The notes under the pieces are model-generated. The model did no database searches, was not told the DNA's origin, and worked only from the letters and a program-made list of their open reading frames with translations. A DNA stretch of 49,900 nucleotides from Weeksellaceae bacterium. Lineage in GTDB: Bacteria > Bacteroidota > Bacteroidia > Flavobacteriales > Weeksellaceae. The number at the start of each line of letters is the position of its first letter. Within the stretch, counting starts at the first letter, position 1. Where the stretch lies: positions 1 through 49,900 of the forward strand of contig JAKOOG010000235.1 of the NCBI GenBank assembly GCA_022701545.1, written 5' to 3'. Below are positions 1 through 49,900 of this stretch, one piece after another. The position numbers and the translations under genes are program-made.

Positions 1-1385
1 GCCACTTCCAATCCACCGGAAACCGCAACGCATCCCGAAAGTTTTAAAAGAAAGCAAAGGTCTCTCGTAAAGCTTTTTTCAAAACGGATATTCGTCCACC
101 AGGTCACGACAAGGTTTCTCCGCAGAATTTCCAGAGCAACCTCCCGCATAAGGGCAGGCGGTGCCGCTTCATCTACAAAATGGAATCCTGTTTCCCCCGT
201 CGATTCGATCAGTTCTTCCATCCGGTCGACCAGGATTTTTGCAGAAATAGGTTCGTAGATTTTGATGTAGTCCAGGGAAATATCGCAAAATGTACATTTC
301 CCCCAATAACAGCCGTGCGCCATCGTAAGTTTGTTCCATCTTCCGTCGCTCCAGAGACTATGCATCGGATTCGCGATTTCAATAACGGAAATGTATTTGT
401 CCAACTGTAAATCGGTGTAATCCGGAGTTCCGATATCGGCCTGCTTGTAATCATGCCGTACCGAATTGTTATTATAAACCACAGCACCATTCTCCATTAA
501 AAACGTTCGTTTGAACTGCGGGACATCATTTTGATTTTGTCCGGTCTGAAAGATATTTTCATAGAGCAGTTCCAGAGGAAGTTCCCCATCATCAAGAGTA
601 ATGAAATCAAAAAAGTCGAAGACCCTAGGGTCTTTGATTTCCCGTAATTCGGTATTCGGGAAACCGCCGCCCATGGCTGTTTTGATGTGCGGATAATGTT
701 CTTTGATGAATTTGGCACACCGGAAAGCCGCATACAGATTTCCCGGAAACGGTATCGAAAAGCAGACGAGTTTCGGCTGTGTCGTTTCCAGTTTTTCGCG
801 GAGTATCTGCAAAGTAAAATGATCGATGAAAGTTAAGTCTCCGAGTATTTTAGCATACAGCTCGTCAAATGAATTGGCACTTTTCCCCAACCGTTCTGCA
901 TACCGGCTGAATCCAAAATCAGGATCTGCATTTTCAACGATATAATCGGAGAGATCTTCCAGGTATAAGGTAGCCAGATGTTTGGCTTTGTCCTGCAGTC
1001 CCATATTTCCAAACGCGAATTCCATGTCGTCCAGCTGGTTGAAACGGGAAGCTTCCGGAAGAAAATTCATCGAGCAGATCTGCCGGGCCAGTGTCGGTGT
1101 TTTTCCCTGCAGGAAACTGATGACCTGATCAATCGTTTTAATATATTCATTCCGTAGAGTGAATATCCGCTGACTGTTTTCTGAAGCACTGGAAAGATCA
1201 ACATCTTTTTCAAAAATTTTCCGGAGCCCTTCTTTGGAAAACAGGGCAAGGATTACTTCGATCCCCAGATCCGTCTGATGGCTTGAAATATTTTTGGTAT
1301 TCAGGAAACCTTTGATGTAAGCCGTTGCAGGATAAGGAGTATTAAGTTGTGTAAAAGGTGGGGTGATAAGAAGCAGATCTTTCAA
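1..1385 (-). CDS. B12-binding-domain radical SAM protein (3'-truncated at window edge)
   Basis: Not in the ORF track because it runs off the edge. Manual translation from TTG at 1385 gives MKDLLLITPPFTQLNTPYPATAYIKG. A CxxxCxxC motif (HGCYWGKCTFCD) lies near 280-320. TAACTTTG -7 element upstream. Confidence 0.85.
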   Translation of the reverse strand, partial: MKDLLLITPPFTQLNTPYPATAYIKGFLNTKNISSHQTDLGIEVILALFSKEGLRKIFEKDVDLSSASENSQRIFTLRNEYIKTIDQVISFLQGKTPTLARQICSMNFLPEASRFNQLDDMEFAFGNMGLQDKAKHLATLYLEDLSDYIVENADPDFGFSRYAERLGKSANSFDELYAKILGDLTFIDHFTLQILREKLETTQPKLVCFSIPFPGNLYAAFRCAKFIKEHYPHIKTAMGGGFPNTELREIKDPRVFDFFDFITLDDGELPLELLYENIFQTGQNQNDVPQFKRTFLMENGAVVYNNNSVRHDYKQADIGTPDYTDLQLDKYISVIEIANPMHSLWSDGRWNKLTMAHGCYWGKCTFCDISLDYIKIYEPISAKILVDRMEELIESTGETGFHFVDEAAPPALMREVALEILRRNLVVTWWTNIRFEKSFTRDLCFLLKLSGCVAVSGGLEV

Positions 1386-1398
1386 CAGAAATTTTTTG

Positions 1399-1406
1399 CA
1401 AAGTTA
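1399..1406 (-). promoter_or_regulatory. Bacteroidota -7 promoter element (TAACTTTG) for the radical SAM gene
   Basis: Matches TAnnTTTG about 14 nt before the TTG start. Confidence 0.6.
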
Positions 1407-1500
1407 TTTCAAAATATTTGATTTTAAGAATTTCTATGGGCTATAATTTCTAATTAGAGAGATTATTGAAATATATTGTTCATAGCAATCTGAAAAAATA

Positions 1501-1536
1501 AAAAAGCCGTCAGAATATATGCTAACGGCTTTTTTT
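1501..1536. terminator. Intrinsic terminator after the aminotransferase gene
   Basis: AAAAAGCCGT...ACGGCTTTTTTT hairpin with A and T tails. Confidence 0.75.
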
Positions 1537-1554
1537 ATATTGATGAAAATCAGA

Positions 1555-2817
1555 TTACATTTGCTTGTATTCGATATCCATTTGTTTTTCCATTTCAGCA
1601 TACTGCCCTGAAACCAGCTTTTCGCGAATGCCTTCAAAAGCAGCCAGTGTTTCGTTGATTTCAGAATCCGTATGGGAAGCGGTAGGAATTAATCTCAGTA
1701 AAATCATTCCCTTCGGAATTACAGGATATACCACGACAGAAGTAAAGACTCCGTAGTTTTCTCTTAGATCTTTTGCCAGAAGGGTAGCCTCAATGGTAGT
1801 TCCCTGAATGAAAACAGGCGTTACACAGGTATTGGTGTTTCCAAGATTGAAACCTCTTTCTTTCAAGCCGTTCTGAAGCTTATTTACATTCTCCCACAGT
1901 TTATCCTTAATTTCCGGACGTGTTCTCAGCAATTCCAGTCTTTTTAAACCTCCGATTACCATTGGCATGGTTAAAGATTTAGCAAAAATCTGGGAACGCA
2001 GATTGTATTTTAGGAACCTGATAATGGTTTCATCTCCGGAAAGGAATGCCCCGAAACCGGCCATTGATTTGGCAAAAGTTGAAAAATAAACGTCGATCTG
2101 GTCCTGGCAGCCCTGTTCTTCACCGGCGCCGGCTCCTGTTTTGCCCAACGTTCCGAAACCATGTGCATCATCAACCAGAAGCCTGAAATTGAATTTCGAT
2201 TTTAAATCACAAATTTCTTTCAGTTTTCCCTGCATGCCTCTCATTCCGAAAACGCCTTCTGTAATAACCAAAATACCGCCTCCGTTTTCTTCTGCTACCT
2301 TAGTTGCTCTCGCGAGGTTTTTTTCTAAACTTGCAATATCATTATGTTTGAATGTAAAGCTTTTCCCCATGTGAAGACGAACACCGTCTACAATACAGGC
2401 ATGGGAATCTGCATCATAAACAATCACATCATGTCTTGTAACCAGTGCGTCTATCGCTGAAACCATTCCCTGGTAACCGAAATTCAATAAATAAGCAGCT
2501 TCTTTTTGGGTAAATTCTGCCAGTTCTCTTTCCAGTTGCTGATGCTGTTGTGTTTCTCCGGACATGGCTCTCGCACCCATCGGATAAAACATTCCGAATT
2601 CTGCAGCTGCTTTTGCGTCCGCTTCCAATACTTCCGGATGGTTGCAAAGCCCAAGATAATCATTGGCGCTCCAGAAAATTACATCCTTACCCTGAAATTT
2701 CATTCTCGGACCAATCGGGCCTTCCAGTTTCGGGAAAACAAAATAGCCTTCTGCATAATCTGCAAATTGTCCAAGAGGTCCTGGATTTTCTTTTATTCTG
2801 TCAAAAATATCCAACAT
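1555..2817 (-). CDS. PLP-dependent alpha-oxoamine synthase (BioF/SPT family), probable cysteate C-acyltransferase (CapB/SulA/CFAT-like)
   Basis: ANDYLGL, SHACIVDG, FKHND, VDDAHG and STFAKS (PLP lysine) motifs; directly downstream of a cysteine-synthase-family gene. Confidence 0.85.
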   Translation of the reverse strand: MLDIFDRIKENPGPLGQFADYAEGYFVFPKLEGPIGPRMKFQGKDVIFWSANDYLGLCNHPEVLEADAKAAAEFGMFYPMGARAMSGETQQHQQLERELAEFTQKEAAYLLNFGYQGMVSAIDALVTRHDVIVYDADSHACIVDGVRLHMGKSFTFKHNDIASLEKNLARATKVAEENGGGILVITEGVFGMRGMQGKLKEICDLKSKFNFRLLVDDAHGFGTLGKTGAGAGEEQGCQDQIDVYFSTFAKSMAGFGAFLSGDETIIRFLKYNLRSQIFAKSLTMPMVIGGLKRLELLRTRPEIKDKLWENVNKLQNGLKERGFNLGNTNTCVTPVFIQGTTIEATLLAKDLRENYGVFTSVVVYPVIPKGMILLRLIPTASHTDSEINETLAAFEGIREKLVSGQYAEMEKQMDIEYKQM

Positions 2818-2890
2818 TTTATTAATATTTTAAGTAAAAAAGCCTTTTGTCTTAACAAAAAGGCTTGGTTTGTATAAATTTATTCTTTCC

Positions 2891-3928
2891 TTATTTGATG
2901 AATTCCGTTTTGAAAACTTCATCGTAGTTGTGAACACAGTTGTTGATAAAGCCCTGTTCTGCCATCCATTTATCACTATACACTTTGGTAATGTATCTTG
3001 AGCCGTGATCAGGGTAAATTAAAACAACCAGATCATTTTCTGAAAATTCGTTAGCCTGGGCGTATTGCATCAATGCCTGGGTAACCGCACCGGTAGTGTA
3101 GCCGCCCATAATGGCTTCCTTTAAAGCAATTTCACGCGTCCTATAGGCAGACATTTCATCATTTACACGAACGAATTCGTCTACTTTATCAAAGAGAAGG
3201 GCAGAAGGGATTAAATTTTTTCCCATCCCCTCAATCTGGTAAGGATGAACATCTTCTTTGTGGATTTCTCCGGTTTCATGATAGCTTTTCAGGATGGATC
3301 CGTCTGCATCAACCCCGATAATCCTGATCGAAGGATTCTTTTCTTTTAAAAATTTAGCTGAACCCGACAAAGTGCCGCCGGTTCCCGTACAGGCAAACAG
3401 ATGGGTTATTTTACCCTGCGTCTGCTCCCAGATTTCAGGACCTGTCGTCTGATAGTGGGCATCGATATTCAGTTCGTTAAAATACTGGTTGATGTAGATG
3501 GAATTGGGTGTTTCCGCAGCAATTCTTTTGGCTACTTCATAGTATGATCTCGGATCATTTGCCGGAACATTCGCCGGACAGATATAGACGGTAGCTCCCA
3601 ATGCTTTCAGATAAGCAATCTTTTCAGGTTTTGTTTTATCACTTACGGCCAGAATGCACTTGTATCCTTTGATAATGCAAACCATGGCAATAGAGAATCC
3701 TGTATTTCCTGAAGTCGTTTCTACGACGATGGAATCTTCTTTTAATAAACCTTTTTTCTCAGCGTTTTCTATAATGTGAAGTGCGATTCTGTCTTTAGTG
3801 GAATGTCCAGGATTATATGATTCTAACTTGGCATAAACGGTTGCAGGAATATCTTTCGTCACAGTGTTAAGCTTCACCATAGGAGTATTTCCTATTAGGC
3901 CAAGTATATTATCGTAAACATTACTCAT
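2891..3928 (-). CDS. PLP-dependent cysteine synthase/CBS-family enzyme, probable cysteate synthase (CapA-like)
   Basis: IGNTPMV, NPGHSTKDR, TSGNTG and GTGGT motifs; no C-terminal CBS domains; synteny with the oxoamine synthase. Confidence 0.85.
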   Translation of the reverse strand: MSNVYDNILGLIGNTPMVKLNTVTKDIPATVYAKLESYNPGHSTKDRIALHIIENAEKKGLLKEDSIVVETTSGNTGFSIAMVCIIKGYKCILAVSDKTKPEKIAYLKALGATVYICPANVPANDPRSYYEVAKRIAAETPNSIYINQYFNELNIDAHYQTTGPEIWEQTQGKITHLFACTGTGGTLSGSAKFLKEKNPSIRIIGVDADGSILKSYHETGEIHKEDVHPYQIEGMGKNLIPSALLFDKVDEFVRVNDEMSAYRTREIALKEAIMGGYTTGAVTQALMQYAQANEFSENDLVVLIYPDHGSRYITKVYSDKWMAEQGFINNCVHNYDEVFKTEFIK

Positions 3929-3962
3929 TATTTGTCGTTATTTTTCAATAAAAATCTGTCGG

Positions 3963-3970
3963 CAAAAATA
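3963..3970 (-). promoter_or_regulatory. -7 promoter element (TATTTTTG) for the cysteine-synthase-family gene
   Basis: Matches TAnnTTTG about 35 nt upstream of the ATG. Confidence 0.5.
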
Positions 3971-4155
3971 CAAAAAAATAAATTCAATTTCTAAACTTTT
4001 GTTTGATTTTTGAAATCTAAAAATACGGAAAATTTATTTTGTTTGTATAATCCAATGATGAAACTTTTCAAAAAGTGAGCCAAAACCTTTAAATTTTGTT
4101 AAAAGCCCTCTACAATCATATAAAAACCTTAATTTCGCGTAATTGATTTAATAAT

Positions 4156-7100
4156 ATGAAAAATTGGACTTTTAGGCAATGGAACACCCTTCTCGGATGG
4201 GTGGTTTTCGCCATTGCATTCATCACGTACTTGTCCACGATAGAACCGAATTTCAGTTTTTGGGACTGCGGCGAGTACATTTCCTCAGCGGTAAAACTTG
4301 AAGTAACGCACGCTCCAGGAGCAGCATTATTCCAGATTGTGGGTGCCGTGGCAGCCATTTTTGCTTTAGGAAAGGGCGAAAATTATTCGATCGTAATCAA
4401 CGCGATGTCTGCCCTGTTCAGTGCATTTACGATTCTGTTTCTGTTCTGGACGATCACACACCTGGTAAGAAGGCTTTTGAACAAGGACTTTGAGGAAATT
4501 ACAAAACATCAGGAAATCTCCATTCTTTTTGCAGGAATTGTAGGTGCTTTATGCTTTACCTTTTCAGATACCTTCTGGTTCTCTGCGGTAGAAGGGGAAG
4601 TATATTCCATGGCATCAATGTTCATTGCGCTTTTGGTCTGGCTTATTACCAAATGGGAAAACGAATACCAGGCGGCAGGCAACGAGCGGTGGATTATTTT
4701 AATATTTTTTATTCTCGGGCTTTCTGTAGGCGTTCACATGATGTGTATGCTGGCGATTCCTGCAGTATGTCTTGTGTATTATGCGAGAAGCTACCAATTT
4801 ACCTGGAAGAATTTTCTTTGGGCCAATGTAATAACTTTATTGATTCTGGCGGTTGTTTTTAAAGGGATTTTCCCTTTTATCATGACCATGTTCGGGAAGC
4901 TTGAAATTTTCTTTGTCAACGGGTTGTCCCTTCCTTTCCATTCAGGAACGATCGTCGCATTTATCTTAATGGTGGGAATCTGTTATTTCCTGATTTCTTA
5001 TGCCAGAAAGATGAAGAAAAATGTGTTTCAGACCATTGCTTTATCAGTCGTTTTCATGATGATCGGTTTCTCCTGCTGGATGGTAATCCCGATCAGGGCC
5101 AATGCGAATCCTCCGATGAACCTTAACGATCCGGATAACGCGATCGGAATGCTGGATTATTACAACAGGGAACAGTACGGTGACTGGCCGACCATTTACG
5201 GACAGAACTATACGGCTTTCCTTGATGCCAACGGAATTGAGAAAAACGAAGACGGAAGTTTCAAAACCCAGAAAACGGGAGAGATTTACGAGAAGAATGA
5301 CAAAACAGGAAGATACATCAAGACCGGAGACCGGTTCAATTATATTTTCAATAAAGCACATGTGGGCTTTATGCCGAGGATGTTCAATGAAGATAAGGAT
5401 GTCATGTCAAATTACATCTCAATGTATGGAGCACCGGATTTCACCTTTAATTATGCCAATGAAGATGTGGCAGATAGCCCGGAAGCAAAGCAGATTTTTG
5501 ATGAGCTGAGAAAAAAATATGAAGACGGATCCATCACGGCAGCAGATTATCTGAAAGTAAAACCTTACAACCTCATCAATGTTCAGAAACCTTCTTTAGG
5601 ACAGAACCTCGATTATTTCATTACTTTCCAGAACGGGTATTATTTCGTAAGATATCTGATGTGGAACTTTGTGGGCCGCCAGAACGACCTGGAAGGGAAT
5701 ATGGAAAGCACAAGAGGAAACTGGATCTCCGGTATTCCTTTTATCGATAATGCTCTGTGGGGCAATCAGGATAAGATGCCGTCAAAATTCAAGAATGAAA
5801 GTACGGTTAAATTCTTCTTTTTACCTTTGATTTTAGGGCTTATCGGATTCTTTTTCCAGTTAAACAGGGATTTCGGAAGATTCTATGCCATGCTTTCGAT
5901 CTTTGTGCTGACGAGTTTAGGAATTATTTTCTACACCGGAGTAAAACCTTTTGAGCCTAGGGAAAGAGATTATGCAATGGTTGGCTCATTCTATGTCTTT
6001 GCCATCTGGATCGGATTGGGAGCAGGGGCCATTCTCTGGTTCTTACAGTCTAAACTCAAATCAAGCGCAGCCAATATCGTGGCAGGCGTTGTTTTACTGG
6101 GCGTTCCTTTTATGATGGGCTTCCAGAATTACAATGTCCACAACAGACACGACCGTTATACGGCCTATGATTACGGATATTCCGTATTGAAGTCCCTGCC
6201 GAAAGAAGATATTTTATTTGTGTACGGGGATAATGATACCTATCCGGTTTGGGCCATTCAGGAGACTGAGCAGTTCAGAGACGATGTGAAAGTGGTAAAC
6301 TTCACCCTGGCTTCAACTCCGTGGAATATCGATCAGATCAAAAGAAGAACCTATAATGCAGCACCGGTTCCGGGCGTATTGACCCACGAAGATTACAGAG
6401 ACGGCGTAAATGACCAGATCTATATGATGAAGAAATCGGATTGGGAAGGGCTGTTCTCCATGCTGAAAGAGCAGGGGGCACCGCCGACGGAATTTGCGGA
6501 ATTCAGAAAATACCTGACGCAGGATTCCATGACGATGAAGCAGGCGATCAGCTTCCTGAAGTATTCTTCTCCGGCAAAGAACGAATTGCTGAAGATGTAC
6601 TTCGGAGAAGAGAAATATGAAAAATACAATATTTTGCCGGTGAATAAATTCATTTTACCGGTAAATAAGGAAAACGCTTTGAAATCGGGAATCATTAAGG
6701 CAGCGGATCTTCCGGATACCGTAAACCAGATCATGATTACCTATAAAGGGAATACCTTATATAAAAATAACCTGATCATGCTTGATGTTCTGGCCAACTT
6801 CGACTGGAAAAGACCGATCAGCTTTTCTTCAGGTGGGATTTATGACAGCGAGAATATTTTCTATCTGGATGAATACCTTCAGTTTGACGGGTTCAGCTAC
6901 CGTTTGATTCCGGTTCATACCCCGCAGACGCCGGACGGAGAAATGGGAAGAGTGGACGCCAGTTCCCTTTATAATGTAGTGAAAAACTTCAGATGGGGGA
7001 ACTTTAAGAATCTGGATAACCATTTTGACGAAACCGCAACTTCCAATATCATGAGCTACAGGGCCTCCGCAAGCAGAGCTGCAGCTGCTCTGGCAACGAT

Positions 7101-7641
7101 GGGTGAAAAAGGAAAAGCTTCCGAACTGCTGGATCTGGCTTCCAGAGAAATTCCGGCTCAGAAATATAACGATCCGCGTTCTTTAAGCTCCATGGTGTAC
7201 GGGTACATTGTTTCCGGACAGGAGAAAAAAGGATTGCAGCTGGCAGAAGTTCTTAAAAAAGGAATTTTTGATGAATATGATTATTACATGAGCCTGAGCA
7301 GAGACGATCAGAACTACTTACGAAGACAGATCAGGACAAAGCCGATGGAATATTCTTTAGTGGTCTCTGCAGTTACGGATGGCTATACAAGAATCGGGAA
7401 AAAAGACAAAGCGTACGATTACCTGGTAAAATCCATTGAACCGATCGATAAGAAATTCAACGGTTTCATTGAAAATCTTAAGGAAATGGGCAAGGAAAAA
7501 GCCATGAAAGAATCTGAGCAGGTACAGAAGATTACGCCTTTCTATCAGTATTTATTCGATGTGATGGAGCCTTTTGATTCTACCTATTCGAAAGAAAAGG
7601 AAACGCAGATCACCAACTCGATCATCAAAGCAACCCAATAG
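4156..7641 (+). CDS. DUF2723 / GT117 (TMEM260-like) membrane glycosyltransferase
   Basis: SFWDCGEYI, HAPGAALF, FWFSAVEGEVY, PRERDY and GDNDTYP motifs; many TM helices plus a large soluble C-terminal domain. Confidence 0.85.
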   Translation: MKNWTFRQWNTLLGWVVFAIAFITYLSTIEPNFSFWDCGEYISSAVKLEVTHAPGAALFQIVGAVAAIFALGKGENYSIVINAMSALFSAFTILFLFWTITHLVRRLLNKDFEEITKHQEISILFAGIVGALCFTFSDTFWFSAVEGEVYSMASMFIALLVWLITKWENEYQAAGNERWIILIFFILGLSVGVHMMCMLAIPAVCLVYYARSYQFTWKNFLWANVITLLILAVVFKGIFPFIMTMFGKLEIFFVNGLSLPFHSGTIVAFILMVGICYFLISYARKMKKNVFQTIALSVVFMMIGFSCWMVIPIRANANPPMNLNDPDNAIGMLDYYNREQYGDWPTIYGQNYTAFLDANGIEKNEDGSFKTQKTGEIYEKNDKTGRYIKTGDRFNYIFNKAHVGFMPRMFNEDKDVMSNYISMYGAPDFTFNYANEDVADSPEAKQIFDELRKKYEDGSITAADYLKVKPYNLINVQKPSLGQNLDYFITFQNGYYFVRYLMWNFVGRQNDLEGNMESTRGNWISGIPFIDNALWGNQDKMPSKFKNESTVKFFFLPLILGLIGFFFQLNRDFGRFYAMLSIFVLTSLGIIFYTGVKPFEPRERDYAMVGSFYVFAIWIGLGAGAILWFLQSKLKSSAANIVAGVVLLGVPFMMGFQNYNVHNRHDRYTAYDYGYSVLKSLPKEDILFVYGDNDTYPVWAIQETEQFRDDVKVVNFTLASTPWNIDQIKRRTYNAAPVPGVLTHEDYRDGVNDQIYMMKKSDWEGLFSMLKEQGAPPTEFAEFRKYLTQDSMTMKQAISFLKYSSPAKNELLKMYFGEEKYEKYNILPVNKFILPVNKENALKSGIIKAADLPDTVNQIMITYKGNTLYKNNLIMLDVLANFDWKRPISFSSGGIYDSENIFYLDEYLQFDGFSYRLIPVHTPQTPDGEMGRVDASSLYNVVKNFRWGNFKNLDNHFDETATSNIMSYRASASRAAAALATMGEKGKASELLDLASREIPAQKYNDPRSLSSMVYGYIVSGQEKKGLQLAEVLKKGIFDEYDYYMSLSRDDQNYLRRQIRTKPMEYSLVVSAVTDGYTRIGKKDKAYDYLVKSIEPIDKKFNGFIENLKEMGKEKAMKESEQVQKITPFYQYLFDVMEPFDSTYSKEKETQITNSIIKATQ

Positions 7642-7672
7642 ATTTAAAATTTTTGAACTTTGTGTCAACAGT

Positions 7673-7701
7673 AAAAACGGAACTTCGGTTCCGTTTTTTT
7701 T
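7673..7701 (+). terminator. Intrinsic terminator
   Basis: AAAAACGGAAC-TTCG-GTTCCGTTTTTTTT with a cUUCGg loop. Confidence 0.85.
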
Positions 7702-7753
7702 GTGTTGGGATTTGATGAATTTAAGATTATATTTGCCTGATTAACGAAGCACA

Positions 7754-9241
7754 ATGTCAGAAACGAAAAATAGCAAATTCCCGATATACGCTGTCATAGT
7801 TACAGTTTTTTTTAAGCTGTTGTTTTTACTTACGAATTACATTCAGGAAGATGCCTTTATTACCTGGAGGGTTGCCCAGAATCTGATGGATTACGGCGTG
7901 ATCGGCTTTAACGGCCCGGAAAAAATCTCTGCTTCCACTACGCATCTGTATGTTTTTGTTTCTTACCTGTTCAATGTTGTTTTCGGGAAAGCAAGTTTCA
8001 TGGTTCCGCTTCTTATTTTTAATTCAGTACTTTTTACCGTCGGAAGCCTGTTCCTCTCACATCTTGTCTTAAAAAATAACCGGCACAAAGCCATTTTTAT
8101 TGTATTAATAGGGATTTTACCGCCGGCCATTAAAGTTTCTATCCTGGGAATGGAGTACGGCATCCTTTTTTTCCTTGAAATGGCTTTGCTCTATTACGGA
8201 TTTTATCAGGGTAAAAAATGGGCACTGATCCTTTTTCCAATCCTGATCCTGTTCACAAGGATCGACACCGTCATCTTCCTGGGCATTGTGTTCCTGGTGG
8301 ATTTATTCTGGACAAAAAAAATCAGATGGATTTATATGTTAGGATGTGTTGCAGGCATTGCTGCGACGCTCGCATTTAACTGGTTTTACTTCGGGGAAAT
8401 CGTCAACAATACCATCGTGGCAAAAAAATTAGCCTACAGTAAAGATTTCACCTTTGCGCAGAACGTAGATTATTTCAGATTGAACTTCGGGAATTTCTGG
8501 GGAATGCTGAAGCTGCCGGGAGATTTTAATCCGGTAACTATTGTCATCCTGATTTTCGAATTGCTGTGTTTTGTTTATCTGATCCGGCAAAAAAATAAAA
8601 GAAATGTCTTTCTGTGGACAATCTTTATTTTCGGATGGGTAAAGCAATTGATTTTCCTTTCGCAGAAAAGCCTTTTCGACTGGTATTACTGGGTGCCGCA
8701 GATCCTGCTTTTTGTTCCGGTCCTGATTTTTATCCTGGAGCAAAAAGAAAAAAGAAACCTTTGGCTTTCCTTACTCATTGTAGTATATATTGCGCCTATG
8801 ATGGCATTTCAGACCATACATTCGATTGCTACCGGAAACGGGGAATGGAATTACCGCAGAACAATCGGGTTATTTTTAAATCAGTACGAAAAAGATAAAA
8901 ACCAGTGGATCTTTCTGGAGCCTGCCGGTTATGTGCCGTATTTTTCAGGCTTAAAAGCCATCGACGAAGTCGGCCTGGTAGATAAAAAAGTGCAGGAGGA
9001 AATTAAAAAAGACAAACCGAATTTCTGGATCAATACGGTAAAAAACCGGAAGCCGAAATACCTGCTTTCCTACGATGACCTCTTCACCTCAAAAAATGCG
9101 GAATATATAAAGGCCCATTATCGGCTGATCAAAGAATTCCGGGTGAAAGACCATCTGAAAAGCGACAATAAAATTTTGGAAAAAATCTATATTCTGAAAC
9201 CTTCCGGAACCGATTACAACCTCTACGAAAGAATCGATTAA
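7754..9241 (+). CDS. Polytopic membrane protein, probable GT-C-fold glycosyltransferase (AftB/PMT-like)
   Basis: EDAFITWRVAQNL...GFNG first-loop motif, GMEYG, TRID, and C-terminal AGYVPYFS...IDEVGLVD; own TATATTTG element at 7728-7735. Confidence 0.65.
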   Translation: MSETKNSKFPIYAVIVTVFFKLLFLLTNYIQEDAFITWRVAQNLMDYGVIGFNGPEKISASTTHLYVFVSYLFNVVFGKASFMVPLLIFNSVLFTVGSLFLSHLVLKNNRHKAIFIVLIGILPPAIKVSILGMEYGILFFLEMALLYYGFYQGKKWALILFPILILFTRIDTVIFLGIVFLVDLFWTKKIRWIYMLGCVAGIAATLAFNWFYFGEIVNNTIVAKKLAYSKDFTFAQNVDYFRLNFGNFWGMLKLPGDFNPVTIVILIFELLCFVYLIRQKNKRNVFLWTIFIFGWVKQLIFLSQKSLFDWYYWVPQILLFVPVLIFILEQKEKRNLWLSLLIVVYIAPMMAFQTIHSIATGNGEWNYRRTIGLFLNQYEKDKNQWIFLEPAGYVPYFSGLKAIDEVGLVDKKVQEEIKKDKPNFWINTVKNRKPKYLLSYDDLFTSKNAEYIKAHYRLIKEFRVKDHLKSDNKILEKIYILKPSGTDYNLYERID

Positions 9242-9266
9242 TATAAATAATATCATTAATACTTAA

Positions 9267-9307
9267 TTTTCTAACTCTCCAACCCTAAAAACCCTCAAAC
9301 TCAAAAA
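9267..9307. repeat. Degenerate 8-bp-period intergenic repeat (CTAACTCT/CAACCCT type)
   Basis: TCTAACTCTC shared with 22909-22918 and 44895-44904. Confidence 0.55.
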
Positions 9308-9309
9308 TC

Positions 9310-9834
9310 ATGAAATATTGTGCATTTCTCCGTGGCGTCAATGTAAAAGGAACCAACATGAAAATGGCCGAGGTCTGCCAGGTGTTCAGAGAGGCCGGGA
9401 TGGATGAAGTATCTTCGGTGCTCGCTTCGGGAAATGTTGTTTTTTCCTCGGATCAGAAACCCGATAACCTGAAAAAGATTCTTGAAGAAGCGATGTCGGA
9501 GCATTTCTCGTATGAAGCCTTTTTGTTCGTAAAATCACAGGATGAAATACAGAATTGTCTCAGCAATAATCCTTTCGGAAAAAATGAAGACTTGCATTCG
9601 TACATTTTTGTCGGAAACAATGGGATAGAAGAAATCTTAATGCAGGAGTTTGAAAATACTTCAAAAGCAGGAAAAGAAGCCGCAAAAATAATAGGTCACA
9701 CTTTTTACTGGCAGGTCCCGAAAGGCAATACTCTGGATTCCGGATTTGGTAAAATTCTGGGAAAGAAAAGCCTGAAAGACCAATTTACCAGCCGTAATGT
9801 GAATACGTTTGAAAAAATCCTGAAGAAATGTTAA
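9310..9834 (+). CDS. DUF1697 family protein
   Basis: YCAFLRGVNV, LASGNVVF and TSRNVNT motifs. Confidence 0.9.
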   Translation: MKYCAFLRGVNVKGTNMKMAEVCQVFREAGMDEVSSVLASGNVVFSSDQKPDNLKKILEEAMSEHFSYEAFLFVKSQDEIQNCLSNNPFGKNEDLHSYIFVGNNGIEEILMQEFENTSKAGKEAAKIIGHTFYWQVPKGNTLDSGFGKILGKKSLKDQFTSRNVNTFEKILKKC

Positions 9835-9865
9835 CAGCTAAAGAGAAAAGCTGGAGATTCTTTTT

Positions 9866-10024
9866 TTTAACATTACGATCAAAGATACTAATGAACAGAT
9901 AAAATCATTTGTTACCATATGAAAGAAAATCGAAGATTTTTTGAACCTTTGCGTACTGATCTAATGTAGTATAGGTAACTTAAATATGCAGGATCAATTT
10001 CTCTTGTGACTTTCGCGGTTAATA
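9866..10024. repeat. Degenerate long-hairpin / MITE-like intergenic element
   Basis: Central AAAATC-GAA-GATTTT (9926-9940) and flanking GTTACC/GGTAAC inverted arms. Confidence 0.4.
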
Positions 10025-10144
10025 AAATCTTTAACAAGCCGATAAAATATCGACTGTATCTGTGAGAGTAAAAAGATGATAGGGAAATAATTTCGCATTT
10101 ACGAACTTTCTCAGTATTTTTACTGAACTTTTAATTACCATAAA

Positions 10145-10954
10145 ATGATTCAGTATTTAGATAACATCCACCACAAAGATTCAAAAAACTTTTTCTTAAT
10201 TGCCGGGCCCTGCATCATCGAGGGCGAGGACATGGCACTGAAAATCGCGGAAAAAGTGGTGGAACTCACCAACAAATACAACATTCCCTATATTTTCAAA
10301 GGAAGCTTCAAAAAAGCCAACCGGAGCCGGGTGGATTCTTTTACGACCATCGGTGAAGAAAAATCGCTTGAAATCCTTAAAAAAGTAGGGGAGACTTTTA
10401 ATATTCCGACCACAACGGATATTCATGAAAACGAACATGCGGCTTTGGCCGCCCAATATGTGGATGTCTTGCAAATTCCCGCGTTTTTAGTTCGCCAGAC
10501 CGATCTTTTGGTTGCCGCGGCGCAAACCGGAAAATGTGTTTCCCTGAAAAAAGGACAGTTTCTTTCTCCTGAATCAATGAAATTTGCCGTTCAGAAAATT
10601 ACGGATTCCGATAACCCGAAAGTAGCAATTATCGAAAGAGGGAATTCTTTCGGATATACGGATCTGATTGTAGACTACAGAGGAATCCCGACCATGAGAA
10701 ATTATGCACCGGTGATTCTCGACGTTACCCATTCTTTACAGCAGCCGAACCAGAGTTCCGGGGTAACCGGCGGAAGGCCGGACCTGATCGAAACCGTGGC
10801 CAAAGCTGGAATCGCCGTCGGAGCAGACGGAATCTTTATTGAAACCCACCCGACGCCTGAAACCGCACTATCCGATGGCGCCAATATGCTGCGACTTGAT
10901 CTGCTGGAAGATCTTTTACAAAAATTAACCCGGGTAAGAGAAGCTATTCTGTAA
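10145..10954 (+). CDS. kdsA: 3-deoxy-8-phosphooctulonate (KDO8P) synthase
   Basis: IAGPC, KANRS, LQIPAFLVRQTDL, KKGQF, DVTHSLQ and SDG motifs. Confidence 0.97.
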   Translation: MIQYLDNIHHKDSKNFFLIAGPCIIEGEDMALKIAEKVVELTNKYNIPYIFKGSFKKANRSRVDSFTTIGEEKSLEILKKVGETFNIPTTTDIHENEHAALAAQYVDVLQIPAFLVRQTDLLVAAAQTGKCVSLKKGQFLSPESMKFAVQKITDSDNPKVAIIERGNSFGYTDLIVDYRGIPTMRNYAPVILDVTHSLQQPNQSSGVTGGRPDLIETVAKAGIAVGADGIFIETHPTPETALSDGANMLRLDLLEDLLQKLTRVREAIL

Positions 10955-11144
10955 GTTATTCGCTATTAAAAAAACTTATCTGAATTTTAACACCGGTTTG
11001 AACTGACAACAGTTTTTCCGTATGAAATAATCTTGAAAGTAAGGGAGATACTGCTGAAAATTGATGATTATAAATGTTAAGGAAAGTTTAAATAAGTTAA
11101 AATAAAATTTATATATTCACGTTTGAAATTTTAAAGCATTTCTT

Positions 11145-13391
11145 TTGAAAAAACTAGTTTTACCATTGAGCCTTATGGTTCCTGCATTAGTATTCTCCCA
11201 GGTAAGAAAAAAGAAGGATACTATGAAAACCGCAAGCATCGAAGAAGTCGTTTTTCAGAAAAGAGTAACGGGAAGCACCAACGACATGACGGCGGTGAAA
11301 ATTTCGGCTAAAGATGCAAAGAATGTGGCCAGTATCTCCGGAGGGATCGAAGGAATTCTGAAAACCCTGCCTTCCGTAAATTCCAATACGGAGCTGTCCT
11401 CACAATATATGGTTCGTGGCGGAAACTATGACGAAAACCTGATCTACATCAACGATATCGAAATCTACCGGCCTTTCCTGATCCGGAATTCCCAGCAGGA
11501 AGGTCTGAGCATCATCAATCCGGATATGGTCTCCACCGTAAACTTTTCGGCCGGAGGATTTGAACCGAGGTACGGCGATAAAATGTCTTCAGCACTGAAC
11601 ATCTACTACCGCGAACCTGAAAAATTTGAGGTGGCCGGCGAAGGAAGCTTAATCGGCGGAAGGCTGACGACCGGTTTTGCCGCAGGAAAAGACAGTGAGG
11701 GAAACCGGAAATTTACCGCATTGTTTTCCGGAAGATACCGCAATACCAATCTTGTCCTCAATACCTTAAAAGAAGATACGGATTTCAATCCGAAGTATAT
11801 GGATTTCCAGACGTATCTCAATTACCATTTCAGTCCGAAACTCACCATGTCGTTCATCGGATACTACTCGAAGAACGATTATGAAATGATCCCTAAAGAA
11901 AGAAGCATCGACTTCGGTTCCTTGCAGCAGCCGATCAACCTTACCGTAAATTACGGCGGCCGTGAGGATGATAAATATAAAAATATGATGGGAACATTCT
12001 CCCTGAATTTCAAACCTTCGGATAAATGGAGGTTTACATTGGATGCTTTTGCCTACCAGAATAGGGAGCGGGAATATTATTCCATCGCTTCAGCTTATGT
12101 GCTGCAGACCTTTGATCCCGTAACGGGAGCACCCGTTACTTCTTACGATACCGGAGGCCAGATCGAGCATGCCCGGAATGACCTTTTTGTAAAGACCTAC
12201 GGAACCCAGGCCAGGGCCAGGTTTTCACCGAACGTGAATACCGATATCGAAGTAGGATTCAAATACGAAAAAGAAAATCTTAAAGACCTGACCAATGAAT
12301 GGAAACTCGTGGATTCTGCAGGATACAGCACGCCAATTTCGGCACTTCTGGATCCGAGGAACCCGCCGGATCTGGATTTATACTACAACATTTCAGGGAA
12401 AAATGATATACAGCCCACCAGAATGTCTGCCTATGCCCAGTATTCCCAGAAATTCTTTTGGGGGAGCAACAAAGTCTTTGTAAATGCAGGGGCAAGAGTA
12501 GCGCACTGGAGCTTTAACAACGAAACTATTTTCTCTCCGCGGGCCCAGTTTGCCATCAAGCCGGATTGGGATTCCGATATGCTGTTCAGGCTTTCGGGAG
12601 GAATCTATTACCAGGCGCCGTTCTATAAGGAAATAAAAGACCTGGACGGGAATTTCAACCCGAATATCAAATCCCAGCGTTCCATTCAGGCGATCCTGGC
12701 GAATGATTATGAATTCCGTATGTACGACCGGCCGTTTAAGCTGACCACGGAATTGTATTATAAGAAAATGGACGACCTGATTCCTTATTTTATGGATAAC
12801 GTGAGGATCCGTTATTCCGGTAAAAACAATGCAACCGGATCGGCTTACGGGATCGATACCCGCCTGTTCGGGGAATTTGTTCCAGGCGTCGATTCCTGGC
12901 TGTCCGCAAGTTACGCCCGGGTATATGAAAACATCGAAGGAAGAGGAGATATCCCGAGACCTACCGACCAGAGGCTCCGTTTCGCCATGTTCTACCAGGA
13001 TTATATGCCGAAATTCCCTAAGATGCGGGTGAACTTAACCCTGGTTTATGCCATGGGATTGCCTACCGGATCGCCGATCGTGCTGGATGAAAACCGGAAG
13101 ATCGATTATTTCGCAGGGTATTCCTACCAGAAAACGCTGCCTTCTTACAAAAGAGTGGATTTGGGACTGTCTTATGCATTCATAGAGCCGAAAGAAAAAA
13201 ACACTGCTTATGGTTTCTGGGGGAATTTTGACGAGCTGACGCTTGGCGTACAGGTTTTCAATGCTTTCAACATCAGGAATACGGTAGCCAACCAATGGAT
13301 CACCGATGCCAACACCAACCTGATGTATCCGGTTCCGGTTCGTCTGACAGGCCGTTTTTTCAACGTCAAGCTTGAATTCAGAATCAAATAA
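11145..13391 (+). CDS. TonB-dependent receptor (plug plus beta-barrel)
   Basis: Signal peptide; plug motif VRGGNYDEN...FSAGGFEPRYGDKMSS; barrel C-terminus FNAFN...GRFFNVKLEFRIK. Confidence 0.88.
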   Translation: MKKLVLPLSLMVPALVFSQVRKKKDTMKTASIEEVVFQKRVTGSTNDMTAVKISAKDAKNVASISGGIEGILKTLPSVNSNTELSSQYMVRGGNYDENLIYINDIEIYRPFLIRNSQQEGLSIINPDMVSTVNFSAGGFEPRYGDKMSSALNIYYREPEKFEVAGEGSLIGGRLTTGFAAGKDSEGNRKFTALFSGRYRNTNLVLNTLKEDTDFNPKYMDFQTYLNYHFSPKLTMSFIGYYSKNDYEMIPKERSIDFGSLQQPINLTVNYGGREDDKYKNMMGTFSLNFKPSDKWRFTLDAFAYQNREREYYSIASAYVLQTFDPVTGAPVTSYDTGGQIEHARNDLFVKTYGTQARARFSPNVNTDIEVGFKYEKENLKDLTNEWKLVDSAGYSTPISALLDPRNPPDLDLYYNISGKNDIQPTRMSAYAQYSQKFFWGSNKVFVNAGARVAHWSFNNETIFSPRAQFAIKPDWDSDMLFRLSGGIYYQAPFYKEIKDLDGNFNPNIKSQRSIQAILANDYEFRMYDRPFKLTTELYYKKMDDLIPYFMDNVRIRYSGKNNATGSAYGIDTRLFGEFVPGVDSWLSASYARVYENIEGRGDIPRPTDQRLRFAMFYQDYMPKFPKMRVNLTLVYAMGLPTGSPIVLDENRKIDYFAGYSYQKTLPSYKRVDLGLSYAFIEPKEKNTAYGFWGNFDELTLGVQVFNAFNIRNTVANQWITDANTNLMYPVPVRLTGRFFNVKLEFRIK

Positions 13392-13442
13392 ATTAAATGA
13401 CGGATCGATCCATATTCTGTCAGTTTTAAACAGATCATACAT

Positions 13443-13470
13443 AAACTCCTGAAATCATCGGGAGTTTTTT
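13443..13470 (+). terminator. Intrinsic terminator after the TonB-dependent receptor
   Basis: AAACTCCTGA...TCGGGAGTTTTTT hairpin with T tail. Confidence 0.7.
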
Positions 13471-13479
13471 CTTTTCCGG

Positions 13480-13539
13480 ATTTTGTAACAACAATACGTA
13501 ATTTTATAACACAGATACCACAGATAATTTTTAACTTTG
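13480..13539 (+). promoter_or_regulatory. Putative AraC direct-repeat site plus -7 element for the copper operon
   Basis: ATTTTGTAACA (13480-13490) and ATTTTATAACA (13501-13511) at 21-bp spacing; TAACTTTG at 13532-13539. Confidence 0.6.
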
Positions 13540-13544
13540 TTCCC

Positions 13545-13922
13545 GTGAAAAAGATTCTTGCCATATTGTTCTCTGTTTTCTACTTCGGATTTTCTTCCGG
13601 AGCGGTATTCAGTGTCCATTATTGCATGAATGAATTGGCGTCCGTAAGCCGTAAAGGGGAAGACGTTTGCAGCAAATGCGGGGTTAAAGCAAAAAAAGAC
13701 TGCTGCAAAACTGAGATCAAAGTTGTAAAAGTTGGCGATTCCCAGAAATCGGATTTCCTTAAAATTGATTTAATGAAAGAACTCCGGGAAGTTTTCCGAC
13801 CCGAAATTTTTGTAACCGACCGGTCTTTTTCCAACTCAAAATTCACTCAGATCCGGATCAATGCACCGCCTGAAATCCGCCCGGTCCCTATTTTTATTAC
13901 CCATTGTCATTTTAGGATTTAG
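13545..13922 (+). CDS. HYC_CC_PP family exported Cys-rich protein (putative metal-sensing leader peptide)
   Basis: Signal peptide, HYC, CSKC, DCC, INAPP and C-terminal HCHFRI; first gene of a heavy-metal operon. Confidence 0.8.
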   Translation: MKKILAILFSVFYFGFSSGAVFSVHYCMNELASVSRKGEDVCSKCGVKAKKDCCKTEIKVVKVGDSQKSDFLKIDLMKELREVFRPEIFVTDRSFSNSKFTQIRINAPPEIRPVPIFITHCHFRI

Positions 13923-14156
13923 AATCGGTTAGTCGTCTTGATGATCATCAATTAAATTTTCTCCGGGAGAAACAAAAGATTTTTTGTGACCATGCTTTAC
14001 CCGACCTGCCAGGTTTACCAGATCAGCCAGGTTTTTTAAACAGCATCATCCGTGAAAATCAGTTCGATCCGTTGAATATCATCACAACGACACGCTCTGT
14101 CGCATTATGCGATTTTAAACCGTTATTAAAAAATAATCCTAAAATTTAAAACAATG
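13902..14156 (+). promoter_or_regulatory. Long-range mRNA stem sequestering the initiation region and AUG of the DUF3347 gene
   Basis: CATTGT(13902-07)/ACAATG(14151-56); ATTTTAGGATT(13909-19)/AATCCTAAAAT(14135-45); CGGTT(13926-30)/AACCG(14118-22). Confidence 0.65.
14003..14033. repeat. Degenerate REP-like element
   Basis: GACCTGCCAGGTTT-ACCA-GATCAGCCAGGTTT, same layout as the palindrome at 17754-17787. Confidence 0.4.
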
Positions 14157-14627
14157 AAAAAATATATCATCACTGCCGTATTCTCTTTATTTTCAATTAT
14201 TTCTATCTCTGCACAGTCTAAAAAAGATGCTCAGGTTTCCAGACTTTACCAGAATTACATCGCTATAAAATCAGCTTTGGCTTCCGATGATGCCGATAAA
14301 ACTTCAAAAGCGGCAACTGAATTCATTAAAACCGCTTCTGCCATCGATTACAAAAAAGTTTCGGAAGGAAACCTGGATATACTCAGAAAAGATGCGACTG
14401 CCATTTCAGAAGCCCGGAATATCAGCACGCAACGTGAGACCTTTACAAACCTTTCAGATAATATGATTGCTTTGGCTAAAGAATATAAACTTTCAGAAAA
14501 CCCGGTCTATGTTCAGTACTGCCCGATGGCAGACAGCAGCTGGCTGAGCGACGAATCGAAGATTGCCAATCCATATTACGGAAAGTCCATGCTTACCTGC
14601 GGAAATGTAAAGTCTACCCTTAAATAA
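14154..14627 (+). CDS. DUF3347 periplasmic metal-associated protein
   Basis: Signal peptide; YIAIKSAL, YCPMA..SWLS and NPYYGKSMLTCG motifs. Confidence 0.88.
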   Translation: MKKYIITAVFSLFSIISISAQSKKDAQVSRLYQNYIAIKSALASDDADKTSKAATEFIKTASAIDYKKVSEGNLDILRKDATAISEARNISTQRETFTNLSDNMIALAKEYKLSENPVYVQYCPMADSSWLSDESKIANPYYGKSMLTCGNVKSTLK

Positions 14628-14653
14628 CCCTTTTATCCTACCTAAGATTGACT

Positions 14654-14777
14654 GTTGTAAAGACTGTGGAAAAGGACTTTATCGTTTGTCGGTAGAAATC
14701 TTTGCTGACACCTATTTTTTCACTTTAAAATTAAAGTGTAAGAAGTCAAGTAAATTTGTTTATCCAGACTTTACAAC
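14654..14777. other. Multi-stem intergenic structure (RNA element or MITE remnant)
   Basis: Outer inverted repeat GTTGTAAAGACTG/CAGACTTTACAAC enclosing GACTT/AAGTC and two hairpins (14687-14710, 14721-14738). Confidence 0.45.
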
Positions 14778-14793
14778 CATTTTCTTAATCAAT

Positions 14794-14932
14794 TTAACTG
14801 CAAAGCCGCAAATGCTTTTTTGAATGATATTGAGATAATCAAAACCTTCAAAAGGCGAATTCTGATTTTCTGCTCTTTTAGGCGTTATCATTCAACCTTA
14901 AAAAAGATTATTTTTTTGTTGCTTTTGCAGTT
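14794..14932. repeat. Long imperfect inverted-repeat (MITE-like) element
   Basis: AACTGCAAAG/CTTTTGCAGTT ends; perfect inner TTGAATGATA(14820-29)/TATCATTCAA(14886-95). Confidence 0.5.
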
Positions 14933-14952
14933 CAATAAAACGACGGAATATT

Positions 14953-17712
14953 ATGAAAAAATTCATCTTATTTCTGTTGTTCTTATTTTCTGTTTTCAGT
15001 TTTTCCCAAACTGCAAAAACCTATTTTACCTGTCCGATGCATCCGGAAGTGGTGTCATCTAAACCGGGAGACTGCCCGAAATGCGGCATGACCCTAGTGA
15101 AAAAGACGGCGGCAGTTAAATCCAAAACGGTGATAAAATCACTGGCCAAACCGGCTCCGAAAACAGAAATCAAAACAACGGAAATTAAAAAGAAACCGGC
15201 AACGAAGAAAGAAGCCTATAGCAAAAAGGCTGCTGGTCCAAAAGATAAAATCCGGAAGGAAAAATCATCCGTACCGACAGCTCAACATCAGGTTCACGTA
15301 CGGCATGAGAAAAAGTATACCTGCCCGATGCATCCGGAAGTGATTTCCGGCAAACCCGGAAAATGCCCCAGATGCGGAATGGATTTAGTAGAAACCGAAA
15401 ATCAGACTGAGCCGGATCCTGAAACTGAAACCCGTAATTCTGTGCTAAAAAAGAATACGTCGAATGGAAAAATAAGCTTTGGCGGCAGAACGGTTCGCTA
15501 TGATTTATATGTAAAAGATACCATCGTTAATTTTACCGGAAAAAACCGTCGGGCCATTGCGGTAAACGGAAAGCTTCAGGCTCCGACTCTATATTTTACG
15601 GAAGGCGATACCGCGGAAATTTACCTTCATAATGGACTGAAGGAAAATACGGGTTTCCACTGGCACGGAGTTATCTTGCCTAATGAATTCGACGGTGTGC
15701 CTTATCTGACGACTAAGCCGGTGAAACCTGGAGAAACGCACCGCTATAAATTCAGGGTGTCACAGAATGGAACCTATTGGTACCATTCCCATGAAAGCCT
15801 GCAGGAGCAGATCGGCATGAATGGGATACTGGTTTTCAGGAAAAGAGAAGGAAATCCAGGTACCGGCTATTCCCGTGAAATTCCTGTATTGCTGGGAGAA
15901 TGGACGAATGAAAATCCGGGACAGATCGCCCGGCGGCTTCACATGGCCAATACCGATTGGTATGCCATTAAAAAAAATGCCGTACAGAGTTATGGCGAAG
16001 CCCTGAAATCCGGAAATTTCAGAACCAAGCTGCTGAACGAATGGAAGAGGATGGAGGCAATGGATGTAAGCGATGTGTATTACGACCGGTTTCTTATCAA
16101 CGGGCAGCCGAGTTCAGTTTATGCAGATGTAAAAGCAGGTGATAAAGTTCGGTTGAGGGTAGCCAATGGCGGTTCTTCTACGTATTTCTGGCTGAATTTC
16201 GGAGGCGGAAAGATAAAGGTAGTAGCCAATGACGGCAATGATGTGGTTCCCGTAGAGGTCGACCGTCTGATCGTCGGGGTTTCTGAAACCTATGATATTG
16301 AAGTCACCATTCCGGAAAATAAAAGCTTTGAATTTCGCGCGACTTCTGAAGACCGGATCGGGCATGCGTCGCTTTGGCTCGGATCGGGAGAGAAAGTGGA
16401 AGCTCCGGATCTGCCCCGCCTCATGCTTTTTGAAGGGATGAAAATGATGAACGGCATGATGAGCATCAGCGGAAACATGAAGCCGATGAATATGACGATG
16501 GGCAACCAGATGATGGATATGAATGAAGTCATGTATCCCGAACTTTCCGGAACCCAGCGGAAAATGACCATGAAACATATGAACGAAATGATGGGCGTCA
16601 AAGAAGAGGATACCGAAAATGAAAATCATTCCAATCATTCGGCAATGAACCTACCCGCAGAAAAAGCTATCAAAAGATTGTCCTACAACATGCTGAAATC
16701 TCCTGAGAAAACCATTCTGCCTTCTGAGAATGTACGGGAACTTAAATTTACGCTGGAAGGGAATATGAACCACTATTTATGGACGCTTGATAATAAAACC
16801 GTTACGGAAACGGATAAAATTCTGGTCAGGAAAGGGGAAATCCTGCGGATCACGATGTACAACAATTCCATGATGCGCCACCCGATGCACCTTCACGGCC
16901 ATGATTTCCGCCTGATCAATGCAAAAGGAGAATATTCGCCATTGAAAAATGTAGTGGATATTATGCCGATGGAAACCGATACGATCGAGTTTGCGGCCAA
17001 TCAGGACGGCGACTGGTTCTTCCACTGCCATATTCTGTACCACATGATGGCCGGAATGGGAAGGGTGTTCAGCTACGAAAATTCTGCACCGAATCCTCAG
17101 TTACCGGATAAAAAGCTGGCGTGGAGAAACTTTATGAAAGACAACCGGATGATCAGTTCCATGGCCATGCTGGATGTCAATTCCAATAAGCTCCATGCAG
17201 AAACCATGACGATGTTCGGACCAAGATGGACCAACCTGAACGAATTTCACTCCAACTGGGATTTCAATCATTTTGACGGAAATTTCAAAGTGGGAAGATT
17301 CCTGGGAAAATTCCAGTGGGCGCTGCCTTATGCGGGATTTAGGATTCAGAACAACCATGAGATCATGGAACGGCAGATGGCGAAAGCGATGGGCATGGAT
17401 TTTCATGGAAGGAGAACATGGTTCGGACAGCAGAAGGCTTCGAAAACAAAAGGCGCATTGACTGTCGGTATGCAATACCTGTTGCCAATGCTGATCACCG
17501 CTGATGCCAGCGTCGATCAGAATGGGAAAGTCCTGCTGGAGTTTCAAAGGGAGGATATTCCGATTTCAAGAAGATTAAGAGGAAATTTCACCCTGAATTC
17601 CGACGGAGAATTTTCAACGGGTTTGCGGTACATCCTCCAAAAATGGCTTTCGGTATCCGGAAATTACGATAACGAAATGGGCTGGGGTGCCGGAGTTACT
17701 TTGATGTATTGA
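14953..17712 (+). CDS. Multicopper oxidase (CopA/PcoA family) with two N-terminal heavy-metal-binding repeats and a C-terminal beta-barrel-like domain
   Basis: HWHG, WYHSH, HPMHLHGH and HCHILYHMMAGM copper motifs; two TCPMHP..CPxCGMxL repeats; Met-rich insert. Confidence 0.92.
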   Translation: MKKFILFLLFLFSVFSFSQTAKTYFTCPMHPEVVSSKPGDCPKCGMTLVKKTAAVKSKTVIKSLAKPAPKTEIKTTEIKKKPATKKEAYSKKAAGPKDKIRKEKSSVPTAQHQVHVRHEKKYTCPMHPEVISGKPGKCPRCGMDLVETENQTEPDPETETRNSVLKKNTSNGKISFGGRTVRYDLYVKDTIVNFTGKNRRAIAVNGKLQAPTLYFTEGDTAEIYLHNGLKENTGFHWHGVILPNEFDGVPYLTTKPVKPGETHRYKFRVSQNGTYWYHSHESLQEQIGMNGILVFRKREGNPGTGYSREIPVLLGEWTNENPGQIARRLHMANTDWYAIKKNAVQSYGEALKSGNFRTKLLNEWKRMEAMDVSDVYYDRFLINGQPSSVYADVKAGDKVRLRVANGGSSTYFWLNFGGGKIKVVANDGNDVVPVEVDRLIVGVSETYDIEVTIPENKSFEFRATSEDRIGHASLWLGSGEKVEAPDLPRLMLFEGMKMMNGMMSISGNMKPMNMTMGNQMMDMNEVMYPELSGTQRKMTMKHMNEMMGVKEEDTENENHSNHSAMNLPAEKAIKRLSYNMLKSPEKTILPSENVRELKFTLEGNMNHYLWTLDNKTVTETDKILVRKGEILRITMYNNSMMRHPMHLHGHDFRLINAKGEYSPLKNVVDIMPMETDTIEFAANQDGDWFFHCHILYHMMAGMGRVFSYENSAPNPQLPDKKLAWRNFMKDNRMISSMAMLDVNSNKLHAETMTMFGPRWTNLNEFHSNWDFNHFDGNFKVGRFLGKFQWALPYAGFRIQNNHEIMERQMAKAMGMDFHGRRTWFGQQKASKTKGALTVGMQYLLPMLITADASVDQNGKVLLEFQREDIPISRRLRGNFTLNSDGEFSTGLRYILQKWLSVSGNYDNEMGWGAGVTLMY

Positions 17713-17753
17713 TTTACGATTCAATAATCAGAATCTTTTCCAATAGACCGATC

Positions 17754-17787
17754 AAACTTCATAGGTTTTCAGAAACCTATGAGGTTT
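17754..17787. repeat. REP-like palindrome
   Basis: AAACTTCATAGGTTT-TCAG-AAACCTATGAGGTTT. Confidence 0.65.
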
Positions 17788-17795
17788 ATAAGCAA

Positions 17796-17836
17796 TAAAA
17801 AACCAGCTGCCAGAAAAATTGGACAGCTGGTTTTAT
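17796..17836. terminator. Bidirectional terminator between convergent genes
   Basis: AAAACCAGCTG...CAGCTGGTTTT. Confidence 0.75.
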
Positions 17837-17870
17837 TTTAATTGCCATTGAATCTCCCTGCCAAGCAGAT

Positions 17871-18737
17871 TTAATTCAACACTTCATTGATCTTCGGATA
17901 TTCCGAGATCTTCCTGAATACAAAGCGGTTGCTTTTCTGAAGCTTTTCAATGAAAAGATCCAGTTCATTAATGGAGTCGCCATCGGTTAAATATTGATCA
18001 TGCGTCAGAAAAACCAGGTGCCTTGATGTTTTTTCCAGATCGTTGAAGAAAATACTGTCTACTTTTTTCAGCATCTCTTCATGTTTTCCTTTTAGGGCCA
18101 TGTTATGGGTAGGTTTCCATTCCAGATCCCAGCCAACCACCTTGTAGCCGGCCTGTTTCAGCTGATCTGCGGCTTCTCTGGAATTTTTCAGATCGGTTAC
18201 GGTAATGTTGTTCAGCCTCCAGATATTCCTTCCCGGGGTCCTGGCAATCCGGTCGTAAAGCCGTAAGCTGTCTTTTGCGGTATCGAAATCATGAACGACG
18301 GCTGCCGGATTTTTATAAAAATCGGTATAGCGGTTGTGAGCATGCGTAAAGCTGTGGTTAGCCAGCTCTATCAGCTGGTCTTTTCTCAGGAGTTCGAGAT
18401 CGTGCTGCTGTTTCTTGCTTCCGTACACATGTTTGCCCACAAGAAAGGCCGTGGCACAAACGTTTCTTTTATGTAAAATTTTCAGGAGGTTTTCCGTTCC
18501 GCGGTTGGGGCCGTCGTCGAAGGTAAGATAAATGACTCTTTTACCGGCAGGATCTTTTTCATCATCGAGATTAGGGACAATTTTTGTGACGGGATGGTCT
18601 TCAGGAACCGGTTTCAACGATTCTTTTTTGTCTTTTTTTTCATTACAGCTGTTAAATAAAATTGAAGTTGCACTCATCAATGCAAACATCCCCAGAAAAG
18701 TCCTTTGTAAAGACTTTTCCACAAAAGTTTTTGTCAT
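17871..18737 (-). CDS. Polysaccharide deacetylase (CE4/NodB), probable lipoprotein
   Basis: YLTFDDGP, ANHSFTH, RTPG and FLTHD motifs; lipobox-like ILFNSC; start moved to MTKTF. Confidence 0.88.
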   Translation of the reverse strand: MTKTFVEKSLQRTFLGMFALMSATSILFNSCNEKKDKKESLKPVPEDHPVTKIVPNLDDEKDPAGKRVIYLTFDDGPNRGTENLLKILHKRNVCATAFLVGKHVYGSKKQQHDLELLRKDQLIELANHSFTHAHNRYTDFYKNPAAVVHDFDTAKDSLRLYDRIARTPGRNIWRLNNITVTDLKNSREAADQLKQAGYKVVGWDLEWKPTHNMALKGKHEEMLKKVDSIFFNDLEKTSRHLVFLTHDQYLTDGDSINELDLFIEKLQKSNRFVFRKISEYPKINEVLN

Positions 18738-18862
18738 AAAGTTTAATGGAATTTTGTTGTTAAAAATTGTTAATTTTTCCAAATATTTCTTAACAAAAAA
18801 TATGCCGGTTTTATCCCTGAAATTACTTTTAAGGTGATTTTAATAATTTTATTTTCAGACGG

Positions 18863-19594
18863 TTATTTTTCCAGTAATTCTTTTAAGTACAGAGAATTTT
18901 TAATGGCTGCCGTTCCCCAGGTATTATTGAAAAAGATAAATGATTGATGATTAAAATTCCGGATTTTTTCAGCCAGATTTCTGATAAATTCCTCACTGTA
19001 TTCGGATTTGTAAAGAACGGGTTTTCCATGGAGCCTGTAGTACAAAATGTCAGCATGACTGACAATGACTTCTTCCGGCAGATTTCCCGGAAAACTGACT
19101 CCGGAAAAAATGACATGATTTTCTCTGAGCAGCTTAAAAATTTCATCCCGCCACCAGGATTCGTGACGGAATTCAATGACATTAAGATAGCTGTAGTCCA
19201 GGTTGTTTAAAATTAAATCGATATTCTCTTGGGTGTTTTTAAATGACGGCGGGAACTGGTACAGAAATCCGGAAAGCTTTTCTTTTAAATGGCTTTGAAT
19301 ATGGGTGCAGAATTCTGCAATTTCTGCCTTGCATCCTTCGAGCCTCTTTTCATGGGAAACGGTTTTCGGGATTTTAATAAAAAACCTGAAATCCTCCGGC
19401 GTCTCATCTGCCCATTTCTGTAACGTCTTGGCCGTGGGTTTCCGGTAAAACGTCGAATTGATCTCCACACAGTTGAATGCCTTGGAATACAGCGTGAGAA
19501 AGTCTTTGCTCTTTGCATCTTCAGGATAAAGCGAACCTTTCCAGTCGTTATTGTAAAACCCCGAACAGCCGATATACAGATTTTCTTTTTCCAT
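18863..19594 (-). CDS. DUF72 family protein
   Basis: YIGCSGF, VEINSTFY, QFPPSF, EFRHESW, YRLHG and FFNN motifs. Confidence 0.92.
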   Translation of the reverse strand: MEKENLYIGCSGFYNNDWKGSLYPEDAKSKDFLTLYSKAFNCVEINSTFYRKPTAKTLQKWADETPEDFRFFIKIPKTVSHEKRLEGCKAEIAEFCTHIQSHLKEKLSGFLYQFPPSFKNTQENIDLILNNLDYSYLNVIEFRHESWWRDEIFKLLRENHVIFSGVSFPGNLPEEVIVSHADILYYRLHGKPVLYKSEYSEEFIRNLAEKIRNFNHQSFIFFNNTWGTAAIKNSLYLKELLEK

Positions 19595-19789
19595 AATTTA
19601 ATTTTTGATGGTTTTAGTTCATTTAAATTTAGCCATAGATCCCTGTCGAATGATAAACAAAAAGTTAATCTGACGGCATTCATAAAATCTCCGATCTTTT
19701 TTTGTGGTTTAAAATATGCGCAATTTGGAAAACCTAAATTTAATGTGGCTTATAGGCCAACACTTTATAATTTGCAGGACCAAAGCCGT

Positions 19790-22645
19790 TTATTTATCGG
19801 ATTCAATATTTAAATTCACTGAATTCAGCCTTAACGAATTTAAGATGACCGATAAAGAACTGAAGCTCATTGCCGCCGCCGCGATCATCGGTGATAAAAG
19901 AATTCCGAAAAACGGGTACAATAATCCTGCCGCAACGGGCACGCCCAGCACGTTGTATATAAAAGCGAAGAACAGGTTTTCCTTTATGTTTTTCAGCAGT
20001 TTCTCACTAAGCAGCTTGGCTTTGGCTACACCGAGGATATCTCCTTTCAGCAAAGTGATTTCTGCGCTTTCGATGGCGGCATCCGTCCCGGTTCCCATAG
20101 CAATTCCGATATGAGCCTGGGCGAGGGCAGGGGCATCGTTAATGCCGTCACCGGTCATTGCGACAACTTTTCCCTGCTGCTGTAGTTTTTTTACTTCATT
20201 TAATTTATCTTCCGGCAGGCAGTTGGCCTTGAAATGCCTGATTCCCAATGCATCGGCTACAGCTTTGGCGGTATGCTCGTTATCACCTGTCATCATGATT
20301 ACATCAACGCCTTCGGCCATCAGCTGCTGAACCGCTCTTTTTGAACTTTCTTTAATCTTATCGGTAAAGCTGATGAAACCGAGGACTTCCTGATCCTGGG
20401 CAACATAGGAAATCGTATGGGCTTCAGACTGCACTTCTACGGCTTTCTGTCTCAGGCTTTCCGGAATCTGAATCCGGTGTGAATCCAGAAGGCTCTCATT
20501 TCCAAGATAGATCTTTTTTCCGTTGCTGCTTCCTTTAAGGCCTTTTCCGGAAACATTTTCAAAGCCCTGTACTTTTTCAGCTGAAATATGCCTGTCTTTT
20601 GCTTTTTTAATGACAGCGCCAGACAAAGGATGTTCAGAATTCTGATTCAGGGAGTAAGCCAGCTTTAAGATTTGATCCTGATCTTGGTTCACGGCTTCAA
20701 TATGTTCCACCGATGGTTTTCCTTCCGTTAATGTTCCTGTTTTATCGGTAATCAGGACATTTACTTTATTCATCTGTTCAAGGGCTTCGGCATTTTTAAT
20801 TAAAATCCCGTTTTTAGCGCCTTTCCCGATTCCCACCATCAAGGACATTGGGGTAGCCAGACCCAGTGCGCAGGGACAGGCAACAATTAAAACGGCAACG
20901 GCATTGACGAAAGCGAATAAGGTTTTCTGGCCTTCCGGACCGAAAAGCTGCCATAGAATAAAGGTAAGAACAGCAATTCCGATTACCGTCGGAACAAAGA
21001 CCTTTGAAACTTTATCCGTTAATTTCTGAATCGGGGCTTTGCTGCGGCTGGCTTCATTCACCATTTTAATAATGTGCGACAAAAGGGTTTCATCACCCAC
21101 TTTTTCCGCTTTCATAACGAAGGTCTGGTTTCCGTTGAGGGTTCCGGATGTTACCTGATCGTTAACCTTTTTTTCAACAGGAACCGGCTCACCTGTAATC
21201 ATGCTTTCATCGACCAATGAGTTTCCTTCCGTTATTTTTCCGTCCACCGGAATTTTCTCACCGGGTTTTACCCGCAGGAAGTCGCCCTTTTTCACTTGCG
21301 AAAGCAGAACTTTTTTCTCCTGCCCGTCGATGATAAGGTGGGCTTCGTCAGGGGAGAGGTTCATGAGTTCACGAATGGCATTTCCGGTTTTTTTGTGAGC
21401 GGCCGCTTCCATCAGCTGTCCCAGGATCACCAGGGTCAAGATGACGCAGACTGCTTCAAAGTACAGGGGGATTTCATGGTTATGTCCCCGGATTGCATGG
21501 GGAATCATGTCCGGAAAAATCAAAGCGGTAATGCTGAAAAGGAATGCTGCCGCAACCCCAAGCACGATGAGGCTGAACATATTCAGGTTGCGGGTTTTAA
21601 ATGAAACCCAGCCTCTTTTCATCAGGAACCATCCGGAATAAAAAATAACGGGCAACGAAAGGATGAGCTCGATAAAGCCCTGCGTCTGGTGTGAAAACGG
21701 AAAATCAATCAGCATTCCGCCCATCGAAAGGATGAATACCGGAATGGTAAAAGCCAGTGAAATCATCAGCTTTTTTTTCAGGATGTTGTAGGTTTCGTCG
21801 TGGTCATCCTCTTTTTTATCCGGCATCCTGATCAGATCCATCCCGCAGATGGGGCAGTCGCCGGGTTCATCCCGGATGATTTCAGGATGCATCGGGCAGG
21901 TGTACTGGGCTGCTTTCTTTTCCGGGTACTTTACGAGATCCATTCCGCAAACCGGACAGCCGACGTTGCTGTCATACACTTTGTCTCCTTCACAGTACAT
22001 CGGGCAATAGTATTTTCCGGCCATTTCATCGGTAACTTTCGGCGTTTCCTGATAAGGTTGATGGTGATGGTGAGAATGCTGATGCATAGGTGTTCCGGAA
22101 CTGCCGGTAAGTTCTTCCGTAATTTCTTCCAAATGCATGTGGCAGACCGGGCAATCGCCTTTTTCATGATAAATTTTATCTTTTTCGCAGAACATGGGAC
22201 AATAATAGTCTCCGATATGATCTTTAAAATTCTCGGGAAGGCTGGTTTTGGAATAAGCGGGTTTAAAATTCGGGTCTTTTGCGTGTTTTTCCTCAATTGG
22301 GACCAGATACATATTGCAAACCGGACATCTCTTTCCCTGCTGGAAATAAACCTTATCGCCTTCACATTCCATCGGACAGTAATACACGGAAGACGGTGAA
22401 ATGCGGTCCTGGGGTTTTACGAATTCTTTTTGAGGATGATCAGAGTCCTGAAGCCTGTAATTCCCGGCTTCTTCAAGTCTCTTATTTAAGGTCGTGATGT
22501 CTATTTCCTGATCGGAAGTAATGGTTGCGGTATGGGTTTCCAGATTAACATCGGCTTTGATGCCTTTGATGCCGTTCAGCTTATCAGAAATCTTTTTCTG
22601 GCAGCCCGAGCAGGTCATTCCGGTAATGGTATAGTTCTTTTGCAT
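19790..22645 (-). CDS. copA: Cu(I)-translocating P1B-type ATPase with an HMA domain and four YxCPM metal-binding repeats
   Basis: GMTCSGC, TGEP, CPC, DKTGT, SEHP, GDGIND, YN and MxxSS motifs; start set at MQKNY (22645) because the longer start overlaps the promoter. Confidence 0.93.
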
Positions 22646-22664
22646 GATCCTTCGATTTATTTTA

Positions 22665-22723
22665 CAAATTTCCGACAAGCGGCCGGAAGCCTGTTATAAA
22701 TTTAAGGATAATATGTATAGAAT
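22665..22723 (-). promoter_or_regulatory. copA promoter with putative AraC direct repeats
   Basis: Minus strand: ATTCTATACAT (22713-23) and AATTTATAACA (22692-702) at 21-bp spacing, then a GAAATTTG -7-like element (22665-72). Confidence 0.55.
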
Positions 22724-22748
22724 TTGGTGTTTTTCTAAGTTTTAGGAC

Positions 22749-22935
22749 AATAGGGTTTGGGAGTTTGAAGGTTATAGATTGTTAGTGTGGGAGAGGGGGT
22801 AGAGATGCTAATCCGTTAACGATGATCTTTCTCATGTAAAGGATGACGTTCGGTAACTTAATTTTTGATTTAAAAAATACTTTCTCGCCTTGAAAATCTC
22901 TCAAATTCTCTAACTCTCATACCCTCCAATATTCA
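22749..22935. repeat. Inverted arrays of degenerate 8-mers
   Basis: Left arm TAGGGTTT GGGAGTTT GAAGGTTA TAGATTGT; right arm TCAAATTC TCTAACTC TCATACCC TCCAATAT. Confidence 0.55.
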
Positions 22936-23493
22936 AACCTGATCCAGCGGTTTCCGGTTGTGGATTTTCAGCTTTTTAAATTCGGTAGGGGTGAAGCCGG
23001 TAATGTTCCGGAATTGGGAGGATAAATGCTGCACGCTTTTGTAGCCTAATTTTCCGGCAATTTCCGTCAGCGTAAATTCATTATACAATAGCAGTTCTTT
23101 TACCTTTTCGATTTTCTGAAGGATAAAAAACTGTTCGAGCGTGATATTTTCATTCTGTGAAAAAGCTTTGGAGAGTGCGCTGTAGTCTTTATGAAATGCA
23201 GAAGCTAAAAATTCGGACAACAGGAAATCTTCCGCAATATCAAGTCCGCTGATTTCGGCAATGATTAAGTTTTTGATTCTTTCGGTCTGCTGGCGGGTGG
23301 AATCTTTTATTCTTTCAAAGCCTGTTTCTTCAAGCTGTCTTTCCAAAAGTTCCAGTTGTTTTTCAGAAAGTTCAGTTCCGGCTTCCGCTTCGCCCAGGAT
23401 CACGGATTTCAACGGAATGCCGGCTTCATTAAAAATGGACTGCACGGCAGAAATGCATCTGCCGCAAACCATATTTTTGATAAAAATTTTCAT
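22933..23493 (-). CDS. AraC-family regulator with N-terminal HMA-like metal-binding domain
   Basis: KNMVCGRC at the N-terminus; C-terminal LTEIAGKLGYKSVQHLSSQFRNITGFTPTEF. Confidence 0.9.
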   Translation of the reverse strand: MKIFIKNMVCGRCISAVQSIFNEAGIPLKSVILGEAEAGTELSEKQLELLERQLEETGFERIKDSTRQQTERIKNLIIAEISGLDIAEDFLLSEFLASAFHKDYSALSKAFSQNENITLEQFFILQKIEKVKELLLYNEFTLTEIAGKLGYKSVQHLSSQFRNITGFTPTEFKKLKIHNRKPLDQV

Positions 23494-23891
23494 AACGGAT
23501 TTTGGCTGCTTAACCGGTCCTTTACAAATTCCACTTTCGTTTTACCGTGAGGGGCAGGATTTCCGCTTTCGTCCAGGTTTACCATGACGATTTTGTCTAC
23601 GGTAATAATCGTCTGGTGCGTCATTTTGTTCCGCACCTCACATCTTAAGGTAATTGACGTCGATCCGAATGTTGAAACTTCAATACCGATTTCAATGATA
23701 TCACCCTGCTTGGCCGAGCTCACGAAATTAATTTCTGAAATGAATTTGGTAACCACTTTTTTATTTTCAAGCTGAATAACAGCATACAGCGCCGCTTCTT
23801 CATCGATCCACTGTAAGAGCCGGCCTCCGAAAAGCGATTGGTTGGGATTAAGGTCTTCCGGTTTTACCCATTTTCTGGTATGATAGTTCAT
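23490..23891 (-). CDS. Acyl-CoA thioesterase (hotdog fold)
   Basis: DLNPNQSLFGGRLLQWIDE; start at MNYHT; 4-bp overlap with the AraC gene. Confidence 0.9.
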   Translation of the reverse strand: MNYHTRKWVKPEDLNPNQSLFGGRLLQWIDEEAALYAVIQLENKKVVTKFISEINFVSSAKQGDIIEIGIEVSTFGSTSITLRCEVRNKMTHQTIITVDKIVMVNLDESGNPAPHGKTKVEFVKDRLSSQNPL

Positions 23892-24349
23892 AGTTGAAAT
23901 TTTATAATGCAAATTTAACTCTAAAAATCCTGTTTGTCAAAAATTAAGGATTCAGTAATATAAAAGAAGATGATTTATACACTCAATAACCGGTTTACTA
24001 AAGCGATTCAGGTAACAAGAAAACTTAATAATAATAAAATATGGTCTGGTCCGTCCGAAAAACCTGTTCAAATTCGGAGAATGGTGTAAATTTTTTGCCT
24101 TATTAATTTACAGATCCCATTATTTTTAGTAAATAGTCATCAATATTTAATGATAAATTAATACTTTTTAACAAAATAATAATTTGGTTGAAAAATTTAT
24201 CAAAAAAAGATCGAAAAAGCTTTTGCCGTTAAATTAATAATTGTATCTTGCACCTGTATTATAGCTGGAATCAATATTTGTTCATTCTTTATGTTGTTTT
24301 TCCTTTATAAACCAAATCATTTTTAACTTATTTAATTTTATTAATCAAG

Positions 24350-24772
24350 ATGAACATTTTTGTTTCAAACATCAACTACGCAACTAAAGATTATGAGTTG
24401 CAGGATTTATTTTCAGAATTTGGAGAGGTTTCTTCTGTAAAAATCATTACAGATAAAGAAACCGGACGTTCCAGAGGTTTCGGATTTGTCGAAATGGAGG
24501 ACGCAGAAGGACAACAAGCTATTGAGGCTCTTAATCAGAAGGATTTCAACGGAAAAACCCTTAATGTTTCAGAAGCCAAGCCAAGAGAAGAAAAGCCAAG
24601 AAGAACTTTCGGTAACAGTGCCGGAGGTAGCAGAACCGGAGGCGGTGGTTACGGAGGAAGTAACAACAGAAGCGGCGGAGGTGGCTACGGCGGCGGAAGC
24701 AGAAGCGGCGGTAGCGGAGGCTACGGCGGTGGAGATCGTGGCGGAAACGGCGGCGGTGGAAAACGTTGGTAA
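24350..24772 (+). CDS. RRM RNA-binding protein with Gly-rich tail
   Basis: RNP2 IFVSNI, RNP1 RGFGFVEM, and GGGGYGG repeats. Confidence 0.95.
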   Translation: MNIFVSNINYATKDYELQDLFSEFGEVSSVKIITDKETGRSRGFGFVEMEDAEGQQAIEALNQKDFNGKTLNVSEAKPREEKPRRTFGNSAGGSRTGGGGYGGSNNRSGGGGYGGGSRSGGSGGYGGGDRGGNGGGGKRW

Positions 24773-24779
24773 AAAATAT

Positions 24780-24805
24780 GGCGGCTCTTTGGAGCCGCTT
24801 TTTTT
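24780..24805 (+). terminator. Intrinsic terminator
   Basis: GCGGCTC-TTTG-GAGCCGC-TTTTTTT. Confidence 0.85.
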
Positions 24806-24848
24806 ATGGATTCCCGGATTGATATCCCGGAAGTTCATTGATAAACAA

Positions 24849-24878
24849 TAAAGCCTGCTCATGAAAGACAGGCTTTTA
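24849..24878. terminator. Second hairpin, likely terminator for the convergent gene
   Basis: AAAGCCTG...CAGGCTTTT. Confidence 0.6.
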
Positions 24879-25070
24879 TTATTTTAAAATAAATTGATTT
24901 AAATTCAGGGATATGTAATTTATTTTGGCAAGTCAGAAAAAAGTCAGAAACTGATATTTAACAGATTGAACGGACTGACAGGAATATAATTTAATATTCA
25001 AAAACGTCAGCGACAGTAATGACAGGAAAAGCTTCCTGCATCCAGCGTCCCTTTCCAAACTCCGTTAATT

Positions 25071-25544
25071 CTATTTTTCTTTCTTCTTTTTCTTCTTCTT
25101 ATCTTTTTCTTTGCTTTTCTTTTTATCCTTTTTAGGGTTTAAAATTTCGTCGGCATATTTAAATTCTTCGATTACCTTTAAAGGCTTGATTTCGATAACA
25201 GGATTAAATTCTTTCAGGTCTTCCTTCGAAATAAGTTGCTCATGAAGCAGAAAGCTCACAATCTCTTTCCCCGAATCATGGAAAAAATGATGCACCAGCT
25301 CTTTCAGCAGAAATTTACGGTATTCCTCCATTGGCAGGACCACCTTGTATCTGAAGATTCTTCCTTCTTTTTCGGTAGCGAGATATCCCTTTTCAACTAA
25401 TATTTTTAAATACGTAGAGACGGTGTTCTGATGCGGCTTCGGCTCGGGATGCTTTTCCATAACATCCTTCAGGTAAAAGGACTCCAACTTCCAGAACAGC
25501 CTCATTAAATTTTCTTCCGCAGAGGTAAGATGGTTGATTTTCAT
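25071..25544 (-). CDS. BlaI/MecI/CopY family transcriptional regulator
   Basis: LTSAEENLM...TVSTYLKILVEKGYL..KEGR winged HTH; Lys-rich tail. Confidence 0.88.
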   Translation of the reverse strand: MKINHLTSAEENLMRLFWKLESFYLKDVMEKHPEPKPHQNTVSTYLKILVEKGYLATEKEGRIFRYKVVLPMEEYRKFLLKELVHHFFHDSGKEIVSFLLHEQLISKEDLKEFNPVIEIKPLKVIEEFKYADEILNPKKDKKKSKEKDKKKKKKKEK

Positions 25545-25553
25545 AGTAAATGC

Positions 25554-26156
25554 TTAATGTTGAAACTGAATATTGCAATAAAGATAAAGAAAAGATACCA
25601 TTAAAGCAATTCCGCCTCCCATGAATACTTCCTTCGGCGTATGCCGCTTCAGAATAATCCGGGTAATTCCCACCAGAATGGCAATGGCCAGCCAGACCAT
25701 TCCCATAGTCTGATCCAGGGCGAAAAATAATGCCGCTACAAATACGTTAAAAGCCGTATGCATGGAGCTTTTAATGAAAAAATTACTGATCTGCAGGGCA
25801 AAGAGCAGGATTAAGATAAAGAGCATCACCAAATCTACATATCCGTTTCTGAAATAATTAAAAGCAATATAGAAGACCACGCAGGTTGCAATAAAGACGT
25901 AGAGGCTCTTCCGCTGTACCCGGTTGGAGACGTCCATATTCGTATACCGTCCGGTTCTGACGTTCCATACCAGCCAGGCCATTACCGGAGCAATAATGAT
26001 CAGCAGGATGGGAAGAAAATACAGCACCGAATTCTTCAGCGAGTATTTCAGAAAACTCATGTAGACGAAAAATAGGAATAAAGAAAGTAAAGGATTAAAA
26101 AAATCGGAGATGATTCTTGATGTTTTGTGTAGTAACGAAGACTGTTTTTCTTCCAT
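25554..26156 (-). CDS. PAP2-like membrane protein
   Basis: Multiple TM helices; KSSMH and RIILKRHTPKEV motifs. Confidence 0.7.
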   Translation of the reverse strand: MEEKQSSLLHKTSRIISDFFNPLLSLFLFFVYMSFLKYSLKNSVLYFLPILLIIIAPVMAWLVWNVRTGRYTNMDVSNRVQRKSLYVFIATCVVFYIAFNYFRNGYVDLVMLFILILLFALQISNFFIKSSMHTAFNVFVAALFFALDQTMGMVWLAIAILVGITRIILKRHTPKEVFMGGGIALMVSFLYLYCNIQFQH

Positions 26157-26282
26157 ATTTAAGTTTAACGATGTAAATATAATATTATAACTAAAAAAAC
26201 AATGGCTAGGTATACAATAAAAACAAAGTTTTTTTTATAATTTTGCTCAACTATTTCATCATAATTAAGCAAAGGCTAACAC

Positions 26283-27284
26283 ATGAAAGAATTTTCTAAA
26301 GAGGTATACCTGAAGTGGTATGAAGATATGACAATGTGGAGAAGGTTTGAAGACAAATGCCGTTCTCTTTATCTAAAACAAAAAATCAGAGGTTTTTTAC
26401 ATTTGTACAACGGTCAGGAAGCGATTCCTGCAGGATTTACCCATGCAATGGATTTAACCAAAGACAGTATGATCACCGCTTACAGATGCCACATCCATCC
26501 GATGGCGATGGGAGTAGATCCGAAAAGAATCATGGCCGAACTTTGTGGCAAAGCTACAGGGACGTCAGGAGGTATGGGTGGATCTATGCACATTTTCAGC
26601 AAGGAGCACCGTTTTTACGGAGGTCACGGTATTGTGGGAGGGCAGATTCCTTTAGGAGCCGGTATTGCCTTTGCAGATAAATATTACGACAGAAAAGCAG
26701 TAAATATCTGTTTCTTCGGAGATGGTGCCGCAAGACAGGGTTCATTACATGAAACGTTTAACATGGCGATGAACTGGAAGCTTCCGGTAATTTTCGTAGT
26801 GGAAAACAACCAGTATGCAATGGGAACTTCTGTAAAAAGAACAGCCAACCACGAAGATATCTATAAATTGGGATTAGGCTATGAAATGCCTTGTCTTGCT
26901 GTAGATGCGATGGATCCTGAGAAAGTGGCTGAAGCTGCTTACGAAGCAATCGAAAGAGCAAGAAGAGGAGACGGGCCTACTTTCATTGAGGCAAGAACCT
27001 ACCGTTTCAGAGGACATTCCATGTCTGATGCTGAGCCGTACCGATCCAAGGAAGAAGTGGCTATTCATAAAAATGATGACCCGATCGAGCTGATTAAACA
27101 AAGAATTCTGGCGAACAGCTGGGCAACGGAAGAGGAGCTTGAAGCAATGGATAACAAATCGAGAGACTTCGTGGAAGAATGTATCGAGTTCATGGAAAAT
27201 TCTCCATATCCTGATCCGGAGAAAATCTACGAGTATGTGTATGCTCAGGAAGATTATCCGTTCTTAGACAAATTAGAAAACTAA
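26283..27284 (+). CDS. pdhA: Pyruvate dehydrogenase E1 alpha subunit
   Basis: GFLHLYNGQEA, GDGA..N and RFRGHSMSD motifs. Confidence 0.96.
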   Translation: MKEFSKEVYLKWYEDMTMWRRFEDKCRSLYLKQKIRGFLHLYNGQEAIPAGFTHAMDLTKDSMITAYRCHIHPMAMGVDPKRIMAELCGKATGTSGGMGGSMHIFSKEHRFYGGHGIVGGQIPLGAGIAFADKYYDRKAVNICFFGDGAARQGSLHETFNMAMNWKLPVIFVVENNQYAMGTSVKRTANHEDIYKLGLGYEMPCLAVDAMDPEKVAEAAYEAIERARRGDGPTFIEARTYRFRGHSMSDAEPYRSKEEVAIHKNDDPIELIKQRILANSWATEEELEAMDNKSRDFVEECIEFMENSPYPDPEKIYEYVYAQEDYPFLDKLEN

Positions 27285-27297
27285 AAAATAATGAGTC

Positions 27298-27382
27298 AAT
27301 TTGGGAATCTGAAAATTTGAGAATGAGATCTACACATCCTTTTTTAATTTTCAAATTAACAAATTACCAAATTTTCAAATTA
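27298..27382. repeat. Inverted 8-mer array (TTGAAAAT/ATTTTCAA type)
   Basis: TTGGGAAT CTGAAAAT TTGAGAAT ... TAATTTTC AAATTAAC AAATTACC AAATTTTC. Confidence 0.6.
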
Positions 27383-27391
27383 AAATAAATT

Positions 27392-29008
27392 ATGGCAGAA
27401 GTAATTACAATGCCACGTCTTTCCGATACAATGACGGAAGGAAAAGTGGCTAAATGGCATAAAAAAGTAGGTGATAAGGTAAAGGAAGGTGATATTTTAG
27501 CTGAAATTGAAACCGACAAAGCCGTTCAGGATTTTGAATCTGAAGTAGAAGGAACCCTTCTGTATATAGGGGTTGAAGAAGGCGGTGCCGCTGCAGTAGA
27601 TTCTGTATTGGCCATTATCGGAAACGAAGGAGAGGATATTTCCGGATTAACCGGTGGTGAAGCTCCTGAATCCACTGATTCTGAGGAAAAAAAATCTGAG
27701 GAAGACCATAAAACCGAAAATAATGCAACAAGCATAGAACAGGCCGATGCCGAAGTTCCTGCGGGAGTGGAAATGATTACCATGCCGAGACTTTCCGATA
27801 CGATGACGGAAGGAAAGGTGGCGAAGTGGCACAAAAATGTAGGCGATACCGTAAAAGAAGGAGATCTTCTTGCGGAAATTGAAACGGATAAAGCCGTTCA
27901 GGACTTTGAATCCGAATTCAACGGCGTATTGCTGAAGCAGGGTGTTGAAGAGGGCGGTGCTGCTCCGGTTGATTCTGTTTTAGCGATTATCGGGCCGGAA
28001 GGAACCGATGTTTCCGCCGTAGGTGCTCCGAAGGCAGCAGGTGTATCTTCAGAAAAACAGGCCGAACAAAAATCTGAACCGAAAAAAGAAGAAGAAAAAG
28101 CGGCTCCTGCAGCTGAAGCTTCCTCTTCAGACCGGGTTGCGATTTCTCCGCTGGCTAAAAAAATGGCTCAGGATAAGGGAGTTGACATCAACAGCATCCA
28201 GGGTTCAGGCGAAAACGGAAGAATCGTTAAGAAAGATATCGAAAACTATCAACCTGCTGCGAAAACGGCGGCTTCGGCTTCAGCGGCAAGTCCTGCTGCT
28301 GCCCAAGTGGCATTAAGCTTTGTACAGGGTGAAGATACCGAGTCTCAGAACTCTCAGGTAAGAAATATCATTGCGAAACGTCTTTCCGAAAGTAAATTCT
28401 CCGCGCCTCACTACTATTTAATGGTAGAAATCAATATGGATAAAGCCATTGAGGCAAGAAAGGAAATCAATTCTTTACCGGATACCAAAATTTCCTTCAA
28501 CGATATGATCATCAAGGCAACGGCGGTTGCCCTGAGAAAACATCCGCAGGTGAATTCAAGCTGGGCTGGTGACAAGATCATCCATAGAGGAAATATCAAC
28601 ATCGGCGTAGCAGTGGCGATTCCTGACGGATTGGTGGTTCCTGTACTTAAGAATACCGACCAGATGAACTATACCCAGATTTCTGCAGCGGTGAAAGATA
28701 TGGCCGGAAGAGCGAAAAGCAAAGGTCTTAAAGCCAACGAAATGGAAGGTTCCACGTTCTCGATCTCCAACCTGGGAATGTTCGGGATCGAAACCTTTAC
28801 CAGCATCATCAACCAGCCTAATGCGGCGATCCTTTCCGTAGGAGCTATCATTGAGAAGCCAGTCGTGAAAAACGGACAGATCGTAGTAGGAAACATCATG
28901 AAGCTTTCATTGGCTTGTGATCACAGAGTAGTGGACGGTGCCACAGGTGCCCAGTTCTTACAGACTTTAAAAACATATTTGGAAAGCCCGTTAACTTTGT
29001 TACTGTAA
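27392..29008 (+). CDS. pdhC: Pyruvate dehydrogenase E2 dihydrolipoamide acetyltransferase (two lipoyl domains)
   Basis: Two EIETDKA lipoyl motifs, E3-binding domain, and DHRVVDG catalytic motif. Confidence 0.95.
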   Translation: MAEVITMPRLSDTMTEGKVAKWHKKVGDKVKEGDILAEIETDKAVQDFESEVEGTLLYIGVEEGGAAAVDSVLAIIGNEGEDISGLTGGEAPESTDSEEKKSEEDHKTENNATSIEQADAEVPAGVEMITMPRLSDTMTEGKVAKWHKNVGDTVKEGDLLAEIETDKAVQDFESEFNGVLLKQGVEEGGAAPVDSVLAIIGPEGTDVSAVGAPKAAGVSSEKQAEQKSEPKKEEEKAAPAAEASSSDRVAISPLAKKMAQDKGVDINSIQGSGENGRIVKKDIENYQPAAKTAASASAASPAAAQVALSFVQGEDTESQNSQVRNIIAKRLSESKFSAPHYYLMVEINMDKAIEARKEINSLPDTKISFNDMIIKATAVALRKHPQVNSSWAGDKIIHRGNINIGVAVAIPDGLVVPVLKNTDQMNYTQISAAVKDMAGRAKSKGLKANEMEGSTFSISNLGMFGIETFTSIINQPNAAILSVGAIIEKPVVKNGQIVVGNIMKLSLACDHRVVDGATGAQFLQTLKTYLESPLTLLL

Positions 29009-29034
29009 TTTCTGATTAATGTTTTAAATAATAG

Positions 29035-29067
29035 AAAAAGTTTACCGGAAATCCGGTAAACTTTTTT
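29035..29067 (+). terminator. Intrinsic terminator
   Basis: AAAAAGTTTACCGGA-AA-TCCGGTAAACTTTTTT. Confidence 0.85.
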
Positions 29068-29140
29068 GTTTTTTACTCCTGTTCACTCCTGATTTTGATC
29101 ACCTCATTATACAAAATCGGTAAATCCTTCTTATCTTTAA

Positions 29141-30139
29141 ATGATGAAGACAGGAAAACTGAAAATGGATAAGCAGAATATTTTTCTGCTGTTATTGGTC
29201 ACCATGGTTATCGCCGGCAAAGTAATCCCGTTCCGCGATGGGTATAATCAATATTTCAATCTGTCCGCATTTATCGACTGGGGAATTGCTGCAATCTTCC
29301 TGCTGTACGGATTAAAGCTGAACATCAAAGAAATTGTAAAAGACATATCCAACTGGCAGCTTCACCTCCTCGTACAGTTGGGAACATTTGTACTTTTTCC
29401 TTTGCTGGTTATTCCTTTTTACGGTATTGTAAAGGATTCTGCTTATTTCGTGACCTGGCTTTCGATATTTTTTCTGGCCAGCCTTCCTTCCACGGTATCT
29501 TCTTCTGTGGTGATGGTTTCTATCGCAAAAGGAAATGTTACTTCGGCTATTTTCAATGCATCGATTTCAGGCATTATCGGTATTGTAATGACACCGTTGC
29601 TTATGAGCCTGTTTATTCAGCCGGACCAGGGAAACGTCAATAATTCCGAAATTATCCAACAATTGCTGCTGAAGGTGCTGCTGCCTATTGTTTTGGGCCT
29701 GCTTTTAAATCCGTTATTCAAAAATTTAGTTACAAAATACAGCAAAGTCATTGCAGAATTTGATAAGATGATCATTCTGCTGATCGTTTATGAAAGTTTC
29801 TCCGAAGCTTTTACCCAGAATGTTTTTGCATCGGTTCCGCCTGCGGTGTTTATCATTATTGCCGCCAGCGTCATCATCCTGTTTTTTTCAGTCTATGAAC
29901 TATTAAAACTGATCTCGAAGAAATTACATTTCAAAAGAGAAGACCTCATTACCACGACATTTTGCGGATCTAAAAAATCATTGGTTCACGGAAGCCTTTT
30001 CGTTATGGTACTGGGCATTCCGGAAGATCAGAAAGTATTATTCCTTCTTCCGGTGATGATTTATCACAGTTTTCAATTGTTTTATGTAAGCTGGCTGGCG
30101 AACAGGATCCAGAAAAGTTCACCTCCCAATACAATATAA
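29141..30139 (+). CDS. Bile acid:sodium symporter family (SBF-like/YfeH) transporter
   Basis: LPSTVSSSV...AKGN, FCGSKKSL and YHSFQL motifs. Confidence 0.88.
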   Translation: MMKTGKLKMDKQNIFLLLLVTMVIAGKVIPFRDGYNQYFNLSAFIDWGIAAIFLLYGLKLNIKEIVKDISNWQLHLLVQLGTFVLFPLLVIPFYGIVKDSAYFVTWLSIFFLASLPSTVSSSVVMVSIAKGNVTSAIFNASISGIIGIVMTPLLMSLFIQPDQGNVNNSEIIQQLLLKVLLPIVLGLLLNPLFKNLVTKYSKVIAEFDKMIILLIVYESFSEAFTQNVFASVPPAVFIIIAASVIILFFSVYELLKLISKKLHFKREDLITTTFCGSKKSLVHGSLFVMVLGIPEDQKVLFLLPVMIYHSFQLFYVSWLANRIQKSSPPNTI

Positions 30140-30197
30140 CTTCATAAATCCCGCTTTAGTCCTTTTCAGATTTAAATCAATTCACTATTTTTGAATT

Positions 30198-30866
30198 ATG
30201 ATTAAAGCGAGGAATATCCATAAATTTTATGGGAATTTAGAAGTATTGAAAGGGGTTGATATTCAAATCAAAACAGGTGAAGTCGTATCCATCGTCGGGG
30301 AATCCGGGGCGGGCAAATCCACGCTTCTGCAGATCCTGGGAACCCTGGATCAGCCAACGACTTCCGGTAAGTTTAATACTGAGATTTCCATTGCAGGAGA
30401 ATCCTTTATCAATATGAGTGATAAGCAGCTTTCTAAATTCAGAAACCAGAATATCGGTTTTGTATTTCAGTTTCACCAGCTGCTTCCGGAGTTTACCGCT
30501 TTGGAAAATGTGCTGCTGCCGACCAGAATTGCAGGGGCGAACGAAAAAGAAGCTGTTGAAAAAGCCTATTCGTTATTCGAGGATTTAAAGATTGAACAAC
30601 GGCTTCACCATAAACCCAACCAGCTATCGGGTGGGGAAGCGCAGCGGGTTGCCGTAGCCAGGGCGCTGATCAATTCTCCTAAAATCATTTTTGCCGATGA
30701 GCCGACCGGAAATCTGGATTCCAAAAATGCAGACGATCTTCACCGGCTGTTCTTCGATCTCCGGGATAAATACAACCAGACCTTTGTAATCGTAACACAC
30801 AATCCCAATCTTGCAGAAATCACAGACCGGAAATTAGTGATGAGAGACGGAATGATTATCGAATAA
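30198..30866 (+). CDS. lolD: ABC transporter ATP-binding protein, LolD-like
   Basis: [34 protein letters not shown] and DEPTGNLD motifs. Confidence 0.75.
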
Positions 30867-30877
30867 AAACAACACAA

Positions 30878-31459
30878 ATGATGAAACCCTTTCTTTTTTT
30901 TCTTTTATTTTTTATTTCCTGCTCAAAAATTGGATCCCAGGTTTCAGATTCCGGGGATAATCTGCCGGCATCGAAGATTTCGGAGATCAAAAATTTCATT
31001 AAAGGAAAAAATTATAATCAGGACCTGGCGGTGTTTATCAATTTCAGGATTCATTCCGGCAAATACAGGTATTTTCTCTACGATCTGAAAAACAGCAAAA
31101 TACTACAAAAGGCTATTGTTGCGCACGGTGACGGCTCAGTGATTAAGAATTTACCTGCTTTGCGGTTCAGTAATAAGGACGGTTCGCATCAGTCATCTTT
31201 GGGAAAATATGAGATCAAAGAAAGCTATTCCGGGAAATTCGGAAAGGCTTACCGGCTGGATGGCCTGGATGAAACCAACAGCAATGCCCGATCGAGAGCG
31301 ATTGTGCTTCATTCATATGACTCTGTCCCGGACAGAGAATCTTCACAACCGGCCTGTTTAAGTTTCGGCTGTCCCATGCTTTCAAAGAATGCATTTAATG
31401 AAACGGCAAAGTATATCGACCGTTCGCCGAAAACCATTCTATTGTACGCATTTTACTAA
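30878..31459 (+). CDS. Murein L,D-transpeptidase catalytic-domain family lipoprotein (YkuD_2)
   Basis: Lipobox FISC; VAHG, SSLG and AIVLH...SFGCP motifs. Confidence 0.85.
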   Translation: MMKPFLFFLLFFISCSKIGSQVSDSGDNLPASKISEIKNFIKGKNYNQDLAVFINFRIHSGKYRYFLYDLKNSKILQKAIVAHGDGSVIKNLPALRFSNKDGSHQSSLGKYEIKESYSGKFGKAYRLDGLDETNSNARSRAIVLHSYDSVPDRESSQPACLSFGCPMLSKNAFNETAKYIDRSPKTILLYAFY

Positions 31460-31490
31460 ATCATGATTCAAAATTTAATTTTTTACTGCT

Positions 31491-32168
31491 ATGGCCATTA
31501 AATTTCTAGCTGAAGACGACAGACCCAGGGAAAAATTTTTACTGAAAGGAATCAATTCTCTTTCAGATTCCGAATTGCTGGCTATCATCCTGAGAAGCGG
31601 CAGCCGGGAAGAAACGGCCATCGAACTGGCCCGTAAAATCCTGAATTCGGTAAACAACAGCTGGCATCAGCTGAGTCTGCTTTCCGTAAAAGATTTAATG
31701 AAATTCAAAGGAGTAGGCGAGGTGAAGGCCATTGCCGTTGCCACAGCGCTTGAAATCGGCAGGCGGAGAGCAGCCCAGGAGATACCGGAAAAATCATTGA
31801 TTACGAGCAGTAATGACGGGTATCAGATCCTCAGAAAATATTTGTCGGATTTAAGAACCGAAGAATTCTGGGCCATATTCATGAACCAAAGCAACCGGGT
31901 TCTTCATTTTTCGCAGCTTACCCAGGGCGGGATCAATCAGTCGATTGTCGATGTCAGGATTTTATTCAAAACGGCATTGGATCATTATGCCACGGCCATT
32001 ATCATCGCACACAATCATCCTTCCGGAAGTCTCAAGCCCAGTCAGGAAGACCTTGAGATTACCCAGAGAATCAGAGAAGCCGGAAAAATGCTGAATATTC
32101 AGCTTCTTGACCATCTGATTATCACCCAAAACTCCTATTTTAGTTTCTCAGACGACGGATTATTATGA
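31491..32168 (+). CDS. radC: RadC family JAB-domain protein
   Basis: RPREK, LSDSELLA, AHNHPSG..PSQED and LLDHLI motifs. Confidence 0.95.
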   Translation: MAIKFLAEDDRPREKFLLKGINSLSDSELLAIILRSGSREETAIELARKILNSVNNSWHQLSLLSVKDLMKFKGVGEVKAIAVATALEIGRRRAAQEIPEKSLITSSNDGYQILRKYLSDLRTEEFWAIFMNQSNRVLHFSQLTQGGINQSIVDVRILFKTALDHYATAIIIAHNHPSGSLKPSQEDLEITQRIREAGKMLNIQLLDHLIITQNSYFSFSDDGLL

Positions 32169-33031
32169 TTAGAAGATTGAAATATCATGAGATAGATTTC
32201 CATAAATATGCGGCATGTCTTGAAGATTCGGAGCAGAAAAACTGGTACGCGAAGAAAGAAGTGCTGGACCAGCTTTCCGGAAACTGGCATCTTCTGGTAT
32301 ATGAGGATTATCAGGCTGTAATGCCGATCCATATCCAGAAAAAAATGGGAGTCGGCTTCGTACATATGCCTCTATTCTGCCAGCAGCTGGGGGTGTTTTC
32401 AAAAACCGACGATCCCAAAATCAATGAAGCATTCCTGCATTTCCTCAGGAAGAAATACCGGCTTTTTTTGTATTCATTCAATGATCGTAACAGGTTCGAC
32501 GAACCGTTGGAGCAAAGAAAAAATTATATTATTCCGGTTTCGGATTATCCGCTGCTGAGAAGAAAAAAATATTTTAAAGGCAGGAAGTCCACCGTTAAGA
32601 CAGCGCAGCACCTTACGTACAAGGAAATTGATTTTAATCCTGCTTCGCTGGAATTTATTAAAAACAATTTTAAAGGACTGGTGAAAGATGTCGAATGGCA
32701 GCGGCTGAAGACCTATCTTATTTTTCTTGCACAAACAGAAACCCTGAAGCTTTGCGGGGCTTTTTCGAAGGATGTGCTGATTAATCTTGCATTAGTGATT
32801 GCAGACCAAGGGCAGCTTTCTCTTTTGGGATTGGTAAACAGCGAACATCATAAACATGAAAACGGTTCCTCATTTCTGATTGATAAAATTCTGGAGCGGT
32901 ATATAGGTGAAAAGTCATTCAATTTTATGGGCAGCAATATCCGTGGGATCGAAGTTTTTTTTAAAAGTTTTGGCGCAGAACTTCGGGAGTATAGCTTTAT
33001 CGAAAATAAATTCCTGAAAAAATTTTCATAA
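32165..33031 (+). CDS. Hypothetical protein, GNAT/FemAB-like fold likely
   Basis: PLFCQQLG and FNFMGS..GIEVFFKSFGA resemble acetyltransferase-like families; overlaps the radC stop. Confidence 0.6.
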   Translation: MIRRLKYHEIDFHKYAACLEDSEQKNWYAKKEVLDQLSGNWHLLVYEDYQAVMPIHIQKKMGVGFVHMPLFCQQLGVFSKTDDPKINEAFLHFLRKKYRLFLYSFNDRNRFDEPLEQRKNYIIPVSDYPLLRRKKYFKGRKSTVKTAQHLTYKEIDFNPASLEFIKNNFKGLVKDVEWQRLKTYLIFLAQTETLKLCGAFSKDVLINLALVIADQGQLSLLGLVNSEHHKHENGSSFLIDKILERYIGEKSFNFMGSNIRGIEVFFKSFGAELREYSFIENKFLKKFS

Positions 33032-33099
33032 TCGGTTCATTTATTTAGATCCGTTCTAAATATAATTTGTAAATTTATCCTGTATTTTTGCAGTCATTT

Positions 33100-34032
33100 A
33101 TGTTTAAACAGATCCGAAACTATAAGCTTCCTTATATTGTCTATAATTTTTTCAATAAACAAAAGCTTAAACACAATATCCCTTTGTACAAAAGATACGG
33201 AATTCGTAAAAGCTATTTTTCCAGCATCTCAAGTAAAGATTTTGCACATCTTCCGGCCAATGAAAGAAAAGTGAATTATGCTGAGCTTAAACAAACGGAT
33301 TTTTATAAAAATCTTTCTGATGAAAATCGGCAGAGTGTGGAAAATTTTGATGATAAGGGGTATCTGATCTTAAGAAATTACCTGAACAGCGAAACAGCTG
33401 ATAAGATCAACCGTGAGATCGATACGCTGCTTGCCGATGGAACAATTAAATTCCGTTATGGCGGAAAATTGATGTTTGTTATTCATCATTCGGAAATCAT
33501 TAAAAATATCGGCAGTAATAAGGAGTTGCTGGCATTTCTTTCCGTTTTATTGGACGGACAGGCAAAGCTTTTTCAAAGCATCAACTTCATCAACGGAAGT
33601 CAGCAAAAAACACATTCTGACAGCATTCACATGACAACTTATCCTTTAGGGGGGCTTTTAGGGGTATGGATTGCTTTAGAGGATATCGATGAAAACAATG
33701 GGGCGCTTCATTATATCCCTGAGAGCCACAAATTGCCGTATTTCTTAAATTCCGATTACGATAATGAAGGCGATGCTTTTAGAATCGGAAAAAAAAGCTA
33801 TAAGGCTTACGAAGAATTTTTGGAAGGAAAAGTAAAGGAGTTAAACCTGAAAAAAGAAATTTTTACAGCAAAAAAAGGAGATCTTTTAATCTGGCATGCG
33901 AATATTCTGCATGGCGGCGAACCGCACATCGACAAATCGAGAACACGGAAAAGTCTGGTGTACCATTATTTCGATGAGAACAGCGTCTGTTACCATGAAG
34001 TAACGCAGCGGCCGGCGCTTTTTGAATTGTGA
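33100..34032 (+). CDS. Phytanoyl-CoA dioxygenase (PhyH) family Fe(II)/2OG oxygenase
   Basis: HSD, WIALED..ENNGAL..IPESH and KGDLLIWH..ILHGG motifs; ATG follows a TATTTTTG element (33083-33090). Confidence 0.9.
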   Translation: MFKQIRNYKLPYIVYNFFNKQKLKHNIPLYKRYGIRKSYFSSISSKDFAHLPANERKVNYAELKQTDFYKNLSDENRQSVENFDDKGYLILRNYLNSETADKINREIDTLLADGTIKFRYGGKLMFVIHHSEIIKNIGSNKELLAFLSVLLDGQAKLFQSINFINGSQQKTHSDSIHMTTYPLGGLLGVWIALEDIDENNGALHYIPESHKLPYFLNSDYDNEGDAFRIGKKSYKAYEEFLEGKVKELNLKKEIFTAKKGDLLIWHANILHGGEPHIDKSRTRKSLVYHYFDENSVCYHEVTQRPALFEL

Positions 34033-34067
34033 TCCTGATTCTGTCTGATCCTTCATGATAATAAACA

Positions 34068-34100
34068 ATAAAGTCGCTGCCTTACGGAGAGCGACTTTAT
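34068..34100. terminator. Bidirectional terminator
   Basis: ATAAAGTCGCT...AGCGACTTTAT between convergent genes. Confidence 0.75.
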
Positions 34101-34121
34101 CTTATACTAAATCCTGCTTAT

Positions 34122-35951
34122 TTATTGTTTCACAAATTTTTTGTGGTAATGGAATGTAGCATTGCTGTCGGATATATCAATAAAATAAACGCCGTTCAGC
34201 AGGTTTGAAGTATCAATCGAAACGGTGCCTTTTATCGGAAGGTTTTTTTCGAGTACCAATCTGTTGCTCATATCAAAAATTTTAACGGTACTGTTTTTAA
34301 AATCTTTATTTGTCTTGATAAACAGGTTGTCTTTCACGGGAACCGGATAAATGCTGATATCATCATTAATGATCTCCGTAATCTTTGGAGCCTCCTCTTT
34401 TCCGGTCTTTTTCACTAAATCTTCAGATTTGGCCGGACGGAAGTTAAAAACAGTGCAGGTATTCGTGTCATCGATATACAGGTATTGACTCTTTCCTGTT
34501 CCGGGCTCCAGTACGGTATCCGTATCTAAGGTGATGCTTTTCTTTGCTTTAAATTTTACATTGGCATTCTGTGTAAAGCTTTCATTCTGGATCCTGATCG
34601 ATTCCGCCGAACTGGTAAGCTCAAAATCCCATTTCTTGAAGTTTCTGTCTTTTATCAAAACCTCTCCGCCGTTCACAGGATTCATTTGCCAGGCCATTCT
34701 TGTCGCTTTTCCGGCGTCGATTCTTCCGGCACCTAATTTCCCTACGTAAGGCTGGTTCTCAGGAATATTATCCAAATTAGCCGATGTAAGTTTTAGGATA
34801 GATTCTACTTCATCAGGATTCAGGCAGTTGTTTACCGAAAACATTAAAGCGACTACACCTGCTACCTGTGGTGCAGCTATTGAGGTTCCCCATGCTCCTC
34901 CATAAGAACTATCGGTGTCTGCCAATGCGCCCAGAACATTGACGCCGGGCGCCCGTAAATCCACCATATCATTATGCTGATGGGTAGTATTTGGATCTCC
35001 GATGATTTCTTCAACCCGGTCCTCCCAAGAATACGGCAGGTTATTGTAGGTATATCCTACATCAAAATAACCGACGCTGGAGACACTTACCACATGATTA
35101 TAACTTGCAGGATACACATAATTATCCGGTCCCCCGCAAGTGCCGCCATTGCCTGCAGCCACTACAATCACGGTTCCGTTGTCATGTATTTCGTCGATAA
35201 CGAGCTGATCGATGGCGCTATAGCTGCATGAGTTATACCAGCTTGCATTTACTACACGGGCCCCTTTCTGCGATAAAGCCAGTAATGTATTCATCATGCT
35301 GCCGTCATACATCCACTTAAATAAAATCCGGGAATTGAATCCTGTGCCGGGAATTCCTCTGTTGTTATCTGTATTGGCTGCTGCCTGGCTGGAAACAGCT
35401 GTTCCGTGAAAATCCGGAGTCATTGAACCGCTGGTAAGACTGGTTACTTTTCCGTAAAGATCTTCATGAGTCAGCCTGATCGGGGTATCGCTTATACCTA
35501 TTTTAAAATTAGGATCTCCGTGTGTGTAATCCCAGGCTTCCTTCACATTTATTAGTTCCAGGCTCTTTATGGGGTTCGAACTTCCGGGAGGAGAATAATA
35601 ATCGTTCGGCGTATACAGTAAACCGGGTTTCAGCGTTTCTTCCACCAAAGGAAAATATGCGGAATAATTTTTCAGCTCTTCTGCAATCCCATCTTTTTCT
35701 GCTTCCAATAAATAAATGGTTTGCAGATAGGGCGTCTTTGAAGTGGGGAATGCCTTTTCAAAAGAATGGACATTATATTTCGAAAAAATTTTCGTCACGC
35801 CTTCATCAGGATGCGTCACGGCAATTTTGCCATGAATCTCAGTTATTTTCGGGGCATTATTTTCATCTGAAACCTGAATATAATAAAGTTTATTCTGACC
35901 ATATGAAAAGATGCCTGCCAATAATAACAGCGGAAATATTTTACTTTTCAT
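34122..35951 (-). CDS. S8 (subtilisin-like) serine peptidase with T9SS type A C-terminal domain
   Basis: Signal peptide; IGISD, HGTAV, AAGN and GTSIAAP catalytic motifs; IYPVP...GVYFI..KKFVKQ CTD. Confidence 0.92.
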   Translation of the reverse strand: MKSKIFPLLLLAGIFSYGQNKLYYIQVSDENNAPKITEIHGKIAVTHPDEGVTKIFSKYNVHSFEKAFPTSKTPYLQTIYLLEAEKDGIAEELKNYSAYFPLVEETLKPGLLYTPNDYYSPPGSSNPIKSLELINVKEAWDYTHGDPNFKIGISDTPIRLTHEDLYGKVTSLTSGSMTPDFHGTAVSSQAAANTDNNRGIPGTGFNSRILFKWMYDGSMMNTLLALSQKGARVVNASWYNSCSYSAIDQLVIDEIHDNGTVIVVAAGNGGTCGGPDNYVYPASYNHVVSVSSVGYFDVGYTYNNLPYSWEDRVEEIIGDPNTTHQHNDMVDLRAPGVNVLGALADTDSSYGGAWGTSIAAPQVAGVVALMFSVNNCLNPDEVESILKLTSANLDNIPENQPYVGKLGAGRIDAGKATRMAWQMNPVNGGEVLIKDRNFKKWDFELTSSAESIRIQNESFTQNANVKFKAKKSITLDTDTVLEPGTGKSQYLYIDDTNTCTVFNFRPAKSEDLVKKTGKEEAPKITEIINDDISIYPVPVKDNLFIKTNKDFKNSTVKIFDMSNRLVLEKNLPIKGTVSIDTSNLLNGVYFIDISDSNATFHYHKKFVKQ

Positions 35952-36753
35952 TTGAGTATACCTTATTTTTAAGTTCTTGAATTTCTTTTTGTTGTTGAAT
36001 TACATACAGGGTCAGTTCTTCTACTTTTTTCAGCAGAAGTATGTTCATTTCTTTAAGCTCAATGCCTTTTTCGATGGCTTCATCAGTAGAAGGAACCTCC
36101 GGAAGATGCTTGTTCTTTTTGATGTACGTTTCCAGACTGTTTAGGTCCATGAGCTTATAATCGTTTTCAAAAACATAGTCTGCCCAGCCGTTTGAAGCCG
36201 CAACATCCACTTTTACTTTTTCTGTTCTGATGCCTCCTTTTACAAACAATCTGTAATTACTGCAATCGCTGCAGGATCCAAGGGCCATATTAGACCAATC
36301 GATACCGATCAAAACCCTTCCGTTTGCCCTTACAGAAAATTTCGGGGTAGACCAGTCGGTCGGGCTCGATGGCGCGGAAAGAGTTAAAAGCCCGACGTCA
36401 TTATTTTGATAATACTTATGAGAGAGCCACATGATATCACCATCCTGCACCACATTTTGTGCTTCACTGAAAAAATGGAATCCATCTCCTGCAGATTCGG
36501 ATATGTACTCTGTACTTCCGCGCAGATTGATCACCATATTTGGATTCGGAGCCGTTCCTATGCCTATTTGCCCGTTGGAGTTGACCCTCATTCTTTCAAG
36601 GTTATTTGTTTTCAGTACCAAATCCTGATTGTCAGAAGTTCCGAGATAATTTGTACTGGAAGAAGTTCCTGAATTTCCTGTAACATTCCAGGACTGTTGG
36701 GCATAAAGAAAAGTTGTAGCTGCTGTAGCTAATAAGAGAATTGTCTTTTTCAT
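35941..36753 (-). CDS. Secreted tail-fibre-like protein with S74-chaperone-like coiled-coil C-terminus
   Basis: Signal peptide; WNVTGN..YLGT, ERMRVNSNGQIGIGT and WADYVF...HLPEVPS...LLKKVEELTLY motifs. Confidence 0.75.
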   Translation of the reverse strand: MKKTILLLATAATTFLYAQQSWNVTGNSGTSSSTNYLGTSDNQDLVLKTNNLERMRVNSNGQIGIGTAPNPNMVINLRGSTEYISESAGDGFHFFSEAQNVVQDGDIMWLSHKYYQNNDVGLLTLSAPSSPTDWSTPKFSVRANGRVLIGIDWSNMALGSCSDCSNYRLFVKGGIRTEKVKVDVAASNGWADYVFENDYKLMDLNSLETYIKKNKHLPEVPSTDEAIEKGIELKEMNILLLKKVEELTLYVIQQQKEIQELKNKVYSNEK

Positions 36754-36988
36754 GGTTAAAATATAATTTTGTTTTTCTAAAGATAGTGATATATTTCATT
36801 GGACAAGAAATTTTGTATTAATTTTTTTTAACAATAGATTTGATTTCTTAAGCTGAATCAAAGTTCATCTGTGCACTTTTGTATAGTAAATTTATAGAGA
36901 AGCTTAGTCAAGGAAAAGAATTGGCAGACTTGGAAATATTTTTCAATAATAATTTCAGAAATTATCATTAATTTTGCTACCTCAAATT

Positions 36989-37501
36989 ATGACTAGTTTC
37001 TCAGGATATTTACCTTATGCTTTTGCATTGATCATTGCAATCCCTTTTTTGGTTTTGCTCCGGCAATTTGTATTTACATACATTAAACTTAAAGAGCAGG
37101 AAATCAGACTGCTTTCCGTAAAATCAAATTCGGAAAATAAAACGCAGTCCTATGAGCGGATGACTCTGTTCATGGAAAGGCTGAAACCGTCCAACCTGAT
37201 CCAGCGATTCGATAAAGGCCTGGCTGCCCACGAATTTATTTTCCTTACCGAAAAGGCGATCAGTGAAGAATTCGATTACAATGCTTCCCAACAGCTTTAC
37301 ATTACCAAAAGTTCCTGGCAGAATATCGTCGATTCCAAAAATGCAGTAATTGCCTTACTTCATAAAACCTATGATGAGAGTAACGGGAATATCAATCTTG
37401 ATGAGTTCAAAACCATTCTCCTGATGAATTACATGGAAGGGGAAGACTATATTTCCATGACCATCGAAGATTTAAGAAAAGAAATTCTAATATTAGCTTA
37501 A
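36989..37501 (+). CDS. Hypothetical membrane-anchored protein
   Basis: N-terminal TM helix; YERMTLFMER..EFDYNASQQLY; ATG downstream of a TAATTTTG element. Confidence 0.8.
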   Translation: MTSFSGYLPYAFALIIAIPFLVLLRQFVFTYIKLKEQEIRLLSVKSNSENKTQSYERMTLFMERLKPSNLIQRFDKGLAAHEFIFLTEKAISEEFDYNASQQLYITKSSWQNIVDSKNAVIALLHKTYDESNGNINLDEFKTILLMNYMEGEDYISMTIEDLRKEILILA

Positions 37502-37524
37502 CTAAAAAATAAAAATTTAAATAA

Positions 37525-38136
37525 ATGATTCCAAATTTTAAAGCACATCCGTGGCATGGAGTTTCTGCAGGAGAAGATGCGCCGAATGTTGTAAATGTTT
37601 TCGTGGAGATCGTTCCTTCAGACACCATTAAATACGAAGTGGATAAAGAAACCGGATTTTTGAAGGTAGACCGCCCTCAGAAATTCTCCAATATTATCCC
37701 GGCATTATATGGATTTGTTCCGAGAACCTACTGCGATACTGCAGTAATGAATCTTGCCGTTGAAAGAGGAGCGACAGATGTTACGATGGGAGACCACGAT
37801 CCGCTTGATATCTGTGTACTGAGCTCGCACAACATCCACGCCGGCGGTTTATTGATGGAGGCTATTCCAATCGGGGGCTTTAAAATGATTGATGGAGGGG
37901 AAGCAGACGACAAAATTGTTGCTGTGATGATCGGTGACCATGCTTTCGGACATTTCAGAGATATTTCAGAATTGCCTGAGGCTGAAGTGAAACGATTAAT
38001 GCACTATTTCCTGACGTATAAAAACTTACCGGATGAGCCTGCAAAATGCAGAATCCAGGAAGTATACGGTGCTGAACATGCCAAAATTGTAATCAAGGCA
38101 TCTCAGGAAGATTACCTGAACAATTACGGAGGATAA
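37525..38136 (+). CDS. ppa: Inorganic pyrophosphatase (family I)
   Basis: HPWH, KYE, YGFVPRT, DHDPLD and DGGEADDK motifs. Confidence 0.93.
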   Translation: MIPNFKAHPWHGVSAGEDAPNVVNVFVEIVPSDTIKYEVDKETGFLKVDRPQKFSNIIPALYGFVPRTYCDTAVMNLAVERGATDVTMGDHDPLDICVLSSHNIHAGGLLMEAIPIGGFKMIDGGEADDKIVAVMIGDHAFGHFRDISELPEAEVKRLMHYFLTYKNLPDEPAKCRIQEVYGAEHAKIVIKASQEDYLNNYGG

Positions 38137-38157
38137 CAACAACCCTGTAGTATATAG

Positions 38158-38190
38158 AAAAGGATAAATGGAATTTCATTTATCCTTTTT
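38158..38190 (+). terminator. Intrinsic terminator
   Basis: AAAAGGATAAATG...CATTTATCCTTTTT. Confidence 0.8.
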
Positions 38191-38331
38191 CTTTACCATA
38201 AGCGGTCACATAATTCTGAGGATAAATAAACAAAAGCCGGCAGATAAAGCAATTTTAAATAAATTTTAAGCAGAACGGTTCTTCATTTTGTTTCAAAATA
38301 AATAAATTTGTAGTACAAAAGTTTATACAAA

Positions 38332-39873
38332 ATGTCTAAAAAAGCAATATTAGCGATCCTTGACGGATGGGGATTGGGAACCAATCCTAACGTTTCAGCA
38401 TTGGATAAAGCAAACACCCCTTTCATAGATAACTGCCTCAGGAATTTTCCAAATACCACCCTGGAAGCCAGCGGATTGGCGGTAGGCCTTCCTGCCGGAC
38501 AGATGGGGAATTCCGAAGTGGGCCACATGAACCTGGGAGCCGGAAGGGTAGTGTACCAAAACCTGGTAAAGCTGAATATGGCAGTGGAAAACGGATCGTT
38601 GGGCCAGCAGAAAGTGATTCAGGATGCTTTTGCTTATGCTAAGAGAGAAAATAAAAAAGTGCATTTCATCGGCCTGGTTTCCGACGGAGGTGTACATTCC
38701 CATATCAACCATTTAAAAGGCCTCATCACGGCCGCCCATGAATTCGGGCTGAATGAAAATGTCTTTGTTCATGCCTTTACCGACGGGCGCGACTGTGATC
38801 CGCATTCGGGGAAAGGATTTATTGAGGATCTTCAGAAACACATGGAACAGAATGTCGGAAGGCTGGCAACCGTGGTCGGACGATACTACGCGATGGACCG
38901 TGACAAGAGATGGGAGCGGGTAAAAATCGCTTATGATGCCATGGTGGAAGGCGTAGGTGCGCAGACAATGGATGCCTTGTCGGAAATTCAGAAATCATAT
39001 GATGAAAATATCACCGATGAATTCATGAAACCCATCATTATGGTCGATTCCACAGTCATTGGAAATGTGGTTCCCGTAGGGAAAATCAATGATCATGATG
39101 TGGTGATCTGCTTTAATTTCCGTACAGACCGTGGCCGTGAAATTACCGAAGTGCTTACCCAGCACGACAAACCGGAGTATTTCATGAGAAAATTGCCGCT
39201 GTACTATATTACTTTAACCAACTACGATAAAACGTTCCAAGACGTTCATGTGGTTTTTGATGAAGAAGTTCTCCATGAAACCATGGGTGAAATTTTGGAA
39301 AGGAACCACAAAACACAGATCAGGATTGCAGAAACGGAGAAATACCCCCATGTCACTTTCTTCTTTTCAGGAGGAAGGGAAGAGCCGTTCAACGGAGAAA
39401 AAAGACTGCTTTGCCCGAGTCCTAAAGATGTCCCGACTTACGACCTTAAGCCTGAAATGTCTGCCTACGATATTACGAATGCGATTATTCCGGAGCTGGA
39501 ACATGAAACAGCGGATTTCATCTGCCTGAATTTTGCCAATACCGATATGGTAGGCCATACAGGGGTCTTCGAAGCCGCAGTAAAAGCAGCGGAAACCGTA
39601 GATAAATGCATCGAAAAAGTAGCGACAACCGCTTATGAGCATGGCTATGCTGTCTTCATCCTTGCCGACCACGGGAACTCCGATGTAATGATCAACCCGG
39701 ACGGATCGCCAAATACCCAGCACTCCACCAACCTGGTTCCTTTCATCGTAATGGATAAGGACCGGACCTGGAACCTGAAGCCAGGAAAACTCGGAGATGT
39801 CGCCCCGACCATCCTTAACGTAATGGGGGTTGAAATTCCTGAAATAATGAATGGAGATATCCTGGTTAGCTAA
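38332..39873 (+). CDS. gpmI: 2,3-bisphosphoglycerate-independent phosphoglycerate mutase
   Basis: ILDGWG, MGNSEVGH, DGGVHSH, AETEKY, DMVGHTG and DHGN motifs. Confidence 0.97.
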   Translation: MSKKAILAILDGWGLGTNPNVSALDKANTPFIDNCLRNFPNTTLEASGLAVGLPAGQMGNSEVGHMNLGAGRVVYQNLVKLNMAVENGSLGQQKVIQDAFAYAKRENKKVHFIGLVSDGGVHSHINHLKGLITAAHEFGLNENVFVHAFTDGRDCDPHSGKGFIEDLQKHMEQNVGRLATVVGRYYAMDRDKRWERVKIAYDAMVEGVGAQTMDALSEIQKSYDENITDEFMKPIIMVDSTVIGNVVPVGKINDHDVVICFNFRTDRGREITEVLTQHDKPEYFMRKLPLYYITLTNYDKTFQDVHVVFDEEVLHETMGEILERNHKTQIRIAETEKYPHVTFFFSGGREEPFNGEKRLLCPSPKDVPTYDLKPEMSAYDITNAIIPELEHETADFICLNFANTDMVGHTGVFEAAVKAAETVDKCIEKVATTAYEHGYAVFILADHGNSDVMINPDGSPNTQHSTNLVPFIVMDKDRTWNLKPGKLGDVAPTILNVMGVEIPEIMNGDILVS

Positions 39874-39897
39874 AAATTTAATAAAATGATACCACAC

Positions 39898-39929
39898 TTG
39901 CCGTTATGATATTCATGACGGCAATTTTT
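39898..39929 (+). terminator. Intrinsic terminator
   Basis: TTGCCGTTATG...CATGACGGCAATTTTT. Confidence 0.7.
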
Positions 39930-40016
39930 ATGACGAATATCAGAAGAATTAACATAACATTATGTCTTAAATAATAAAGAAAACTCTAACTTTGTCATTT
40001 AATCTAAATTCTAAAA

Positions 40017-40997
40017 ATGTATCAGCAGCTCGTAAGAAAAGAAGTAATGGGAATTTTGGAAAAGGAGGTCGGTTCTTTTCTGGATAAATTTTTAACGCCA
40101 ATTGAAAAAATCTGGCAGCCTTCCGATTATCTTCCGGATCCTTCCAGCGAGAATTTCAAATACGATTTAGAAGAGATCCAGACTTTCGCAAGAGAAATGC
40201 CTTACGACCTTTTCGTAACCCTTATCGGCGACTGTATTACGGAAGAAGCTTTGCCTTCTTACGAATCATGGCTGATGGGAGTAGACGGCGTTGATCAGGA
40301 GCAAAAGGAGATCGGCTGGGCCAACTGGGTGAGAGCCTGGACGGCTGAAGAAAACCGTCACGGGGATCTTTTAAGCAAATACCTTTATCTGTGCGGAAGA
40401 GTGAACATGCGGGAAGTTGAGGTAACGACCCAGTATCTGATCAATGACGGTTTCGATCTGGGGACAAGTATGGATCCTTACCGTAACTTTGTATACACCA
40501 GCTTTCAGGAAACCGCTACCAATATCTCCCACAGGAGGGTAGGTACGCTGGCCAAGCAGTCCGGAAACGGAAAACTGGCTAAGATGTGCGGGGTAATTGC
40601 TGCCGACGAAGCCCGACACGCAAAAGCCTATAAACATTTTGTGGTGAAAATTTTAGAAATCGATCCTTCCGAAATGATCCTTGCCTTCGAAGATATGATG
40701 CGTAAAAAAATCGTAATGCCGGCCCACATGATGAGGCAGTCCGGGCAGAAAGCGGGAGAGCTTTGGGGACATTTCTCGGATGCGGCACAACGTTGTATGG
40801 TCTATACCGGGCAGGATTACATCAACATTATGAAAGAACTCCTGGATGAGTGGAAAATCGAGCACGTGAAGGGGCTGAATGAAAAAGCGGAAAAAGCGCA
40901 AGAATACCTGATGAAACTCCCAGCAAGGCTTCAGAAAATTACGGACCGGATTTCAACGCCGGATCTTCAGTTCCAGTTTAATTGGGTGAAGAGCTGA
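40017..40997 (+). CDS. Acyl-ACP desaturase (soluble di-iron)
   Basis: WQPSDYLP, TEEALP, WTAEENRHG, SFQE and DEARH motifs. Confidence 0.93.
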   Translation: MYQQLVRKEVMGILEKEVGSFLDKFLTPIEKIWQPSDYLPDPSSENFKYDLEEIQTFAREMPYDLFVTLIGDCITEEALPSYESWLMGVDGVDQEQKEIGWANWVRAWTAEENRHGDLLSKYLYLCGRVNMREVEVTTQYLINDGFDLGTSMDPYRNFVYTSFQETATNISHRRVGTLAKQSGNGKLAKMCGVIAADEARHAKAYKHFVVKILEIDPSEMILAFEDMMRKKIVMPAHMMRQSGQKAGELWGHFSDAAQRCMVYTGQDYINIMKELLDEWKIEHVKGLNEKAEKAQEYLMKLPARLQKITDRISTPDLQFQFNWVKS

Positions 40998-41025
40998 TTT
41001 TAAAATATAATTAACTAAAAAGTTA

Positions 41026-41053
41026 GGAGTGCTGAGTATTTTAGCACTCTTTT
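41026..41053 (+). terminator. Intrinsic terminator
   Basis: GAGTGCTGA...TTAGCACTCTTTT. Confidence 0.7.
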
Positions 41054-41087
41054 ATTTTTGTATCTTTGCATTTCAAAAATATTCAAT

Positions 41088-41519
41088 ATGATGAATAATA
41101 AGAAAATTGCCGTAGACTTTGATGGGACGATTGTTGACGACGCTTATCCGGCAATCGGCAAACCGAAAATTTTCGCCTTTGAAACTTTAAAGAGACTTCA
41201 GTCTGAAGGATACCGGCTGATTTTATGGACATACAGACACGGGAAAACCCTGGATGAAGCCGTAGAATTCTGTAAAAAAAACGGGATTGAATTTTATGCC
41301 GTTAATTCAAGCTTTGAAGGAGAGGTTTTTGATTCCGCTAGCCAGTCGAGAAAACTGGATGCAGACTGGTTTATCGACGACAGGAACCTGGGCGGTTTCC
41401 CGGGATGGGGTGAAATCTATAACATTATTCAGGACAGAATCGAATTCAGGGTAGAAGGAAAGGAAGTTCTGGCGTACTCCAAACTAAAAAAAGAAAAGAA
41501 AAAAGGATTGTTCTGGTAA
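41088..41519 (+). CDS. BT0820-family HAD-type phosphatase
   Basis: AVDFDGT, ILWTYR and FIDDRN motifs; TATCTTTG element at 41061-41068. Confidence 0.88.
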   Translation: MMNNKKIAVDFDGTIVDDAYPAIGKPKIFAFETLKRLQSEGYRLILWTYRHGKTLDEAVEFCKKNGIEFYAVNSSFEGEVFDSASQSRKLDADWFIDDRNLGGFPGWGEIYNIIQDRIEFRVEGKEVLAYSKLKKEKKKGLFW

Positions 41520-41530
41520 GAATAATCTGA

Positions 41531-41607
41531 TAATGTATCAGTGTAACAAAATACCTGTTTTTAATTCGTTATTGTTGCATTGCTAGATTTATAAATGGTT
41601 ACATTAT
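41531..41607. repeat. Inverted 8-mer array (AATGTAAC/GTTACATT type)
   Basis: AATGTATC AGTGTAAC ... ATTGTTGC ATTGCTAG ... GGTTACATT. Confidence 0.5.
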
Positions 41608-41610
41608 TTT

Positions 41611-42420
41611 ATGATTCAGTTAAAAACAATAGACGAATTGCGTCTGATGAAGCAGAGTGCCCAATTGGTTTCCAGAACATTGGGAATGCTGGCGAAGGAA
41701 ATTAAGCCGGGAATCACTACTCTGTATTTAGATAAATTAGCACACGACTTCATCAAAGATCATGGTGCGGAGCCTGCCTTCTTAGGATACGGAGGGTTTC
41801 CTTATTCCCTGTGTATTTCTCCGAACGAGCAGGTGGTACATGGTTTTCCGAACAAAGAAGAAATTAAGGAAGGGGATGTGCTTTCCGTTGACTGCGGGGC
41901 GATCTTAAACGGATTTGTGGGAGATCATGCGTATACTTTCGAGATCGGTGAAGTAAAGCCCGAAACCCAAAAACTGCTGAAAGTTGCCAAAGAATCTTTG
42001 TACAAAGGAATTGAGCAATGTGTAAGAGGAAAAAGGATCGGTGATATTTCACATGCGATTCAGGCACACTGCGAGAAAGAAGGATATGGGGTCGTAAGAG
42101 AACTTGTGGGCCACGGCGTAGGAAGGCAGATGCATGAAGACCCTCAGGTTCCCAACTACGGAAGACAGGGGAGCGGAAAGGTTATCAAGGACGGTCTCAC
42201 GATCGCTATCGAACCGATGATCAACCTGGGTACCGAAAAAGTGAAATTCCATAATGACGGATGGACGGTGACCACCCTGGACAATCAGCCATCAGCCCAT
42301 TTTGAGCATGATGTGGCTGTCATCAACGGAAAACCGGTTCTGCTTTCGACGTTCCAGTACGTTTATGATGCACTGGGAATCGTAAGCGATGAAGAAAAAG
42401 CGTTCCAACTGGATTTTTAA
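41611..42420 (+). CDS. map: Methionine aminopeptidase type I
   Basis: VVHG, GHGVG..HEDP, AIEPM and SAHFEH motifs. Confidence 0.96.
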   Translation: MIQLKTIDELRLMKQSAQLVSRTLGMLAKEIKPGITTLYLDKLAHDFIKDHGAEPAFLGYGGFPYSLCISPNEQVVHGFPNKEEIKEGDVLSVDCGAILNGFVGDHAYTFEIGEVKPETQKLLKVAKESLYKGIEQCVRGKRIGDISHAIQAHCEKEGYGVVRELVGHGVGRQMHEDPQVPNYGRQGSGKVIKDGLTIAIEPMINLGTEKVKFHNDGWTVTTLDNQPSAHFEHDVAVINGKPVLLSTFQYVYDALGIVSDEEKAFQLDF

Positions 42421-43188
42421 ATGAAAAAAGTTACCAAACTTTTACTGAATAAAATTCCCCGCCCGGTGCTGATCAAAATAAGCATCTGGGCGCGGCCGCT
42501 TATTTACCAGTTTTTTAAAGGTGATAAGTTTGTTGATCCCATCGACGGAAAGTCATACAGGAAATTTCTCCCGTACGGCTATGGTAGCCAGAGGGAAAAC
42601 GCCCTATCTCCGGGAACATTAAGTCTGGAAAGACATCGCCAGATGTGGCTTTATCTCCAGAACGAAACCGATTTCTTTATCAGGAATTATAAAGTTTTAC
42701 ACATCGCTCCCGAACAGGAATTTTTACGGAAATTTAAAAAGATGCGGAATCTCGATTATATTTCTGCCGATCTGTATTCTCCGATTGTGGATGTAAAAGC
42801 GGATATTCTGGATCTTCCTTTCGCCGACGAGAGCTTTGATGTGATCTTCTGCAACCATGTGTTGGAGCATATTGAAGACGATTCCAGGGCAATGAGTGAA
42901 CTGTACAGGATCCTGAGACCGGGAGGCTGGGGAATCGTACAGGTTCCGATGAAAAACGCGCTGGAAAAGACCTATGAAGATTTTACCATCAAGGATCCGA
43001 AAGAACGCCAGAAGCATTTCGGACAGTACGACCACGTCCGCTGGTACGGAATGGATTACTTTGAACGCCTGAAAAAGGCAGGGTTTGAAACAGATGTCAA
43101 CTTTTATTCGCAGACTTTTTCCGAAGAAGAAATCAAAAAATACGGACTCAGGAAAAATGAAATCCTTCCTGTTATCTATAAAAAATAA
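42421..43188 (+). CDS. Class I SAM-dependent methyltransferase
   Basis: LHIAPE, LPFADESFDVIFCNHVLEH and LRPGG motifs. Confidence 0.9.
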   Translation: MKKVTKLLLNKIPRPVLIKISIWARPLIYQFFKGDKFVDPIDGKSYRKFLPYGYGSQRENALSPGTLSLERHRQMWLYLQNETDFFIRNYKVLHIAPEQEFLRKFKKMRNLDYISADLYSPIVDVKADILDLPFADESFDVIFCNHVLEHIEDDSRAMSELYRILRPGGWGIVQVPMKNALEKTYEDFTIKDPKERQKHFGQYDHVRWYGMDYFERLKKAGFETDVNFYSQTFSEEEIKKYGLRKNEILPVIYKK

Positions 43189-43222
43189 AAGAGATGCCTT
43201 CGATCTGAAGGCATCTCTTTTA
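43186..43222. terminator. Intrinsic terminator
   Basis: TAAAAGAGATGCCTTC...GAAGGCATCTCTTTTA. Confidence 0.85.
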
Positions 43223-43451
43223 TTTTAATTTTGATGTAATAAAAGCTGAATGATACAAATCACTGTTATCTCCTGTTTAGTTTAAAGATATTGGCTTTAC
43301 ATCACGGGAATGCACAGTGTGAATACTCGTCTCCCTCCAATAGGTAAAAAAAATTCAAAAAATTTTTGGCGGTGTGCTTACAGGTGACTGTAATAGGCAC
43401 TATCAGTATCTTTGGTGACTATTGTACTTAGTGAAAGTTCAGAAATATACA

Positions 43452-44160
43452 TTATTTATTCTTTAATAAACTTCTGCGCCGGATATTTTCGGATTGAATA
43501 ATATATGTTCCCTTTACCAGCCGGCTAACATCTATATTCAGCTTTGTATCCTCACTGTGGGCTTCCAGAACAATTCTTCCGGAAAGATCGGAAATTTTCA
43601 CATCAGAACCTTTCAGTAATCCTTCCGGATTCAATTCATTTTTTTACTGGATTCGGGTAGATTGAAAACGGTTTTTTTAGGATGCTTTCATTCATCCCGA
43701 GAAATCCGGAATTGTTGTAAAAGATCTGGTTGCCGTTACCGGAATTGATAATGATAAGGGTTTTCAGCGTGCCGGAGGTAAGGATCTGGTAATTGAATAC
43801 CGCTCCTGTTCCGGAATAAAAATAAAAATTACAGTTGGTCTGGTCATAGGCGTGTGCTGCTACGGCTTTGCTTCCGTTATAAAATCGCCATGGTACATCC
43901 GCCACCTTGTCTGGTGAAGCTGTCTGATGTCGCGGAAAAAGTAATCGTTGAGGCCGACGAATTATAATACCTGGATTGGAATTGATAACCCGTTCCTGAA
44001 CTGGTAAATACAGAAGTGCCTGCAGGTACCTGCACCAGCGGACTGATGGTTGTCTGATTATTGATTACTATTTTGGAGATCTACCAGCTGTTGCTGAATA
44101 ATTCCGGGCTCTGGGCACATAAGATGCCACCTGAAAACAGAAGAAATAAAATTTTTTCAT
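43452..44160 (-). pseudogene. Degraded T9SS type A CTD-bearing secreted protein
   Basis: Signal peptide readable only across a frameshift (MKK/ILFLLFSGGILCAQSP); in-frame stop in SNSW*ISKIVIN; CTD split between ORFs SIYPNPVK and ISDLSGR..IDVSRLVKGTYII. Confidence 0.75.
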
Positions 44161-44449
44161 GGATATAATTTTTCACAAATATATGATAAGAATAAAGAAA
44201 AACCGTTTTCAAAAAGTGAAAACGGCTTCGCTGTAAAGCATTTAACAAGATTAAATTACAGGCGAATTCGATGATATCTGTTTATTTTTCAGTATTTAAA
44301 AAAGAGTAGAGGAAAAATCAGTTGACAATCAAAACTCTCAGTAGTATCTTAAGCCAACATGCTTCCAACATCCGGCATTCCTCTTCCAGCCTTTTTTAAC
44401 ACAGTTTGTACTTCGAGTTCACGTTAAATTATAAATTAATGAGGCATAT

Positions 44450-44779
44450 TTAATGTGAAGACACTGCTTTCAGCCCGATCACTGAGCCGATCAGTGTAAT
44501 GATGAAAAAGATTCTCCAGAAAGTTACCGGGTCTTTAAAAAGGAAAATTCCCATCAGCGCCGTTCCTACGGCACCGATTCCCGTCCATACGGCGTAGGCC
44601 GTCCCGATCGGCAGGGTCTGGGTGGCTTTGATCAGCAGAAGCATGCTGACCGTCAGGGAAATCAGAAATCCGGCAAACCAGAAATACATGGCAGTTCCAT
44701 GCGTTTCTTTTACTTTTCCGAGACAAGACGCAAAAGCGACCTCAAATAAACCCGCGATAACCAAGATGATCCAATTCAT
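44450..44779 (-). CDS. sugE: SMR/DMT family small multidrug resistance transporter (SugE/Gdx-like)
   Basis: AGLFEV and LPIGTAYAVWTGIG motifs; four TM helices; 109 aa. Confidence 0.85.
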   Translation of the reverse strand: MNWIILVIAGLFEVAFASCLGKVKETHGTAMYFWFAGFLISLTVSMLLLIKATQTLPIGTAYAVWTGIGAVGTALMGIFLFKDPVTFWRIFFIITLIGSVIGLKAVSSH

Positions 44780-44828
44780 TTGTACTGATGTTTCTCAGGC
44801 AAAGTTCAGGATTTAAAAAGGATTAAAA

Positions 44829-44844
44829 TTTTACAATTGTTAAA
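44829..44844. promoter_or_regulatory. Putative Crp/Fnr-family binding palindrome
   Basis: TTTTACAATTGTTAAA centred about 30 bp upstream of the GAACTTTG -7-like element (44800-44807, minus strand). Confidence 0.5.
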
Positions 44845-44908
44845 AAATAAAAGGCATCAGCATAAAATCCCTATACTTCCAAAGCCTTCTATTCTCTAAC
44901 TCTCCAGC

Positions 44909-45487
44909 TCACTTAATCTCCGCCCGGATTCTGCTTAAGCTGACCTGTGCAATTCCCAGATAGGAAGCGATGTGTCCCAGCTGAACACGCTTCAGAAGGT
45001 CAGGCTTAGTACTCATCAGATCTTTATACCGTTCCAAAGCGGTTTTAAACTGTCTTGAAATAATCAGTTCCTCCGTTTTCACAAGCTCACGTTCAGCAAA
45101 TTTCCGGCCCCAGTTGGCTATATGGATATCTTCGTTGTATAACTGTTTCAGATCCGCGGTTTTCAGCTTATACAATTCGCAGGGCTCGAGCAATTCTATG
45201 TTTTCGTAGCCCGGGTTGTTTTCCACGTAACTTTTCATAGAAACCACCGGTTCCCCTTCGCTTCCGAACCAGAACGTGATGTCTTTCTCTTCCGCAGAGG
45301 CATACGCACGGACAATCCCTTTTTTAATAAAATAAATAAACGGAACAAATTTCCCGGATTCCATCAGAGAGAAATTCTTGGGATAAGAAACTTCCTCAAT
45401 GGATTCTTTCAGGCTGAGTTTGGACGAATCAGGAAGAGGGTAAATGCGGTCTAGGATTTCGTCAATGTTCATTTTTGTTTGGGTCAT
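44909..45487 (-). CDS. Crp/Fnr family transcriptional regulator
   Basis: cNMP-binding domain (FIKKGIVR) and C-terminal HIASYLGIAQVSLSRIR HTH. Confidence 0.92.
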   Translation of the reverse strand: MTQTKMNIDEILDRIYPLPDSSKLSLKESIEEVSYPKNFSLMESGKFVPFIYFIKKGIVRAYASAEEKDITFWFGSEGEPVVSMKSYVENNPGYENIELLEPCELYKLKTADLKQLYNEDIHIANWGRKFAERELVKTEELIISRQFKTALERYKDLMSTKPDLLKRVQLGHIASYLGIAQVSLSRIRAEIK

Positions 45488-45574
45488 ATCTCAAAAATAT
45501 CGGTTTTCCCGCTTTCGGTAAAGCTAATATTCATCAATTTTAAAATTATTTTAAAAAATTATTAAAATAATTAA

Positions 45575-45590
45575 GGATAAACGTTTAACC
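45575..45590. promoter_or_regulatory. LacI-family operator 1
   Basis: GGATAAACGTTTAACC near-palindrome with central CG. Confidence 0.7.
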
Positions 45591-45813
45591 AAAATTAGAA
45601 CTAATGCTAAGGAGGCTGTTCATATTAAATTAACAATAAATTTAAATACAAAAAGGGTTTTTGGTTAAAGTGCAGATAATTAGTATTTTAAGTAAAGGGA
45701 TGGCTTAATTTAAAAAAAGCGCGAAAGTACAATAAATTTCCTTTCCGTCCCAAAAAACAGGGCTATTGTTTTATATGCTTTTTATGAAATATTTTTGCTG
45801 TGAAAATAACTGT

Positions 45814-46812
45814 ATGAAAAGAGCTTCCATTAAAGACATAGCCAGAATTGCCGGTGTTTCCGTGGCAACGGTATCCTATGTCCTGAACAAAAAAGAAGGA
45901 AGCCGCATCAGCAATACGACGAAAGAGAAAATTCTTGAAGTCGCCCGGTCCATTAATTATACCCCCAACAAAATTGCCAAGAGCTTAAAAATGAGCAAGA
46001 GTAAACTGATCGGTCTTATCGTTGCAGATATTTCCAATGATTTTTACTCGAACATTGCCCGTAACATTGAAGACGAGGCGATGAAGCTCGGTTACACGCT
46101 CCTGATCGGAAGCTGTGATGAAAATCCTGAAAAATTTAAAAAACTGACCGAACTTTTTTCGGAACAGCAGGTCGACGGGATGATCGTTGCCCCGGTCGTA
46201 GATTCCGATGATGCCATCAACAAACTGATCGCCGAAGAATATCCGATCGTGACCATCGACCGTTACCTGAAAAACGTAAGCCTCCCGGGGGTGATGATCA
46301 ACAATGCAGAAATTTCGGCCCATATCTGTGACCAGCTTACTGAAAAGGGTTTTGATGAAATTATTTATGTAGGCTACGATACCGAACTTCCGCATCTGCT
46401 CGACAGGCAGGAAGGATTTGAAAAGAGAATTGCAAAATCAGATATTCCACTGAAAAGTGTTCTTATCGGCATCCAGAATATAACGGAAGAAGTAAATGAG
46501 AAGCTTAACAAAAGCATCGACCTGAAGAAAAGAACCGCCATTTACTTTTCCAGCAACAAACTGGGAATTGCCGGACTGAGATACCTGAACGACCATCAGA
46601 TACAGGTTCCTGAACAGGTTTCCGTAATTGCATTCGATGAAACGGAAGCCTATCATCTGTTCCCGACCGATATCAATTTTGTGCAACAGCCGCTGATCGG
46701 CATGGCAAAAGAATCCGTAAAGCTCCTGGACAATCAGATCAATCATTATACACCCGATGGAGAAAGAATTACACTCCAGGCAAAATACATGGAACGCAAT
46801 TCCGTACAATAA
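45814..46812 (+). CDS. LacI family transcriptional regulator
   Basis: SIKDIARIAGVSVATVSYVLN...YTPNKIAKSL; start at MKRAS. Confidence 0.94.
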   Translation: MKRASIKDIARIAGVSVATVSYVLNKKEGSRISNTTKEKILEVARSINYTPNKIAKSLKMSKSKLIGLIVADISNDFYSNIARNIEDEAMKLGYTLLIGSCDENPEKFKKLTELFSEQQVDGMIVAPVVDSDDAINKLIAEEYPIVTIDRYLKNVSLPGVMINNAEISAHICDQLTEKGFDEIIYVGYDTELPHLLDRQEGFEKRIAKSDIPLKSVLIGIQNITEEVNEKLNKSIDLKKRTAIYFSSNKLGIAGLRYLNDHQIQVPEQVSVIAFDETEAYHLFPTDINFVQQPLIGMAKESVKLLDNQINHYTPDGERITLQAKYMERNSVQ

Positions 46813-46828
46813 AAAAATTTAAATCTTT

Positions 46829-46844
46829 AATTAAACGTTTAACC
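46829..46844. promoter_or_regulatory. LacI-family operator 2
   Basis: AATTAAACGTTTAACC with a perfect TTAAACGTTTAA core, just before the kinase ATG. Confidence 0.7.
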
Positions 46845-46846
46845 TT

Positions 46847-47752
46847 ATGATCAATAATAAAAAACCGTATGTCGTGTGTTTCGGGGAAGTGCTTTGGGAT
46901 ATTTTCCCCAAAGGTTCCAGAGCAGGGGGAGCGCCCTTCAATGCGGCCTACAACATCCATAAAATGGGTACCGATGTAAAAATGCTGAGCAGAATAGGAA
47001 ATGATGAACTCGGTCACAAGCTGGAAGATCAGATCAAAAGCTGGGGCATCACCACGGAATATATCCAGATTGATGATGAGAAGCCGACCAGTACCGTGCT
47101 GGCAAAAATCGATCAGCATAATGAGGCAACCTACGAAATCATCAACCATGTAGCATGGGATTACATCGAGGTTCTTCCTGAACATAAAGAACTTGTTTCC
47201 AATGCAGAGGCGTTTGTTTTCGGAAGCCTTTCTGCCAGGAATGAAAAAACAAGGGATACCCTTCTTCAGTTGCTGGAATTTGCCAAGCTGAAAATTTTTG
47301 ATGTGAATTTCAGGCCGCCTTTTATTGATGTTGAATTAATAAAAACCCTTTTGCATAAAGCCGATATCGTCAAGATGAATAAAGCGGAAATGCGGGAAAT
47401 CATGGCCTATTTCGGGGAAGAGTACAGAAGCGAAGACGAAAGTGCGGCATTTATCCGGAATCATTTTAATATTAAGGAGATCGTTCTTACAAAAGGCAGC
47501 AAAGGCGCAAGATATTTTGTCGGAAGCAACAACTATGGGTTTGAGGCGGTCCCGATCACCATTGCAGATACGGTAGGAAGCGGAGACGCTTTTCTTTCAG
47601 GATTTATCTCAAAAAGAATTAAAGGTGCCGGTGCAGAGGAAATCATGAACCAGGCTATTTCCTTAGGCGCATTTATTACTTCCAAACCGGGAGCGTGCCC
47701 GGAATATGACCCATCTGAATTTAACAACTTTAAAATTCAGCATACCGTATAG
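46847..47752 (+). CDS. PfkB family carbohydrate kinase (fructokinase-like)
   Basis: FGEVLWD, GGAPFN, FDVNFR, KMN and DTVGSGDAF motifs. Confidence 0.92.
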   Translation: MINNKKPYVVCFGEVLWDIFPKGSRAGGAPFNAAYNIHKMGTDVKMLSRIGNDELGHKLEDQIKSWGITTEYIQIDDEKPTSTVLAKIDQHNEATYEIINHVAWDYIEVLPEHKELVSNAEAFVFGSLSARNEKTRDTLLQLLEFAKLKIFDVNFRPPFIDVELIKTLLHKADIVKMNKAEMREIMAYFGEEYRSEDESAAFIRNHFNIKEIVLTKGSKGARYFVGSNNYGFEAVPITIADTVGSGDAFLSGFISKRIKGAGAEEIMNQAISLGAFITSKPGACPEYDPSEFNNFKIQHTV

Positions 47753-47893
47753 CAACCGGAAGATCCGGTAAAAGACAAATTCAATTTTTTATCTTTCCCG
47801 CTTCATCCAAAAGCAGGGACAGATCGTCCTGTGCTTAACCGGACCCTTATTATCCCATACTCATTTATAATTTAATCTGTAAAAAACATACTT

Positions 47894-49141
47894 ATGGAAT
47901 CGGCAAAATTTACCGAAAAGAAGTACCTTGTCGTACTTGCTTTTGTAACTTCATTGTTTTTTTTCTGGGCCATCGCCCTTACGATGGGTGACGTTCTGAA
48001 CAAGCATTTCCAGAATGTCCTGCATATTTCCAAATCCGAATCCGGGCTGGTTCAGCTTTCCATCTTCGGAGCTTATGCCCTGATGGGAATTCCTGCCGGG
48101 CTTTTTATGAAAAAGTTCGGGTATAAAATGGGCGTTATTTTGGGCCTTGCTTTGTTTGCAGCAGGATGTTTCCTGTTTGTTCCGGCGGCCAATACCGCTT
48201 CTTTTAATTTTTTCAGGGTTGCTCTCTTTATCCTTGCTTTGGGAATGGCGACTCTGGAAACCGTAGCACACCCGTTTGTAGCCTCGCTCGGTGACGAAAA
48301 AACGAGTGACCAGCGTGTCAACTTTGCCCAGTCTTTCAATGGACTGGGAGCGATTATGGGGCCTCTGCTGGGCGGATTTTTTATCTTCAGCGGTACCGGA
48401 GGAGACCAGTCTTTGGATTCCGTGAAAATTCTGTATACCTGGATCGGGATCGTGGTGGTGGTATTGGTGGTTATTTTCGCTTTTATCAAAGTTCCGGACC
48501 TGAAAGATCCGCATGCCGAAGAAACGGAAATGCTTGAACATGCTACAGGGGAGGCCCATCACCATGACCAGGTAAACACAAATGCACCGCTCTGGAAGCA
48601 GAGACATTTTGTATTTGCCGTGATCGCACAGTTTTTCAATATTGCGGCCCAAGGCGGTACATGGGCGTTCTTCATCAATTACGGGGTAGAAAAAATGCAC
48701 CTTCAGGAAACACAGGCCTCTTATTATTTCTCGCTGAGCATGGCCATGATGATGGTCGGAAGATTCATCGGAACTTTCTTAATGAGATATATTGCTCCGA
48801 ATAAAGTGCTGGCTATTTTCACGGCCTGTAACATTGTCCTTTGCTTAATTATTTCCCAGAGCTTCGGATGGGTTTCCTTTACCAGCCTGATCCTGCTTAA
48901 TTTATTCCTGAGTGTGATGTATCCTACCATTTTCAGTTTGGGACTAAAGAAACTGGGCGGGAAAGTTCATCAGGCTTCTTCATTCCTTGTGATGGCGATG
49001 TTCGGCGGTGCGTTTTTCACTCCGATCATGGGTAAGATCGCCGAAACGGATGTTGCCCACGCCTACCTGTTGCCGATCATCTGTTATGCCATCATCATTT
49101 TATTTGCCGTTAAATTTTATAAGCCTAAAACTTTAAAGTAA
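47894..49141 (+). CDS. MFS sugar transporter (FucP/GluP family)
   Basis: SLFFFWA, LETVAHP, RVNFAQSFNGLG and SVMYPTIFSL motifs. Confidence 0.9.
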   Translation: MESAKFTEKKYLVVLAFVTSLFFFWAIALTMGDVLNKHFQNVLHISKSESGLVQLSIFGAYALMGIPAGLFMKKFGYKMGVILGLALFAAGCFLFVPAANTASFNFFRVALFILALGMATLETVAHPFVASLGDEKTSDQRVNFAQSFNGLGAIMGPLLGGFFIFSGTGGDQSLDSVKILYTWIGIVVVVLVVIFAFIKVPDLKDPHAEETEMLEHATGEAHHHDQVNTNAPLWKQRHFVFAVIAQFFNIAAQGGTWAFFINYGVEKMHLQETQASYYFSLSMAMMMVGRFIGTFLMRYIAPNKVLAIFTACNIVLCLIISQSFGWVSFTSLILLNLFLSVMYPTIFSLGLKKLGGKVHQASSFLVMAMFGGAFFTPIMGKIAETDVAHAYLLPIICYAIIILFAVKFYKPKTLK

Positions 49142-49148
49142 ACTTTAA

Positions 49149-49900
49149 ATGATTAAAAATAAATATTTTAAAGGCTGCCTGCTTGTGCTGATGATGTTCA
49201 GCAAGGCAGCCTTGGCACAGATCGTCATTACCAACCAGAAGTTTTCATTCGGGACCACGGGGAGAATCGGGGCAGGCTATTCCCCGAATGCAGACGGCAG
49301 AACAGGTAGGCAATTGAATCTGAATAATCAGGGATCATTGGGCGGACGGATGGATCAGGGCGATTATGTGGACTTCTTGCCGGCTTTTCATTTCACGCCC
49401 GTGGTGGGCGACAGTGCTAAAAAGACAAAGATTGACATGCAGGCCAGGCTGAGCTTTTATTCAGGAGGAACTTTCCTGGGGAATGTAGATACCAAATCGA
49501 ACCAGGGGATGATCGTGGCTTTACCGGAAGCATTTGTAGAAGCACGGAACATTATGGGCAGCGACTGGGATGTCTGGGCCGGCTCCCGATGGTTGCGTTT
49601 CGATGATGTGCATATTGCGGACTACTTTTATTTTGACGACCATTCGGCAACAGGCTGGGGCGTACGGCACAAGAACAGCCGTTTTTCCATGTTTTTCCCT
49701 GCAGCCATCGATACGGCCGCAAGCAACTCGACGCCGTATTCTTATACCAACGTCATCAGCGGAGGAAAAAACTTGATCTACAGGCAGCGGGAAGTTTTTG
49801 TGCTGGAACAGATTATTCCGTTTAAAAACAACAACCACAAGGTAAAACTGCTGGCTGAATTCCATACCGTAGACAAATCCGGGAAAAATTCTGTAGAGCA
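49149..49900 (+). CDS. LamB/ScrY-like carbohydrate porin (3'-truncated at window edge)
   Basis: Not in the ORF track. Manual translation gives MIKNKYFKGCLLVLMMFSKAALAQ...FSFGTTGRIGAG...LPEAFVEARN..WAGSRWLRFDDVHIADYFYFD, which resembles LamB [21 protein letters not shown]. Confidence 0.72.
   Translation, partial: MIKNKYFKGCLLVLMMFSKAALAQIVITNQKFSFGTTGRIGAGYSPNADGRTGRQLNLNNQGSLGGRMDQGDYVDFLPAFHFTPVVGDSAKKTKIDMQARLSFYSGGTFLGNVDTKSNQGMIVALPEAFVEARNIMGSDWDVWAGSRWLRFDDVHIADYFYFDDHSATGWGVRHKNSRFSMFFPAAIDTAASNSTPYSYTNVISGGKNLIYRQREVFVLEQIIPFKNNNHKVKLLAEFHTVDKSGKNSVE

Follow-up and report, generated by a model that had tools for sequence, protein, structure and literature searches.

The 3' end of a small leader ORF is complementary to the start of the next gene, both in the 49,900-nt stretch of Weeksellaceae DNA analysed here (the window) and in many relatives, and that start is therefore predicted to be hidden until the leader has been translated. 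The resulting clamp is likely a copper-responsive switch for metal-handling genes. The leader (positions 13545 to 13922, forward strand) encodes 125 amino acids from a GTG start and belongs to the HYC_CC_PP family, scoring 40.3 bits (E 4.1e-10) against NCBIfam NF047658, above the curated cut-off of 28 bits. An N-terminal helix is followed by the HYC motif (13617-13625), the CC motif (13701-13706), a long linker, the PP of an NAPP motif (13866-13871) and the tail HCHFRI-stop. A Pfam search with this leader and three others of the family gave no match, DUF2946 (PF11162) included. Matches to NF047658 were obtained in 113 of 151 genomes from the same genus; in the order the count was 54 of 151, in the phylum 59 of 201, and among 14 control genomes zero. 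Homologous leaders are present in Flavobacterium genomes, which belong to the same order as the window's genome, and a homologous locus (L297) is found in Flavobacterium johnsoniae.

The proposed target of the clamp is the DUF3347 gene (14154-14627, forward strand; PF11827, 59.2 bits), which begins 231 nt after the leader's stop and encodes an exported protein with Cys/Met motifs. Downstream of it, profile matches place a gene for an HMBD-containing multicopper oxidase (14953-17712, forward strand), which may be co-transcribed with the leader. A heavy-metal P-type ATPase gene and an AraC gene lie on the opposite strand, 5-9 kb from the leader. The terminator pattern listing gives a terminator-like hairpin at 14687-14710, 3' of the DUF3347 gene, and an inverted repeat follows at approximately 14722-14739 (whole stretch 14687-14760). 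A -7-like element at 14751-14758, about 190 nt 5' of the oxidase gene, may provide that gene with its own promoter. Within the signal region of the leader a short hairpin was noticed by eye near 13585-13602, and several codons (13563-13605) are nearly fixed among orthologues (0.94-1.00).

The initial annotation had described a stem of four nested blocks between the leader's end and the DUF3347 start, and its eight complementary stretches were all found in place, complementary and nested. Folding of 13850-14170 with RNAfold gave -68.7 kcal/mol (z -3.31), a value equalled by 0 of 100 shuffles, and pair probabilities were computed for sequences of five sizes, from 291 to 901 nt. The first three blocks fold, with probabilities of 0.5-1.0 overall and mostly above 0.85. 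Block 1, here P1, pairs the His-Cys codons (13902-13907) with 14151-14156 (p 0.89-0.96), and block 2, P2, pairs the His-Phe-Arg-Ile codons (13909-13919) with 14135-14145 (p 0.51-1.00). Block 3 pairs 13926-13930 with 14118-14122 (p 0.82-0.98) in this genome only, and was discarded as a conserved helix since the orthologues do not keep it. Block 4 is absent from the fold, because 13932-13936 pairs with 14087-14091 (p 0.99-1.00) and 14110-14113 lies inside a local hairpin at 14099-14113. The stem does cover the A-rich initiation region, as had been claimed: 14135-14156 supplies the 3' arms of P2 and P1, and A-13 to A-10, A-3 and the AUG all fall within the predicted helix.

Taken singly, the duplex in the window is only moderately beyond chance. 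In its own genome, 20 of 220 initiation regions pair equally well with the U-rich arm, while 0 of 220 stop regions pair equally well with the DUF3347 initiation region; against non-cognate partners from the leader family, p is 0.063. The strength of the case comes from the homologues. The arm is tandemly repeated at 13911-13927 (the F-R-I codons, then I-stop-plus-3), which offers a possible second register, and the start region matches that register in some orthologues with TTC for Phe (L012, L156). Rfam matches between 13300 and 15000 numbered five, each of them weak (E 0.3-3) and well short of the gathering score.

Inside the stem are two further helices that covary freely. The 5' arm of P3 occupies 13932-13945 on the forward strand; its core is the pairing of 13932-13936 with 14087-14091, and an extension, 13939-13945 with about 14078-14084, is local to this genome. 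Four of the five core pairs have changed on both sides, with C-G replaced by U-A in 21 of 98 orthologue rows. P4 is the RNAfold hairpin at 14099-14113 (forward strand) that takes up the bases of block 4, and five of its six pairs show changes on both sides. A role of P4 as an intrinsic terminator is not supported: it is not in the terminator listing, and at least five T in the next 8 nt were seen in only 15 of the 86 orthologues in which it was located. No intrinsic-terminator pattern was found in the spacer between the leader and the DUF3347 gene. The P3 loop holds an insertion of about 130 nt (13946-14077, limits approximate, forward strand), the intergenic length being 231 nt here and 100-103 nt in the nearest short relatives. 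The insertion had been taken for a REP-like remnant in the loop that spares the stem. Its position and the sparing of the stem are borne out, but its identity as a REP is not confirmed. A high-copy REP finds no support, as only a single piece of 15-26 nt recurs in the genome (87% complete), weakly and in 2-5 copies. A common origin of the insertion in the window and three sister genomes is likely. In all five long-spacer orthologues the extra sequence lies inside the clamp, and the Flavobacterium-type loci L069 and L071 (spacers 229-266 nt) carry different inserts within an inner helix, as the window does.

Among orthologues (111 loci, giving 103 distinct spacers) the stem is real and conserved. 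In single folds the helix over the AUG has p above 0.5 in 101 of the 103, with one compensatory change. Counts for the named structure refer to the 98 orthologues with short spacers, five long-spacer rows (the window included) having been left out of alignment A1. The structure is 95.4% paired in these, compared to 30-47% for slid registers, and its covariation score was reached by 0 of 500 shuffles, a test that kinship inflates. RNAalifold on A1 recovered P1, P3 and P4 and missed P2, which was counted instead within the named structure, a count that depends on our choice of pairs. P1 is paired in 99.3% of cells and shows no covariation among the 98. P2 is 95.6% paired, with a two-sided change from A-U to G-C at the third position of the Arg codon, a single event in a clade of seven genomes that includes the window. 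The covariation expected between the leader's 3' end and the start region thus amounts to this one event in P2 and none in P1. The last seven leader codons are nearly fixed in the genus (major-codon fraction 0.92-1.00, against 0.42-0.96 just upstream), and the Cys codon of the tail is TGT in 102 of 103 orthologues, compared to fractions of 0.59-0.73 for five other Cys codons. These nearly fixed codons agree with the suggestion that the C-terminal FRI is constrained at the RNA level, which is one part of the matter. The F-[LR]-I tail is constrained as a peptide too, since its residues are invariant, with free synonymous change, in 75 Flavobacterium loci whose arm begins at the stop.

The wider family was represented by 102 diverse loci and the window, with downstream starts hand-picked from protein N-termini. 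Dropped before the counts were duplicates (L042, L063 and L090), loci with no downstream gene (L075 and L079), loci with an unclear start (L144, L214 and L226) and partial loci (L027 and L030); L116-L119 entered the set from the pairing-profile step of the folding. Cognate stop-start pairing reached p<=0.05 in 55 of 103 (median z -2.0), compared to 18 of 220 ordinary same-strand pairs from the own genome (median z +0.12), the latter drawn from 610 such pairs with gene calls made in this analysis. Some family loci are close kin, and the family counts are therefore not independent events. Pairing with the next start peaks between -9 and +12 of the stop (up to 0.57) and is close to zero from -75 to -33; on the other side it peaks at -13 to -9 of the next gene's start. 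Six or more bases of the stop region pair with the next initiation region in 90 of 111 leaders and in 8 of 120 ordinary gene pairs. Across the phylum the arms of the clamp are unrelated sequences in different loci. Bacteroidota ribosomes ignore Shine-Dalgarno sites. According to a passage of PMC6847099, A residues at -3, -6, -12 and -13 together with low structure promote initiation in F. johnsoniae.

With one representative per cluster scanned for identity, the partners of 107 leaders fall into ten clusters: TonB/HMA (52), CusA (30), MbnP (9), OEP (5), HMBD (4), HMA (2), DUF3347 (2) and three singletons. A second leader type in the window's genus (L028, L053 and L205-L207) mostly lacks PP and ends in H-C-V-Y-R-I. 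The gene after it encodes an outer-membrane efflux protein, and the clamp is retained at 5 of 5 loci.

The effect of ribosome position was modelled by forcing a 31-nt footprint to be unpaired and computing the cost of opening the start, in 70 loci of which 61 have PP. For the window the cost is 6.9 kcal/mol with the RNA free, 7.5 with a ribosome at PP and 3.0 with one at the stop, and it falls from codon -10 onward, ie with the P site near that codon. Opening by at least 2 kcal/mol was obtained at the stop in 48 of 61 loci, at PP in 0 of 61 and in 3 of 60 controls. The arm begins 31 nt downstream of the PP codons in the window, close to the 30 nt first estimated, and the distance is at least 16 nt in 78 of 78 loci. 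Two earlier proposals are supported by the model, namely that the left arm lies outside the footprint of a PP-stalled ribosome and that a ribosome running on to the stop melts the stem, the start being opened from the last ten or so codons or from the stop itself.

An AlphaFold2 model of the leader (pLDDT 74, pTM 0.43) consists of a hydrophobic, signal-like helix (residues 2-18), a small sheet that bears Cys, a linker that is long and unstructured, and a short helix at the tail. The tail is thus probably not a strand of the folded domain, although the pTM of this model is only 0.43. Across leaders that share no more than about 16-35% identity with that of the window, the distance from CC to PP is 56 residues (sd 2.6, n=91; 53-59 at 5-95%) and from CC to the end 73 residues (sd 3.0, n=106). 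In 18 long-tailed leaders CC-to-PP stays near 55-56 while CC-to-end grows to 77; Flavobacterium-type leaders keep CC-to-end at 73 with PP shifted to -14. Regression of the spacings gave an intermediate slope of 0.53-0.66, where 1 would be anchored to PP and 0 to the stop. PP is present in 92 of 107 leaders, often after a small residue, and takes the form N-[AG]-P-P in the window's genus; R-[AG]-P-P was found in 0 of the 107 family leaders. It stands at -18/-17 in the window leader, and 55 of the 96 leaders with PP have it at a distance of 17-18 residues from their end; the 17 residues after it are conserved as peptide. The 15 leaders without PP keep the tail, with CC-to-end at 67-77, and 12 of them keep the stem. 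Among the 107 leaders the tail has F/Y at -3 in 95, L/R/Y at -2 in 100 and I at -1 in 66, with varied codons, followed by TGA in 42, TAG in 40 and TAA in 25; two different tail types occur in the family. Of the grounds for preferring a co-translational sensor to plain coupling, the tight CC-to-PP and CC-to-end spacing carries the most weight.

Transcription of the leader appears to be under separate control. A Bacteroidetes -7 promoter element (13532-13539, forward strand) lies 5 nt before the leader GTG, and 102 of 103 orthologues have a gap of 4-10 nt. Of the 66 family loci with the element, 55 show a gap of no more than 9 nt, compared to 4 of 64 controls. The comparison is partly circular, as the start assigned to each family leader was the nearest one in frame downstream of the element; 38 of 104 family loci are without the element. 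Since a passage of PMC6847099 puts the element 4-5 nt from the transcription start, a leaderless or almost leaderless mRNA is predicted for the leader. GTG or TTG starts are used by 26 of 46 leaders with a gap of up to 7 nt. Upstream of the element is a tandem direct repeat, 21 nt apart (13480-13489 and 13501-13510, forward strand), a probable AraC-type activator site. AraC proteins bind such direct repeats. Both boxes are present in 102 of 102 orthologues; in the own genome they accompany 3 of 4997 -7-like sites, two of which are the leader promoter and the copA promoter, the third being near position 21462 of G000 C293. The copA repeat (22693-22723, reverse strand) matches that of the leader and adjoins an AraC gene with an N-terminal CxxC (22933-23493), next to the copA promoter. 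A -7-like element at 22665-22672 makes the ATG at 22645 (reverse strand), rather than the TTG at 22678, the probable start of copA. Of 63 family promoters, only 7 have the strict proximal box. In the window's genus an AraC-type activator thus probably adds transcriptional control over the switch, and the boxes of the leader and of copA, beside the AraC gene, mark a candidate Bacteroidota copper regulon.

In the mechanism we favour, the leader's last codons and stop would pair with the A-rich start and AUG of the next gene and leave that gene untranslated. The nascent leader would stall at N-A-P-P with the clamp still shut; binding of metal, probably copper, would induce folding and release the stall, and the released ribosome, on reaching the last ten or so codons, would open the clamp for fresh initiation on the freed start. 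We put this best single model, in which stall, metal and release are inferred, at a probability of roughly 0.45. Its observed basis is the complementarity, its conservation, the position of the arm on the stop and the fixed CC-PP-end spacing; the fold is computed, as is the result that the start opens for a ribosome near the stop and stays closed for one at PP. The metal-handling nature of the downstream genes (CusA, TonB/HMA, MbnP, OEP) counts in its favour. The clamp with its coupling step alone, ie dependence of the next gene's translation on that of the leader, is highly probable, and gating by metal through the nascent chain in some form is probable. Counting against the evidence for the clamp are P1 without covariation, the single event in P2, close kin and hand-picked starts, and against metal gating by the nascent chain, that the AraC-type boxes could supply all the copper control. 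Release from PP in particular must contend with 17 conserved residues that would not yet be made during a PP stall, with the count of 0 of 107 for R-[AG]-P-P, with the stem in 12 of 15 PP-less leaders and with the intermediate slope.

The same clamp could instead be worked by a regulated arrest at the stop codon or immediately ahead of it, within the conserved tail, with PP as an upstream tunnel contact; metal binding would prolong the dwell, as in CutF, and the parked ribosome would hold the clamp open. Tail residues fixed relative to the stop with varied codons, and invariant in the 75 Flavobacterium loci, would be expected from this, as would the retention of tail, stem and CC-to-end length in PP-less leaders and the 73 residues kept by Flavobacterium-type leaders with PP at -14. 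Opening begins with the P site near codon -10, and arrest at termination has precedents in TnaC and PepNL (described in part of PMC11890864). We regard this arrangement as doubtful, since the tail may be followed by any of the three stop codons and comes in two different types, CC-to-PP is held near 56 in long-tailed and degenerate-tailed leaders, and a nonpolar C-terminus may be a mere degradation signal, as a passage of PMC9426467 argues for CruR.

Plain translational coupling would dispense with sensing by the nascent chain altogether. The clamp would make synthesis of the next gene depend on that of a small, exported protein that binds metal, and copper would act on transcription, through the CxxC-bearing AraC. 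The tandem boxes, in 102 of 102 orthologues and common to the copA promoter beside the AraC gene, point this way, as does the occurrence of the same clamp before exporters and TonB-type receptors alike; no arrest motif is needed, and R-[AG]-P-P is absent. We consider it unlikely, because it leaves unexplained the tight spacings across a poorly conserved, unstructured linker, the PP in 92 of 107 leaders and the placing of one leader family before at least eight unrelated partner families, and because the strict proximal box is so infrequent in family promoters. It is very improbable that the main output is transcription or RNA stability, with ribosome position setting Rho-dependent or intrinsic termination in the spacer and the stem secondary. 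CruR is a precedent for this (in passages of PMC9426467), and the conserved, covarying P3 and P4 have no assigned role, but the spacer has no intrinsic terminator pattern, P4 has no U-run in most orthologues, and the conserved pairing hits exactly the A-rich initiation determinants.

The main reading, release from PP, resembles two copper systems, here cited from portions of the papers. In CutF-cutO of Rhodobacter capsulatus (PMC9973294, bioRxiv 10.1101/2025.02.05.636593) a small exported Cys leader with a proline motif likewise precedes copper-detoxifying genes, including a multicopper oxidase, and an RNA stem covers the next initiation site, which here is predicted and conserved. Of the CutF-like features given in those portions of PMC9973294, the window leader has the size (125 aa; <150), a same-strand neighbour at 231 nt (<1000), HYC, CxxC and CC motifs and the signal-like helix in the predicted model (2-18); PP within the last 15 residues is seen in the Flavobacterium type (-14) and not in the window (-18/-17). 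CruR-bfrG of Bordetella pertussis (PMC9426467, PMC12992588) is likewise the first gene of a copper operon with a long intergenic region. Its CXXC-RAPP spacing is conserved and functional, a 5-residue insertion impairing regulation, and copper relieves the arrest (PMC9426467), the polarity of our preferred model; loss of the RAPP Arg abolishes arrest (PMC12992588). Stalls in both systems reach the stop region, as the PPP of CutF is at residues 114-116 of 118 (bioRxiv 10.1101/2025.02.05.636593) and the RAPP of CruR at 139-142 of 145 (PMC9426467). The stalled ribosome of CutF melts the stem over a Shine-Dalgarno site, whereas the PP here, 17-18 codons from the end, is out of reach, and the two sides of the helix, the stop and an A-rich start with no Shine-Dalgarno, are 100-330 nt apart. 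CruR acts by Rho-dependent termination, with an importer being shut off by copper. The leaders described here carry N-[AG]-P-P instead, are predicted to act on translation initiation and would switch genes on in response to metal. The clamp locus thus resembles CutF/CruR control but differs in having no DUF2946 match, no RAPP, a PP away from the end and a stall that does not reach the stem.

Other leaders are related in principle. The long-range opening of a distant start recalls the MS2 coat-replicase system, in which an upstream coding stretch pairs with a distant downstream start until a ribosome passes and opens the pairing. In the present case the centre of the arm is a stop codon, that of a dedicated leader with metal motifs whose mRNA is probably leaderless. 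In SecM/VemP/MifM, TnaC and PepNL, in the portions of the literature consulted, the nascent chain also controls a downstream start through the position of the ribosome on an mRNA stem, though what they sense is secretion or small molecules, and their arrest motifs have been demonstrated, arrest here being postulated. Searches for HYC_CC_PP, DUF8199 and the clamp returned no paper on this system, only CutF/CruR/RAPP or unrelated papers. PMC9973294 counts many Bacteroidota proteins as CutF-like, and such a stem is not described in its available passages; its supplement text gave no match, and its full protein list may include these leaders. According to a portion of PMC12992588, Bacteroidota lack RAPP/RGPP leaders in front of copper genes. 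On balance, we lean slightly towards HYC_CC_PP genes being, throughout the phylum Bacteroidota, leaderless arrest leaders that sense metal and whose arrest motif is not RAPP. Such a class would invert CutF/CruR logic through a long-range stop-to-start clamp on a start without Shine-Dalgarno, control efflux pumps, chaperones, oxidases and TonB receptors, and in the window's genus stand under a second, AraC-type copper control. The clamp gives these proteins a testable function and predicts a new arrest motif. The locus further suggests how Bacteroidota may fill the RAPP gap, with another leader family and a clamp on A-rich determinants.
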